Assembly: GCA_977020255.1 (NCBI GenBank) | Contig: CDROCS010000361.1 | Span: 310,001-374,000 of the forward strand | Reading direction: 5' to 3' | Length of the DNA: 64,000 nt | Source of the DNA: Obrimoposthia wandeli | Taxonomy: Eukaryota | In this document: one piece after another, positions 1-64,000 of the stretch | Layout of the letters: each line of letters starts with the position of its first letter | Position numbering within the stretch: the first letter of the stretch is position 1 | The notes under the pieces: model-generated | Databases searched by the model: none | What the model was told of the DNA's origin: nothing | What the model saw: only the letters and a program-made list of their open reading frames with translations | Made by a program: the position numbers and the translations under genes

Positions 1-66
1 ACATGGCCGTTAAGCGGGTGCAAATATAATAGCATTTTTTGAAACAAAGAAATCTAAAACGTTTTT

Positions 67-297
67 TTACGAATTAATTTTTTCTTTGTAAAGATCTATG
101 ATAGGTTGTGCCTTTTCTAAATCGGTATTTAGAACAAATAATTCAACTGAATTTATAGGAACACCAAATCCTGCTAATCTACCAGATTCAACTCTGTCAA
201 ACACTTTAGAGTCAATTTTAGCTTCATTTAATAAGGTCTGTAATCTATTTACTAATATAGAATCATCAGTAAATATTTTGGTATAATCTTCTGACAT
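67..297 (-). CDS. DUF2007-like small protein (putative signal-transducing protein)
   Basis: 76 aa; L..LL.EAKIDSKVFD...G.LAGFG....VELFV...DLEKA..II pattern resembles the DUF2007 family. Confidence 0.65.
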   Translation of the reverse strand: MSEDYTKIFTDDSILVNRLQTLLNEAKIDSKVFDRVESGRLAGFGVPINSVELFVLNTDLEKAQPIIDLYKEKINS

Positions 298-308
298 AGT
301 TTTTGTTT

Positions 309-461
309 TTAGTTTAATGAATTTTTAGTTACAAAAGCTCTCCATCCAACAATAGCTAGTTGAAATTTGGATGCTTTAGATATATCCAACCCTTTCTTAG
401 TAAAGGAAGGTAAGATCAATTTGTTAATTTTTGCAAGAGTTTTAAAAGCTTGTTTTTTCAT
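309..461 (-). CDS. Small basic conserved hypothetical protein (50 aa)
   Basis: ATG at 461 gives MKKQAFKTLAKINKLILPSFTKKGLDISKASKFQLAIVGWRAFVTKNSLN; resembles a flavobacterial small-protein family, not SmpB. Confidence 0.6.
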   Translation of the reverse strand: MKKQAFKTLAKINKLILPSFTKKGLDISKASKFQLAIVGWRAFVTKNSLN

Positions 462-999
462 TGGTCGTAAATTAGTTTTCAAATTTACTAAAATAAACAA
501 CTCATTCATTATAGATTGAGTTGTTTAAAGATAAGCTACTTTTCTTTCTCTTTTTCTGTTGTGTCGTTATTTTTTAAAATAAAATTTGAAATATAAATTC
601 AGACAACATTTTAATAGATTCAATTAAGATAATAATCATAGTGGTTTGTGGGTATTTGGGTTAGTAATATGTGTTAGTTTTTCTAATGTCTTATCAATAT
701 ATAACCATCGGAATCTGTTTGCCAAATGAAATATTACTTATTATCTAAAATGATTTTATATTTATAACCAAAAAGATTAAATATGTTTTAAAGTGTAATT
801 CAATTTACTTCTAATTTGTTTATTTGTGTAATTATAATTTGTTTTTATTGTATAATACTGTTAGGTTTTAAAGGGTGTTTTTTTGAGTTTTTTAAAGTTT
901 AAAGAGAAATGCATTTTTTGTATTGCTTTTTTTTGCCTTTCTATTTTTTCATTTCCTCTTAAAGTGATAAAAATGTATATTCGTGCAAAATTAAAATTC

Positions 1000-1932
1000 A
1001 TGAATTTTTTATTAATAATTGGTGGTTTAGTATTGTTAATTTTAGGAGGGAACTGGTTATTAAAGTCGGCCGTTGCTTTGTCTTTAAAATTAGATATACC
1101 CAAAATAGTTATTGGTATGACTGTGGTTTCTTTTGCAACTTCAGCTCCTGAATTAATTGTGAGTATAAATGCTGCTTTAAGTGGCGCTTCAGATTTAGCT
1201 TTAGGAAATGTAATTGGTTCTAATATTGCTAATTTAGGTTTGGTTTTAGGAATTACTTTATTATTTGGAACAATGCATGTTCAAAAAAGTTTTTATAAAA
1301 CGGATTGGCCTGTTATGATGATTGCGTCAGTCTTATTGTACTTTTTTCTAAGTGGTGATAAAGTGATTACTCAAAATGAAGGGATTATTTTATTCTCTTT
1401 TTTAGTTATCTTCTTAGTGTATCTTTTGCGTTTTCAAAAAACTGCAGTTGTTGATGAATTGCCAGAAGATGATGAACCTTTAGCTGTTTATAAAATTGTT
1501 TTATTTTTTGTTTTAGGAGGTCTTGGACTTTGGGGAGGATCAGAACTATTGATAAAGGGTGCTACTGCTATGGCTTTAGAATTTGGAGTGAGTGAGCGTG
1601 TTATTGGTGTTACTGTTGTTTCTATAGGAACAAGTGTTCCTGAGCTTGCAGCGTCGATTATAGCGGTTTTAAAGAAGGAAAAAGCAATTTCTTTAGGTAA
1701 CCTTATCGGTTCTAATGTATTTAATATTTTAGCGGTTTTAGGAATTACTTCAATGATAACTCCTGTTGCAGTAACAGATTTAGGTTTGCTAACTAGTGAT
1801 ATTTTCTGGATGTTAGGGATTTCTTTTATAGTATTGCCGTTAGTCTTTATTCCTAAAGGATATCGTTTAGATTGGAAAGATGGTATTCTTTTATTAGTAG
1901 CTTATGGAACCTTTATTTATTTCACAATTTAG
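1000..1932 (+). CDS. Ca2+/Na+ antiporter (CaCA/YrbG family)
   Basis: Two alpha repeats (SFATSAPEL...GNVIGSNIAN; SIGTSVPEL...GNLIGSNVFN); start moved to ATG 1000 (MNFLLIIGG). Confidence 0.9.
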   Translation: MNFLLIIGGLVLLILGGNWLLKSAVALSLKLDIPKIVIGMTVVSFATSAPELIVSINAALSGASDLALGNVIGSNIANLGLVLGITLLFGTMHVQKSFYKTDWPVMMIASVLLYFFLSGDKVITQNEGIILFSFLVIFLVYLLRFQKTAVVDELPEDDEPLAVYKIVLFFVLGGLGLWGGSELLIKGATAMALEFGVSERVIGVTVVSIGTSVPELAASIIAVLKKEKAISLGNLIGSNVFNILAVLGITSMITPVAVTDLGLLTSDIFWMLGISFIVLPLVFIPKGYRLDWKDGILLLVAYGTFIYFTI

Positions 1933-2163
1933 ACGATAATAATTAGTATTCTTAAAAAGTGTTATTGCTGTTTGTGATGTCTTGGTATTATGTGTTCAAT
2001 ATTTTTAATTAGAGAACAACATCATAAGAGTAAAATATAGATTAAATAAAAGTATTTCTATTTTTAAAAAAGTCACTGTGAGATGAATTCTCAATTTATT
2101 GAACAAGAAACCATTTCAGAATTACTTTAAATAGAAACTTATTTATTAAAAATAATCACATAA

Positions 2164-2195
2164 AAAAAACGCTAACAAATTAATGTTAGCGTTTT
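2164..2195 (-). terminator. Rho-independent terminator of glnII
   Basis: aaaaacgctaaca-N-tgttagcgttttt hairpin just after the stop at 2216. Confidence 0.7.
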
Positions 2196-2215
2196 TGTAT
2201 TATAAAGATGTAAGA

Positions 2216-3232
2216 TTATTTAACTGGTTTTACAGTTTTAATAATTCTTGCAGCAACTTTATATGGATCTGCATTTGAAGAAGGTCTTCTATCTTCTAAC
2301 CATCCTTTGTATCCTTTTTCTACAGCGATAATTGGAATACGGATTGATGCTCCTCTATCAGAAATTCCCCAAGAGAAATCATGTATAGATGCAGTTTCGT
2401 GATCACCAGTTAAACGTTGCTCATTATGTGCTCCATAAACTTCGATGTGCTCTTTTACTAATGGACGGAAAGCTTCACAAATTTCAATATATTTATCTTT
2501 AGAACCACAAGTTCTTAAAATTGTATTTGAAAAGTTAGCATGCATTCCAGATCCATTCCAATCAGTATCTCCTAATGGTTTTGGGTGGTACTCAATGTAC
2601 ATTCCTTTACCTTCAGTTAAACGATCTAATAAATATCTAGATACCCAAATTTCATCTCCTGCTTTTTTAGCTCCTTTTGCAAATAACTGGTATTCCCATT
2701 GTCCAGATGCAACCTCTTGGTTAATTCCTTCAAAGTTTAAACCAGCGTCAATACATAAATCAGCATGCTCTTCAACTAAATCACGTCCATGAGTATGTCT
2801 ACCACCAACTGAACAGTAGTACATTCCTTGTGGAGCTGGAAAACCACCTCTTGGGAATCCTAAAGGTAATTCAGTATCAGTATTCATAATAAAGTATTCT
2901 TGCTCGAATCCGAACCAGAAATCATTATCATCATCTTCAATAGTTGCACGTGCGTTAGAAGCATGTGGAGTTCCATCAGCATTCATTACTTCAGTCATAA
3001 CTAAATAACCGTTGATTCTCTTAGGATCTGGATATATAGCAACTGGTTTTAAAATACAATCAGATGACCCACCTGAAGCTTGTTGTGTAGATGAACCGTC
3101 AAAAGACCAAAGTCCTAATTCTTCAACTGTTCCTTGAAAATTTTCGTGCTCTTCTACTTTAGTTTTACTTCTTAAGTTTTGAGTTGGTGTGTAACCATCT
3201 AACCAAAGATATTCTAATTTAATTTTTGCCAT
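2216..3232 (-). CDS. glnII: Glutamine synthetase type II (eukaryote-like)
   Basis: LEYLWLDG, WSFDGSST, GINQEVASGQWEYQ, DWNGSGMHANFS, NRGAS-like DRGASIRIP, EDRRPSSNADPY; start MAKIKLEY at 3232. Confidence 0.92.
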   Translation of the reverse strand: MAKIKLEYLWLDGYTPTQNLRSKTKVEEHENFQGTVEELGLWSFDGSSTQQASGGSSDCILKPVAIYPDPKRINGYLVMTEVMNADGTPHASNARATIEDDDNDFWFGFEQEYFIMNTDTELPLGFPRGGFPAPQGMYYCSVGGRHTHGRDLVEEHADLCIDAGLNFEGINQEVASGQWEYQLFAKGAKKAGDEIWVSRYLLDRLTEGKGMYIEYHPKPLGDTDWNGSGMHANFSNTILRTCGSKDKYIEICEAFRPLVKEHIEVYGAHNEQRLTGDHETASIHDFSWGISDRGASIRIPIIAVEKGYKGWLEDRRPSSNADPYKVAARIIKTVKPVK

Positions 3233-3400
3233 GATATATAATTGTTTATGTGATGTTTCTGTTACAAAAATCAAATATTTTCACTACATATCAAAAAAAA
3301 GAGGGGTAAAATATTGAAAATGAGTAAAAAATAATTTTATCCCTAATTTTGAAAGGGTATCTTTGCTTTAAGTTAAAAATAAGTAGAAAATATTAGTAAT

Positions 3401-5584
3401 ATGTCAAGGATTAGATTCAACGCTTTACAAGAAACATTGCATAGAAACCCTATTAAGGTAGTTCAGAACGAAAAAAGATCAACGCTTTTTGGTCAAAACG
3501 TCTTTAATAAACATGCTATGCAACAGTATCTTACACGTGCTGCTTACGAAAGTGTAATGAATGCAATTGAGCATGGAACTAAAATTGACAGAAAAATTGC
3601 AGATCAAGTTGCAGTAAGTATGAAAGACTGGGCAATGTCTAAAGGGGCAACCCACTATACACATTGGTTTCAGCCACTTACAGGTGCAACTGCAGAAAAA
3701 CATGATGCTTTTTTCGAATCGATCAATGGTAGTTTGGCCATGGAAAAATTTGATGGAGAACAATTGGTTCAGCAAGAACCAGATGCTTCAAGTTTTCCTC
3801 ATGGAGGAATTAGAAATATGTTTGAAGCAAGAGGATATACAGCTTGGGATCCTACTTCACCAGCATTTATTTATGAAACAACTTTATGTATTCCTACCAT
3901 TTTTGTTGCCTATACAGGAGAGGCTTTAGATAATAAAACACCTTTATTAAGAGCTCTACAAGCAGTTGATACACATGCTACTGCGGTTTGTAAATATTTT
4001 GATAAAAATGCAAATAAGGTAAGTGCTACTTTAGGTTGGGAGCAAGAATATTTTCTAATAGATGATGCTTTGGCACTTTCTAGACCGGATATACAACTAA
4101 CTGGTAGAACCTTATTAGGGCATACACCTGCAAAAGGGCAGCAATTAGATGATCATTATTTTGGAACTATTCCTGCAAGAGCAATGAGTTTTATGCAAGA
4201 TTTAGAACAAGAATGTATGTTATTGGGTATTCCTGTAAAAACAAGACATAATGAAGTTGCTCCGAATCAGTTTGAAGTAGCTCCAATTTTTGAAGAAGCA
4301 AATTTAGCGGTAGATCATAATTCATTATTGATGGATGTGATGCAGAAAGTTTCTCGAAGACATAAATTTAAAGTATTATTTCACGAAAAACCATTTGCAG
4401 GTATCAATGGTTCTGGTAAACATAACAACTGGTCATTGTCTTTAGATGATAGAACCAATTTGTTGAGTCCTGGTAAAACACCAATGAAGAACTTGCAATT
4501 TCTTACCTTTTTTATAAATACTATAAAAGCGGTTTACACGTATGAAGAATTGTTAAGAGCTTCTATTGCATCTGCAAGTAATGAATATCGATTAGGAGCA
4601 AATGAAGCGCCGCCAGCAATCATTTCTGTGTTTATTGGTACACAGTTATCTGCCGTTTTAGATGAATTAGAAAATGTAACCAAAGGAAAACTTTCTCCAC
4701 AAGAAAAAACAGATTTAAAACTGAATATTATTGGTAAAATTCCTGAAATTTTATTAGATAATACAGATCGAAATAGAACATCACCTTTTGCATTTACAGG
4801 AAACAAATTCGAATTTAGAGCCGTTGGTTCTTGGGCAAATTGTGCAATACCAATGACTGTTTTAAATACAATTGTAGCGAAACAATTAAAAGAATTTAAA
4901 ATAGAAGTAGATGCTTTAATTGATGAGAAAAGTCTAAAAAAAGACGAAGCCGTTTTTAATATTCTTAGAGAGTATATTAAGGACTCTAAGGCAATTCGTT
5001 TTGAAGGGGATAGTTATGGGGAAGCTTGGGAGAAGGAAGCTAAAAAACGAGGTCTAAGCAATAACAAAACGACTCCTGAAGCTTTAAAAGTAAAAATTTC
5101 TGATAAAGCAGTTTCTCTATTTGAAGAAATGGAGGTAATGAGTAAGGTAGAATTAGAAGCTCGATATGAAATTGATTTAGAATCATATACTAAAAAAGTA
5201 CAAATAGAAGGGCGTGTTTTAGGTGATATTGCAAGAAATCAGGTTGTACCTACAGCAATTATTTATCAAAATACTTTATTAGAAAATACTAAAAACCTAA
5301 AAGAAATTTTTGGTGATGAATATAAAAATATAGCTAAAGAACAAATAGAGCTAATTATGATTATCTCTAATCATATTACTCAGATTAACGCTTTGGTTAT
5401 TAAAATGGAAGAAGAAAAGATAAAAGCTAATAAACATGTTGGGTTAAAATTAGCACAACATTATAGTACTAAAGTAAAACCGTACTTTGTAGATATAAGA
5501 TACCATTGTGATCAATTAGAAACGATGGTTGATGATAATTTATGGCCACTCACAAAATATAGAGAATTATTGTTTACTAGATAG
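3401..5584 (+). CDS. glnN: Glutamine synthetase type III
   Basis: 727 aa; HYTHWFQPLTG, EPDASSFP, ARGYTAWDPTSP, HNEVAPNQFE, HEKPFAGINGSGKHNNWS, NRTSPFAFTGNKFEFRAVGS. Confidence 0.95.
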   Translation: MSRIRFNALQETLHRNPIKVVQNEKRSTLFGQNVFNKHAMQQYLTRAAYESVMNAIEHGTKIDRKIADQVAVSMKDWAMSKGATHYTHWFQPLTGATAEKHDAFFESINGSLAMEKFDGEQLVQQEPDASSFPHGGIRNMFEARGYTAWDPTSPAFIYETTLCIPTIFVAYTGEALDNKTPLLRALQAVDTHATAVCKYFDKNANKVSATLGWEQEYFLIDDALALSRPDIQLTGRTLLGHTPAKGQQLDDHYFGTIPARAMSFMQDLEQECMLLGIPVKTRHNEVAPNQFEVAPIFEEANLAVDHNSLLMDVMQKVSRRHKFKVLFHEKPFAGINGSGKHNNWSLSLDDRTNLLSPGKTPMKNLQFLTFFINTIKAVYTYEELLRASIASASNEYRLGANEAPPAIISVFIGTQLSAVLDELENVTKGKLSPQEKTDLKLNIIGKIPEILLDNTDRNRTSPFAFTGNKFEFRAVGSWANCAIPMTVLNTIVAKQLKEFKIEVDALIDEKSLKKDEAVFNILREYIKDSKAIRFEGDSYGEAWEKEAKKRGLSNNKTTPEALKVKISDKAVSLFEEMEVMSKVELEARYEIDLESYTKKVQIEGRVLGDIARNQVVPTAIIYQNTLLENTKNLKEIFGDEYKNIAKEQIELIMIISNHITQINALVIKMEEEKIKANKHVGLKLAQHYSTKVKPYFVDIRYHCDQLETMVDDNLWPLTKYRELLFTR

Positions 5585-5747
5585 TAAATGGTGCATTCTT
5601 TGTTATCATATATAATATAAGGATAACTTTTTTTTTATACTTATTACACCTGTTTTATATGTTTTTTCTGCCTGTTTTTCTCTAATATGCTTATTCATAG
5701 GGTTTCACATATATTTTTATATGCAGTAAAAAAATAGTGGTTTTTTC

Positions 5748-5778
5748 TTGTGATTTAACATCTAAATTCTTATATTTG
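5748..5778 (+). promoter_or_regulatory. Housekeeping-sigma promoter upstream of the curli operon
   Basis: TTG (5748-50), 20 nt spacer, TATATTTG (5771-78) matches the Bacteroidota -33/-7 consensus; implies a ~225 nt 5' UTR. Confidence 0.65.
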
Positions 5779-6008
5779 AGATACGTTTAAACGCGATCGA
5801 TCGAATAGTATCGTTACTTACAATTCATAGCTTTATGAATTGATTGAAAATGTAAAATTAGTTATTCTTATAACTTCTATTTACTTCCAAAATTTTAAAT
5901 ACCCCTAAAAATTTATATCTGCATTTCAGATTCAATATTTATGTTGAATTTCAATTTGTATTGGATTTGTTGTGTTAAATTTTAACAAACGTATTTAAAA
6001 ATTATATC

Positions 6009-7022
6009 ATGAAAAAATTAATAATAATGGCTATGTGTATAGCCACAGGAGTGTCTTTTTCACAAGAAATAGAGGTTAATACTTTAGCAAGACCAGATGG
6101 TCAAACAACAATGATTCATCAATCTACTGGAACACCAGTTCAGGTAGTAAATTGGGTTACTTCTGCAACACCAGACAAAGCTACTTGTGTAGTAGATCAA
6201 ATAACTATTCCAGAAGGTTTCATAAAAGAAAGTAGAAACAAAGTTGCTGTTAGACAATTAGGTGACAGTAATGAAGCAACCGGAATTCAAGAAGGTATGG
6301 GTAATATGTCTTTAATAAGACAAGATAATACTGTTTTTGTACCGGGTCAAGCAGGTAATTTAGCATCTACTGATCAAGCGGGATATCGTAATGGAGCAGA
6401 TATCAAACAATTTGGAGATGGTAATGAGGGTAGAATCTTTCAAGTCGGAGACGATAACTATGCAATTCAAGATGTAGGAGATGATACAGCTATGAATTCT
6501 GAAGGTAATTTTGCTTATGCAAACCAAAGAGGAGATGGAAATAAAACTTCTCAAAAACAACGTTATGATAATAATTCTGCAACAGCGTTGACTTGGGGTG
6601 ATAGAAATACTATCGTTCAAGATCAGACTAGTGGACCAAATCATTCTACTGGAAGTGTTGCTTTTGCTGATCAATTTGGAGATGACAACTCTGCTCAACA
6701 AGTACAAGTAGGTTCTAATAACTCTGCATCACTTTATCAAACAGGAGATAACAATATATCTGTAGAAACTCAAACTATGGTTGGTGATTTTGAAGAATTT
6801 ACAAATATGTCTACAGTTAATCAGGTAGGTGATAGCAATACATCATGTGTAACTCAATATGCTAATGTGTCTAGAAACAGTAGTTGTGTAAACCAAATGG
6901 GTGATAATAACTCAAGTTTAGTTAATCAAACAGCTGCTGAAGGATTCAAAAATGCTTCATGTATACAACAAACAGGTAATTTGAATACTGCTCAAGTAAG
7001 TCAAACAAATGTTATTGAATAA
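6009..7022 (+). CDS. csgA: Curlin-repeat amyloid protein, probable major subunit (CsgA-like)
   Basis: Signal peptide; ~20 half-repeats of N-x-A/S-x-x-x-Q-x-G-D-x-N; first gene of a csgE/F/G cluster. Confidence 0.85.
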   Translation: MKKLIIMAMCIATGVSFSQEIEVNTLARPDGQTTMIHQSTGTPVQVVNWVTSATPDKATCVVDQITIPEGFIKESRNKVAVRQLGDSNEATGIQEGMGNMSLIRQDNTVFVPGQAGNLASTDQAGYRNGADIKQFGDGNEGRIFQVGDDNYAIQDVGDDTAMNSEGNFAYANQRGDGNKTSQKQRYDNNSATALTWGDRNTIVQDQTSGPNHSTGSVAFADQFGDDNSAQQVQVGSNNSASLYQTGDNNISVETQTMVGDFEEFTNMSTVNQVGDSNTSCVTQYANVSRNSSCVNQMGDNNSSLVNQTAAEGFKNASCIQQTGNLNTAQVSQTNVIE

Positions 7023-7034
7023 CTAATATTTTTA

Positions 7035-7069
7035 AATGGAGTGAGAATACTATTCTCACTCCATTTTTT
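7035..7069 (+). terminator. Intra-operon terminator after csgA
   Basis: aaatggagtgagaata-c-tattctcactccatttttt near-perfect hairpin plus T-run. Confidence 0.75.
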
Positions 7070-7090
7070 TTAATTTTAAAACCAAGAAAG

Positions 7091-7525
7091 ATGAACTCAA
7101 TAAAAAAAATATCAATTGGTCTTATTTTCTTGTTTTCTTTTTTAATGAATGCTCAAACTGAAAAAGCATCTAGTTATTTTTCAGATCAATTAAAATACAA
7201 TACGCAACAATTGCAAGGTATTACTACCGGTGATTTGCAAACTGAATCACAACAAATAATTAGTACAATTTCATTAAAACAAATAGGGAACGAAAATTTT
7301 GTAAATATAGATGATAGAAATGCCAGTGGAAAACAGATTGTATGTCAAATAGGAGATAGTAATAATTATCAATTTTTAAATTATAGTAACAATCAATCAG
7401 TCAACTTGGGAGTATTACAAACAGGCGATGGCAACTTATTGAAAATAACAGGTACAAATACGATGTCTCAAAGTATTATAATATCTCAGTTTGGGGGAGC
7501 AAAAATGAGTATCACTAACTATTAG
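7091..7525 (+). CDS. csgB: Minor curlin/nucleator (CsgB-like)
   Basis: Signal peptide; repeats LKQIGNENFVNI, VCQIGDSNNY, VLQTGDGNLLKI, ISQFG. Confidence 0.7.
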   Translation: MNSIKKISIGLIFLFSFLMNAQTEKASSYFSDQLKYNTQQLQGITTGDLQTESQQIISTISLKQIGNENFVNIDDRNASGKQIVCQIGDSNNYQFLNYSNNQSVNLGVLQTGDGNLLKITGTNTMSQSIIISQFGGAKMSITNY

Positions 7526-7538
7526 TAATTAGGGTTTT

Positions 7539-8264
7539 ATGAAAAATAAAATTATAATTTTATTTATTTTAAATATTTTTTTTACATCCTTTTATTATGC
7601 TCAAGAGTTTGGTGTCTATAATGTTAAAGGGAAGATTAATTTAACTCAAATTGATGATTTTTTAACTTTAAGAGCTCAGGTTCTAAACGAAGAATTATTC
7701 TTTATAAACGATCTTAGTTACCTTTTTGTAGTACTTAAAAAAGGGGGGGCTGGGAATTTATCAAAAAATAATCAATCTAATGAATTTTCATTGAAGCCAA
7801 ATGAAGAGAAACAGTTGTCTACAATTAAAATCAATTTAAAAAAAGAGGAAGAATTAAGAGTATACTTATTTATAAAATACAAAGGTAAATTAATACATAG
7901 AGATACCTTATTTCTCTTGTCAAATGGAAAAGTTCCGGTGAAGAAAGCGGTAAATGAAGAACAGTATCTAATTAGAGGTATCGTTATAGATGAAGCAATA
8001 ACGAAGATAGGTAAAGATTATCATGATTTTTTTTACAAAGAATATTTAGTTACAGGAAAAAATTATCCTTTTATCATAAAGATCGTTGAAAAACCAGCAA
8101 TGGGAAGGAGTAGTATTATATCAATAGAAGTTGATAGAAAAAAAATTCATGAGTTCTTTGCGAGGCCAGAAGAAGATTATTTAAAAACGAATGTTGTATT
8201 AGCTATGAGAAAATTAAGAGCATATGACCAACAAAGGAAAACTACTTTTCAAAATAAATTTTAG
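7539..8264 (+). CDS. csgE: Curli assembly protein: CsgH-like N-terminal domain plus CsgE domain
   Basis: C-terminal GIVIDEAITKIGKDYHDFFY...IKIVEKP...IEVD is CsgE-like; N-terminal Y.F.V.KKGGAGNLSKNNQSNEFSL resembles CsgH. Confidence 0.7.
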   Translation: MKNKIIILFILNIFFTSFYYAQEFGVYNVKGKINLTQIDDFLTLRAQVLNEELFFINDLSYLFVVLKKGGAGNLSKNNQSNEFSLKPNEEKQLSTIKINLKKEEELRVYLFIKYKGKLIHRDTLFLLSNGKVPVKKAVNEEQYLIRGIVIDEAITKIGKDYHDFFYKEYLVTGKNYPFIIKIVEKPAMGRSSIISIEVDRKKIHEFFARPEEDYLKTNVVLAMRKLRAYDQQRKTTFQNKF

Positions 8265-8286
8265 AAATCAGAAAAAGCTATTCGTT

Positions 8287-8691
8287 ATGAAACAAAAGAT
8301 ACTATTTATTTTCATTTTTATTTCCAGTTTTGTGTATTCACAAGATTTGGTATATACACCAATAAGTCCATTTTTTGGAGGTAGTACTTTTAATTACCAG
8401 CAAATTTTGGCATCTGCTAATGCTCAGAATAGTTTTACAGAAGCTGAAGCAGAAAGCACTAGTACAACTGCTTTAGAAAACTTTACGAGTGGTTTAAATA
8501 ATAGATTACTAAGTTCATTGTCTTCAAGTTTATTTCAACAACAGTTAGGAAATACAACTTTTACAGTGGGTACCTATACTTTTGGAGATTTGGTGGTTGA
8601 GATTACTCCAGGAACAAGTGGGTTAAACGTTAATATTCTTAATATTACAACAGGTGAGCAAACGCTAATAACAATTCCAGACGCAAACTAA
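8287..8691 (+). CDS. csgF: Curli assembly protein CsgF
   Basis: QDLVYTPISPFFGGSTFNYQQILASANAQN N-terminus; start moved to ATG 8287. Confidence 0.88.
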   Translation: MKQKILFIFIFISSFVYSQDLVYTPISPFFGGSTFNYQQILASANAQNSFTEAEAESTSTTALENFTSGLNNRLLSSLSSSLFQQQLGNTTFTVGTYTFGDLVVEITPGTSGLNVNILNITTGEQTLITIPDAN

Positions 8692-8698
8692 AATTTCT

Positions 8699-10039
8699 AT
8701 GAAAAAATCTTCAAGTATCATTTACTTGTTAATGATTAGTTTATTAACGAGTTGCGGCGCTTATTTTAATCAACCATTTACCCAAAAAAAAGCTAGAATT
8801 GGAGAGAATACCTCGCCCGAATTTCTAGCCAAAAAATTTCTACCATCCGATAAAATTATTGTTGGTGTCTATAAGTTTAGAGATCAAACTGGGCAGTATA
8901 AAGCAGTAGAAAACGGGTCTACATTTAGTACAGCTGTAACCCAAGGAGGTACCACCATTTTATTGAAGTCACTTGAAGAATCTGGATGGTTTAGACCTAT
9001 AGAAAGAGAAAATATCGGAAATCTTTTAAATGAACGACAAATCATTAGAAATACACGTCAAGAATATGCCAATGGTCAAAAGGTGAAAATGCCACCTTTA
9101 CTTTTTGCGGGTACAATTATAGAAGGAGGCGTTGTTTCATACGATTCAAATATTATTACAGGAGGTTCTGGCTTACGCTATTTTGGGGCAGGAGTATCTG
9201 GCGAATATCGTCAAGACAGAATTACTGTTTATCTTAGAGCTGTATCTACATCTACAGGAGAAATTTTAAAAAATGTATATGTTTCAAAAACTATTTTATC
9301 TCAAGGTATTTCTGCAAATTTATATCGCTATGTATCTTTAAAAAAATTGCTAGAGGTAGAAACAGGAGTTACCAAAAATGAACCAGCACAATTAGCCGTA
9401 AAAGAGGCAATAGACAAAGCTGTAGATTTATTAATTGTTGAAGGGATTGTAGGTCGTGTATGGAAACCTAATGGTGGTGAAGGAGCTATAAAAGTTGTTG
9501 CAGAAGCGTATCGAAAAGAAAAAATAGAGGCAGATAATACGGGGCTGTATGATAGGATAGAAGAAAAGAGAAGAGCAAAATTTGCAATGGGAGCAAGCAT
9601 TGGTATGTCTCAGATAAAAGGAGATTATGCAAATTCGACCGCTCAATTTGGCTTTGATGTAAAGTTAAAATACACTTTCGATGACCCTAAATTTAATTTC
9701 TGGGGAACTTTAGGTCGGTTTGAGTTAGATAATAAAGGGGCGTTTCATGAAACTTTTTTAGCTTCTGGGCTTAATCTTCAATATACTGTTTTACCATACG
9801 ATAAATTTACACCTTATATATATGTTGGGTTTGGATCTGTATCAAAAAAGAACTTAGGGAACACCTTTTTTAAACTTCAAGGAGGGGGAGGTTTTGAATA
9901 TTTAATTACAAATAAAGTTGGTTTATTCTTAAACGGTGAATATAATATGTTGCAGAGTGACAATTTAGACGGGCAGGTAGTTGGAGAAAAGAACGACCTA
10001 ATTATACGTTACGGAGCTGGTATTAATATTTATTTTTAA
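8699..10039 (+). CDS. csgG: Curli secretion channel CsgG with C-terminal outer-membrane beta-barrel domain
   Basis: Lipobox LLTSC; VYKFRDQTGQYK, STAVTQG, WF.PIERENIGNLLNERQIIR, YRQDRITVYLRAVST; extra ~150 aa barrel ending GINIYF. Confidence 0.92.
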   Translation: MKKSSSIIYLLMISLLTSCGAYFNQPFTQKKARIGENTSPEFLAKKFLPSDKIIVGVYKFRDQTGQYKAVENGSTFSTAVTQGGTTILLKSLEESGWFRPIERENIGNLLNERQIIRNTRQEYANGQKVKMPPLLFAGTIIEGGVVSYDSNIITGGSGLRYFGAGVSGEYRQDRITVYLRAVSTSTGEILKNVYVSKTILSQGISANLYRYVSLKKLLEVETGVTKNEPAQLAVKEAIDKAVDLLIVEGIVGRVWKPNGGEGAIKVVAEAYRKEKIEADNTGLYDRIEEKRRAKFAMGASIGMSQIKGDYANSTAQFGFDVKLKYTFDDPKFNFWGTLGRFELDNKGAFHETFLASGLNLQYTVLPYDKFTPYIYVGFGSVSKKNLGNTFFKLQGGGGFEYLITNKVGLFLNGEYNMLQSDNLDGQVVGEKNDLIIRYGAGINIYF

Positions 10040-10050
10040 ACACAATTCAT

Positions 10051-11553
10051 ATGAAAAAAGTAATAAGAATATTATTAATTACACTCTTTTTTACGAGTTG
10101 TGGAGAAGATGGAAGTATTGGTTTAATAGAATATGGGAATTTAACAGGTAAGGTTGTTAAAAAAGAGGGTTTTGTTCCATTAGAAAATGTAAAAATCACT
10201 TTATCACCTACCAATAATACTGTTTTTACTGATGTTGAAGGTAATTTTAGTTTTGATGAAATTGAAGCTCAAGAATACGCAGTTGTAGCTAAAATGGATG
10301 GGTATCTAGACGAGTATGAGGGAACAACAATAACTGTAGATGGTACCGTAAATGTTGTTCTAGAAATGGAAATTTCAACAGCACTAAATAAAGCACCCGT
10401 AAAACCAGAATTGTTAATGCCAGAAGATGGTGCAATTGATTTATTAAATGAAGTTGAACTGACTTGGGAGTCTAGTGATTCTGATGAAGACGCATTAACG
10501 TATACTGTAGAAATTAGAAACGACTTTAGTAATGATGTAACCAGAATTACAGACCTTGTAGATAAAAGCTACACATTATCTGATTGTAAATATGGTGCAA
10601 AATATTTCTGGAGTATCGAAGTTACCGATAATATTAATGCTGAGGTTATAAGTAGTCTTAGGTCTTTTACCGTTAAAGCAGATCCAGAAAACAGGTACTT
10701 ATATGTTAAAAATGTTGGTGGAAATAATATCATTTATTCCTCAAGTTTTAGTGATTCAGATAATGAAGTTTCAAATACAGTTCAATTAACAGATTCAAAT
10801 TTAAATTCATGGAGACCTAGAAAAAGCAACATAACGAACTTAATCGCTTTTTTAAGAATCGATGATAATGAAGCACATATATTTACAATGAAAACGAATG
10901 GAGATGATATTAAAAAAGTAACATCATCTGTTCCTGTTGCAGGATTTAATTTAAATGAAATAGATTTTTCTTGGTCTGCAGATGGCAGTAAAATACTATA
11001 CCCATATTTTGATAAGTTGTATTCTATAAATATTGATGGTAGTGGTTTTCAAAAAGTATTTCAAACAAAAGATGGTAGTTTAATAACAGAATGTGATTGG
11101 AGTAGTGATGGATCAAAAATTGCCATAAAAACAAATAATGAAACAGGTTATAATAGTTCAATTTTAGTAATTAATTTGGGTGGTACTGTTTTAGATGTTG
11201 TAATTACTGGAGTTAAAGGTGCTTTAGGAGGATTAAATTTTTCTGCATCTGGTAATAAATTATTGTTTTCTAGAGATATTTCTGATTATCAGGCAGCAAG
11301 TTACAGGCAATTAGATACTAGAATGTTTATTTATAATTTTACAGACAAAACATTTTTTGATGCTTCTATGGATGAAAAAGAAAGCGGAACAAATGATTTA
11401 GATCCACGTTTTTCGCCAAATGAAGCGTTTGTAATTTTTGTAAACACATCTAATGACGGTATTTCAGAAAAGTATGTATCTAAAACAAATTTATCAGGAA
11501 GTATTAAAAGAGTAAATTTATTTTCAAATGCTACAATGCCAGATTGGGAATAA
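10051..11553 (+). CDS. Lipoprotein with carboxypeptidase-regulatory-like, FN3-like and TolB/PD40 propeller domains
   Basis: Lipobox FFTSC; GNLTGKV...PLENVKITL...TDVEGNFSF; LTWESSDSDED; WSADGSKI, WSSDGSKI, DPRFSPNE repeats. Confidence 0.75.
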   Translation: MKKVIRILLITLFFTSCGEDGSIGLIEYGNLTGKVVKKEGFVPLENVKITLSPTNNTVFTDVEGNFSFDEIEAQEYAVVAKMDGYLDEYEGTTITVDGTVNVVLEMEISTALNKAPVKPELLMPEDGAIDLLNEVELTWESSDSDEDALTYTVEIRNDFSNDVTRITDLVDKSYTLSDCKYGAKYFWSIEVTDNINAEVISSLRSFTVKADPENRYLYVKNVGGNNIIYSSSFSDSDNEVSNTVQLTDSNLNSWRPRKSNITNLIAFLRIDDNEAHIFTMKTNGDDIKKVTSSVPVAGFNLNEIDFSWSADGSKILYPYFDKLYSINIDGSGFQKVFQTKDGSLITECDWSSDGSKIAIKTNNETGYNSSILVINLGGTVLDVVITGVKGALGGLNFSASGNKLLFSRDISDYQAASYRQLDTRMFIYNFTDKTFFDASMDEKESGTNDLDPRFSPNEAFVIFVNTSNDGISEKYVSKTNLSGSIKRVNLFSNATMPDWE

Positions 11554-11575
11554 TATAAAAAAGACATAAACTCTA

Positions 11576-11610
11576 AAAACCGAACGATAAAAAATCATTC
11601 GGTTTTTTTT
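11576..11610 (+). terminator. Terminator of the curli operon
   Basis: aaaaccgaacga-N-tcattcggttttttt hairpin after the stop at 11553. Confidence 0.6.
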
Positions 11611-11663
11611 ATGCAAAACAGTAAAAGAAACCTAAATTTGCACACAACAACAACACAACCAAC

Positions 11664-12842
11664 ATGAGTCAAGAAGTTTCAAAAAGATACGCACAAAGAG
11701 GCGTTTCTGCATCAAAAGAAGATGTTCACAATGCAATTAAGAATATAGACAAAGGTTTATTTCCAAAAGCATTTTGTAAAATTGTGCCAGATTACTTAAC
11801 AAATGATGATGATTATTGTTTAATCATGCACGCAGATGGCGCAGGTACAAAATCTTCTTTAGCATATATGTATTGGAAAGAAACAGGAGATATTTCTGTT
11901 TGGAAAGGCATTGCTCAAGATGCTTTAATCATGAATATTGACGATTTACTTTGTGTTGGTGCAACAGATAATATCATGTTATCTTCTACAATTGGTAGAA
12001 ACAAAAGTAAAATTCCTGGTGAAGTTTTATCAGCAATTATAAACGGTACAGAAGAATTAATCGAAGACTTAAAAGGTTTTGGAGTTACCATTCATTCAAC
12101 CGGAGGAGAAACGGCAGATGTTGGCGATTTAGTACGTACAATTATTGTAGACTCTACAGTAACTGCAAGAATGAAACGTACAGATGTTGTTGACAACGCA
12201 AACATAAAAGCAGGTGATGTAATTGTTGGTTTAGAATCTTTTGGACAAGCAAGTTACGAAACTGAATATAATGGAGGAATGGGTTCTAACGGATTAACGT
12301 CTGCAAGACACGATGTTTTTCATAAATATTTAGCAGAAAAATACCCAGAAAGTTTTGATGCTGCAGTTCCTGAAGATTTAGTGTATTCTGGTAATACAAA
12401 ACTGACTGATAAAGTAGAAAATTCTCCTATTGATGCAGGTAAATTAGTCTTATCGCCAACAAGAACCTACGCGCCAATAATTAAGAAAATCTTATCAGAA
12501 TTTAATTCAGAAACGGTACATGGAATGATTCATTGTTCTGGTGGTGCACAAACAAAAATATTACATTTTGTAGATAATTTACATATTGTAAAAGACAATA
12601 TGTTTCCAATTCCGCCATTATTTAAATTGATACAAGAGCAATCGAATACAGATTGGAAAGAAATGTACCAAGTTTTTAATTGTGGACATAGAATGGAAAT
12701 TTATGTTTCTCCAGAAATTGCAGCAGACATTATTAAAATTTCTAAATCTTTTAATGTGGATGCTAAAATTGTAGGTAGGGTAGAAGCTTCACCAACTAAA
12801 AAATTGACGATTACAAGTGAGTTTGGTGCCTTTGAATATTAA
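11664..12842 (+). CDS. purM: Phosphoribosylformylglycinamidine cyclo-ligase (AIR synthase)
   Basis: MHADGAGTKS, MNIDDLLCVGA, GGETADVGD, GSNGLTSARH, HCSGGAQTK, FNCGHRME. Confidence 0.9.
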   Translation: MSQEVSKRYAQRGVSASKEDVHNAIKNIDKGLFPKAFCKIVPDYLTNDDDYCLIMHADGAGTKSSLAYMYWKETGDISVWKGIAQDALIMNIDDLLCVGATDNIMLSSTIGRNKSKIPGEVLSAIINGTEELIEDLKGFGVTIHSTGGETADVGDLVRTIIVDSTVTARMKRTDVVDNANIKAGDVIVGLESFGQASYETEYNGGMGSNGLTSARHDVFHKYLAEKYPESFDAAVPEDLVYSGNTKLTDKVENSPIDAGKLVLSPTRTYAPIIKKILSEFNSETVHGMIHCSGGAQTKILHFVDNLHIVKDNMFPIPPLFKLIQEQSNTDWKEMYQVFNCGHRMEIYVSPEIAADIIKISKSFNVDAKIVGRVEASPTKKLTITSEFGAFEY

Positions 12843-12864
12843 GAGCAAGACATATTAAATCATA

Positions 12865-12902
12865 AAAAACTCCAAATACTTTTAAAAGTATTTGGAGTTT
12901 TT
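12865..12902. terminator. Perfect 38 bp palindrome, bidirectional terminator (copy 1 of a repeated family)
   Basis: aaaaactccaaatactttt|aaaagtatttggagttttt. Confidence 0.8.
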
Positions 12903-12960
12903 GGTTTATGATGTTTAAGTTTTTTCTTGTTTTAGCTCAGTTATTTGTTGGTAAAAGGAT

Positions 12961-13278
12961 TTATTTAGTTCGTTTTATTTTGGGTGGATTTTGTCTAGTG
13001 TCAAAAACATCCGCAATTTTTATAAAACCATTCTCATTATCTACCGAGTAAATCAGTTTGTAATTTTTATGGACTAAATACCTGTAGTCAATTTTTCTTT
13101 GGTTTAATAATTCTTCACTTTGTCCGATTAGTGATGACTTTACTAATTTTTCAGGCTCATTAATAATACCTTTTACAAGTTTTGTAGCTATTCTTGCGCT
13201 TGCCTTTTTTTCGTAATATTTATAAATTTCGTCAAGTTGAGTTTCTGCAAAATGAGACCATATGACTTTAAATATCAT
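12961..13278 (-). CDS. RelE/ParE family toxin
   Basis: 105 aa; VIWSHFAETQLDEIYKYY...YRYLVHKNYKLIY...IADVFDTRQNP. Confidence 0.85.
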   Translation of the reverse strand: MIFKVIWSHFAETQLDEIYKYYEKKASARIATKLVKGIINEPEKLVKSSLIGQSEELLNQRKIDYRYLVHKNYKLIYSVDNENGFIKIADVFDTRQNPPKIKRTK

Positions 13279-13511
13279 TAATCGAATTTAGCTAAAAGTT
13301 CAGAGCTGCTTTTAAATTTATTGTTTTGAAAATCAGATTCCGATTTGTCAATTCGTTTATTTAGTTCGTAGTGAGACATCGGTTCAAAAACTTGTTCTTC
13401 TGATACTTTCTTTAAACTATTAAGTATGTTTTCAAAGCGAGAAATTGCTTCTTCATTTTGAAGTTTCAAAAATTCTTGAACAAATTCTATTTTTCTGGCT
13501 TCTAAATTCAT
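13278..13511 (-). CDS. Putative addiction-module antitoxin
   Basis: 77 aa acidic ORF overlapping the toxin start by 1 nt; MNLEARKIEFVQEFLKL...PMSHYELNKRIDKSESD; TAtcTTTG -7 box upstream. Confidence 0.75.
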   Translation of the reverse strand: MNLEARKIEFVQEFLKLQNEEAISRFENILNSLKKVSEEQVFEPMSHYELNKRIDKSESDFQNNKFKSSSELLAKFD

Positions 13512-13592
13512 TTTACACTACTTTTTATCAAAGATATAAAATTATCAATTTAGCTGATGTTTTTCTAGAATTGACTGCTTTTTATAAGATTT

Positions 13593-13657
13593 TTTCCAAT
13601 TCCGCCATTATTTAAATTGATACAAGAGCAATCGAATACAGATTGGAAAGAAATGTA
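13593..13657 (+). repeat. 65 bp exact duplicate of an internal purM segment (12603-12667)
   Basis: tttccaattccgccattatttaaattgatacaagagcaatcgaatacagattggaaagaaatgta identical at both positions (offset 990). Confidence 0.92.
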
Positions 13658-13665
13658 TAAAGAAT

Positions 13666-13721
13666 TTATTTCGTTCGTTTTATTTTAGGTGGATTTTGTC
13701 GAGTGTTAAAAATAGCTGCAA
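13666..13721 (-). pseudogene. 3' remnant of a second RelE/ParE toxin gene
   Basis: Encodes ..VAAIFNTRQNPPKIKRTK*; ~86% identical to 12961-13016. Confidence 0.8.
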
Positions 13722-13733
13722 CTGTCATTTGGT

Positions 13734-14657
13734 TTATGAGATTGTATCTAAATTTATTTCCCAGATTATAATAGTTCTATCGTCGCCTGCAGAAATTAAA
13801 TAATTATTGTAGGTACTCCAAATTAATTTATTTACAGAAAATAAGTGTCCATCATATTTTTCTTTGTCAATCACTTTTAATAATTGAAATGTTTTCGAAT
13901 CCCAAATTTTTAATGTTTTGTCACGACTAGCCGTAGCAAATAAGTTAGAGTTTGGGCTGTATGCAATATCATAAATTGCCCAATCATGAGCGGGAATTGA
14001 TTCTATTTTCTCATAATGCCCAACTTGCCAGATGTTCAAATAACCATCTCTACCTCCTGTTAAAAGGAATTTTCCATCAGGACTGAAGCGCACAACATTT
14101 GACGAAATTTGATGTCCAATAAAGACCTTTTTTTCCTGTAATGTTTTTAGGTCAAAAATACGAATGTTGCAATCTCCTGAAGCAACCGCTATTTCTGAAG
14201 TCTTATAATTAAAATCGATATCTCGTACTTTTTCATTACAGAGTTTTTTAATCTTGATTAAGGCAAAAGTGTCAAGCGAGCAAATTGCAAAGTTACCGTC
14301 TCCACCAGCTGTATAAATGCAATTGGTTTCAATAGAATATCTAATATTAAAAATCTGAGAAGTATGGTTTTTTAGAATTTTTATTTCTTCGTTCTTTTCT
14401 AAATCTAATATATGAACATTGCCATTTGAAGTTCCTGCGAGTAATAATTGTTTTTCGGGAATGTGACAAATAGAATATAAAGCGGAAGGATAGCTATCTA
14501 TGAGTTTTTTGTCTTTAAATGTTTCTAAATTCCATTGAGCGATTATCTTATCGCCGCCACCAGAGAAAATAAGATGTTCAGCGATTCCTTTATCTAAAGT
14601 ATATATTGAGTCGCTATGACCTGTGAGTGTCGCTATTTTATTTACCTCAATTCTCAT
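13734..14657 (-). CDS. WD40 repeat protein
   Basis: About 7 GH...WD-type repeats (GHSDSIYTL, GHQISSNVVRFSPDG, AHDWAIYDIAYSPN, SAGDDRTIIIWE). Confidence 0.88.
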   Translation of the reverse strand: MRIEVNKIATLTGHSDSIYTLDKGIAEHLIFSGGGDKIIAQWNLETFKDKKLIDSYPSALYSICHIPEKQLLLAGTSNGNVHILDLEKNEEIKILKNHTSQIFNIRYSIETNCIYTAGGDGNFAICSLDTFALIKIKKLCNEKVRDIDFNYKTSEIAVASGDCNIRIFDLKTLQEKKVFIGHQISSNVVRFSPDGKFLLTGGRDGYLNIWQVGHYEKIESIPAHDWAIYDIAYSPNSNLFATASRDKTLKIWDSKTFQLLKVIDKEKYDGHLFSVNKLIWSTYNNYLISAGDDRTIIIWEINLDTIS

Positions 14658-14752
14658 TTATTTAGAAGATTTTTTTAATTGGTGTCTTGTATTCAATATT
14701 GTAACGCAACAGAGTGTTTATGTTTACAGAAAAGCAACTACTTTTAATTGTG

Positions 14753-14854
14753 TACTAATTCCAAAAATTAGAATAAAAACGTTTCTTATTCCAATTTATA
14801 GCGACTATAAAAGTACAATAAAAGAAGGGATTTGTTTTATTGTTTTCCGTAGTT
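14753..14854. repeat. ~100 bp diverged copy of the array head region at 17227-17327
   Basis: Hand alignment ~80% identity (agaataaaaac, tataaaagtacaa, ccgtagtt blocks). Confidence 0.8.
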
Positions 14855-14903
14855 AGATAAAAGTGCTTTTTGTTAAAGTTTCTATATAAAGTACTATTGA
14901 TTA

Positions 14904-14934
14904 CAAATACTTTTAAAAGTATTTGGAGTTTTTT
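14904..14934. repeat. Truncated copy 2 of the purM-terminator palindrome
   Basis: caaatacttttaaaagtatttggagtttttt. Confidence 0.8.
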
Positions 14935-14997
14935 ATTTTGGGAACTAAGGATATCAGAAGTTTACAAATGAGTAATTAACTTTTGGTTTTAGTCAAC

Positions 14998-15612
14998 TCA
15001 TTCATATTCATATTTTAGACGTTCTTTTAGTTCTAGTAATTCCGTTTTTTCTGGGAATTGCTTTATCAATCTATCGACTAATTTTTTTCCTTTCAGACAA
15101 TCTTTAAATTCATTTTCACATCTCAAGCTATATGCGTTGGCTAATCGATAGTTTATTGCATAATCATTTGGTAAAATTTTATTAGCTATTTGATACTCGA
15201 AAATTGCATTATACCAACTTCTTTCCTTTAACCAATTATCACCTTTTAAAATATATACAAGACTTCTTTCAACTTTATCTTTTAATAGCGTTTTTTCAAG
15301 TTTTGCTTTATCAACATTGTTATTCTGACTAACATTGTAAGTTACTAAACCAATTATAGAAAGCAAAACAAGAATCATAATACAGATAGCATAAAATTCT
15401 CTATCCTTTTCTTTTATAATTTTTAATCGAATAGCTCTTAATTCTGCTTTAGTAGCTTTTTTTAACGCAACTTCACCACCAGCAGATTTAATATATTCAC
15501 TTTTAAGACTTAGAAAAGTTCTTTCTGGTCTGAACAAACTTTTTTTTCTGAGTAACCTTTTATTGTTACTCAAACTAGTTCTCATTCCTTGAATACTTCC
15601 TCCTCCTGCCAA
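14998..15612 (-). CDS. Hypothetical single-TM protein with TPR-like C-terminus
   Basis: TTG start; basic N-terminus, TM (AICIMILVLLSIIGLVTY), helical repeats (WYNAIFEYQIANKILPNDYAINYRLA). Confidence 0.65.
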   Translation of the reverse strand: MAGGGSIQGMRTSLSNNKRLLRKKSLFRPERTFLSLKSEYIKSAGGEVALKKATKAELRAIRLKIIKEKDREFYAICIMILVLLSIIGLVTYNVSQNNNVDKAKLEKTLLKDKVERSLVYILKGDNWLKERSWYNAIFEYQIANKILPNDYAINYRLANAYSLRCENEFKDCLKGKKLVDRLIKQFPEKTELLELKERLKYEYE

Positions 15613-15660
15613 TTTTTTTAGTTTTTAATTTTGCTAATGGATTTATATTTTATTTTTCTT

Positions 15661-15691
15661 AAAATACTTTTAAAAGTGTTTGGAGTTTTTT
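15661..15691. repeat. Degenerate copy 3 of the purM-terminator palindrome
   Basis: aaaatacttttaaaagtgtttggagtttttt. Confidence 0.75.
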
Positions 15692-15710
15692 GTTGCTTAA
15701 TTTTAGTTTT

Positions 15711-15852
15711 GTTTAACGGTTTTTGGTATGTTTTGTAGCGTGTTTTAAGCAACTAATTTACTAAATAAAACGCTAGCGTAGAAAATCCGTGAGGATTTTC
15801 GTAAATGTGCTAGAACCAAGCTATAAATTATACGCATTGTTGCCTGTAGTTT
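15711..15852 (-). mobile_element. attC-like imperfect hairpin ending the parD-parE cassette
   Basis: Minus strand ...ACAGGCAAC (just after the toxin stop) to GTTAAAC (GTTRRRY); imperfect outer arms and inner hairpin aaaatcc-gtga-ggatttt. Confidence 0.65.
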
Positions 15853-15853
15853 T

Positions 15854-16153
15854 TTATTCTAATATTCGTTTTTTTAAATCCATTCTTTCGTGTAGAATCC
15901 TTGTGATTTCAACATAGTTTTCCGTAGTTGTTCTGTAGAAAATTATATGTCGATTTGTTTTCATACCGAATAAGTTTTGAGTAATTCCATTATAGTTTTT
16001 CCCTAAATTCGGATTATCTGCAATTTCTTGACAATTAGAAATAAGCATTTCATAATATTTATCAGCTTGTTTTTCTGACCAAACTTCAAAGGTGTAGTCC
16101 CAAATTTTTGACAAATCTTCAACAGCTTTGTTAGTAAATTCGTATTTAGCCAT
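15854..16153 (-). CDS. parE: ParE family toxin
   Basis: YEFTNKAVEDLSKIWDYT...WSEKQADKY...HIIFYR...EITRILHERMD. Confidence 0.88.
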   Translation of the reverse strand: MAKYEFTNKAVEDLSKIWDYTFEVWSEKQADKYYEMLISNCQEIADNPNLGKNYNGITQNLFGMKTNRHIIFYRTTTENYVEITRILHERMDLKKRILE

Positions 16154-16397
16154 TTGAAAGTTTCTTTGCTTTTAGAGATTCAAGATGTTTTTTAGGATTA
16201 AAGTCGTGTGCAATTCCACTTTCAATTCCTTCATTAATAGAATTTTTCAAAGCAATAACTTTACTTTCTTCCTCCTCTAAAAGTCTTAATCCTGCACGAA
16301 TAACTTCACTAACATTTTTAAACCTTCCTTCAGTTATGCTGCTTTTGACAAATTGGTCAAAATAATTTCCGAGTGATATTGATGTGTTTTTGTTCAT
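16146..16397 (-). CDS. parD: ParD1-type ribbon-helix-helix antitoxin
   Basis: NTSISLGNYFDQFV...GRFKNVSEVIRAGLRLLEE...INEGIESG; overlaps parE by 8 nt. Confidence 0.88.
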   Translation of the reverse strand: MNKNTSISLGNYFDQFVKSSITEGRFKNVSEVIRAGLRLLEEEESKVIALKNSINEGIESGIAHDFNPKKHLESLKAKKLSNG

Positions 16398-16412
16398 TTT
16401 CAATATATTTCT

Positions 16413-16435
16413 TCAAATATACCAATAATTGGTAT
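16413..16435 (-). promoter_or_regulatory. parD-parE promoter with palindromic operator
   Basis: TATATTTG -7 box (16420-16413) overlapped by palindrome ataccaataattggtat (16419-16435). Confidence 0.65.
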
Positions 16436-16450
16436 AATAACCAAATTCTC

Positions 16451-16597
16451 AAATTACTGGCAACGTGTTTGTGTAATGAAAGTTGCGATTTTTGTGAACG
16501 GCTATTTTCCGCAGGAAAATTGTTGTTTGCAAAAATGCAACTGCTTTTAGTTAAGCACTAATTTAGCAATTTTTTTTACACGGTGTTAGCAACTGTT
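16451..16597 (-). mobile_element. attC-like imperfect hairpin between the two cassettes
   Basis: Minus strand GTTGC-TAA-C overlaps the ORF stop; ends GTTGCCAG; nested arms gtgtaa..ttgc, gttgc..aaaaat and central ttttcc-gca-ggaaaa. Confidence 0.7.
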
Positions 16598-17194
16598 TTT
16601 TATTATTTCAATTAATAATCCAATACTCAAAATGTTAATAATTATAATAAAAATTAATGTTCCTATATTTTCAAGTAAGAAAAGAATTAGAGAAAATTTA
16701 TTCTCAGGTTTTTTTATTTTTCCTTCACCTCTTTTAAGTTTAAAAAAAAGTTTTTCAACTTCATAAAAGTCAGTCTCACTCAAACTCATTAGTTCAATTT
16801 TTTCGGAGTTTTTCAGCGAGATTGTAGTTTTGTAATTATAGAACAAATATCCTTTCTCAAACATATTCACTCCTGGATAAATTCTTGTTTTTTCTTCAGT
16901 TTGCTTTATGGTTTTTATTTCTTCAAACTTTAGATTAGCTTTTTGAGGAAGTAAATATTTTTTTATTTCTATTCCATTTTCAGAGATTTTCAATATTCTG
17001 ATTTTAATTAATAGATATAAACATAAAATAGAAAATAAAGCGAAAATTGCTGCAAAGCAGTAACCAATGATTTTATTTTCCCCAGTTGAAACTTGAATAC
17101 AAAAAAGTGTAAATACAAAACTGAATAAGAAACCTGAGAAAAGTCCGCCAGAAAGAATTAATCTTGGTTTAGTTTTATATAAAATTTCATTCAT
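16586..17194 (-). CDS. Hypothetical membrane protein (cassette cargo)
   Basis: Two N-terminal TM helices, PH-like soluble middle region, C-terminal TM; low GC; ATG 17194 (TTG 17203 possible). Confidence 0.65.
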   Translation of the reverse strand: MNEILYKTKPRLILSGGLFSGFLFSFVFTLFCIQVSTGENKIIGYCFAAIFALFSILCLYLLIKIRILKISENGIEIKKYLLPQKANLKFEEIKTIKQTEEKTRIYPGVNMFEKGYLFYNYKTTISLKNSEKIELMSLSETDFYEVEKLFFKLKRGEGKIKKPENKFSLILFLLENIGTLIFIIIINILSIGLLIEIIKNSC

Positions 17195-17224
17195 TTTCTT
17201 CAATCGTAATTTTCGTCCTAAATA

Positions 17225-17392
17225 GTTGCTAACTCCATGTATCAGAATAAAAACTTTTCATATCCCGATTCATAGCGCTTATAAAAGTACAACAATAGAA
17301 GTGATTCTTTTACGGTTTCCCGTAGTTTAAAATGTGGTTTTCCGCAGGTCTAAAAAATAGGCGTTATTTAGTGTTTTTTCGTAGTTTGATAA
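17225..17392 (-). mobile_element. Head site of the cassette array (attI-like or degenerate attC)
   Basis: G|TTAGCAAC crossover motif at 17233-17225; three direct repeats TTT(T/C)(T/C)CG(T/C)AG(T/G)T upstream; -7-like TActTTTA. Confidence 0.45.
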
Positions 17393-17643
17393 GTTATTTA
17401 TTTCTATGCACAAAAGCAAAAATCAATTTTAAATTGCTGATATTTAGAAACTTCATTTTATCCGAATAGAATTCAATAAAAATAAATTATTTGTTAACTT
17501 TTTGGTGTTCATAAGTTTTTATGTAATTAATTACCAGTCTCTTAACGCTTTTTTCTTGAAACTTTATGACTTTTGTCATCTTTTAGGTTGTATATTTGCG
17601 TGATATTTATTTCCGAAAAAACATCTTAACTACAAAAATAATA

Positions 17644-20196
17644 ATGAAATCTGAAACTGTAATTACTCCTCGAAAAACATATTCTAGAGACGAAGCTTTA
17701 AAAGCAGCTCTTAACTACTTTAAAGGCGATGAATTAGCTGCAAGTGTGTGGTTAAATAAATATGCTTTAAAAGATTCTTCCGACAATATTTATGAAAGCA
17801 CTCCTAATGAAATGCATACAAGAATTGCATCAGAAATTGCTAGAGTAGAGCAGCGATATGAAAACCCATTAACAGAATCAGAAATTTTTGATGCTATTAA
17901 AGATTTTAAATACATCGTTCCTCAAGGAAGTCCAATGGCAGGTATTGGTAATCCTTTTCAGATTGCATCTTTATCTAATTGTTTTGTAATTGGTAACAAT
18001 GGTGAGTCTGATTCTTATGGAGGAATCATGAAAATAGACCAAGAGCAGGTTCAGTTAATGAAACGTAGAGGTGGTGTTGGTCATGATTTATCTCATATTC
18101 GTCCAAAAGGATCTCCAGTAAAAAATTCAGCATTAACATCTACAGGTATTGTTCCTTTTATGGAGCGTTACTCAAACTCAACAAGAGAGGTTGCACAAGA
18201 TGGTAGAAGAGGTGCTTTAATGTTGTCTGTTTCTATCAATCATCCAGATGCAGAAGATTTTATAGATGCAAAATTAGAGCAAGGTAAAGTTACAGGTGCA
18301 AATGTTTCTGTAAGAATTGATGATGAATTTATGAAAGCCGTTAAGGCAAATGATAAGTACACACAAAAATATCCTATAAACAGTGAAAACCCTGTTTATA
18401 CGAAAGAAATAGAAGCAAATAAAATTTGGAATAAAATTGTACACAATGCATGGAAATCTGCAGAGCCAGGAATTTTATTCTGGGATACAATTATTAACGA
18501 ATCTGTGCCAGATTGTTATGCAGATTTAGGCTATAAAACGGTTTCTACAAACCCTTGTGGTGAGATTCCTTTATGTCCTTATGATTCTTGTCGTTTATTA
18601 GCAATTAACTTGTTTTCTTATGTAGAAAATCCTTTTACAAAAGAAGCAGAATTCAATTTTGAATTATTTAAAAAGCATATTGTTATTGCGCAAAGAATGA
18701 TGGATGACATCATTGATTTAGAATTAGAAAAAATTGATGCAATTATTGCAAAGATAGATTCTGACCCAGAGGAAGATGATGTAAAAGCAACGGAAAGAAA
18801 TCTTTGGGCTAATATTAAACATAAAGCAGACGAAGGTAGAAGAACAGGTATTGGTATTACTGCAGAAGGAGATATGTTAGCTGCTTTAGGAATTCGTTAC
18901 GGAAGTGAAGAAGGAAATACTTTTTCTACAGAAGTGCATAAAGTATTAGGTATAGAAACGTATAGAGCATCAGTAAATTTAGCAAAAGAAAGAGGCGCAT
19001 TCGCAATTTTTGATGCAGATAGAGAAAAGAATAATCCGTTTATTTTAAGAATTAAAGAAGCAGATCCAGAGTTGTATTACAACATGTTAGAACATGGACG
19101 TAGAAATATTGCTTTGTTAACAATTGCGCCAACAGGAACTACGAGTTTAATGACGCAAACTTCATCTGGAATTGAGCCTGTATTTATGCCTGTTTATAAG
19201 CGTAGAAAAAAGGTGAATCCTAATGATAAAGGAACAAGAGTAGATTTTGTTGATGAATTAGGAGATTCTTGGGAAGAATATGTTGTTTTTCACCACCGTT
19301 TTAAACAATGGATGGAGGTAAATAATATAGATTCTAGTAAGAATTTTTCTCAAGAAGAAATTGATGAATTGGTAAAACAATCGCCATATTATAAAGCTAC
19401 TTCTAATGATATTGATTGGGATAGTAAAGTAAAAATGCAAGGAGCTATTCAAAAATGGGTAGATCATTCTATTAGTGTAACGGTTAATTTACCGAATGAT
19501 GCAACAGAAGAATTGGTTGGTGAATTGTATTTAAAAGCTTGGGAAGTTGGTTGTAAAGGAGTCACTGTTTATAGAGATGGTTCTCGCTCTGGTGTTTTAA
19601 TTTCTGCGGATGAAAAGAAAGAGGATTCTGACAAAGAAGAAAAAGTTTTTCCTAATAAAAGACCACAAGTTTTAGAAGCAGATGTTGTTCGTTTTCAGAA
19701 TAGTAAAGAAAAATGGATTGCTTTTATCGGTTTGGTAGATGGTAAACCTTATGAAATTTTTACAGGATTAGCAGATGATGAAGATGGAATTTTAATTCCT
19801 CGTTGGGCAGAAAGCGGTGTAATCATTAAAAGTAAAAATGAAGACGGAACAACGCGTTACGATTTTCAATATGAAAATAGAAGAGGTTACAAAACAACGA
19901 TTGAAGGGTTGTCTCATAAATTTAACCCTGAATTTTGGAACTATGCAAAATTAATTTCAGGTACCATGCGTCATGGAATGCCAATTGATAAAACGATAGA
20001 GCTAATTAGCAGTTTACAGTTAGATAGTGCGTTTATCAATTCTTGGAAAAATGGTGTTGCTCGTGCATTAAAACGTTACGTTACAGATGGTACAAAAGCA
20101 AAAGGACATACTTGTGATAACTGCGATTCTGGTAATTTAATTTATCAAGAAGGTTGTTTAACATGTAAAGATTGTGGTTCTTCTAAATGTGGATAA
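17644..20196 (+). CDS. nrdJ: Class II adenosylcobalamin-dependent ribonucleotide reductase
   Basis: SLSNCFV, STNPCGEIPL, IAPTGTTS, KGVTVYRDGSR, C-terminal TSCPD/Zn ribbon (CDNC..EGCLTCKDCGSSKCG); TATATTTG -7 box at 17591-98. Confidence 0.93.
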   Translation: MKSETVITPRKTYSRDEALKAALNYFKGDELAASVWLNKYALKDSSDNIYESTPNEMHTRIASEIARVEQRYENPLTESEIFDAIKDFKYIVPQGSPMAGIGNPFQIASLSNCFVIGNNGESDSYGGIMKIDQEQVQLMKRRGGVGHDLSHIRPKGSPVKNSALTSTGIVPFMERYSNSTREVAQDGRRGALMLSVSINHPDAEDFIDAKLEQGKVTGANVSVRIDDEFMKAVKANDKYTQKYPINSENPVYTKEIEANKIWNKIVHNAWKSAEPGILFWDTIINESVPDCYADLGYKTVSTNPCGEIPLCPYDSCRLLAINLFSYVENPFTKEAEFNFELFKKHIVIAQRMMDDIIDLELEKIDAIIAKIDSDPEEDDVKATERNLWANIKHKADEGRRTGIGITAEGDMLAALGIRYGSEEGNTFSTEVHKVLGIETYRASVNLAKERGAFAIFDADREKNNPFILRIKEADPELYYNMLEHGRRNIALLTIAPTGTTSLMTQTSSGIEPVFMPVYKRRKKVNPNDKGTRVDFVDELGDSWEEYVVFHHRFKQWMEVNNIDSSKNFSQEEIDELVKQSPYYKATSNDIDWDSKVKMQGAIQKWVDHSISVTVNLPNDATEELVGELYLKAWEVGCKGVTVYRDGSRSGVLISADEKKEDSDKEEKVFPNKRPQVLEADVVRFQNSKEKWIAFIGLVDGKPYEIFTGLADDEDGILIPRWAESGVIIKSKNEDGTTRYDFQYENRRGYKTTIEGLSHKFNPEFWNYAKLISGTMRHGMPIDKTIELISSLQLDSAFINSWKNGVARALKRYVTDGTKAKGHTCDNCDSGNLIYQEGCLTCKDCGSSKCG

Positions 20197-20215
20197 ACGA
20201 TTGTTAATGATATTT

Positions 20216-20255
20216 AAAAACTCCAAATACGATACACTGTATTTGGAGTTTTTTT
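20216..20255. terminator. Bidirectional terminator (copy 4 of the palindrome family, different loop)
   Basis: aaaaactccaaatac-gatacact-gtatttggagttttt between convergent nrdJ and yhdH. Confidence 0.8.
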
Positions 20256-20320
20256 TAGCTAAAATTTGAATTGTTATTTTGTATTTGCATACAACTGGAG
20301 GACTTATTTAAGAATTCATT

Positions 20321-21319
20321 TTATTGATCAATTCTAACTACGGTTCTTCCTTTTAACTGCCCTTTAAGCATTAGGTTTATTTTTTCGTCTAATTCATGTA
20401 AAGATATTTCAGTAGCAGTTTCTGTTAAACTGTCTGTTTTCCACTCGTCAGATAATTTATTCCAAACAAGTTCTCTCGTTTTCATTGGTAAGTTTTGAGA
20501 ATCAATACCAATTAAAGAAATTCCTCTTAAAATAAATGGGAAAACAGTTAAATCTAATTTAGGAGAAGCAACATTACCACAACAAGTAACAACACCCATC
20601 GGATTTACAGATTTTATAATATTATCTAGAATTACACCCCCAACAGTATCAATTGCTCCTGCAAAAGCGGGTTTTAAAAGTGGTCTTTTATTAACTTCTT
20701 CAAAATCTTTACGTAGAATAATTTCATCAGCGCCCAATTTCTTTAAAAAATCAGTTTCAGTTTCTTTACCAGTAATGGCAACTGTTTTATATCCTAATTT
20801 ATTCAAAATAGAAATACTTACAGATCCTACACCTCCAGTTGCTCCAGAAACAACAATTGCTCCATCTTCTGGTTTTACAGATGCTATCAATTTTAATACA
20901 GAAATACCTGCAGTTAATCCTGCTGTACCAATTGTCATTGCTTCTTTCATAGAAAGATTTTCTGGTAATTTAACAGCCCATTCTTCAGGTACTTTAACAA
21001 ACTGAGCAAACCCTCCATCTGTATTCATTCCTAAATCGTAACTCGTTACAATAACGTTTTCATTTACTTTAAATTTACTAGATTCAGATGCAACGATGGT
21101 TCCAACAACATCAATACCTGGTGTATGAGGATAGTTTCTAGTAACTCCTTTATTACCAGAAGCAGACAAAGCATCTTTGTAATTTAAAGAGCTGTAATGT
21201 ACTTTAATTCGTAATTCGCCTTTCTCTAAAAAAGTAAAAGGAACTTCTTTAATCGAAGAGATAAATTTGTCCTCTTTTTCTTCTACTCTAAATGCTTTAT
21301 ATGTTGTTTTAATATTCAT
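20321..21319 (-). CDS. YhdH/AcuI-family NADPH oxidoreductase (acryloyl-CoA reductase-like)
   Basis: YSSLNYKDAL, PGIDVVG, GTAGLTA, SGATGGVGS, PFILRGISLIGIDS. Confidence 0.85.
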   Translation of the reverse strand: MNIKTTYKAFRVEEKEDKFISSIKEVPFTFLEKGELRIKVHYSSLNYKDALSASGNKGVTRNYPHTPGIDVVGTIVASESSKFKVNENVIVTSYDLGMNTDGGFAQFVKVPEEWAVKLPENLSMKEAMTIGTAGLTAGISVLKLIASVKPEDGAIVVSGATGGVGSVSISILNKLGYKTVAITGKETETDFLKKLGADEIILRKDFEEVNKRPLLKPAFAGAIDTVGGVILDNIIKSVNPMGVVTCCGNVASPKLDLTVFPFILRGISLIGIDSQNLPMKTRELVWNKLSDEWKTDSLTETATEISLHELDEKINLMLKGQLKGRTVVRIDQ

Positions 21320-21458
21320 GCCGATATTTTATATGTTTTGCTTATTTTTGCATCAAAATTAGGTTAATATAACCTGATATACAAGACCTTACAATTGATG
21401 CACCTACGAACATTTTGTGCTATTTTGTATGTCTACTTAGTGTTTAAGCAGAAAAAAA

Positions 21459-21776
21459 ATGAAAAAAAGTTATTGCCCTATTGATACTTTCATAAATACC
21501 ATAAAAGGTAAGAGAAAAGGAACCATTATTTTGCATTTATATCAAGGAGATAAAAGATATAGTGAGCTCGTAAGATTAATGCCAGATATTAGCGAACGCA
21601 TGATGACCAAGCAATTGAAAGAGTTAAAAGAAGATGGTTTAATTGAAAGAGAAGTATTTGCTGAAGTGCCACCTAGAGTAGAATATAGTTTAACTGAGTT
21701 AGGTAGAAATATTCGCCCTGTTTTAAAAGGAATGTATAAAGGAGGAATGCTTTTTGAAGAAAGTTTAGAAGAATAA
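21459..21776 (+). CDS. HxlR-family winged-helix regulator
   Basis: CPI...IKGK.KG.IILHL...RYSEL...ISERMMTKQLKEL.EDGLIERE..AEVPPRVEYSLT; divergent from yhdH. Confidence 0.9.
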   Translation: MKKSYCPIDTFINTIKGKRKGTIILHLYQGDKRYSELVRLMPDISERMMTKQLKELKEDGLIEREVFAEVPPRVEYSLTELGRNIRPVLKGMYKGGMLFEESLEE

Positions 21777-21799
21777 TTACTGAATTATTTTAGCTTTCG

Positions 21800-22510
21800 T
21801 TAATTTAGAATTCCCATAAAAATTGATACATAATACAAGCCTGTCAATATAAAAACAACACCTGCTACAATTCGCATTACCTTTTCAATTTTTGTAATGC
21901 TATTAAAAAACACACCAACTTTCCCCGCTGTAAAAGCTAATAAATAAGTGAATAGAATTACAGGTAATCCTGTCCCAATTGCGAAAATAATTGGTAAATA
22001 AAGTCCGTCTGCGGATGCAATTGTCATCGGAATTAAAATTCCGAAAAACAAAGCGCCACTATAAGGGCAAAATGCCAAAGCAAAAACAACACCTATTAAG
22101 AAAGAACCTAACAAACCTTTGTCTTTAAATTTTTCTGAAAGCTTTTCTTGAAAACTAGATTTTCCTAGAAAGTTAAGTTTGATAATATTTAGCATTATCA
22201 AACCAATTATAATTAATAAAGGTCCTAAGAATTTTTCTCCATTCTGATTAAAAAACCGTGCAATATGGAATTTACTTGCGCCAAAATATAATATCAAGCC
22301 AATTACAGTATAACTAAATCCTCTACCTAAAGAGTATAACAATCCGCTTAAAAAAACTTTCTTTTTGCTAGAAATGTTTTTAGAAATAAAAGCAGTTGCA
22401 GTAATGTTGGTTGCTAAAGGACAAGGACTAACGGCTGTCATTAGTCCGAGTATAAATGCGGATACTATTGGAAAGTTATAATTCTCTAAAAGAGATTGTA
22501 AAAAATCCAT
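21800..22510 (-). CDS. arsG: ArsG-like efflux permease (DsbD/CcdA-like)
   Basis: GLMTAVSPCPLATN, FALAFCPYSG; multiple TMs; last gene of the ArsR operon. Confidence 0.7.
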   Translation of the reverse strand: MDFLQSLLENYNFPIVSAFILGLMTAVSPCPLATNITATAFISKNISSKKKVFLSGLLYSLGRGFSYTVIGLILYFGASKFHIARFFNQNGEKFLGPLLIIIGLIMLNIIKLNFLGKSSFQEKLSEKFKDKGLLGSFLIGVVFALAFCPYSGALFFGILIPMTIASADGLYLPIIFAIGTGLPVILFTYLLAFTAGKVGVFFNSITKIEKVMRIVAGVVFILTGLYYVSIFMGILN

Positions 22511-22954
22511 TTAGAGTGCCTTTAATTCCGTGTCAATTTTATCTTTTAGTTCTTTAGAAAATACTTCTTGATCGTTTCCGTTCATAAAAGCAAAATCAGT
22601 TAAGTTTATCTGAGTTTCCTTTCCTTTTTTGATCACATTTAAGATTAGCGATGTTCCTGAAGCTTCAAATTTTTCAGCAACCTTTTCGTTTTCTTTTTCA
22701 TCAACATTAATAACTTGAAATGTAATTTTATCAGCTTTTAATTCTTCTGAAAAATAAGTGTTTAAAGTATATTTTGTGTTTTTTTCAATTGCATTACACG
22801 TCATACATCTATGTGTAGAATGAAAATCTAAAACTTCAATTTTAGAAATAGATGCATCTAAAGAAGCATTGGAGTCTTTTTTACTTTGTCCATTACAAGC
22901 TGTAAGCAATATGGTAATAGCGATTACTGATAAAAATTTGATTGTTTTACGCAT
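22511..22954 (-). CDS. arsF: ArsF-like thioredoxin-fold lipoprotein
   Basis: Lipobox LTAC; FHSTHRCMTC motif. Confidence 0.65.
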   Translation of the reverse strand: MRKTIKFLSVIAITILLTACNGQSKKDSNASLDASISKIEVLDFHSTHRCMTCNAIEKNTKYTLNTYFSEELKADKITFQVINVDEKENEKVAEKFEASGTSLILNVIKKGKETQINLTDFAFMNGNDQEVFSKELKDKIDTELKAL

Positions 22955-22993
22955 GACTTTCTTTTTATTTTGTGAATTTTCTGTTTTATATTT

Positions 22994-23971
22994 TTATAAG
23001 ATGATGTTGAATAGATATCCAGAAATGATTATACAAAGCGTTACAACTCCAAAAAAGATTCCAATCAATTTTAAACTCATCACTTTCTTTAAAAGCATTG
23101 CTTCTGGTAATGATAAACCAACAACGCCCATCATAAATGCAATTGCGGTTCCTAAAGGGATTCCTTTTGCGACTAAAACCTGAGCAACAGGCAATATACC
23201 TGAAGCATTAGAATACATTGGTACCGCTAAAATAGTTGCAATTGGTACTGCAAATAAATTATCTTTTGCCATGTATTGTTCAAAGAAACCTTCGGGAATA
23301 TAACCGTGCATTAATCCTCCAATAGCAATACCAACAATTACATAAGGAATAATACCTTTTAAAATAGTTAGTACTTCAGTCCAAATTATTGGAAGTCGCT
23401 GTTTTAAAGATGTTTTATCAGCAATAAATGCATCTTGTTCTCTTTGTGCATTTGCTAAAATTTCTTTTACCCAAGGTGTTAAATAAGTTTCTAATTTTAG
23501 TTTTTGAAGAATTACGCCAGAAATAGTTCCTAATAAAATTCCACTAACCACATATATGATGGTGGTTTTAATACCGAATAATCCAATAAAAAGTCCAATA
23601 GCAACTTCATTGACCAAAGGAGACGTAATTAAAAAAGCAAAAGTAACGCCCAATGGAATTCCTCCTCTTACAAAACCAATAAATAATGGTACTGATGAGC
23701 AAGAACAAAAAGGAGTTACAACACCAAATAGACTTGCCATTAAGTATTCTAAACCATATAATTTATTTCTAGAAAGGTAGTTTTTAACTTTGTCTATAGG
23801 AAAGTAACTGTTTACAATTCCCATTAAAAAGATGATCACAAAAAGGAGTATTAAAATTTTTGTGGTGTCGTAAATAAAGAAGTTCAGGGCTTCTGCTAAA
23901 TGTTGTCCTTTGTTTAAATTTAAAACATCATAGACAAACCAATCGGCTATATTTTGTATCCAGTCAAACAT
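22994..23971 (-). CDS. arsP: Permease (ArsP/DUF318 family)
   Basis: TPFCSCSSVP, FLITSPLVN, VPMYSNASG, LSLPEAMLL. Confidence 0.8.
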   Translation of the reverse strand: MFDWIQNIADWFVYDVLNLNKGQHLAEALNFFIYDTTKILILLFVIIFLMGIVNSYFPIDKVKNYLSRNKLYGLEYLMASLFGVVTPFCSCSSVPLFIGFVRGGIPLGVTFAFLITSPLVNEVAIGLFIGLFGIKTTIIYVVSGILLGTISGVILQKLKLETYLTPWVKEILANAQREQDAFIADKTSLKQRLPIIWTEVLTILKGIIPYVIVGIAIGGLMHGYIPEGFFEQYMAKDNLFAVPIATILAVPMYSNASGILPVAQVLVAKGIPLGTAIAFMMGVVGLSLPEAMLLKKVMSLKLIGIFFGVVTLCIIISGYLFNIIL

Positions 23972-24055
23972 TTTTAATTTGCTTAATTGCACTAAAAAAA
24001 GTACAAATCATTTTACAGTATTATAGAAAAAACGAAACTTTTTAATACTCTTTTT

Positions 24056-24292
24056 TTACTTTAAAAGTGCCAATACTTCCTCTTTTGAAGGAACTCTGCC
24101 TTTTATTGCAATCACATTATCTATCACCAAAGCAGGTGTACTCATTACATTAAATTCCATAATTTCCATAATATCTTCTACCTTTTCAATAGTTGCATCA
24201 ATATTATTTTCTAAAACTACTTCTTTAACAATATTGGTCATAGATTGACATTTTGGACAACCTGTACCTAAAACTTTAATTACTTTACTCAT
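24056..24292 (-). CDS. Small thioredoxin-family protein (ArsE-like)
   Basis: IKVLGTGCPKC...VMSTPALVID. Confidence 0.8.
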   Translation of the reverse strand: MSKVIKVLGTGCPKCQSMTNIVKEVVLENNIDATIEKVEDIMEIMEFNVMSTPALVIDNVIAIKGRVPSKEEVLALLK

Positions 24293-24343
24293 ACTATTTA
24301 AATTTGTTTATCGCCAATAGGCGTTGTAATTATTAAAAAAATA

Positions 24344-24649
24344 TCAATCGAAAAATTGTTGAAATAGTGTTTTTGCAATCTTCCAGTTTTCTTGATTGAT
24401 ACAATACTTTATTTTGGGTGGTTTTAATTCTCCTTGAATAAGACCAGCATTTTTTAACTCTTTAAGATGTTGAGAAATTGTAGATTGTGCCAACGGAAAA
24501 ACTTCAACCAAATCACCTGTAAAACAACAAGACTGGTTTTCTAAATGTTTTAAAATTGCAATACGGGTTGGGTGTGCCAAAGCTTTTGCAAACATTGCCA
24601 GCGTTTCAGTATCTTCTTTGTATGCTATGGGTTCTAAATTTCTTTTCAT
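24344..24649 (-). CDS. arsR: ArsR/SmtB family repressor
   Basis: AKALAHPTRIAIL...SCCFTGDL...LAQSTISQHLKELKNAGLI...YCIN; start 24649 downstream of the TAcaTTTG box. Confidence 0.88.
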   Translation of the reverse strand: MKRNLEPIAYKEDTETLAMFAKALAHPTRIAILKHLENQSCCFTGDLVEVFPLAQSTISQHLKELKNAGLIQGELKPPKIKYCINQENWKIAKTLFQQFFD

Positions 24650-24658
24650 AATGTCTAT

Positions 24659-24707
24659 CGCAAATGTACGATTGGTTTTTGTGGTTAAATGTGACATTTG
24701 TCACATT
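24659..24707 (-). promoter_or_regulatory. ars promoter and candidate ArsR operator
   Basis: -7 box TACATTTG on the minus strand (~24661-24668); inverted repeat aatgtgaca-tt-tgtcacatt at 24688-24707. Confidence 0.6.
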
Positions 24708-24917
24708 CGTATTTTTTTAATTGATTTTATCAGAAGACAATGATGTTCACTTTTATAAAAAAGTTCTATTATAAAAATTTAGAGTTATACCTTTCAAAAA
24801 CAAACTCAACCTTAAAATTATCAGCAGCTACAATTTTTTATGAATACAGGAATATTCAGGCTTTTAATTAATTAGATGCTGTCATTTTTTTAACCCGAAT
24901 TACTTTAGGAATTTCTA

Positions 24918-26717
24918 TTATTCTTTTATAAATTTAAAAGTTTTTATAACTCCATTTAGATTATTAACTAAAAAATACAATCCTTTAGCATAGTTAGAAA
25001 TGTCAATATTTGTTTCATTAGCTGTTATGCTTGAAGCGTACATTTGTTTTCCTGTAATATCATAAATTTGGAATTTATCATCCGCAGAAAATGCACTTTT
25101 CTTATTAGAAAGTACAATGCTTGAAGTAGCCGGATTTGGATAAATTTCTATGGTGTTTTCAACCATTTCTTCTTTTAATAAAGATAAAGCAGTACCATAA
25201 CATTGGTTGATATAGGCTGTACTCAATTCTGTACTTACAAGTAAACTTGTACTTCCGTTTACAACAATACATCTACCATCATTGTGATTGTAGGTCATAT
25301 ATTCTGCATCATTTTCGAATGCTTTAAAAGTACATTGTTCAAAGGTTAATGGGGTGCTTACAGTTTGCGTAGAGTGTGTCCAATTAGAGAAAAGTGTTGT
25401 ACCACCTGCCCAACGATTGTAACCTGATTCTTCATTAAAACTACAAGGTTTAAAGAATAAAAGATATAAAGTACCTGTTCCTCCAGGGCCAACTCCTCCA
25501 CCAAAATTAACAGCTATAGAGCCATCTCCTCGTAAATCTCCAACAAAAGAAATAGATCTTGAAAAACGTTCTTCTTCTCCAAAAGTAAAGTCGAAACCAC
25601 CTTCTTCTTGATCAATTTTAGTATAGGTTTTAACAGTTTTATCTTCATTTAGGTATAAAATATACGCTTCGCCTTCATTTTGTTGATTTGCACCGGTAAT
25701 TAAATCAGGAATTCCATCTCCATTTAAATCTCCAGGAGCACACATTGCGTGTCCAAATTGAGCTCCAAAACTTCCATTCGGATTTTCTCCATCCGTTAAA
25801 ACATCATTAAATCCACCTTGGTTTTCAGTGATCTTTATTTTGGAAACCACGTTAAAAGTATTGGCATCTAAAGAGAGCATCCAAACAGCTCCTTTACCAC
25901 CATCAGACATAAATGCCCCAACTGCCATCTCTTGTGTACCATCATTGTCAATATCACCCAATAAAGCCACCTCTCTTCCTCCAAAATTGTCATCATCTTC
26001 TAAACCTGTGCCAAAACCTCCAGAAGTAGAATTAATAGTAACAGTACTATTTGTAATTACTTGAGATGCATCATCAAAAAATAAAATATCTATAGAACCT
26101 CTGTTTCTGCCTCCCGCATCTGAATTCGGGTTGCAAGCCACTAGATCTATTTTTCCATCATTATTTAAATCGCCAATAGCAGTTAACCCTTGTGCAATAA
26201 TATTTGTGTTTTTAACATAGCTTTTTACAGTACCATCTCTATTTAAATGAATAATATACAATGCAATATTAGTTGAGTTGGGTGCAGATACTGCAATATC
26301 AGGTATGTTATCCTCATTATAATCGCCAATACCAGCAACGCCATAACCAAAATAATTTTTTTCTAATAAGGTTTCGTTAAATCCGCCTTCTAAAGCAGAT
26401 ATTTTTTGGTTGTCTTTTACAGTGCCATCAGCATTCATAAATAAAATGTAAGCAGCACCAGCGTCTGTTGCACTATCATCGTCAGATCTTGCGCCTATTA
26501 CTAAATCAATAACGCCATCACCATCTAAATCTCCAACTTTATCGTGATCTCTACTAAATCTATCCCCAGAATCTAGATCTGCAATAAAACCACCAGAACC
26601 TTCTTCTATTTTAACAAAATCATCTGGTCCAAATTGAGTTGTTACTTGTGAATAGGTGATCTTTGAGATTGTAATTAATAAAATAAATAGAAATACTTTG
26701 GTTAGTTTTAACTGCAT
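24918..26717 (-). CDS. T9SS-secreted FG-GAP (integrin-alpha-like propeller) protein
   Basis: Signal peptide; repeats GDLDGDGVIDLVIGA, GDYNEDNIPDIAVSA, GDLNNDGKIDL, GDIDNDGTQE, GDLNGDGIPDL; type A CTD (IYPNPA...IYDITGK...KGLYF...KFIKE). Confidence 0.85.
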   Translation of the reverse strand: MQLKLTKVFLFILLITISKITYSQVTTQFGPDDFVKIEEGSGGFIADLDSGDRFSRDHDKVGDLDGDGVIDLVIGARSDDDSATDAGAAYILFMNADGTVKDNQKISALEGGFNETLLEKNYFGYGVAGIGDYNEDNIPDIAVSAPNSTNIALYIIHLNRDGTVKSYVKNTNIIAQGLTAIGDLNNDGKIDLVACNPNSDAGGRNRGSIDILFFDDASQVITNSTVTINSTSGGFGTGLEDDDNFGGREVALLGDIDNDGTQEMAVGAFMSDGGKGAVWMLSLDANTFNVVSKIKITENQGGFNDVLTDGENPNGSFGAQFGHAMCAPGDLNGDGIPDLITGANQQNEGEAYILYLNEDKTVKTYTKIDQEEGGFDFTFGEEERFSRSISFVGDLRGDGSIAVNFGGGVGPGGTGTLYLLFFKPCSFNEESGYNRWAGGTTLFSNWTHSTQTVSTPLTFEQCTFKAFENDAEYMTYNHNDGRCIVVNGSTSLLVSTELSTAYINQCYGTALSLLKEEMVENTIEIYPNPATSSIVLSNKKSAFSADDKFQIYDITGKQMYASSITANETNIDISNYAKGLYFLVNNLNGVIKTFKFIKE

Positions 26718-26772
26718 CTTTAAGGTCTTTTTGTTGTTAGTTATCTCTTAGACCCAGTTTTTAAAAAAAAGT

Positions 26773-27207
26773 TTATTTTATTTTTTCAAAAACAAAATCA
26801 ATCTTAAAATCATCCGCAGCTACAATCGCTTTTAATTGGTCGTTTTCTAAATAGTATTCTATTTTTTTAGGAAACTCATTTTTTTCATTCTCACAAACAA
26901 AAGAAGTGTCCGTTTGTTGGGTGAATTTAAATAGTGTTGGGGTTTCGTTTACACCTTCAACTTTTAAAAATAAGGTGTCTTTTATTTTAACAATACTTAG
27001 TATTTCTTTAAAAGTAGTGTCTTTTTCTTTTAGAGTATAACCCAATCCTTTAAGGCTAGAATTCCACATTTCATAAGTAACTGATCCTTCTTTATCATTT
27101 ACACGAATCCAATCTCCAATTAAAAAAGAAGGCATTTGTATTTCCTTTTTTTTATTCTGACAAGAAATCATCAATAATAAACAACAGGTATAAAGGAGTA
27201 ATTTCAT
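26773..27207 (-). CDS. Lipoprotein, DUF6265-like
   Basis: Lipobox MISC; FLIGDW..., [20 protein letters not shown]. Confidence 0.65.
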
Positions 27208-27276
27208 AAAAATAGTAAGCTTTCTTCAAATATACCTATAAAAATTGTAAATTCGCAATCCAAGAAAAGACAGAAG

Positions 27277-28353
27277 ATGTTAGATAAATTAAGAATTGTA
27301 AAGCAACGTTATGATGAGGTTTCTGATTTAATTATTCAGCCAGAAATCATTATGGATCAGAAGCGTTATGCGCAATTGATGAAAGAATATAAAGATTTAG
27401 GAGATGTTGTTGTAAAAGGTGATGAATATAAAACTTTAAAAAACAATATCGTTGAAGCAAAAGAAATTCTTGCTGATGGTTCTGATGCAGAGATGAACGA
27501 GATGGCAAAAATGGAAATTGATGAAGCTAATACTCGAATTCCTCAATTAGAAGATGAAATAAAAGTATTATTAATACCTAAAGATCCAGAAGATACTAAG
27601 AATGCTGTTGTAGAATTACGTGCAGGAGCAGGAGGAGATGAAGCAAGTATTTTTGCTGGAGATTTGTTTAGAATGTACACAAAGTATTGTGAAGGTAGAG
27701 GTTGGAAAGTTTCTACTGTAGATTATTCTGAAGGAACAAATGGTGGATTTAAAGAAATTCAGTTCGAAGTTACTGGGAATGATGTTTATGGAATTTTAAA
27801 GTTTGAAGCTGGTGTGCATCGTGTACAAAGAGTTCCTCAAACAGAAACTCAAGGTCGTGTGCATACATCTGCAGCAACTTGTATGGTTTTTCCAGAAGCA
27901 GAAGAGTTTGATGTAGTGATTAACCCAAAAGAAGTAAGAATCGATTTTTTCTGTTCTTCTGGTCCTGGAGGTCAATCTGTAAATACAACTTACTCAGCAG
28001 TTCGTTTAACGCACATTCCTTCTGGTTTAGTTGCACAATGTCAAGATCAAAAGTCTCAACATAAAAATAAAGAGAAAGCATTTAAAGTTTTACGTTCTCG
28101 TTTATATGATATGGAATTAGCTAAGAAGAATGCAGAAGACGCTTTAAAACGTGGTTCTATGGTTTCTTCAGGTGATAGAAGTGCTAAGATTAGAACTTAT
28201 AATTATGCACAAGGAAGAGTTACAGATCATAGAATTGGTTTATCATTATACGATCTTCCTAATATTATGAATGGTGATATTCAGAAAATCATTGATGAAT
28301 TAATGTTAGCTGAAAATACTCAAAAATTAAAAGGATTAGCAGACGGAATATAG
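27277..28353 (+). CDS. prfA: Peptide chain release factor 1
   Basis: GGQ motif ([11 protein letters not shown]), PQT anticodon-mimic, RIRTYN-like KIRTYN. Confidence 0.97.
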
Positions 28354-28374
28354 TTTTTCTAATTTCTAAATATT

Positions 28375-28407
28375 AAAAGCCTCAAAACATTGTTTTGAGG
28401 CTTTTTT
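28375..28407 (+). terminator. prfA terminator
   Basis: aaaagcctcaaaac-att-gttttgaggctttttt. Confidence 0.8.
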
Positions 28408-28434
28408 ATGTTTGAGAATAAAATTTTAGAGAAT

Positions 28435-28538
28435 AAAAAAAGCGATTATAGTTTAGGGGGCCTATTAATCGCTTTCTATGTTAAAAGAATAAAATTTTCT
28501 TTAACATTAAATCTTAATTTTGGGGATAAGAAATAATT
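28435..28538 (-). ncRNA. Predicted sRNA, sibling 1
   Basis: TTG-N20-TATATTTG promoter (28575-28545), C-rich 5' hairpin, terminator aaagcgatta..taatcgcttttttt. Confidence 0.55.
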
Positions 28539-28681
28539 ATACTACAAATATATAGCAGTATTATAGTATTCACAATACCCATTTATGGGGTATTTTTTAC
28601 CTCACTGAAAACAGTGAGATGAATCACTGTTTTCAGTGAGAACATTTAAAAAACATATTTGATTAGCTAAGTTTAGGGCAT

Positions 28682-28786
28682 AAAAAAAAGCGATTATAGT
28701 TTAGGGGGCCTATTAATCGCTTTTTATGCTAAAAGTATGAATACCTCTTTAAAATTAAATCTTAATTTTGTGGATAAGAAATAATT
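28682..28786 (-). ncRNA. Predicted sRNA, sibling 2
   Basis: Promoter 28823-28793; same terminator; no ORF. Confidence 0.55.
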
Positions 28787-28929
28787 ATACTACAAATATA
28801 TAGCAGTATTATAATACTCACAATACCCATTTATGGGGTTTTTTTCATCTCACTGAAAACAGTGAGATGACTCACCGTTTTCAGTGAGAACTTTTGTATA
28901 GTATATTTGATTTGTTAAATTCAGGGCAT

Positions 28930-29035
28930 AAAAAAAGGCTATTAAAAAATGAGTATTTTTTAATAGCCTTTTTTGTTAAACAAATATTTAAGAAATCTTA
29001 AACAATCTATCTTTTGTTTGGGGGAAAGATAACTT
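28930..29035 (-). ncRNA. Predicted sRNA, sibling 3
   Basis: Promoter 29072-29042; atcttt-cccccaaac-aaaagat hairpin; terminator aaggctattaaaaaa..ttttttaatagccttttttt. Confidence 0.55.
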
Positions 29036-29178
29036 ATGGTACAAATATATAGTAGTATTATAATACTCGCAATACCCATTTATGGGGTTTTTTTCATCTC
29101 ACTGAAAACAGTGAGATGTTTCACCATTTTCAGTGAGAGCTTTTATAAAATATATTTGATTTGTTAAATTTAGGGCAT

Positions 29179-29285
29179 AAAAAAAGGCGATTAAAAAATG
29201 AGTATTTTTTATTCGCCTTTTGTGTTAAACAAATATTTAAGAAATCTTAAACAATCTATCTTTTGTTTGGGGGAAAGATTACTTA
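29179..29285 (-). ncRNA. Predicted sRNA, sibling 4
   Basis: Promoter 29322-29292; near-identical to sibling 3, with covarying terminator stem. Confidence 0.55.
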
Positions 29286-29395
29286 TAGTACAAATATATA
29301 TCAGTAATACTTTCCACACAATACCCATTTATGGGGTTTTTTTCCGTTCACCATTTTCAGTGAGAAAACTCACTGAAAACAGTTAGAAGAAATAT

Positions 29396-31801
29396 TTATT
29401 TACCTAATAAATGTAACTCGTTAAATTCTTTATCTATAAGTATAGACTGTGTTTTACCTTCGTTTATATTGTCTATTGATATTTCTACATTATCTATTTG
29501 AACGGAAGTAATAGAGAACGGTAAATTATGGAAGACAATATTAAACTTGCTATAATCTGCGTTAAAGTCTCCACGTTTGTGTTGTTGGATAATGATTTCC
29601 TCTTTTTTACCTGTTACTTTAAAAGTACGTAAACTAAATCTTCCTTTTTTATAATCATAACCATCATGAGCATCATCATATAGTTTTGAAGATTCTTTAC
29701 CCTCTTTATAATAAACATCTAAAGTGATATCATCAAATTTCTTTTCACCAACATATTGTTGTACAGGATATTTAGGAATAACAGCACCTTCTTTAATAAA
29801 GATTGGCATACTGTCTAATTCAGCATCTACCCACATTTCTTTTCCTCCTTCTACTAATTCATCAGTCCAGAAATTATACCATTTACCTTTAGGAACATAC
29901 ATACGTCTCCCTTTTGCATTAGGTTCTTGTATAGGACAAACTAAAATTTGCTCTCCATAAACAAACTCATCACTTCTGTAATGTGTTGCTGTATCTTCTT
30001 GATCGTATAATACTAAAGATTTTAAAATTGGTGTTCCATCATTTATATAATTCCAAAAAGCGGTATATAAATATGGTAATAATTGGTATCTAAGTTCAAC
30101 GAATTTTCTTACAATATCTGTAACTTCATCACCAAAAACCCAAGGTTCTTGATCTCCGTGATCTCCAGAAGAATGTACTCTACAAAAAGCGTGAAAAACT
30201 CCTAATTGTATCCAACGTGTAAATAATTCTCCTTGTGGTTGTTCTGCAAAACCACCAATATCAGATCCTGCAAAAGAAAAACCAGACATCGCCATTCTTT
30301 GAGCTTGGTTATTTGCAATTGCTAAATGTTCCCAAGTTGCAACGTTATCTCCCATCCAAGTAGATGTATAACGTTGTGCTCCAGAATAAGCAGATCTTGT
30401 AATTACAAAAGGTCTTTTTGGATATGCGTATTTCTTTAAACCATGATAGGTTGCACGTGCCATTTGAGTTCCATAAATATTGTGTGCTTTTCTATGAGAA
30501 CAAGGATTTCCATCATAATCATGACGAACATCGTCTGGGAAAGATTTGTTAGGAACGTCCATTACAGCTGGCTCATTCATATCATTCCACACTCCTTTTA
30601 CACCAATATCTTCAATTAATTCTTTAAATAAACCTGACCACCATTCTCTAACTTCTGGTTTTGTATAATCTGGGAAATAACATTCACCAGGCCAAACTTT
30701 ACCTTTCATATAAGGCCCATCTGCACGTTTACAGAAGTAATCTTTATCTAAACCTTCTTTAAAAACATCGTATTCTAAATCTATTTTAATTCCCGGATCT
30801 ATAATTACAACGGTTTTAAAACCATCATCTTCTAGTTCTTTTACCATTCTTTTAGGATCAGGAAAATATTCCTTATCCCAAGTAAAGCAACGGAAACCAT
30901 CCATGTAATCAATATCTAAATAAATAGCATCACAAGGAATTTTTAAATCTCTAAATGTATTTGTAACCTCTTTTACGTTAGCTTCTGGGTAATAAGACCA
31001 TTTACATTGGTGAAACCCTAAAGCCCATAATGGAGGTAAAGCATGAGGCTTACCTGTTAAATCTGTATAGTTTTTTACAACATCTTCCATTTGTGGGCCA
31101 TAAATGAAATAATAGTTCATTTCACCACCTTGCGCCCAAAAACTTGTTACATTTCTTCTTTCATGTGCAAAATCAAAAGAAGTTTTAAATGTATTGTCAA
31201 AAAATATACCGTAAGATTTTTTGTCTTGTATAGCTGTATAGAAAGGAATTGCTTTATAAATAGGATCGGTATCTTTACCAAAAGCATAAGAATCTGTTGC
31301 CCAGTTTTCAAAACGCTTTCCTTTTAAGTTTACATCTACAGGCTTATCTCCTAAACCATAAAAACTTTCTGACTTCTGGCAAGCTTTACTCATTTTTACG
31401 ATGTCTCCACCATATTCATAACTTTCTTCCCAGTGAAAACCAATTTCGTCTTGGTTTATAAGTTTTAAATCTACAGCATCAAATAAACTTACTTGTAAAC
31501 TAAGTTTTTCTACTTTACAAATTAATTTAGAAGTAGTAATAATGTAATGAGTTTCGTTTTCAGTTACATCTAAAAAGCTATAACCTCTACTTGCATGAAT
31601 GGTAACTCCGTAAGAAAAATCATTTTCAAATTTTCCTGTTGTGCTATATCTAAAACGAATAACACTGTCTCTTACAACTGTAACTTGTAATACAACATTA
31701 TTTTTAGTTGTAAAGGAAAGTGTATCTACATCCTTTTTATAATTTATAATTTCTGAAGGAAATAAATTCCCTTTTTGTTCTAACTCTGTATTAACAATCA
31801 T
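29396..31801 (-). CDS. GH31 alpha-glucosidase
   Basis: LDIDYMD, GVWNDMNEP nucleophile, TWMGDN acid/base, SDIGGF, RWIQLGVFHAFCRVHS. Confidence 0.92.
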   Translation of the reverse strand: MIVNTELEQKGNLFPSEIINYKKDVDTLSFTTKNNVVLQVTVVRDSVIRFRYSTTGKFENDFSYGVTIHASRGYSFLDVTENETHYIITTSKLICKVEKLSLQVSLFDAVDLKLINQDEIGFHWEESYEYGGDIVKMSKACQKSESFYGLGDKPVDVNLKGKRFENWATDSYAFGKDTDPIYKAIPFYTAIQDKKSYGIFFDNTFKTSFDFAHERRNVTSFWAQGGEMNYYFIYGPQMEDVVKNYTDLTGKPHALPPLWALGFHQCKWSYYPEANVKEVTNTFRDLKIPCDAIYLDIDYMDGFRCFTWDKEYFPDPKRMVKELEDDGFKTVVIIDPGIKIDLEYDVFKEGLDKDYFCKRADGPYMKGKVWPGECYFPDYTKPEVREWWSGLFKELIEDIGVKGVWNDMNEPAVMDVPNKSFPDDVRHDYDGNPCSHRKAHNIYGTQMARATYHGLKKYAYPKRPFVITRSAYSGAQRYTSTWMGDNVATWEHLAIANNQAQRMAMSGFSFAGSDIGGFAEQPQGELFTRWIQLGVFHAFCRVHSSGDHGDQEPWVFGDEVTDIVRKFVELRYQLLPYLYTAFWNYINDGTPILKSLVLYDQEDTATHYRSDEFVYGEQILVCPIQEPNAKGRRMYVPKGKWYNFWTDELVEGGKEMWVDAELDSMPIFIKEGAVIPKYPVQQYVGEKKFDDITLDVYYKEGKESSKLYDDAHDGYDYKKGRFSLRTFKVTGKKEEIIIQQHKRGDFNADYSKFNIVFHNLPFSITSVQIDNVEISIDNINEGKTQSILIDKEFNELHLLGK

Positions 31802-32071
31802 TGTTTTGGTTGTTTAATTTGACCGACAAAAATCGTAAAAGTTTATATGATAGAATAGTATATCATTCTTTTTTTACGATAACGTTTTAGTCTATTTTAA
31901 ATGCAAAAATATTTCTTATTTATTTAAAAATAAGGGTTATATAATTTCTTTTATGAATTATTAGAAGAATTTCTAAAGTCTTAAAAATGACTTCTATTTT
32001 TTGTGAAGTATAAAAAAATGAACCCTCTTTTTTATCATTCTATTATAAGAGATAAAAAAGAGGGTTAGATA

Positions 32072-33979
32072 TTATTTGTATTTATATGCAATCATACCTA
32101 ATGGAGGTAAATTCAGCTCGATAGAATTTTCTCTACCATTCCATTCTTTTAAGTTTGATGTTAATTTTTTGTTTGTAAAGTTACCTGTTCCGTTATATTT
32201 TTTAGCATCACTATTAAAAACCTCTTTTAAAGTACCCGCTTTAGGTAAACCTATTCTGTAATTTTCTCTAGGAACTGGCGTTAAATTTAAAACAATAACG
32301 ATATTATCTTTTTCATTTTCACCTTTTCTAACATAAGACATTACACAGTTTTCATGATCTCCATGATCTATCCATTCGAAACCTTCTGCCGAAAATTGTT
32401 TTTGATGTAAAGCAGGTTCTTTTTTGTATAGTTTGTTTAATTCTTTTACTAAAGTTTGTGCTCCTTTATGAACATCATAATCTAATAAATGCCAATCTAA
32501 ACTTCCATTAAAATTCCATTCGCTTGTTTGCCCAAATTCACCTCCTTGAAACAATAGTTTTGTTCCTGGATGTGTATACATCAAACTGTACATTAGTCTT
32601 AAGTTTGCGAATTTTTGCCATTCATCTCCTGGCATTTTATCTACAATTGATTTTTTACCATACACAACTTCATCATGTGAAAGAGGTAGCATAAAATTCT
32701 CTGTAAAAGCATAATTTAAACTAAATGTTAGTTCATCTTGATGATGTTTTCTGTAAACTGGTTCTTTAGCAAAATAATCTAAAGTATCATGCATCCAACC
32801 CATCATCCATTTCATTCCAAAACCTAAACCACCATCATAGATTGGTCTAGATACTTGAGGAAATGAAGTTGATTCTTCTGCAATTGTTTGTACGTCTGGA
32901 AATGCTTCGTAAACTGCAGCATTCATTTCTTTAATAAAAGCAATAGCGTCTAAATTTTCTCTTCCTCCAAATTCATTTGGCTCCCATTCTCCTTCTTCTC
33001 TAGAGTAATCTAGGAATAACATTGATGCAACAGCATCTACTCTTAATCCATCTGCATGGTATTGGTCTAACCAAAAGATAGCATTACTAATTAAAAATGC
33101 TTTTATTTCGTTTCTTCCGTAGTTAAAAATTAAACTTTTCCAATCTTGATGATATCCTTTTCTTCTATCTGGATGTTCATATAAATGAGATCCATCAAAG
33201 AAACCTAATCCATGATCATCTGATGGGAAATGTGAAGGAACCCAATCTAATAAGACTCCAATTCCTTTTTCGTGAAATTTATCAACTAAATATTTAAAAT
33301 CATCAGGAAAACCAAAACGAGAAGTTGGTGCAAAATATCCTGTTAATTGATATCCCCAACTTGGATCGTAAGGATATTCCATTATCGGCATAAATTCTAC
33401 ATGCGTAAAATTCATTTCTTCTACATAATTTACTAAATCTTCTGCTAATTCTCGATAGCTTAAAAAACGACCTTCTTCAATTTGTTTTTTCCAAGAACCT
33501 AAATGAACTTCATAAACAGAATAAGGAGCATCTAATGCATTCTTCTTCTTCCTGTTCTTCATCCATTTTTTATCATTCCAAGAATAATCATCTTCCCAAA
33601 CTTCTGAAGCCGTTTTTGGAGGGTGCTCACATCTTCTTGCAAAAGGATCTGCTTTTTCTGTAGTTACGTCGTTGTTGGCGCTTCTTATTTTATATTTATA
33701 AATAGTTCCTTTTCCAATATTAGGAATAAATCCTTCCCAGATACCACTTCCGTCCCAACGAACATTTAAGTGATGTTCTCCTTCTAACCAAAAATTAAAA
33801 TCGCCTATTACAGCAACTGATTTTGCACTTGGAGCCCAAACTGCAAAATAAGTTCCTTCTACACCATCTACTGTTATAATATGTGATCCAAATTTTTCGT
33901 AAAGACGATAATGTTTTCCAGCCTGAAAAAGGTTAATGTCAAATTCTGTAAATAGACTGTGTACTTTTGTTTGTGCCAT
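32072..33979 (-). CDS. glgB: 1,4-alpha-glucan branching enzyme
   Basis: VWAPSA, SWGYQ, DWVPSHF, DGLRVDAVASML, IAEESTS, LSHDEVV. Confidence 0.95.
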   Translation of the reverse strand: MAQTKVHSLFTEFDINLFQAGKHYRLYEKFGSHIITVDGVEGTYFAVWAPSAKSVAVIGDFNFWLEGEHHLNVRWDGSGIWEGFIPNIGKGTIYKYKIRSANNDVTTEKADPFARRCEHPPKTASEVWEDDYSWNDKKWMKNRKKKNALDAPYSVYEVHLGSWKKQIEEGRFLSYRELAEDLVNYVEEMNFTHVEFMPIMEYPYDPSWGYQLTGYFAPTSRFGFPDDFKYLVDKFHEKGIGVLLDWVPSHFPSDDHGLGFFDGSHLYEHPDRRKGYHQDWKSLIFNYGRNEIKAFLISNAIFWLDQYHADGLRVDAVASMLFLDYSREEGEWEPNEFGGRENLDAIAFIKEMNAAVYEAFPDVQTIAEESTSFPQVSRPIYDGGLGFGMKWMMGWMHDTLDYFAKEPVYRKHHQDELTFSLNYAFTENFMLPLSHDEVVYGKKSIVDKMPGDEWQKFANLRLMYSLMYTHPGTKLLFQGGEFGQTSEWNFNGSLDWHLLDYDVHKGAQTLVKELNKLYKKEPALHQKQFSAEGFEWIDHGDHENCVMSYVRKGENEKDNIVIVLNLTPVPRENYRIGLPKAGTLKEVFNSDAKKYNGTGNFTNKKLTSNLKEWNGRENSIELNLPPLGMIAYKYK

Positions 33980-33983
33980 AGTT

Positions 33984-35612
33984 TTATGAGTTCAAAATAT
34001 TTGCAATACCTTTTAATGGAATAATTGTCCATTTTGGTCTTGAATTGAGTTCGTAACCTAACTCGTAAATTGCTTTTTCTAACAAGCAATATTTTAATAA
34101 AAATCTTCTTTCGTTTCTGTAACCTATATGTAGGTTCGCTTCTTTTGTTGTTGCAACATAGGTTTCCATAAAAATTGAAACCATGTATTTGTATAATAAT
34201 TCTCCATATTCAAAAAGGGCTGTTTGCTCTTTATTATATTCATCTTGATGATTAAATATGGTGGAATAAATTGCGTAATGAAAAGATCTAAACAAACCGG
34301 CAACATCTTTTAATGGCGGCTGTTTTACCTTTCTATCCCTAATTGTACTTTCTGGTTCTCCTTCGAAATCTAGAATACAAAAATCATCATCTTGTACTAA
34401 AACTTGTCCTAAATGGTAATCACCATGAATTCTAATTCTTTCTCCTTTTAATTTTGTCCAATCAAAATTAACTAAACGTTTTCTAATTTCGTTTTTGCTG
34501 TTTAAAAATTCTTTTGCAAGTTCTAAAGAATACCCTTCTAGTTTATGCAAATTGTTTTCTGCAAGATTTAATCTATTTTGAAATTGATACGTTAATCTGT
34601 TTTTTAACCAAACTGTGTAGTCACCATTAAAATGAGCAGGTGTGAAAGCTGTTTCTTCAAATTCAGAACCTAAAGCTATATGCATTTCTGCTGTTCTTTT
34701 AGCCAATACTTTTACTTTATTCAATAAATGAAGCCCTATCCAATCTATAATTTGAGGAGAAACATCTGAGATTTTTACGCGCTCAAACATTTCTACATCT
34801 GGTAAAATTTCAAAAGAAATATTTTTGCTATCTATATTTTTATAAACCTTATGAATTTCTTTCAAAAAATATTCCCAAGCATCACCATTATTAGGTACTA
34901 ATTTTTGCATTAACCCAATAGTGATGTTTACATTTTCAGTAGCTATAATATTTACACTTCCTAAATAAGGAGGCGTGTTTTTAAATTCTTTTTTATGTGA
35001 TAAAAAACGACTCATTTCATAGTCAGGGTTTTTATCAGCATAAATTCTTCTAAAAAATTTTAAAATATAAGCATCATTATAAATGACCGAAGTATTGCTT
35101 TGCTCTACGCCCATAAGTCTTGATGATTCATAAGCAGGAAATTTAAAACCTTCTGTTTTGTGATATTGAACAGGAGTTTTATCAATAGGTAAAGCTGTAC
35201 TAATTCTTTCGTAAACTACTTTTCTGAAGGCTTCTAAATGCATCGCATCTATAATATAACCTTCTTGATCTTTTAGTTTTAGTGGTAGAATTCTACCTTC
35301 TTTGGTGTAATTTTCATCAGAAACAAATGCGATTGGTAAAAAGTAATGATGGTAATAAGCTTCAACAAAATCAACCTCTAAAATTAATCCAAAATAGACT
35401 TCTCCTTCTTTTTGAATTCTGAAGTATTCACTTAGTTCTATATATTTTATTTTACTAGATTTACCGCCATACCAGCGTTGTTTTTGAATATAATCTTCTA
35501 AAACATCAGATAAAAAAACGTTTACAAAATCTTTATCCTCAATTAATTCTTCCCATTTATTTTTTGATGAGAAAAGTGAAGAATTAGAAGCTGTATTCGT
35601 TTTATCTGTCAT
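33984..35612 (-). CDS. mak: Maltokinase (Mak/Pep2, TreS C-terminal-domain type)
   Basis: QRWYGGKS, EQSNTSV, RIHGDYHLGQVL, LDFEGEP, KQPPLKDVAGL. Confidence 0.85.
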   Translation of the reverse strand: MTDKTNTASNSSLFSSKNKWEELIEDKDFVNVFLSDVLEDYIQKQRWYGGKSSKIKYIELSEYFRIQKEGEVYFGLILEVDFVEAYYHHYFLPIAFVSDENYTKEGRILPLKLKDQEGYIIDAMHLEAFRKVVYERISTALPIDKTPVQYHKTEGFKFPAYESSRLMGVEQSNTSVIYNDAYILKFFRRIYADKNPDYEMSRFLSHKKEFKNTPPYLGSVNIIATENVNITIGLMQKLVPNNGDAWEYFLKEIHKVYKNIDSKNISFEILPDVEMFERVKISDVSPQIIDWIGLHLLNKVKVLAKRTAEMHIALGSEFEETAFTPAHFNGDYTVWLKNRLTYQFQNRLNLAENNLHKLEGYSLELAKEFLNSKNEIRKRLVNFDWTKLKGERIRIHGDYHLGQVLVQDDDFCILDFEGEPESTIRDRKVKQPPLKDVAGLFRSFHYAIYSTIFNHQDEYNKEQTALFEYGELLYKYMVSIFMETYVATTKEANLHIGYRNERRFLLKYCLLEKAIYELGYELNSRPKWTIIPLKGIANILNS

Positions 35613-37549
35613 TACTTATTAATTTTGAAAATATGGAAAGGCAATGTTGCATGTAATTCTACATAATTCCATTCATTATACCAATTATAACAATTTCTTG
35701 TTACCAAATCTTCAACTTCTACTTTTTGCCCGTGATTCACTTTTAAATCATGAAGCGGTAATTGTACAGAACCAGATTGCGAATTATAAGCATCTAAACT
35801 TATAATTGTTATTGTTTCATTTGATCTATCGTCATTCCATTTATAGAAAGCAATTATTTGATCATTACCAGTTTCTAAAAATTGAATATTATTTGTCTGT
35901 TGATAAGATTCGTGCTCTTTTCTAATGTTATTGATTCTAGAAATTAAAGTAGTTACTTTATTTTCTTTGAACCAATCATAGTGACAAAGTTGAAACTTTT
36001 CTGACATATAATATTCTTCCTTTCCAGGTATAGGATCACTAATCATCTGCTCAAAAACAGGTCCGTAAATACCAACATTAGAACATAAAGTTGCTGCCAA
36101 AGCGTAACGTTGAAGGTATTTACTTTCAGGTGCTCCTTGTAAATGAAACGGGTTAATATCTGGTGTATTTGGCCAGAAATTAGGTTTCATATATTCTTTT
36201 TGTTCTGTTTGAGTTAAATCGTTCATATACTCTATTAATTCTTGCTTAGAATTTCTCCAAGTAAAATAAGTATATGATTGTGTATATCCTTGTTTTGCTA
36301 GTTGTTGCATTACTTTAGGACGCGTAAAAGCTTCCGCTAAAAACAAAACATCAGGATGTTGCTTTTTTACTTCAGCAATAATCCATCCCCAAAAAAAGTA
36401 AGGTTTTGTATGTGGGTTATCAACTCTAAAAACATTAATTCCACAATCAATCCAATACAATAAAGTGTCTAAACATTCTTTCCAAAGATTTTTAAAGTCT
36501 TTACTTTCCCAATAAATTGGAAGAATATCTTGGTATTTTTTTGGTGGATTTTCTGCATATTGTACAGTTCCATCTGGTCTCCATTTAAACCAATCTGGAT
36601 GATCTTTAACCCAAGGATGATCAGGTGCAGCTTGTAAAGCATAATCCATTGCAACTTCAATACCTAACTCTTTTGCTTTTGCAACTAAGTTTTTAAAATC
36701 TTCAATAGAACCTAATTCAGGATGTAAATCTTTATGGCCTCCTTCTTTAGAACCAATTCCCCAAGTAGAACCAACATCGCCATCTTGTGCAACAGTAGTG
36801 TTGTTTTTTCCTTTTCGATTAACTTCACCAATTGGATGAACAGGAGGGAAGTATAAAGTATCAAATCCCATTTGTGCAACTCTTGGTAATAATCTATGAC
36901 AGTCATTAAAGGTACCATGTTTGCCTTCTTGTTCTGATGCAGAACGTGGAAAAAATTCATACCAAGTACTAAATCTTGCTTTTTTTCTATCTACATATAC
37001 TTTAAATTCCGGAGAAGTTTCAGTTAGAAATTTCTGAGGATATTTTATAAAAATAGCAGTTAACTTTTCAGATACAGCTTCTTTAATTGCTTCTGAATAG
37101 TCGTTTGGGTTTTTAAAAATAGAGATTAAATGTAATAAGTATTTTTTTTCTTCTGAAGATACTTTTTTAGTAATTGAAGAAATCAATTCTGCTCCCTCTA
37201 AAAGTTCTGAGTTTACATGTTGACAATCATCAATTTTACGTTCTAAACCATGTTGCCAGTTTAAAACATAATCTACCCATCCTTCAATTTTATAAGAATA
37301 AAACCCTTGTTTTGCTGTGTGAAAATTGGCAATATATTCATCATTAGAAGTCGGTTGCATTCTAATTTCTGACCATTTTTTATCTGCTTCATGTTTAAAT
37401 AATAAACTAGCTTGAAGAACATCATGTCCGTCAACTAAAACATCTGCAGTTACATTTACAATTTCATCAACAACTCGTTTTATAAATACTGTTCCTTGAT
37501 TAATTTGTGGAGCAACATTTTCTACTACAATTCTACTTTGATTTTGCAT
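35612..37549 (-). CDS. glgE: Alpha-1,4-glucan:maltose-1-phosphate maltosyltransferase
   Basis: WYEFFPRS, YFPPVHPIG, NPPKKYQDI, FRVDNPHTKP, FLAEAFTRP, NFWPNTPDI. Confidence 0.95.
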   Translation of the reverse strand: MQNQSRIVVENVAPQINQGTVFIKRVVDEIVNVTADVLVDGHDVLQASLLFKHEADKKWSEIRMQPTSNDEYIANFHTAKQGFYSYKIEGWVDYVLNWQHGLERKIDDCQHVNSELLEGAELISSITKKVSSEEKKYLLHLISIFKNPNDYSEAIKEAVSEKLTAIFIKYPQKFLTETSPEFKVYVDRKKARFSTWYEFFPRSASEQEGKHGTFNDCHRLLPRVAQMGFDTLYFPPVHPIGEVNRKGKNNTTVAQDGDVGSTWGIGSKEGGHKDLHPELGSIEDFKNLVAKAKELGIEVAMDYALQAAPDHPWVKDHPDWFKWRPDGTVQYAENPPKKYQDILPIYWESKDFKNLWKECLDTLLYWIDCGINVFRVDNPHTKPYFFWGWIIAEVKKQHPDVLFLAEAFTRPKVMQQLAKQGYTQSYTYFTWRNSKQELIEYMNDLTQTEQKEYMKPNFWPNTPDINPFHLQGAPESKYLQRYALAATLCSNVGIYGPVFEQMISDPIPGKEEYYMSEKFQLCHYDWFKENKVTTLISRINNIRKEHESYQQTNNIQFLETGNDQIIAFYKWNDDRSNETITIISLDAYNSQSGSVQLPLHDLKVNHGQKVEVEDLVTRNCYNWYNEWNYVELHATLPFHIFKINK

Positions 37550-37590
37550 TAATTTGGTTAATTTTAAATAATAAAAAAGTAAAAATTATT

Positions 37591-38856
37591 TTATCCTATA
37601 TTAGTTCCTGAAGGAATAGTTGCGTCTTTCTTTATAACTACAATTCCATCTTTAACCATATAAGTATCAGTTTCTATATCTTTTATATGTTTTCCTCCAT
37701 TAATCCTTACATCATCTCCAATTCTACAGTTTTTGTCTACAATACAATTGTGTATGTAACATCTAACACCAATTCCCATCATAATCGTTATACCGTCTGC
37801 TTCAACTTGTTCTAATGATTCATAAGAATCATTACCCATCATATAGGTATTAGAAATTAAAGAATTTTTACCAATTCTAGAACGAATTCCAATAACTGCT
37901 CTGTCTATTTTTTCTGCCTGAATTATACAACCATCACCAATAACAGCTTTGTTTAAAATAGTTCCAGAAATTTTAGATGTGGGTAAAATCCTTGGTCTTG
38001 TATAGATTCCTTTCTCATCATATAAATTAAATTGAGGAACATCATCTGTTAAACCTAAATTTGCTTCAAAGAAAGAGTCTATAGTACCAATATCTTCCCA
38101 ATAACCTTCATATTGATAACTTAATGTTTTATGTTGGTTTATTGCTTGTGGAATTATTTCTCCACCAAAATCATTGGTATCAGGGTTTTCCATTAACTTA
38201 ATTAATAAGTCTCTGTTAAAAATGTAAATTCCCATAGAAGCTAAATAGTCTCTATTTTGAGACTTCATTTCTTCACCTACATCAGATGTCCAGTTTGGTA
38301 ATAATTCAGCTCCTGGCTTTTCTATAAAAGAAGTAATTATATTTTCCTCATTTGTTTTTAATAAACCAAAAGAAGTTGCATCTTTTGCATTTACAGGATA
38401 TGTTGCAATTGATATTTCAGCACCACTTTCTTCGTGTTTTTGAATCATATCATTAAAATCCATTTGATATAATTGATCACCAGAAAGTATTAAAGCATAC
38501 TCAAAATCGTTTGCTAAAAAATGTTGCATACTTTGTCTTACAGCATCTGCAGTTCCTTGAAACCATTTGTCACTGTTTATTGTTTGTTCTGCAGCCAATA
38601 CATCTACAAAAGCAGAACTAAAAAAACTAAAGTGATATGTGTTTTTAATATGTGCGTTTAAAGAAGCAGAATTAAATTGAGTTAAAACATACATTCTTTT
38701 GATATCAGAATTGATACAGTTAGATATAGGAATATCTACTAATCTATATTTTCCAGCAATTGGAACAGCGGGTTTAGAGCGGTCTTTTGTTAATGGATAT
38801 AATCTAGATCCTTGTCCTCCTCCTAAAATAATTCCTAACACTTTATCATTTATCAT
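37591..38856 (-). CDS. glgC: Glucose-1-phosphate adenylyltransferase
   Basis: GGGQGSRLYPLTKDRSKPAVP, QFNSASLN, WFQGTADAVRQ, ASMGIYIF. Confidence 0.95.
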   Translation of the reverse strand: MINDKVLGIILGGGQGSRLYPLTKDRSKPAVPIAGKYRLVDIPISNCINSDIKRMYVLTQFNSASLNAHIKNTYHFSFFSSAFVDVLAAEQTINSDKWFQGTADAVRQSMQHFLANDFEYALILSGDQLYQMDFNDMIQKHEESGAEISIATYPVNAKDATSFGLLKTNEENIITSFIEKPGAELLPNWTSDVGEEMKSQNRDYLASMGIYIFNRDLLIKLMENPDTNDFGGEIIPQAINQHKTLSYQYEGYWEDIGTIDSFFEANLGLTDDVPQFNLYDEKGIYTRPRILPTSKISGTILNKAVIGDGCIIQAEKIDRAVIGIRSRIGKNSLISNTYMMGNDSYESLEQVEADGITIMMGIGVRCYIHNCIVDKNCRIGDDVRINGGKHIKDIETDTYMVKDGIVVIKKDATIPSGTNIG

Positions 38857-38860
38857 TTCC

Positions 38861-40066
38861 TTATTTTTTTAATGTTTTATATAATTCTTCTACTTGTTTT
38901 GCTATTGAAATCCAATCAAAATAATCTTCAACTCGTTTACGACCTTTTTGAGCCATTGATTTTCTTAATTCTGGATTGTTAATAACATTATTTACTCCAT
39001 CTGCTAAATCTCTTGAAAACTTATCAGGATCGATAGGCTCAAAAGGAGCAGAGTCTTGTTGCTGAACAGGAATTAAAAGGCCTGTTTCTCCATGAACTAC
39101 AACTTCTTTAATACCACCAACAGCACTTGCAACAACAGCTGTGTCACAAGCCATTGCTTCGATATTGATAATACCAAAAGGTTCATAAATTGATGGACAA
39201 CAAAAAACATCAGCATGTGAATACAACTGAATTATTTCTTTTTTTGTAACCATTTTATCAATCCAGATTACATTTTTGCGAGTCTTTTTTACTTCGTTAA
39301 CGGCATCTTCCATTTCTTTACCTATTTCAGGTGTGTCAGGAGCACCAGCACAAAGAACTATTTGAGTTTCTGGATCTATATATTTTATTGCATTTACTAA
39401 ATGAATAATTCCTTTTTGCCTTGTAATTCTACCAACAAAAAGTACATAAGGTTTATTTTTATCTACACCATATTCATCTAGAGTAGACGTTTCTGGGGTG
39501 GTAATGTATTCTTGTAAGTTGATACCATTATAGATTACTTTAATTTTACTTTCATCAACATCAAAATGTTTTAATACATCTTGTTTTGTTTCTTCAGAAA
39601 CAGCAATCAATGCATCAGCCATTTCAATAGCTGTTTTTTCAATCCAAGAAGAAGCATCATAACCACGCCCTAATTGTTCTCTTTTCCAAGGTCGCAAAGG
39701 TTCTAAAGAATGTGTTGTAATTACTAAAGGTATACCATAACAAAGTTTTGCTACAATACCTGCAAAATGAGAGTACCATGTGTGACAATGAATAATATCA
39801 GCATCTATAGGTTCTGCATTCATATGTAACCCTGTACTTAAAGTTTTAAAGATGGCTTTAAGTTTGTCGTCTGAGTTATCGAAAATCGGATTTTCAAAAG
39901 GAAATCCTTTTACAGTTGGGTTATCGTTAGAAACATCTTGATCTCCAAAGCATCTAACATCAACTTTCATAAGTTTGGCTAATTCCGCAGCAAGATATTC
40001 GACATGAACACCAGCTCCTCCATAAACATATGGGGGGAATTCTCTAGTATAAAAAAGGGCTTTCAT
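38861..40066 (-). CDS. glgA: GT4 glycogen synthase, GlgM-type (maltose-1-phosphate synthase-like)
   Basis: TREFPPYVYGGAGVHV, HTWYS, HSLEPLRPWKREQLGRGY, FVGRITRQKG, PSIYEPFGIINIEAMAC. Confidence 0.88.
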   Translation of the reverse strand: MKALFYTREFPPYVYGGAGVHVEYLAAELAKLMKVDVRCFGDQDVSNDNPTVKGFPFENPIFDNSDDKLKAIFKTLSTGLHMNAEPIDADIIHCHTWYSHFAGIVAKLCYGIPLVITTHSLEPLRPWKREQLGRGYDASSWIEKTAIEMADALIAVSEETKQDVLKHFDVDESKIKVIYNGINLQEYITTPETSTLDEYGVDKNKPYVLFVGRITRQKGIIHLVNAIKYIDPETQIVLCAGAPDTPEIGKEMEDAVNEVKKTRKNVIWIDKMVTKKEIIQLYSHADVFCCPSIYEPFGIINIEAMACDTAVVASAVGGIKEVVVHGETGLLIPVQQQDSAPFEPIDPDKFSRDLADGVNNVINNPELRKSMAQKGRKRVEDYFDWISIAKQVEELYKTLKK

Positions 40067-40279
40067 ATAATTTTTAGTAATTAAAGTTTGTTTAGTATTT
40101 TTTCAGAATCCTAAGTTAAGAAAATACTATTTAATGTACTAAAAATGAGAAGTCATTTATTTAAGAATCATTATTATTATGAAACTCATAATAATAAGTT
40201 ATTATCTAGTATTTTTTTGTAAAATTATCATTAGAACTTAAAAGATATGTTTAATAAATTAACCTCTTGTAAGCAAAAA

Positions 40280-40861
40280 TTAACCATTTCTCTGTTTGTT
40301 AATCTCATCTTGAAGTTGTCTGCGTAATTTTTGTTCTCTTTCTAAGGTTTTTTTTCTATGTTGTTCAAATTCTTGTTCAACATCTACTAAATTATTTTTA
40401 GCTTCTTTTGTTATAACGTTGCTTTTAGAAAACTTAAAAATAAAATAAGACAAGCCTAATAGTAGTGCAATAATAATAGTCCAAAGTGTTAAATTGTATG
40501 TTGTTTTACTTAATTGGATCCCTAGAAGAGAAATAGAGTTTTCTTTTTTTAAAGCAGTATCTAATTCTAATTTAGTTTCAGCGAGTAATGTTTTAGTTTC
40601 TTTGCTGCTGCTTATCTCTGATAATAATAAACGTTCTTTTTTAGAGATAATTTTTTTTGATGATTTAAGAGAATCTAAAACATTCAGTTTTAAACGCTGA
40701 TATCCGTCTTTACTAATTACTTTATATACTTGGTACGTAGTTGATGTTCTATAAATTTTATCAAATTGATTTTCTATAGAATTACTGTCTTCAATAATTG
40801 TTTCTTGAGCAAAAGAAACTGATGAAAGTAAAATGGCTGTAAGTAATATGTATGTTTTCAT
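40280..40861 (-). CDS. Conserved hypothetical membrane protein with coiled coils
   Basis: Signal peptide, coiled coil, TM (LTLWTIIIALLLGLSYFIF), C-terminal coil (REQKLRRQLQDEINK). Confidence 0.7.
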   Translation of the reverse strand: MKTYILLTAILLSSVSFAQETIIEDSNSIENQFDKIYRTSTTYQVYKVISKDGYQRLKLNVLDSLKSSKKIISKKERLLLSEISSSKETKTLLAETKLELDTALKKENSISLLGIQLSKTTYNLTLWTIIIALLLGLSYFIFKFSKSNVITKEAKNNLVDVEQEFEQHRKKTLEREQKLRRQLQDEINKQRNG

Positions 40862-40906
40862 TTTCTAGGTTTTTGTTAGAGGTTTATTAAAAGACTAAAA
40901 GTAATA

Positions 40907-40938
40907 AAAAAACCCAAACGAATTCGTTTGGGTTTTTA
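40907..40938. terminator. rplT terminator
   Basis: aaaaaacccaaacgaattcgtttgggttttt palindrome. Confidence 0.75.
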
Positions 40939-40959
40939 TTATAAGCAAGTAATTTATAA

Positions 40960-41304
40960 TTATTTTATTTTCTCTACAACTGCCTTAAAAGCGTCTGGGC
41001 TGTTAACAGCTAAATCAGCTAAAACCTTACGGTTTAATTCGATATTGTTAGCTTTCACTTTCCCCATAAACTGAGAGTAAGACATTCCGTGTAAACGAGC
41101 TGCAGCATTAATACGTACAATCCATAAAGAACGAAAGTTTCTCTTATTATTTTTACGGTCACGGTATGCATAAAGCATCCCTTTTTCAACTGCATTTTTT
41201 GCTACTGTATAAACGTTTTTTCTACGTCCAAAGTAACCTTTTGCAGCCTTCAAGATTTTTTTTCTTCTTTTTCTTGAGGCTACTGAATTTACTGATCTTG
41301 GCAT
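40960..41304 (-). CDS. rplT: 50S ribosomal protein L20
   Basis: [24 protein letters not shown]...[11 protein letters not shown]. Confidence 0.98.
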
Positions 41305-41398
41305 AATTTCAATGTGTTTTGTAGTAGGCGATTCAATTAAGAATACTTTTTAATTTTGGCCTAACTCCATGGTTAATATTTAAATTCCCTGGTTAAAC

Positions 41399-41596
41399 TT
41401 ACTTTAAGTTTAACATTTGCTTAATGTTACTCTCGTCTGCTTTATGTACTAAACCATCGTGAGTTAACTTTAATTTACGTTTTTTAGACTTCTTTGTTAA
41501 GATATGACTTTTAAACGCGTGCTTTCTTTTGATTTTTCCAGTACCAGTAACTTTAAATCGTTTTTTGGCGCTAGATTTTGTTTTCATTTTAGGCAT
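41399..41596 (-). CDS. rpmI: 50S ribosomal protein L35
   Basis: [21 protein letters not shown]; start 41596. Confidence 0.97.
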
Positions 41597-41682
41597 CTTC
41601 TCCTTCGTTTTAATCTTGCTTATAAGATTGTTTATGCTGAACAATTGTGTTCAGTACTTTTTTAGAATTTATAAAATTCTAA

Positions 41683-42243
41683 TTATTTTACTTTTTTAGG
41701 AGCGATAAACATAATCATACGTTTACCTTCTAATTTTGGTAATTGTTCAACTTTACCATATTCTTCAAGTTCTTGGGCTAATTTTAATAATAAAATTTGT
41801 CCTTGTTCTTTAAAAATAATAGAACGTCCTTTAAAGAATACAAATGCTTTTAATTTAGCTCCTTCTTGTAAAAACTTAACAGCATGCTTCTTTTTGAATT
41901 CATAATCATGCTCATCAGTTTGAGGTCCAAAACGTATTTCCTTAATAGTCACTTTTGTTGCTTTTGACTTTAAAGATTTTTCACGCTTCTTTTGCTCATA
42001 CAAGAATTTCTTGTAATCAATAATTTTACATACTGGTGGTTTAGCCTTCGGAGAAATTTCTACCAAATCTAATTCCAGTTCAACGGATAGTTCTTTAGCT
42101 TTATCTAAAGAATATACACCAACTTCTACATTGTCGCCCACAAGACGAACTTCGTCAACATATCTTATTTTTTCATTAATTCTATGTTGATCTTCTTTGA
42201 TTACTCTTAACGGCCTTCTCGACCTGCTTCTACGTATTGCTAT
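41683..42243 (-). CDS. infC: Translation initiation factor IF-3 (non-canonical ATA start)
   Basis: Frame stays open upstream of 42141 as [38 protein letters not shown]; first codon ATA 42243-42241. Confidence 0.9.
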
Positions 42244-42317
42244 GACTAATTATTTTTAAGTTTAACTAATGGTTGTTTTCCAACCTTTTATTTTTTTATG
42301 ATGAAATTCAAATTTAA

Positions 42318-44258
42318 TTAAAATTTCTTCAATGTTTTACTTTCTTCTGTTTTAATTAAAGATATAAATTCTTCAATTGTAAATGTACCAATATCTCCTT
42401 CACCGTGCTTTCTTACAGAAACTGTGCCATCTTGTTCCTCTTTTTCACCAACAATTACCATAAATGGTGTTTTGCTAACTTCTGCATCTCTAATCTTACG
42501 ACCAGTTTTCTCACTTCGGTTGTCTACGAGAGCGCGAATTTCGGAATTTTCTAACGATTTTAAAACTTTTTCTGAATATTTTTGATATTTATCACTGATT
42601 GGCAATAAGATAACTTGATCCGGAGTCAACCAAAGAGGGAAGTTTCCTCCCGTGTGTTCTAGCAATACCGCAATAAAACGCTCCATAGAACCAAACGGCG
42701 CTCTGTGAATCATTACAGGTCTGTGTAGTTGATTATCTGCTCCTTTATAGGTTAAATCGAATCGTTTTGGTAGATTATAGTCAACTTGTATCGTTCCAAG
42801 TTGCCAACTTCTGCCTATTGCGTCCTTTACCATGAAGTCTAATTTAGGACCATAAAAGGCTGCTTCACCTTCTTCAATCACAAAATCTAAACCTTTATCA
42901 GTAGCAGCACTTATAATTGCATTTTCAGCAATTTCCCAAGTTTCAGGATCACCTATATATTTATCTGGGTTGCTTTTGTCTCTAATAGAAACTTGAGCTG
43001 TAAAGTCTTCAAAACCTAAAGAACCAAAAACATATAATACTAAATCTATAACATCTTTAAACTCTTGATCTAATTGTTCTGGAGTACAGAAAATATGAGC
43101 ATCATCTTGTGTAAAACCTCTAACACGTGTTAATCCGTGTAATTCTCCACTTTGTTCATATCTATATACTGTACCAAATTCAGCAAAACGTTTTGGTAAA
43201 TCTTTGTAAGAATAAGGTTTAAAGTTATAAATTTCACAGTGATGTGGGCAATTCATTGGTTTTAATAAAAACTCTTCATCCATTTTAGGAGTTTTTATCG
43301 GCTGAAAACTATCTGCACCATATTTTTCATAATGACCAGAAGTAACATATAATTCTTTTTGACCAATATGTGGAGTCATTACTTCTTCGTAACCAGCTTT
43401 CTTTTGTGCGATTTTTAAGAAATCTTGTAAACGATTACGTAAAGCAGTACCTTTTGGTAACCATAAAGGTAAACCAGCACCAACTTTTTGAGAAAAAGTA
43501 AACAATTCTAATTCTTTTCCTAATTTTCTATGATCACGTTTTTTAGCTTCTTCTAATAAAGCTAAATATTCAGTTAGTAACTTTTGCTTCGGAAAACTAA
43601 TTCCGTAAACACGTGTTAACTGCTTATTCTTTTCGTCACCGCGCCAATATGCACCAGCAACACTCATTATTTTAATCGCTTTTATGATTCCTGTGTTAGG
43701 CACATGTCCTCCTCTACATAAATCCGTAAAGTTACTATGATCACAAAAAGTAATTTCACCGTCAGTTAAGTTTTCAATCAACTCAACTTTATATGGGTTG
43801 TTTTCTCCTTTATATAATGCTAAAGCATCTGCTTTAGAAACAGAACGTAAAGAGAATTCATGTTTTCCACGAGCAATCTCTAAAAATTTAGTTTCAATTT
43901 GTTTAAAATCTTTATCAGAAATAACATCATCACCTAAATCTATATCATAATAAAACCCATTATCAATAGCAGGTCCAATCGTTAACTTAGCATTTGGGTG
44001 AAAACTTAAAATAGCTTCTGCTAAAACATGAGCAGAAGAATGCCAGAAAGCTTTTTTCCCGCCATCATCATTAAACGTATATAAAATTAATGAACCATCG
44101 GTGGTTAATGGAGTAGTGGTTTCAACTGTTGTGCCGTTAAAATTTGCAGATATTACGTTTCTTGCAAATCCTTCACTAATGCTTTTTGCAACATCCATCG
44201 AAGTGCTGTTCACAGCAAACTCCTTAATCGTTCCGTCAGGTAAAGTAATTTTAATCAT
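42318..44258 (-). CDS. thrS: Threonine--tRNA ligase
   Basis: TGS domain, [38 protein letters not shown]. Confidence 0.98.
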
Positions 44259-44418
44259 TTAATGTATCCTATTTAAGAGTGCAAATATATTAGAAAACAA
44301 TTTTTTACACAATATATATATGTACTTATTATATGTGTTAGTTTTTTTGTTTGTGTGTTCCCTTTTTTTTAAAGCATATACCTTGAATTTAGGAAGTTTT
44401 CTTCATAAAAAAGGTCTG

Positions 44419-44543
44419 GCTTTCCACTATATCTTTTTATACTTTATTACTTTCCAGATCTTTTTTCGTTCAAAAAACCATTTCAAATACTAAATACTTT
44501 GTAAATTTCAAATAAAAAGGATGCCGTTTGAATCCCTAACACG
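44419..44543 (+). repeat. REP/MITE-like element, copy 1
   Basis: Ends gctttccactatatctttttat ... ataaaaaggatgccgtttgaatccct; inverted copy at 62141-62270. Confidence 0.7.
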
Positions 44544-44817
44544 ATCTACTTGCGAATTTAAATTCCAAATTTAAAGCTGCTACCTTATATATAAGAGACA
44601 ATTCTATAATTTTTTCATATAAAGGAAACAATCATCTACTATGTTTTCTATGTTTCTATGTGTTTAAAAAGCGTCTTTATAGAACTAATTTAACCTAGAT
44701 TCACAAAAACTATAAAAAGGACAAAAAATGCATAAAATATTTAGTGCTGTAAAGCACTAAAAACAATGGTTTTAGGATTTGTTTAAAAACTATTTAAAAA
44801 AAGGTTAAAATAAATAG

Positions 44818-45106
44818 TTGGTATATTAAAAAGGGGTTGTATGTTTGCACCCGCTAAGGGAAATATGCTCTTTTAGTTTCGTTCATTGATACGTTGTATT
44901 GGTTGTGTAAATGAGGAGTTTAGTTAGATGAAATCATAAAAATTTCATTAAAAATAAATTTCATTTTTATTTGGTTATTGATTAGAAAGAGTTGTATGTT
45001 TGCAGTCCGAAATTTTCGGCACAAAGTTCAGTTTTTTTAGATGTAAATAAAAATAAAAAATAAAAACATTTTTTCATTGTCGAATTAGAAATAGTTTGTA
45101 TGTTTG
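44818..45106 (+). promoter_or_regulatory. Three tandem rRNA promoters
   Basis: TATGTTTG at 44840, 44995 and 45099, each with TTG 19-21 nt upstream and a GC-rich discriminator. Confidence 0.75.
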
Positions 45107-45243
45107 CAGCCGCTAAGAAATACAGCGAAAAAGTTCAGAGAGGTTTTGGAATGATCATTAAAAAGGTCAGTTAGTTCGAGTCTAACATTTCTACAAAATA
45201 GGATTTAAACAATTGCTTTAGAGCATGAGTTAGATATTCTAAA

Positions 45244-45260
45244 AGTTCATTGAAAATATT
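45244..45260 (+). promoter_or_regulatory. boxA-like antitermination/processing motif
   Basis: gttcattgaaaatattg; repeated in the spacer as gttcattgacatattg (47214-47229). Confidence 0.55.
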
Positions 45261-45355
45261 GAAATTGACAGCGTAAACAAAGAGTAGAATAACCAAAACA
45301 ATTAATTTTGTTTAAATTCTTTTGAAACTTATTCATTAAATATTATTTAAAATAT

Positions 45356-58387: not shown

Positions 58388-59614
58388 TTAATGATCGTTT
58401 AAACGGAAGTCTGAATAAGCATTCATACCATGTTCATGAGCATCTAAACCTTCTAATTCTTCTCTTTCACTTACTCTAATACCAACAGTTTTCTTAAGTG
58501 TAAAAATAATTAAGAATGATGCTATTATACAAAAAGCTGCATAACAAGCTACACCTGTTAATTGTATTAAGAATGTATGTTCTGGGTTTGTAGAAAAGAT
58601 TCCTACAGCTAATGTTCCCCAAATACCACAAATTAAGTGTACTGCAATTGCTCCAACTGGATCATCTAATTTAATAGCGTCTACAAAGGCAACGGCAAAT
58701 ACAATTATTGCTCCTGCTATACCACCAATAATAATAGCGCTTTCTGGAGTCATTACATCTGCACCTGCAGTAATACCAACTAAACCACCTAAAATACCAT
58801 TTAAGAACATTGTTAAATCTAAGTTCTTGTATTTAAGAAATGATACTAAAGCAGCAATAATACCACCTGTAGCAGCTGCTAAACAAGTTGTAACTAATGT
58901 TAATGAAGTTAATTCAGGGTCAGCAGATAAAACAGAACCACCATTAAAACCAAACCAACCTAACCAAAGGATTAAAACCCCTGCAGTTGCTAATGGTATA
59001 TTATGACCAGGTATTGCCTGAGGCTTACCGTTCTTGAATTTTCCAATACGAGGACCTAGTAACCAAACAGCAACTAAAGCTGCCCATCCACCAACAGAGT
59101 GTACTAATGTAGAACCAGCGAAATCATAAAATCCCATTTGGTCTAAAAATCCACCACCCCATTTCCATGAACCAGCTATTGGGTATATTAAACCAACATA
59201 TATAATTGTAAAAATCATAAATGGTCCAATTTTCATTCTTTCAGCTACTGCACCAGAAACGATAGTTGCAGCGGTTGCAGCAAACATTCCTTGAAATAAG
59301 AAATCTGTCCACCAAGTGTATCCACCATCTGCATATTCTGCAGTCATTCCGTTTTCTGGAGGAGTAATTCCAAAACCAGCGAAATCTAAAATTCCTGCTG
59401 AACCTTCAGCAAAACCAGGGTACATTAAGTTAAATCCACCAATATAATATAGTAGTAAACCAGATGTTATAATAAAGATATTTTTAAATAAAATGTTTAT
59501 TGTATTCTTTTGTCTTGTCAAACCAATTTCTAAAAATGCAAAACCAGTATGCATAAAGAAAACTAAGGCTGTACAGATCATCATCCATACATTATTTGTT
59601 GTTAATAATTCCAT
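58388..59614 (-). CDS. amtB: Ammonium transporter
   Basis: FQGMFAATAATIVSGAVAER, DFAGSTLVH, WLGWFGFNGGS, DDPVGAIAVH. Confidence 0.96.
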   Translation of the reverse strand: MELLTTNNVWMMICTALVFFMHTGFAFLEIGLTRQKNTINILFKNIFIITSGLLLYYIGGFNLMYPGFAEGSAGILDFAGFGITPPENGMTAEYADGGYTWWTDFLFQGMFAATAATIVSGAVAERMKIGPFMIFTIIYVGLIYPIAGSWKWGGGFLDQMGFYDFAGSTLVHSVGGWAALVAVWLLGPRIGKFKNGKPQAIPGHNIPLATAGVLILWLGWFGFNGGSVLSADPELTSLTLVTTCLAAATGGIIAALVSFLKYKNLDLTMFLNGILGGLVGITAGADVMTPESAIIIGGIAGAIIVFAVAFVDAIKLDDPVGAIAVHLICGIWGTLAVGIFSTNPEHTFLIQLTGVACYAAFCIIASFLIIFTLKKTVGIRVSEREELEGLDAHEHGMNAYSDFRLNDH

Positions 59615-59633
59615 AATTAAATTTTGTAGTAGA

Positions 59634-59972
59634 TTAGTTTAATGTTTCTCCGCCTTTTTCTCCTGTTCTAATTCTGTAAGCTTCGTTAATGTCGCTTACA
59701 AAAATTTTCCCATCACCAACTTCTCCTGTTGAAGCAGCTTCAATGATTGTTTTAATGGTGATTTCTTCAAATTCATCGTTTACAACAATAGCAAGGTGTC
59801 TTCTTTGAATGTCACTAGTGCTATAGCTAACACCTCTGTATACGTGACCTTCTTTTTCGTTTCCAATTCCTGTTACATCCCAGTAAGAGAAAAAGTTTAC
59901 ACCAACTTCATGTAGTGCATCTTTAACTACACGATATTTTGATTTTCTTATAATTGCTTCTATTTTTTTCAT
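59634..59972 (-). CDS. glnK: PII nitrogen regulatory protein
   Basis: YRG.SY T-loop, TGEVGDGKIFV, RIRTGE; adjacent to amtB. Confidence 0.9.
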   Translation of the reverse strand: MKKIEAIIRKSKYRVVKDALHEVGVNFFSYWDVTGIGNEKEGHVYRGVSYSTSDIQRRHLAIVVNDEFEEITIKTIIEAASTGEVGDGKIFVSDINEAYRIRTGEKGGETLN

Positions 59973-60004
59973 GATAAAATAAATTTATGAGTTAGTATGT
60001 TTTA

Positions 60005-60985
60005 TTAGAAAGAGTATACTGCAGCTAAAGTTACTCCAGTAACATTGTCTTTTCCGAAGAAAGTTACATCACTAGAAGTATCATATCTTAATTCAGTAAT
60101 TAATTTTAAGCTTTCAGATAATGTTGTGTTTCCTGTAAGAGTGTATGCAGATTGATTTGCGTCTCCGGCTCCAGAGGTAGTTGTGAAAAATTCTGGTCTT
60201 AAACCTAAAGAGAAAGTGTCAGAAAAAGTGTTTTGTAAATACAAAGCAATTCCTTGGTAACCTGCATCAGCATCACTAGAATTTGCATAAGCAGCATTTA
60301 TTCCTAAGTAAAAAGCATCAGATAAATCAAATCCACCTGTATAGTCTAAGTATAATACGTCATCAAATCCAAATCCATCAGCACCATAAGCTAAGTTAAA
60401 GTATTGACCTTTGTAACCTGTTTGAAATCCTAATTGGTAACTGTCTGTTGGGTTAGATCCAGCTGTAATTCCATGAGGATTTGTAACTGCTAACATAAAA
60501 GATAAATCTTCAGATGCTGCATAATCCATTTTTAAACCTGTATGAGAGAAAGGACCAGCGTTAAATAAATAAGATACAGAGTAGTTAAAGTTTCCTGCAG
60601 GAGAAATAACCTCATAACCATAGAAAGTATTAAACTGTCCTAATGTAAATGTTACTTTTTCTGAAGCATTATAGTAAGCGTATAATTGATTGATTGCTCC
60701 GTTGTAAGCGTTTGCAGCATTTGCTCTTGGTCCGTATGCTAAATCAGCAACAATTCCGGCTTTTCCTTTTTCATAAGAAAATACAGTGTTAACCATTCCT
60801 AATCCAAAACCATTTGCAGGTACATCAGATAAAACACCAATAGATCCTAAAGAGTTTTTAGATAAATTACTTGAGTAATATGTGTCTACAGTTCCACTTA
60901 ATGTGAAAGTTCCTTTTTCTTCTTTTTCTTGTCCGGTTACTATTAAGCTAGTTGCTAATAATAAAGTAAAAATAATTTTCTTCAT
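60005..60985 (-). CDS. Outer-membrane beta-barrel porin (putative)
   Basis: Signal peptide; SGTVDTYY, GQFNTFYGYEVI..AGNFNYS.SYLF...PF.HTGLK; terminal aromatic YSF. Confidence 0.75.
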   Translation of the reverse strand: MKKIIFTLLLATSLIVTGQEKEEKGTFTLSGTVDTYYSSNLSKNSLGSIGVLSDVPANGFGLGMVNTVFSYEKGKAGIVADLAYGPRANAANAYNGAINQLYAYYNASEKVTFTLGQFNTFYGYEVISPAGNFNYSVSYLFNAGPFSHTGLKMDYAASEDLSFMLAVTNPHGITAGSNPTDSYQLGFQTGYKGQYFNLAYGADGFGFDDVLYLDYTGGFDLSDAFYLGINAAYANSSDADAGYQGIALYLQNTFSDTFSLGLRPEFFTTTSGAGDANQSAYTLTGNTTLSESLKLITELRYDTSSDVTFFGKDNVTGVTLAAVYSF

Positions 60986-61259
60986 AATGTGTATTCTTTT
61001 AATGTTGATAGATTCTTATTAGTTATTACTGGGTCAAAAGTATATATTTATTTTAAACTGACAAGGGGTGTGTTTTTTAAAAACACTTATTTTTATATTA
61101 TACCCTCAAAAAAATAGGGGTTATATTGAGATAAGTTTATTTTTTTGTTTTTGAAGGGTCTTAAATGTGGTGTTTGTAAAAAAGTAGGATATAATTTTAG
61201 GATATTCATAAAAATGCACCTTTTCTAAAAAAAAATGTAATTATTGTACATTTGCACCT

Positions 61260-62042
61260 ATGAAATATTCATTTTCTTATATAGTGAAGCTACAGTTTTT
61301 AGGTTTTCGGTTTTCTGGATGGCAAAAACAAACAAATGCTAAAACATTACATGATATGGTTGATAAAACCTTGTCGTTTGTTTTTGAGGATGTTAATTAT
61401 AAAACAATTGGTGTTGGAAGGACGGATGCTAAGGTTTCTGCAAATACATATTATATTCAAATGTTTACAGATGGTTTAGTTGATGAAGCTGCTTTTGTAG
61501 ATTCTTTAAATGCTAATTTCTCTCCTGATTTTAGGGCGATTTCTATTCAGAAGGTGGATAGAGGTTTTAATATTATCAATTCTCCAAAGATTAAAGAATA
61601 TCATTATTACTTTTCTTTTGGAGGAAAGAATCATCCTTTTGCTGCTCCGTTTATTGTAAATCTTAATGAAGATCTTGATTTGGATTCAATGAAGGAAGCT
61701 GCAAAATTGTTTGCAGGAGAACATCATTTTCATAAATATTGTACAAGACCTTCTGAGAAAACTATTTTTAAAAGAGTGATTGATTCTTGTGAAATTGTAG
61801 AAAATGATATTTTAACTGCGAATTTCTTTCCTGAAAAGTCTTATATATTTAAGGTTAGAGGAAAAGGGTTTTTACGTTATCAGATTCGTTTGATGATGGC
61901 AACATTATTTGAAGTTGGTAAAGGGGATCTTGATTTGCAATTTATTGAAGCTTCTTTAAAAGAAGATAATGATAGAAAGTATATGCGAAATAATGCGCCT
62001 TCTTCTGGTTTGCAATTGTATGATATTGAATTAGAATTATAG
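61260..62042 (+). CDS. truA: tRNA pseudouridine(38-40) synthase
   Basis: FSGWQKQ, GRTDAKVSA, GKGFLRYQIR, APSSGLQL. Confidence 0.9.
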   Translation: MKYSFSYIVKLQFLGFRFSGWQKQTNAKTLHDMVDKTLSFVFEDVNYKTIGVGRTDAKVSANTYYIQMFTDGLVDEAAFVDSLNANFSPDFRAISIQKVDRGFNIINSPKIKEYHYYFSFGGKNHPFAAPFIVNLNEDLDLDSMKEAAKLFAGEHHFHKYCTRPSEKTIFKRVIDSCEIVENDILTANFFPEKSYIFKVRGKGFLRYQIRLMMATLFEVGKGDLDLQFIEASLKEDNDRKYMRNNAPSSGLQLYDIELEL

Positions 62043-62140
62043 GTTTGACCACTTAGTAACATAGGAAACATAGTTTTGTGTTTTTGAAAAATAAAAAATG
62101 AATTGATTTCTGAATTTTCTATTTTGTTGGCAAGTAGTTG

Positions 62141-62270
62141 CGTGAGCGATAGAAACGGCATCCTTTTTATGTTTAACTAGGTTTGATTTCTGCTGTAATG
62201 ATTATATGAGTTTTTTAAACAGATAGCTGTTTTAGTAAAATCAACATAAAAAGATATAGTGGATAGCGCG
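62141..62270 (-). repeat. REP/MITE-like element, copy 2
   Basis: Reverse complement gctatccactatatctttttat ... ataaaaaggatgccgtttctatcgct. Confidence 0.7.
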
Positions 62271-62356
62271 GTTTTTGTTTTTCTCAAAAACACGCCCAAA
62301 AGAAAAATCCACCTTTTAAAAAGATGGATTTTTAGAGACTATATATAAGGTGTGCT

Positions 62357-63499
62357 TTATCCTTTGATAATTCCACGAGAAATTACGATTTTCTGAATCT
62401 CAGAAGTTCCTTCGTAAATCTGTGTAATTTTAGCATCACGCATTAAACGTTCTACGTGGTAATCTTTTACAAAACCGTTTCCTCCGTGAATTTGCACAGC
62501 TTCTACAGTGTGTTCCATAGCAACTTTACTTGCGTATAATTTTGCCATTGCGCTAGACATATCGTAATTGTTACCTTGGTCTTTGTCCCAGGCAGCTCTC
62601 ATAACCAACATTCTTGCAGCTTCAATTTCTGTGTGCATGTCTGCTAATTTAAATGCAATTGCTTGATGATTGCAAATTTCTGTACCAAATGCTTTTCTTT
62701 CTTTAGAGTATTTTAAAGCTAATTCATAAGCTCCTGCTGCAATACCTAATGCTTGTGCTGCAATACCAATTCGTCCTCCAGAAAGTGTTTTCATAGCGAA
62801 TTTAAAACCAAAACCATCTTCACCGATTCTGTTTTCTTTTGGTACTTTTACATCGTTAAATTGTAAAGTGTGGGTATCTGAACCACGGATTCCTAATTTA
62901 TCTTCTTTTGGGCCAACGTGAAAACCTTCTGTACCTTTTTCTACAATAAAAGCGTTGATTCCTCTATGTCCTTTTTCTCTGTCTGTTTGTGCAATTACTA
63001 AATAAACATCTGCACGTCCACCACTTGTAATCCAGTTTTTTGTTCCGTTAATTACATAATGATCTCCTTTGTCTTCTGCAGTTGTTGCTTGTGAAGTTGC
63101 GTCTGAACCTGCTTCTGGTTCACTTAAACAAAATGCGCCAACAAATTCTCCTGTTGCTAGTTTTGTTAAATATTTTTGTTTTTGATCTTCGTTAGCGTAA
63201 GATTCTAAACCGTAACAAACTAATGAGTTGTTAACAGAAACAATTACGGATGCAGAAGCATCAATTTTAGAAAGTTCTTCCATAATTAATACGTAAGAAA
63301 TGGCGTCCATTCCGCTTCCTCCGTATTTTGGGTCTACCATAATTCCTAAAAAGCCTAAATCTCCCATTTTTTTTACTAATTCTTGTGGGAACTCTTGCTT
63401 GTTGTCTCTTTCTATTACACCAGGTAATAATTCTGTTTGCGCAAAGTCTCTTGCAGCATCTCGAATCATAATGTGTTCTTCTGTTAAACTAAAATCCAT
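62357..63499 (-). CDS. Acyl-CoA dehydrogenase (short/branched-chain type)
   Basis: FCLSEPEAGSDA, NGTKNWITSG, GRIGIAAQALG, HGGNGF, QIYEGTSEIQ. Confidence 0.93.
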   Translation of the reverse strand: MDFSLTEEHIMIRDAARDFAQTELLPGVIERDNKQEFPQELVKKMGDLGFLGIMVDPKYGGSGMDAISYVLIMEELSKIDASASVIVSVNNSLVCYGLESYANEDQKQKYLTKLATGEFVGAFCLSEPEAGSDATSQATTAEDKGDHYVINGTKNWITSGGRADVYLVIAQTDREKGHRGINAFIVEKGTEGFHVGPKEDKLGIRGSDTHTLQFNDVKVPKENRIGEDGFGFKFAMKTLSGGRIGIAAQALGIAAGAYELALKYSKERKAFGTEICNHQAIAFKLADMHTEIEAARMLVMRAAWDKDQGNNYDMSSAMAKLYASKVAMEHTVEAVQIHGGNGFVKDYHVERLMRDAKITQIYEGTSEIQKIVISRGIIKG

Positions 63500-63591
63500 A
63501 TGTGTGTATTTTTATTATATTCGTAATTAATGACTCCAAAGATATCGATTTCGTAACTTATTATCAACAGACTTTTGTTAATTTTACAATT

Positions 63592-64000
63592 ATGAATAAT
63601 AATGAGGTTTTTGTAGTAGGATTAATGTCTGGGACATCTTTAGATGGAATTGATTTGGTGTATGTGAAGTTTTTAAATGATAACTATCAAGAATTTGATA
63701 TTTTACACTCAGAAACCGTTTCGTATTCTAAAAAATGGAAATCGACGTTACAGAATTCAATTAATTTTTCTTCGGATGATTTAACAGCGTTAAATATAGA
63801 ATATGGTTCTTTTTTAGGTGATGTAATTAATGATTTTATTGATAAATTTCAGATTAAAAACATCGATTTTATCGCTTCTCATGGTCATACGGTTTTGCAT
63901 CAGCCTCACAAGGGAATTACACTTCAAATTGGTGATGGACAAATAATTGCAAATACTACAAAGCAAAAAGTTATTTGCGATTTTAGAACGCAAGATGTTG
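63592..64000 (+). CDS. anmK: Anhydro-N-acetylmuramic acid kinase (partial, runs off the window)
   Basis: ATG 63592: MNNNEVFVVGLMSGTSLDGIDL...IASHGHTVLHQP...TLQIGDG...DFRTQDV. Confidence 0.88.
   Translation, partial: MNNNEVFVVGLMSGTSLDGIDLVYVKFLNDNYQEFDILHSETVSYSKKWKSTLQNSINFSSDDLTALNIEYGSFLGDVINDFIDKFQIKNIDFIASHGHTVLHQPHKGITLQIGDGQIIANTTKQKVICDFRTQDV

What the first reader, a model, noticed from the sequence alone, without database searches (positions are those of the whole stretch)
15711..17233. Integron-like gene-cassette array with attC-like sites in a flavobacterium, with no integrase in the window
Seen in sequence: two minus-strand modules, A (16464-17232, membrane ORF) and B (15717-16463, parD-parE), each end in a ~140 bp imperfect hairpin that starts xxxxAAC and ends GTT. 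Module A begins G|TTAGCAACTATT, and its own distal site reads GTTAGCAACTGTT on the other strand (12/13 match), with TAA-C overlapping the ORF stop. Module B begins G|TTGCCAGTAATTT, and its distal site reads GTTGCCTGTAGTTT (12/14 match). Each site as it now sits in the array has mismatched ends. Established: this is the signature of integron cassettes inserted by G|TT crossover, and TA cassettes with their own promoter are typical of chromosomal integron arrays. Inference: a Bacteroidota integron/CALIN-like system serviced by an unlinked tyrosine recombinase. I cannot verify whether this site family has already been described.
Basis: partly seen in the sequence, partly recalled or inferred. Interest (0 to 1): 0.88.

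Follow-up and report, generated by a model that had tools for sequence, protein, structure and literature searches.

The report
Integron-like gene cassettes in flavobacteria
Two small gene modules between purM and nrdJ are mobile gene cassettes of an integron-like system that is widespread in marine flavobacteria and their phages, built around a conserved ~125-base DNA hairpin and a recombinase that is not a classical integron integrase.

Summary
Cassette A (16464-17232) and cassette B (15717-16463) each start G|TT-N7-A-TT and end with the reverse complement of their own start.

The two hairpins belong to a large family. A profile gave 371 copies in 161 of 238 sequences held, always co-oriented, in arrays of up to 19. 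In 112 complete cassettes, the two ends of a cassette match 8.2 of 12 bases. The two flanks of one hairpin match 4.4 of 12 and random pairs 4.3. This is the integron cassette signature.

The hairpin stem covaries, and the bottom strand folds better in 69 of 71 sites. Array heads lie about 35-45 nt after the stop codon of a ~400-aa Xer/IntI-like tyrosine recombinase, at ...ATATAACNA|GTT. Four samples share 11.2 kb up to that GTT and then carry three different cassettes. An isolate, Lutibacter agarilyticus DSM 29150, has the recombinase, the head and at least 7 cassettes.

The recombinase lacks the IntI-specific insertion, and the sites miss the canonical R-box consensus. That it acts on these sites is inferred. 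The window holds an integrase-less two-cassette array.

I found no paper describing this. The scan noted other cassette-like arrays on other pieces of this genome; I did not check them.

The parts
16464..17232 (-). Cassette A: a 205-aa membrane ORF (16586-17203) of unknown function plus its attC-like site
   Evidence: Start TT AGCAACT A TT and end AACAGTTGCT-AAC are complementary 12/13. The ORF has no Pfam match.
16462..16598 (-). attC-like site A (hpA): R'' extension and AAC at 16585-16598, conserved arms, GTT at 16462-16464
   Evidence: It aligns with a subfamily of the element family and shows double compensatory changes in the L stem. blastn finds relatives in L163, L130, L183, L125 and L099. 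The plus-strand fold has z = -3.05.
15717..16463 (-). Cassette B: parD (16146-16403) and parE (15854-16153) toxin-antitoxin pair plus its attC-like site
   Evidence: Pfam ParD_antitoxin 2e-23 and ParE_toxin 4e-17. Its ends are complementary 12/14. An 84.6% identical copy of the cassette sits in a different array, L198 5367-6019.
15715..15852 (-). attC-like site B (hpB): R'' extension and AAC at 15839-15852, GTT at 15715-15717
   Evidence: nhmmer with the family profile gives E = 1e-19. Relatives occur in L013, L003 and more than 80 metagenome loci.
17233..17245 (-). Head junction: ...CTGATACATGGA G|TT, the site into which the array was inserted, just upstream of nrdJ
   Evidence: Sequence. It resembles the attI-like core GATATAACNA|GTT only weakly, and the head profile is not significant here (E = 3.9).
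15705..15716 (-). Tail junction: G|TT AAACAAA A CT, the right half of the original target or of a lost cassette
   Evidence: Sequence. No matching cassette end was found downstream.

Best explanation
The stretch is an integrase-less array of two gene cassettes (CALIN-like). It belongs to an integron-like system of Flavobacteriaceae.

Shown: each cassette is an ORF or ORF pair followed by a hairpin site about 125 nt from AAC to GTT. A cassette starts TT-N7-A-TT, directly after the G of the previous site. It ends with the complement of that start, followed by AAC. An excised circle would therefore carry one site with a 10-13-bp perfect R stem, whereas in the array each site has mismatched outer ends.

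Shown: in complete platforms the array begins about 35-45 nt after the stop codon of a co-oriented ~400-aa Xer/IntI-like tyrosine recombinase gene. The junction there is an attI-like site, ...ATATAACNA|GTT. Otherwise identical strains differ exactly from that GTT onwards.

Inferred: that recombinase, encoded elsewhere in this genome, excises and inserts cassettes by single-strand exchange at the AAC/GTT triplet of the folded bottom strand, as IntI does at attC.

Inferred: the window's two cassettes were inserted at a secondary site upstream of nrdJ, or are the remnant of a longer array. The ParDE pair stabilises the array.
For: The family exists and forms arrays. The 23-nt arm motif occurs in at least 120 marine metagenome stretches and 37 IMG/VR contigs. 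A profile finds 371 copies in 161 of 238 sources. All multi-copy loci are co-oriented, with up to 19 copies in 14.8 kb.

Cassette signature. Own-cassette end complementarity is 8.19/12, against 4.43/12 for the two flanks of one site and 4.26/12 for random pairs.

Structure. 10 of 17 consensus pairs show compensatory changes, and G.T wobbles are conserved on the bottom strand. Circle-junction sites fold at -24.2 kcal/mol against -19.8 in situ, and the bottom strand beats the top strand in 69 of 71.

The same parDE cassette occurs in another array. Its N7 is different but again self-complementary.

Cassettes look like integron cassettes. The median length is 715 bp, 100 of 112 have a co-oriented ORF, and nearly all are unique.

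Heads and recombinase. Eight to nine heads share a recombinase 3' end plus ATATAACNA|GTT. Intact recombinase genes are followed directly by that site and a cassette. Four samples are identical up to the GTT and then carry three different cassettes. Large contigs end 14-68 nt after the recombinase stop. An isolate genome has the recombinase, a head and at least 7 cassettes.
Against: No recombinase was found in the window, and the rest of this genome could not be searched. The window's head junction does not match the attI-like profile (E = 3.9).

No experiment or read-level evidence of circles or excision was obtained. The crossover point is bounded only to the GTT or immediately after it.

The recombinase lacks the IntI insertion that binds extrahelical bases, and the L stem shows no conserved extrahelical bases. 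Mechanistic identity with IntI is therefore not assured.

The orthologous parDE cassettes do not share the variable part of their downstream site. A strict cassette-carries-its-attC model does not predict this, unless sites are later exchanged.
Confidence: 0.8

Rival explanations
1. It is a classical integron cassette array. The sites are ordinary attC sites serviced by a canonical IntI (with the extra domain) encoded elsewhere, and the Xer-like recombinase at the heads is a bystander.
For: The AAC...GTT triplets, hairpin length, array architecture and cassette-end complementarity are those of attC. Integrons have been reported in Bacteroidota.
Against: The only recombinase gene found at array heads lacks the IntI insertion and scores below the integron-integrase cut-off. 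All 8-9 heads carry its 3' end. The canonical R-box consensus is met in only 3-5% of sites.
Confidence: 0.08
2. The hairpins are a REP/MITE-like intergenic repeat or a transcription terminator family that spreads on its own. The flanking genes are not mobile units.
For: It is a highly conserved ~125-nt palindromic element that lies between genes at many chromosomal loci. An IS110-family element targets it.
Against: The two flanks of one element are no more alike than random pairs (4.43 against 4.26 of 12). The two ends of the intervening gene module are complementary (8.19 of 12). There are no target-site duplications. All copies in a locus are co-oriented with the genes. The same parDE module sits between unrelated elements in two contexts.
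Confidence: 0.03
3. The conserved structure works as RNA, as a 3'-UTR or antisense RNA element that stabilises or regulates the upstream gene, and cassette mobility is secondary.
For: G.U-compatible wobbles are conserved on one strand and the stem covaries. In phage copies a small ORF starts inside the element on that strand.
Against: The better-folding strand is antisense to the cassette genes. An RNA role does not explain complementarity between sequences 400-3700 nt apart, or the variation at the GTT next to a recombinase gene. No Rfam family matches.
Confidence: 0.04
4. The cassettes are Xer-exploiting elements (IMEX-like). The housekeeping chromosome-dimer resolvase recombines the folded site as a dif mimic, as for CTX phage.
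For: The head recombinase aligns end to end with XerA and XerD. The geometry of folded arm, unpaired spacer and second arm is shared with CTX attP (my own knowledge).
Against: The recombinase is accessory. It is decayed to a 3' remnant at many heads, sits in different neighbourhoods, and has a ~100-aa N-terminal extension. No dif-like 28-bp site was identified.
Confidence: 0.05

Closest known systems
Sedentary chromosomal integrons and CALINs (for example the Vibrio cholerae superintegron with VCR attC sites)
   Same: Co-oriented arrays of mostly single-ORF cassettes are separated by conserved ~125-nt imperfect hairpins bounded by AAC...GTT. Each cassette's start is complementary to its own distal site. 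Toxin-antitoxin cassettes are present. An attI-like site lies next to a tyrosine recombinase gene, and strains vary from the GTT onwards. Integrase-less arrays are dispersed in the chromosome. An IS110/IS1111-type element is inserted in the site.
   Different: The recombinase lacks the IntI-specific insertion and has a ~100-aa N-terminal extension. The R stem is 10-13 bp with a conserved mismatch at position 8, instead of 7 bp RYYYAAC/GTTRRRY. No conserved extrahelical bases were seen. The unpaired spacer is asymmetric (6-7 nt against 4 nt). The host clade is Flavobacteriaceae, where complete integrons had not been reported in RefSeq surveys.
'Inverted-integrase' integrons (Treponema, Chlorobi and others)
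   Same: The recombinase gene is transcribed in the same direction as the cassettes, so its 3' end abuts attI (my own knowledge of that group; the arrangement here is seen).
   Different: Those integrases are IntI proteins with the extra domain. This one is not.
XerA/XerC/XerD tyrosine recombinases and CTX-type IMEX elements
   Same: They give the best full-length sequence matches (XerA 5HXY at 2e-40; NCBIfam XerA_Arch 215-233 bits). Recombination of a folded single strand is a known Xer-related mode.
   Different: The gene is accessory and often decayed, is linked to a cassette array, and no dif site is involved.

Membership tests
Integron (attC-type cassette array) | The recombination site is an imperfect hairpin of 57-141 nt bounded by ...AAC and GTT... 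| tested here: met
   AAC to GTT spans 120-130 nt in 168 of 175 anchored copies. AAC and GTT are invariant in the 92-sequence alignment.
Integron (attC-type cassette array) | Canonical R box RYYYAAC / GTTRRRY | tested here: not met
   RYYYAAC is met in 10 of 313 sites and GTTRRRY in 10 of 195. Instead there is a cassette-specific N7 followed by a conserved A opposite C.
Integron (attC-type cassette array) | The start of a cassette (after G|TT) is complementary to the R'' of its own distal site, not to that of the site it abuts | tested here: met
   8.19/12 for own ends, 4.43/12 in situ and 4.26/12 for random pairs, n = 112. In the window the matches are 12/13 and 12/14.
Integron (attC-type cassette array) | Extrahelical bases in the L box that mark the bottom strand | tested here: inconclusive
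   The 16-bp L stem is continuous, with conserved G.T wobbles and no conserved bulge. Strand asymmetry does exist: the bottom strand is more stable in 69 of 71 sites, and the spacer is 6-7 nt against 4 nt.
Integron (attC-type cassette array) | IntI integrase carrying the additional domain between patches II and III | tested here: not met
   Aligned to VchIntIA (2A3V), 66 IntI residues (182-247) lie opposite 23 residues. TIGR02249 scores 190-227 bits against a cut-off of 265, in two stretches.
Integron (attC-type cassette array) | An attI site next to the integrase gene where cassettes are inserted at G|TT | tested here: met
   L243-L246 are identical for 11.2 kb up to ...GGATATAACAAGTT and then carry three different cassettes. 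The same head is seen in L240, L239, L134, L117, L180, L155, L102, L152, L090 and L105.
Integron (attC-type cassette array) | Detection by the IntegronFinder attC covariance model | not testable with these tools
   The model is not available here, and Rfam has no attC family.
CALIN (cluster of attC sites lacking an integrase) | At least two sites within 4 kb and no integrase nearby | tested here: met
   The two sites are 747 nt apart. No tyrosine recombinase was found among the window's ORFs.
MITE / REP element | Terminal inverted repeats with target-site duplication, with the flanks of one copy related to each other | tested here: not met
   The in-situ flanks are at random level, and no duplications are seen.

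The most novel reading that the evidence does not exclude
This is a separate class of integron. Its recombinase is a Xer-like tyrosine recombinase without the IntI domain. It recombines folded single-stranded sites with a long, cassette-specific R stem. It is widespread in marine Flavobacteriaceae, and its cassettes also sit in lytic flavobacterial phage genomes, which would make phages a vehicle for cassette exchange.
Probability: 0.55. Interest if true: 0.9.

Novelty: new variant of a known kind. Interest (0 to 1): 0.85.

Why it matters
Integrons are thought to depend on one protein innovation, the extra domain of IntI that reads extrahelical bases of folded attC sites. They are regarded as rare or absent in Bacteroidota outside a few cases.

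A system with the same architecture and the same cassette signature, but with a recombinase lacking that domain, would show one of two things. Either cassette capture by hairpin recombination evolved more than once, or it predates the IntI domain.

It would also explain a large pool of strain-variable accessory genes in abundant marine flavobacteria, and why assemblies break at these loci. It would link that gene pool to phages.

A cultured isolate with a complete platform (Lutibacter agarilyticus DSM 29150) makes this directly testable.

Tried and rejected
- Rfam, at gathering and permissive thresholds, gave no family for the hairpins and no cobalamin riboswitch upstream of nrdJ.
- blastn of a compact element against cultured phages found nothing. 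Only the longer phage form hit, in Polaribacter phage P12002L.
- The attC sites reported for P12002L in PMC9892861 are different, shorter sequences, so that paper does not describe this family.
- jackhmmer seeded with the 175-aa minimal recombinase of L155 found no relatives, and it belongs to a different family from the head recombinase.
- The other minus-strand modules of the interval (the second ParE pair, the WD40 gene, the 204-aa ORF) show no cassette-type ends.
- A position-by-position comparison first suggested that L243 and L244 diverge at the 5' arm of a site. Alignment showed a 3-nt indel. The two share the site until an IS110-family insertion in L243.
- Only two orthologous cassette pairs were found between loci, too few to map crossover points at attC x attC junctions.
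- The scan's earlier notes on other pieces of this genome gave titles only and could not be tested.

Full report
**Observation.** The interval between purM (11664-12842, +) and the class II ribonucleotide reductase gene nrdJ (17596-20196, +) holds only minus-strand modules.
- Cassette A (16464-17232) starts at G(17233)|TT AGCAACT A TT. It ends AACAGTTGCT-AAC (AAC at 16585-16587).
- Cassette B (15717-16463) starts at G(16464)|TT GCCAGTA A TTT. It ends AAACTACAGGC-AAC (AAC at 15839-15841).
- The matches are 12/13 and 12/14.
- Pfam confirms ParD and ParE in B and finds nothing for the 205-aa membrane ORF of A.
- Folding energies of the two ~140-nt stretches are only modestly better than shuffles (z from -1.1 to -3.05). 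The case therefore rests on comparison with other copies, not on energy.

**Setting.** purM-nrdJ adjacency is conserved in many Flavobacteriaceae. The gaps range from about 170 bp to 2.7 kb and hold unrelated genes. The window's gap of 4.75 kb is the longest seen. purM is 97% identical to that of uncultured Polaribacter MAGs. Apart from a purM-derived fragment and about 130 nt directly upstream of nrdJ, the only interval sequence with a relative in those 80 loci was hairpin B. It matched an Algibacter locus (L013) and a Polaribacter MAG (L003), in both cases directly after a co-oriented ORF.

**A large family.**
- A profile built from 68 compact copies found 371 copies in 161 of 238 sources (2.3 Mb).
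- Every locus with several copies has them on one strand.
- Arrays reach 19 copies in 14.8 kb (L116), 13 (L198), and 10 each (L104, L083).
- Hairpin A belongs to a diverged subfamily that the profile missed, but blastn and alignment place it there.

**The cassette signature generalises.** For 112 complete cassettes lying between consecutive elements, I compared two 12-nt stretches: the 12 nt after the GTT of the upstream element, and the reverse complement of the 12 nt before the AAC of the downstream element.

| Comparison | Matching bases of 12 |
|---|---|
| Two ends of one cassette | 8.19 |
| Two flanks of a single element in situ | 4.43 |
| Random pairs from different loci | 4.26 |

(All.) The typical form is GTT-N7-A-TTT at the start and GTT-N7-G-TTT for the reverse complement of the end. 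N7 is specific to each cassette. Position 8 is A in 98% of starts, and its partner is C in 74%. The window's two cassettes fit this pattern base for base. The pattern is what insertion of a circle carrying one complete site would produce. It is the opposite of what insertion of a repeat into a palindromic target would produce.

**Structure.**
- In a 92-sequence alignment, the consensus fold pairs xAAC with GTTx.
- It also forms a 16-bp stem, GTGTATGGTTAGTTGC / GCAATTAATTATACAC on the bottom strand.
- 10 of 17 pairs show compensatory changes. One pair is G.T in 86 of 92 sequences and never G-C.
- The unpaired spacer between the two stems is 6-7 nt on one arm and 4 nt on the other.
- Reconstituted circle-junction sites fold at -24.2 kcal/mol, against -19.8 for the sites as they sit in arrays.
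- The bottom strand is more stable than the top strand in 69 of 71 sites.

**Cassette properties.**
- The median length is 715 bp.
- 100 of 112 have their longest ORF co-oriented with the site.
- Almost all are unique.
- The window's parDE cassette has an 84.6% identical copy inside the 13-element array of L198. Homology begins right after N7 and ends at N7'. The flanking elements are unrelated in their variable parts. N7 differs but is self-complementary in each copy: GCCAGTA/GCCTGTA in the window and GTGTGTA/GTGTGTA in L198.

**Array heads and the recombinase.**
- The start of the first cassette in several loci is preceded by a conserved ~60 nt. This consists of the end of an ORF (...LLS[RG]x*), about 35-45 nt of spacer, and ATATAAC[ACT]A|GTT.
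- In L134 that ORF is a 100-aa C-terminal fragment of a Xer/IntI-like tyrosine recombinase, co-oriented with the array.
- Its full-length relatives are 380-410 aa and end ...SPLD...LLLSRN.
- More than 4346 relatives exist. Those with names come from Lutibacter, Psychroflexus and unclassified Flavobacteriaceae.
- Intact genes are followed directly by the head and a cassette, as in L240...GATATAACCA|GTT GTGCCTA A TTG..ATG.
- Four assemblies from different samples (L243-L246) are identical over 11.2 kb, including the recombinase gene, up to ...GGATATAACAAGTT. They then carry three different cassettes: GTGCGTA.., AGCAAAC.. and ATCGGCA...
- Contigs of 120 kb and 187 kb end 14-68 nt after the recombinase stop codon. 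This is expected if the population is heterogeneous from that point.
- The isolate Lutibacter agarilyticus DSM 29150 carries the recombinase gene, a head copy and at least 7 cassettes with matched ends and three site subfamilies.

**Not an IntI.**
- The protein aligns end to end with XerA (2e-40).
- Against VchIntIA (2A3V) the alignment splits, with 66 IntI residues (182-247) opposite 23 residues. The IntI-specific insertion is therefore absent.
- NCBIfam scores are 215-233 bits for the XerA/integron-integrase model. They are 190-227 bits in two stretches for TIGR02249, whose cut-off is 265.
- About 100 N-terminal residues have no Pfam match.

**How it most likely works.**
- Shown: the family exists and forms arrays. 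The cassette-end complementarity holds. The stem covaries and the strands are asymmetric. The heads are physically linked to the recombinase gene. Strains vary from the GTT at the head onwards.
- Inferred: the recombinase excises cassettes as circles carrying one complete site.
- Inferred: it inserts those circles at the attI-like site, or at other sites, by exchange at the AAC/GTT triplet of the folded bottom strand.
- Inferred: the window's two cassettes are an ectopic or remnant array serviced in trans.
- Not shown: the exact crossover base, or any activity.

**Literature.**
- RefSeq surveys found only In0 in Bacteroidetes, and later one complete integron in Salinibacter. Reviews list Bacteroidota among phyla with integrons.
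- Eight full-text searches found no paper describing this element family or recombinase-array linkage in Flavobacteriaceae.
- The library does not cover subscription journals, so prior description cannot be excluded.

**Limits.**
- Only the 64-kb window of this genome was available.
- The metagenome and genome scans were capped.
- Anchors for the 3' end were found for only 198 of 371 copies.
- The scan's earlier notes list several cassette-like arrays on other pieces of this 'genome'. I could not check whether they are the same family.

Noticed in passing
window 12862-12902, 14904-14936, 15662-15701: A perfect 19+19-nt palindrome directly after purM looks like a terminator. It has two partial direct copies of about 30 nt further into the interval. 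These copies bracket the segment with the second ParE pair and the WD40 gene, and the 204-aa ORF, as if those blocks had been inserted at that hairpin.
   Followed up: partly
window 13584-13671 and 13659-13728: An 88-nt internal fragment of purM (85-95% identical to purM of other genera) sits in the interval. Beside it is an 84% identical copy of the 3' end of the ParE gene at 12954-13023. Together they look like scars of earlier rearrangement or foreign DNA.
   Followed up: partly
window 14755-14860 vs 17229-17392: The ~100-nt leader between cassette A and nrdJ is duplicated (80% identity) upstream of the WD40 gene. The motif TTTYCCGYAG occurs five times on the plus strand between 14843 and 17347, against 0.8 expected in the whole window.
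   Followed up: partly
L247 (Polaribacter phage P12002L) 14500-14633, 31108-31321, 39123-39251, 39506-39715: A cultured lytic Polaribacter phage carries at least four family elements. One 265-nt cassette (gp56) has matching ends: GTT GTAAGTA A TTAAAG against GTT GTACGTA G TTAAAG. In phage contigs a longer form (170-200 nt) encloses the start of a small ORF on the opposite strand, and the conserved arm encodes AINYT[RH]CC.
   Followed up: partly
L243 11954-12814; L089 near 871 (minus orientation): An IS110/IS1111-family transposase gene (DEDD_Tnp_IS110 plus Transposase_20) is inserted at the end of the 3' arm of a site. The same IS end (GTATTCCAAGAT.AAATCCTAATA) interrupts a site in L089. This parallels the IS1111-attC elements of classical integrons.
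   Followed up: partly
L155 179-1885 and 2061-2588: A 568-aa protein with a serine-recombinase-like N-terminus (by eye, not scanned against Pfam) and a 175-aa minimal tyrosine recombinase (catalytic domain only) lie just upstream of an array head. The minimal recombinase is unrelated to the head recombinase family.
   Followed up: partly
L003 6213-6257 and 8197-8243: In a Polaribacter MAG, the last ~45 nt of purM are duplicated on the far side of an inserted 597-aa secreted-protein gene. The duplicate is followed by a family element and a membrane ORF.
   Followed up: no
window 17233-17595: No cobalamin riboswitch or other Rfam family was detected upstream of the B12-dependent nrdJ, at either threshold.
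   Followed up: partly
L111 1088-4627: Four tandem paralogous cassettes encode ~240-255-aa proteins starting MIKFFRKIRQNLL... This protein family recurs as cassettes in many other loci (L197, L185, L161, L168, L140, L124, L089).
   Followed up: no

What the first reader, a model, noticed from the sequence alone, without database searches (positions are those of the whole stretch)
28434..29390. Tandem array of four self-contained sibling sRNA genes between prfA and GH31
Seen: four ~248 bp units, each on the minus strand with an exact TTG-N20-TATATTTG promoter, ~100 nt without a shared ORF, and an intrinsic terminator. Promoter-side sequence is conserved across all four, while the transcribed part splits into two subfamilies. 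Terminator stems in units 3 and 4 covary (ggcta/tagcc vs ggcga/tcgcc). The 5' hairpins expose CCCCAAA-type loops (tccccaaaa, tccacaaaa, cccccaaac), and the terminator loop of units 1/2 shows CCCCCTAAAC. Established: sibling sRNA arrays with C-rich loops exist elsewhere (Listeria LhrC, alphaproteobacterial cuckoo RNAs). Inference: an uncharacterised flavobacterial sRNA family. Bacteroidota barely use Shine-Dalgarno sequences, so protein sponging or non-SD targets are more likely than anti-SD pairing.
Basis: partly seen in the sequence, partly recalled or inferred. Interest (0 to 1): 0.85.

Follow-up and report, generated by a model that had tools for sequence, protein, structure and literature searches.

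The report
Regulator-controlled sibling small RNA array
Four tandem copies of a previously undescribed small non-coding RNA gene sit between a release-factor gene and a glycosidase gene in a marine Polaribacter, and the family recurs in 1-6 copies across the genus behind the same palindromic sites that precede a response-regulator gene.

Summary
Window 28399-29395 contains four head-to-tail units of 248-249 bp. On the minus strand each unit has a Bacteroidota sigma-A promoter (TTG-N20-TATATTTG), about 105 nt with no conserved ORF, and an intrinsic terminator. No Rfam family matches and no paper found describes it.

Homologues occur at the same GH31/prfA locus in at least 47 of 151 Polaribacter-group genomes, in 1-6 copies. 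They are absent from a 150-genome sample of the wider family. A two-hairpin structure is supported by compensatory changes in 24 of 29 pairs. A C-rich motif (CCCCAA or CCCCUAA) always lies in an unpaired loop.

Each promoter is preceded by two 18-bp palindromes plus a third site that abuts the -33 element. The same three-site module precedes a NarL/LuxR-type response-regulator gene and a few other genes. The palindrome sequence differs between clades, matches within each genome, and tracks changes in the regulator's recognition helix.

Best reading: a new sibling sRNA family driven by an autoregulated response regulator, analogous to LhrC/LisR and csRNA/CiaR. Transcripts, regulator binding and targets are inferred. 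No RNA-seq run was available, and a target scan was inconclusive.

The parts
28399..28646 (-). Unit 1 (type II sRNA gene, next to prfA): operator, promoter, sRNA and terminator
   Evidence: In-register repeat copy. R1 scores 147.8 bits.
28601..28640 (.). U1 operator: two 18-bp palindromes (28623-28640 and 28601-28618) separated by 4 bp
   Evidence: Pattern matches with 0-1 mismatch. The same module lies upstream of the response-regulator gene.
28545..28591 (-). U1 promoter: third, imperfect palindrome ACCCCATAAATGGGTATTG ending in the -33 TTG, then N20 and the -7 box TATATTTG (28552-28545)
   Evidence: The sigma-A -7 box TAnnTTTG spans -12 to -5 (PMC9723704).
28435..28540 (-). Predicted sRNA U1, about 105 nt. 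CCCC lies in a hairpin loop at 28522-28525, and the terminator loop carries CCCCCUAAAC at about 28451-28460. The TSS is inferred from the spacing to the -7 box.
   Evidence: Fold z-score -4.6. R2 scores 63 bits. No conserved ORF.
28647..28894 (-). Unit 2 (type II). Operator palindromes at 28871-28888 and 28849-28866, -7 box at 28800-28793, predicted sRNA 28788 to 28682, loop motif CCAC at 28770-28773.
   Evidence: z-score -4.1.
28895..29143 (-). Unit 3 (type I). Operator palindromes at 29120-29137 and 29098-29115, -7 box at 29049-29042, predicted sRNA 29037 to 28930, CCCCC at 29020-29024, and a 20-bp terminator stem at 28931-28974.
   Evidence: inverted repeat I6; 101.5 bits; z-score -7.6. The unit is a mosaic: its promoter resembles U2 (94%) and its RNA resembles U4 (95%).
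29144..29395 (-). Unit 4 (type I). It starts a few bp after the GH31 stop codon. Operator palindromes at 29369-29386 and 29347-29364, -7 box at 29298-29291, predicted sRNA 29286 to 29179, CCCCC at 29269-29273.
   Evidence: 109.3 bits; z-score -6.0.
28375..28405 (.). Bidirectional terminator hairpin between the 3' end of prfA and the array
   Evidence: Terminator scan: 14-bp stem followed by a T-run. Inverted repeat I19.
27277..28353 (+). prfA (release factor 1), convergent with the array; a conserved neighbour
   Evidence: Pfam domains PCRF and RF-1. prfA lies downstream in 26 of 32 homologous loci.
29396..31801 (-). GH31 glycoside hydrolase, directly upstream on the same strand, with no terminator of its own before U4
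   Evidence: Pfam GH31 domains. GH31 lies upstream in 22 of 32 homologous loci. Sequence read directly.

Best explanation
The array is four paralogous genes for trans-acting small RNAs of about 105 nt, in two subtypes: U3/U4 are type I and U1/U2 are type II.

Each gene has its own Bacteroidota sigma-A promoter and its own intrinsic terminator. Each promoter carries a three-site operator: two 18-bp palindromes 22 bp apart centre to centre, plus a third site that abuts the -33 TTG.

I infer that this operator is bound by dimers of an orphan NarL/LuxR-type response regulator, and that the regulator's own gene carries the same operator (autoregulation). On this view, phosphorylation of the regulator switches on all copies together, and copy number sets the dose.

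Each RNA folds into a 5' stem-loop that displays a C-rich motif (UCCCCAA) in an internal or apical loop. An A/U-rich linker follows, and then a terminator hairpin whose loop usually carries a second motif (CCCCUAAAC).

The most likely action is base-pairing of these exposed C-rich loops with G-rich sites in the 5' regions of mRNAs, changing translation or stability.

Shown here: the anatomy, conservation, structural covariation, absence of coding potential, and the sharing and co-variation of the operator. Inferred: transcription, regulator binding, and the mode of action and targets.
For: Anatomy and non-chance occurrence.

Conservation:
- Syntenic arrays of 6 copies and 1 copy lie on two other contigs of the same assembly.
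- Model R1 hits 47 of 151 Polaribacter-group genomes, with arrays of 2-5 copies.
- The locus is anchored to prfA and/or GH31.

Structure:
- On a plain MAFFT alignment, 89.9% of cells pair, against 59% or less for slid partners, and 12 pairs show double changes.
- On 43 distinct sequences aligned to the covariance model, 90.1% pair against 55% or less, 24 of 29 pairs show compensatory changes, and 0 of 500 shuffles reach the observed values.
- G-U outnumbers A-C pairs 45 to 23, which favours the modelled strand.
- Fold z-scores are -4.1 to -7.6.

Coding potential: most members have no ATG ORF, and the longest ORF is 9 aa.

Regulator link:
- The same module precedes a gene with Response_reg and GerE domains.
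- In 20 genomes the palindromes upstream of the regulator gene and of the sRNA genes match within a genome and fall into at least 4 classes between clades.
- The classes are genome-specific. G048 has 19 class-A sites and 0 class-C sites. G090 has 11 class-C sites against 0 for the control pattern.
- The first residues of the recognition helix differ by operator class: S-x-N-T, S-H-H-T or G-x-S-T.

Precedent: LhrC1-5 under LisR (PMC4132741, PMC5880928) and the csRNAs under CiaR (PMC4211561).
Against: - There is no transcript evidence. No public RNA run holds the sequence, so the TSS, 3' end and strand are all predictions.
- The terminators are nearly symmetrical, so they could act on either strand.
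- Operator class and recognition-helix class both follow phylogeny. Their correlation is therefore not independent proof that this regulator is the binder.
- Scanning 944 translation-initiation regions in 1.2 Mb of the close relative G048 gave no excess of seed complements over a reversed-sequence control.
- GGGG is very rare near start codons: 4 occurrences in the -30 to -1 windows.
- The single conserved candidate target site was not found by pattern in the window's own assembly, including near its ortholog.
Confidence: 0.6

Rival explanations
1. The RNAs are real but act as protein sponges in the manner of CsrB/RsmZ. The two exposed C-rich motifs per RNA, multiplied by the tandem copies, would titrate an RNA-binding protein that recognises CCCC(U)AA, rather than pairing with mRNAs.
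For: - There are two similar C-rich motifs per RNA, always unpaired.
- The multicopy array fits a dosage logic.
- Bacteroidota make little use of SD pairing (PMC9723704).
- The base-pairing scan found no target enrichment.
- Some 5' UTRs in G048 carry CCCCUAAA just upstream of the start codon, for example the adjacent genes at G048 C1:1686347-1690640.
Against: - CCCC in the 30 nt upstream of start codons is barely above the general intergenic rate, 0.93 versus 0.75 per kb.
- No candidate binding protein was identified.
- U3 and U4 lack the terminator-loop motif.
Confidence: 0.17
2. The functional unit is the DNA. On this view the array is a bank of 12 operator sites that buffers or titrates the response regulator, or insulates the convergent GH31 and prfA genes with repeated bidirectional terminators. 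The short transcripts would be by-products.
For: - Operator sites are the best-conserved part of units U1-U3.
- The array holds 6 of the 19 class-A sites listed by the pattern scan in G048.
- The terminators are near-symmetrical.
Against: - Compensatory changes maintain both RNA helices across species.
- The unpaired C-rich motif and the linker are conserved.
- Single-copy species keep the complete sRNA gene.
Confidence: 0.06
3. The units encode micro-proteins, or they are a non-functional satellite or MITE-like repeat.
For: U1 has the ORF MLKKILFF. The units are repeated and carry inverted repeats.
Against: - No ORF is conserved. 26 of 43 members have no ATG ORF at all, and the longest is 9 aa.
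- The locus is syntenic across the genus rather than dispersed.
- Within the 64-kb window the palindromes occur only in the array. In G048 they occur at a handful of promoters in a fixed geometry.
Confidence: 0.03
4. The RNAs are made mainly by read-through and processing of the GH31 mRNA, as 3'-UTR-derived sRNAs, rather than from their own promoters.
For: U4 starts a few bp after the GH31 stop codon with no intervening terminator. GH31 is the upstream neighbour in 22 of 32 loci.
Against: - Every copy, including the internal ones, keeps a full -33/-7 promoter with invariant boxes.
- Ten of the 32 loci show no GH31 match within the fetched sequence, and most of these still carry the sRNA next to prfA.
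- Read-through is compatible with the main model as an additional source of U4 only.
Confidence: 0.08

Closest known systems
LhrC1-5 of Listeria monocytogenes (multicopy sRNA under the LisRK two-component system; PMC4132741, PMC5880928)
   Same: - Sibling sRNAs of about 100 nt, several of them in tandem.
- Each copy has its own promoter and terminator.
- Redundant C-rich motifs sit in loops, including the terminator loop.
- Expression depends on a response regulator. For this array that dependence is inferred from shared operators.
   Different: - No sequence or structure homology: no Rfam match.
- Different phylum, with sigma-A -33/-7 promoters and little use of SD.
- LhrC pairs with SD regions, which is unlikely here.
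- The regulator here is of the NarL/LuxR type, with 18-bp palindromes. LisR is a different response regulator; I recall it as OmpR-family, from my own knowledge and not checked here.
csRNAs of Streptococcus (CiaR-dependent sRNAs; PMC4211561)
   Same: - 2-6 sibling sRNAs per genome, some in tandem.
- They are among the members of a response-regulator regulon that also includes protein-coding genes.
- Copy number and context vary between species.
   Different: - From my own knowledge, not checked here: CiaR binds a direct repeat, and csRNAs carry anti-SD/anti-AUG sequences.
- Here the sites are palindromes in a three-site geometry, the exposed motif is CCCC(U)AA, and the locus is syntenic across the genus.
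Other tandem or sibling sRNAs: OmrA/B, Qrr1-5, AbcR1/2, alphaproteobacterial 'cuckoo' RNAs (PMC4211561; the cuckoo RNAs from my own knowledge)
   Same: Duplicated sRNA genes give dosage control or sub-functionalisation. The window's type I and type II subtypes look like an old duplication kept in order across species.
   Different: Those systems rely on Hfq or ProQ in Proteobacteria. To my knowledge, not checked here, Bacteroidota lack these chaperones.
Described Bacteroidota sRNAs: GibS and others in Bacteroides thetaiotaomicron (PMC7366714); Rfp18 in Flavobacterium psychrophilum (PMC9723704)
   Same: Independent sigma-A-driven sRNAs ending in intrinsic terminators, in a phylum without SD-led initiation.
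   Different: A term search of the F. psychrophilum paper found no tandem or C-rich sRNA family, and none is in Rfam 15. I did not search the B. thetaiotaomicron paper for this. The family found here is restricted to the Polaribacter group.

Membership tests
Any curated Rfam family (Rfam 15) | Covariance-model score at or above the family's gathering threshold | tested here: not met
   The permissive search of 27000-31000 gave only chance matches far below threshold, for example sau-19 at 32.8 bits against 80, which falls on the prfA terminator.
Self-contained bacterial sRNA gene | Own promoter of the host type at the right spacing | tested here: met
   TTG-N20-TATATTTG is present in all 4 units. 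The boxes are invariant in the 16-sequence alignment and retained in the 61 model hits. The consensus is taken from PMC9723704. This is sequence evidence only.
Self-contained bacterial sRNA gene | Intrinsic terminator and a conserved secondary structure with compensatory changes | tested here: met
   24 of 29 pairs show double changes, with 90% of cells paired against 55% or less for slid controls. The result also holds on a MAFFT alignment.
Self-contained bacterial sRNA gene | No conserved reading frame | tested here: met
Self-contained bacterial sRNA gene | A discrete transcript is detected | not testable with these tools
   No RNA run holds the sequence.
LhrC-like multicopy C-rich sRNA (by mode of action) | Several homologous copies with redundant C-rich motifs in unpaired regions | tested here: met
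   There are 4 copies in the window and 1-6 in relatives. CCCC motifs lie in the SL1 loop and in the terminator loop.
LhrC-like multicopy C-rich sRNA (by mode of action) | C-rich motif pairs with G-rich ribosome-binding regions of target mRNAs | tested here: inconclusive
   There is no enrichment over control in 944 initiation regions of G048. One conserved candidate has 10 bp of complementarity in 3 species and 9 bp in G048.
LhrC-like multicopy C-rich sRNA (by homology) | Sequence or structure homology to LhrC | tested here: not met
   No LhrC or other Rfam family reached its gathering score in the region.
NarL/FixJ-type response-regulator regulon | Regulator with a receiver domain carrying the phospho-acceptor Asp, plus a GerE/LuxR helix-turn-helix | tested here: met
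   Pfam Response_reg at 2.6e-19 and GerE at 1.4e-16. The DD, D, S/T and K positions are conserved in 21 orthologs.
NarL/FixJ-type response-regulator regulon | Inverted-repeat operator shared by the regulator's own promoter and its target promoters | tested here: met
   The same three-site geometry occurs at the regulator gene, the sRNA genes and about 5 other promoters in G048. Operator class is genome-specific.
NarL/FixJ-type response-regulator regulon | Physical binding of the regulator to the sites, and dependence of transcription on it | not testable with these tools
   Only correlative support is available: recognition-helix residues differ by operator class.
CsrB/RsmZ-type protein-sponge RNA | The loop motif mimics a motif found at the initiation regions of regulated mRNAs | tested here: inconclusive
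   CCCC occurs at 0.93 per kb in the -30 to -1 windows against 0.75 per kb in other intergenic DNA. A few UTRs carry CCCCUAAA.

The most novel reading that the evidence does not exclude
In a phylum that initiates translation without Shine-Dalgarno pairing and, to my knowledge, lacks Hfq, ProQ and CsrA, a response regulator may exert much of its output through a dosage-variable bank of C-rich sRNAs. These could work by an undescribed route, for example by titrating a C-motif-binding protein or by pairing with rare G-rich 5'-UTR elements.

Separately, the regulator and its operators have switched DNA specificity at least four times within one genus, with every promoter of the regulon tracking the change. 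That would make the system a natural case of coordinated regulator-operator co-evolution.
Probability: 0.2. Interest if true: 0.8.

Novelty: new member of a known kind. Interest (0 to 1): 0.6.

Why it matters
Polaribacter species are among the dominant degraders of algal polysaccharide in marine blooms (my own knowledge, not checked here). Post-transcriptional control in Flavobacteriia is almost unexplored, and I found no sRNA family described for this genus.

This finding yields three things:
- a ready-made covariance model;
- a genus-wide set of loci with copy number ranging from 1 to 6;
- a concrete, testable circuit: an orphan NarL-type response regulator, a three-site operator, sibling sRNAs, and a small set of protein-coding genes that includes a T9SS-secreted subtilase.

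The clade-specific operator classes, paired with changes in the recognition helix, offer a compact natural system for studying how a regulator and its whole regulon change DNA specificity together.

Tried and rejected
- **Rfam.** A permissive search gave only chance matches.
- **RNA evidence.** Both run searches returned no RNA holder.
- **Plus-strand transcription.** TATATTTG-like boxes exist on the plus strand in the spacers (family D3). They are absent from the 6-copy relative, and the G-U to A-C ratio favours the minus strand.
- **Wider distribution.** The RNA-only model R2 on 150 Flavobacteriaceae genomes gave 3 weak hits. All three are plain gene-end terminators with no promoter module.
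- **Link to release-factor autoregulation.** I asked whether the C-rich loops could pair with the G-rich SD of a prfB frameshift site. In G048 prfB is a single uninterrupted ORF, so this was rejected.
- **Target search.** On 1.2 Mb of G048 (944 ORFs), seed complements of 9-11 nt are no more frequent than for reversed sRNAs.
- **Sponge-motif mimicry.** CCCC is not clearly enriched upstream of start codons.
- **Candidate target in the window's own organism.** Two pattern searches found no site near the ortholog at C361:59594.
- **MAFFT plus RNAalifold on all 42 sRNAs.** This recovered only the terminator, because the variable inner stem of SL1 misaligns. A hand-drawn structure and a covariance-model re-alignment were needed.
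- **Earlier notes of this scan.** None bear on this locus.

Full report
**1. The observation**

Window 28399-29395 holds four head-to-tail units of 248-249 bp. Tandem Repeats Finder reports period 249, 3.7 copies and 85% matches. The repeat finder gives four in-register copies.

Read on the minus strand, each unit has this order:
- two 18-bp palindromes, CTCACTG-AAAA/TTTT-CAGTGAG, separated by 4 bp;
- an A-run;
- an imperfect palindrome, ACCCCATAAATGGGTATTG, whose last three bases are a -33 TTG;
- 20 bp, then TATATTTG;
- about 105 nt of sequence;
- a G+C-containing hairpin followed by a T-run;
- about 30 bp of spacer.

The promoter pattern matches all four units with no mismatch, against 0 expected. 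The palindrome gives 8 matches in the 64-kb window, all inside the array, against 0.04 expected.

The flanking genes are RF1 on the plus strand, convergent with the array, and GH31 on the minus strand. The GH31 stop codon lies a few bp before unit 4.

Transcribed parts are 90% identical for U1/U2, 95% for U3/U4, and 62-66% across the pairs. The upstream halves are 87-94% identical among U1-U3 but only 67-72% against U4. U3 is a mosaic, with a U2-like promoter and a U4-like RNA, which points to exchange between copies.

**2. It is a conserved family, not a local oddity**

The assembly that holds the window is 1.35 Gb and contains several flavobacterial contigs. Two of them carry the same GH31-array-prfA locus, one with 6 copies and one with 1 copy.

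A pattern scan of species-representative genomes picked out Polaribacter. A covariance model of promoter plus RNA (R1) hit 47 of 151 genomes of the Polaribacter group at E <= 1e-4 under strict filters. Arrays of 2, 3 and 5 copies occur in several genomes.

Of 32 fetched loci, 22 have GH31 upstream and 26 have prfA downstream. One representative, G048, is 98-99% identical to the window in GH31 and prfA yet has 3 copies instead of 4, so copy number changes quickly.

An RNA-only model (R2) found nothing credible in 150 genomes drawn from the whole family Flavobacteriaceae. Its three weak hits are ordinary terminators.

No Rfam family matches. Searches of the paper library found no description of such a family in Polaribacter or other Flavobacteriia. 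A term search of the F. psychrophilum transcriptome paper found no tandem or C-rich sRNA family.

**3. It is an RNA, and it is non-coding**

Most of the 43 distinct homologues have no ATG-started ORF, and the longest ORF is 9 codons.

Single-sequence folds of the four window RNAs have z-scores of -4.1 to -7.6.

Comparison across species shows a common architecture:
- **SL1.** An outer stem (consensus UAAG.AAUCUU / AAGAUU.CUUA), a 5' internal loop carrying UCCCCAA, a sequence-variable inner stem, and an apical loop.
- **Linker.** An A/U-rich stretch, UUCUUAAAUAUUUGUUUAACACAAAA.
- **SL2.** The terminator, whose loop usually reads CCCCUAAAC.

In type II copies (window U1 and U2), SL1 is a short hairpin with the C-rich motif in the apical loop. 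In arrays the type I copy lies next to GH31 and type II copies follow, in the window and in several other species. The two types are therefore an old duplication kept in order.

Pair counts support the structure:
- On a plain MAFFT alignment of 19 type I sequences, 89.9% of cells pair, against 59% or less when partners are slid, and 12 pairs carry changes on both sides.
- On 43 distinct sequences aligned to the model, 90.1% pair against 55% or less. 24 of 29 pairs show compensatory changes, and no shuffle out of 500 reaches the observed values.

The second alignment is fitted to the structure, so it leans towards it. The first alignment is not fitted.

G-U pairs outnumber A-C pairs 45 to 23, as expected if the modelled (minus) strand is the RNA. 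In F. psychrophilum the sigma-A -7 box spans -12 to -5 (PMC9723704). That places the predicted start sites at about 28540, 28788, 29037 and 29286.

No public RNA run contains the sequence, so transcription remains a prediction.

**4. The control region**

The three-site module is not confined to the sRNA genes. In Polaribacter genomes it also precedes a 221-aa gene whose protein begins MK.KIYVHVADDH.

In the window's assembly this gene lies on contig C665, behind the same CTCACTG-N4-CAGTGAG palindromes. It encodes a receiver domain plus a GerE/LuxR helix-turn-helix, which makes it a NarL/FixJ-type response regulator. No kinase gene lies next to it; its neighbours are rho and a DUF4293 gene.

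Orthologs are present in 117 of 151 genomes.

In 20 genomes I compared the region upstream of the regulator gene with the region upstream of the sRNA genes. Within a genome the palindromes match. Between clades they differ:

| Palindrome | Genomes |
|---|---|
| CTCACTGttttCAGTGAG | the window and 9 genomes |
| CTCACGGttttCCGTGAG | 3 genomes |
| ATCCCTGAATTCAGGGAT | 4 genomes |
| ATCCCTGAGCTCAGGGAT | 1 genome, changed in both promoters |
| CTCCCTATAAATAGGGAG | 2 of these genomes, plus P. vadi |
| TTCACCAtttatAGTGAA | 1 genome |

Mean identity of the distal block is 0.75 within genomes and 0.52 between classes.

Whole-genome counts show the classes are exclusive. G048 has 19 class-A sites, against 4 for the control pattern, and no class-C site. 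G090 has 11 class-C sites, against 0 for the control, including those at its sRNA and regulator genes.

The start of the regulator's recognition helix differs by class, in an otherwise highly conserved protein:
- LS[TVR]NT for the CAC-type operators;
- [IL]S[HP]HT for the CCCTG type;
- LG[IV]ST for the CCCTAT type.

Both traits follow phylogeny, so this is suggestive rather than proof.

In G048 the triplet geometry (site 1, site 2 at +22, site 3 at +26, abutting the -33 element) marks the following loci:
- the three sRNA genes;
- the regulator gene;
- a T9SS-secreted S8 subtilase with MAM domains;
- a second, unrelated C-rich sRNA-like transcript (CCCCCAAGAAUCCCCCUUAAAA plus a terminator) upstream of an ABC-F ATPase gene;
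- two small genes of unknown function, one of them followed by an AhpC/TSA gene.

A site pair in the same style lies upstream of a TatA gene, and a more degenerate pair lies at one further locus.

**5. How it most likely works**

The simplest model is an autoregulated response regulator that binds the palindromes as dimers. Through the site overlapping the -33 element it would activate all sRNA copies together, so copy number sets the dose.

This is the logic of LhrC1-5 under LisR in Listeria (PMC4132741, PMC5880928) and of the csRNAs under CiaR in streptococci (PMC4211561). The conserved, always-unpaired C-rich motifs are the obvious functional surface.

I favour base-pairing with G-rich mRNA sites, but the evidence is thin. 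In 1.2 Mb of G048 (944 ORFs), seed complements are no more common than for reversed controls. GGGG occurs only 4 times in the 30 nt upstream of start codons.

One lead stands out. A 426-aa secreted protein has UGGGGAUAA at about -20. Its orthologs in three further species keep AAUUGGGGAUAAUUA in an otherwise variable UTR, giving 10 bp of complementarity to the conserved UUAUCCCCAA. The site is absent from two species whose sRNAs lack that exact motif. I could not read the ortholog's UTR in the window's own organism, and two pattern searches did not find the site there.

The sponge alternative is not excluded. A few UTRs carry CCCCUAAA, but there is no clear enrichment.

**6. Verdict**

This is a new sRNA family of a known kind, sibling sRNAs under a two-component response regulator. 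It lies in a phylum where such circuits are barely known, and it comes with an unusually clear case of operator and regulator changing together. Expression, regulator binding and targets all need experiments.

Noticed in passing
L196:6788-7010 (G048 C1:2371287-2371510): A second, unrelated C-rich sRNA-like unit lies behind the same three-site operator. It reads CCCCCAAGAAUCCCCCUUAAAA, followed by a hairpin and T-run, just upstream of an ABC-F ATPase gene. It may be another member of the regulon, or a leader for that gene.
   Followed up: partly
L196:2244-6728; L197; L199; L200 (G048): Other promoters with the operator triplet precede a 1397-aa T9SS-secreted S8 subtilase with MAM domains, a 124-aa unknown protein, and a 146-aa secreted unknown protein followed by AhpC/TSA. 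A site pair in the same style lies upstream of TatA. Together these suggest a small regulon around the orphan response regulator.
   Followed up: partly
L271:16273-17553 (G048) and L289-L291: A 426-aa secreted protein with no Pfam domain has a conserved 5'-UTR element, AAUUGGGGAUAAUUA, about 20 nt before the start codon. It is complementary to the sRNA motif UUAUCCCCAA. Its -7 box reads TATATTGC, which resembles the TAnnTTGY variant described in F. psychrophilum.
   Followed up: partly
L243:6347-10700 (G048 C1:1686347-1690700): Two adjacent genes each have two CCCCUA(AA) motifs in the short leader before the start codon. One encodes a 149-aa secreted protein and the other a 1192-aa protein with a Por_Secre_tail domain. 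This is the same motif the sRNAs display.
   Followed up: no
window 28895-29143 versus neighbouring units: Unit 3 is a mosaic. Its upstream half is 94% identical to U2, while its transcribed half is 95% identical to U4. This indicates recombination or gene conversion within the array.
   Followed up: yes
window 28654-28661, 28902-28909, 29151-29158 (+ strand): TAnnTTTG-like boxes lie on the plus strand in the inter-unit spacers and point into the terminators. They are not conserved in the 6-copy relative, so they are probably not promoters.
   Followed up: partly
G000 contigs C361, C665, C2851, C2942, C2910: The 1.35-Gb assembly holds contigs from several distinct Polaribacter-like bacteria. 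The GH31-prfA locus occurs with 4, 6 and 1 sRNA copies. This suggests a host-associated community assembled together with a large, probably eukaryotic, genome.
   Followed up: partly
L228 (G048 C1:349944-351100): The RF2 gene (prfB) of this Polaribacter is a single uninterrupted ORF, without the programmed +1 frameshift site found in many bacteria.
   Followed up: yes
L012:2490-2580 (C665:1711028): Operator-like palindromes also lie between a nucleotidyltransferase/TPR operon and the upstream gene in the window's assembly. The syntenic site in G048 faces the S8 subtilase gene.
   Followed up: partly
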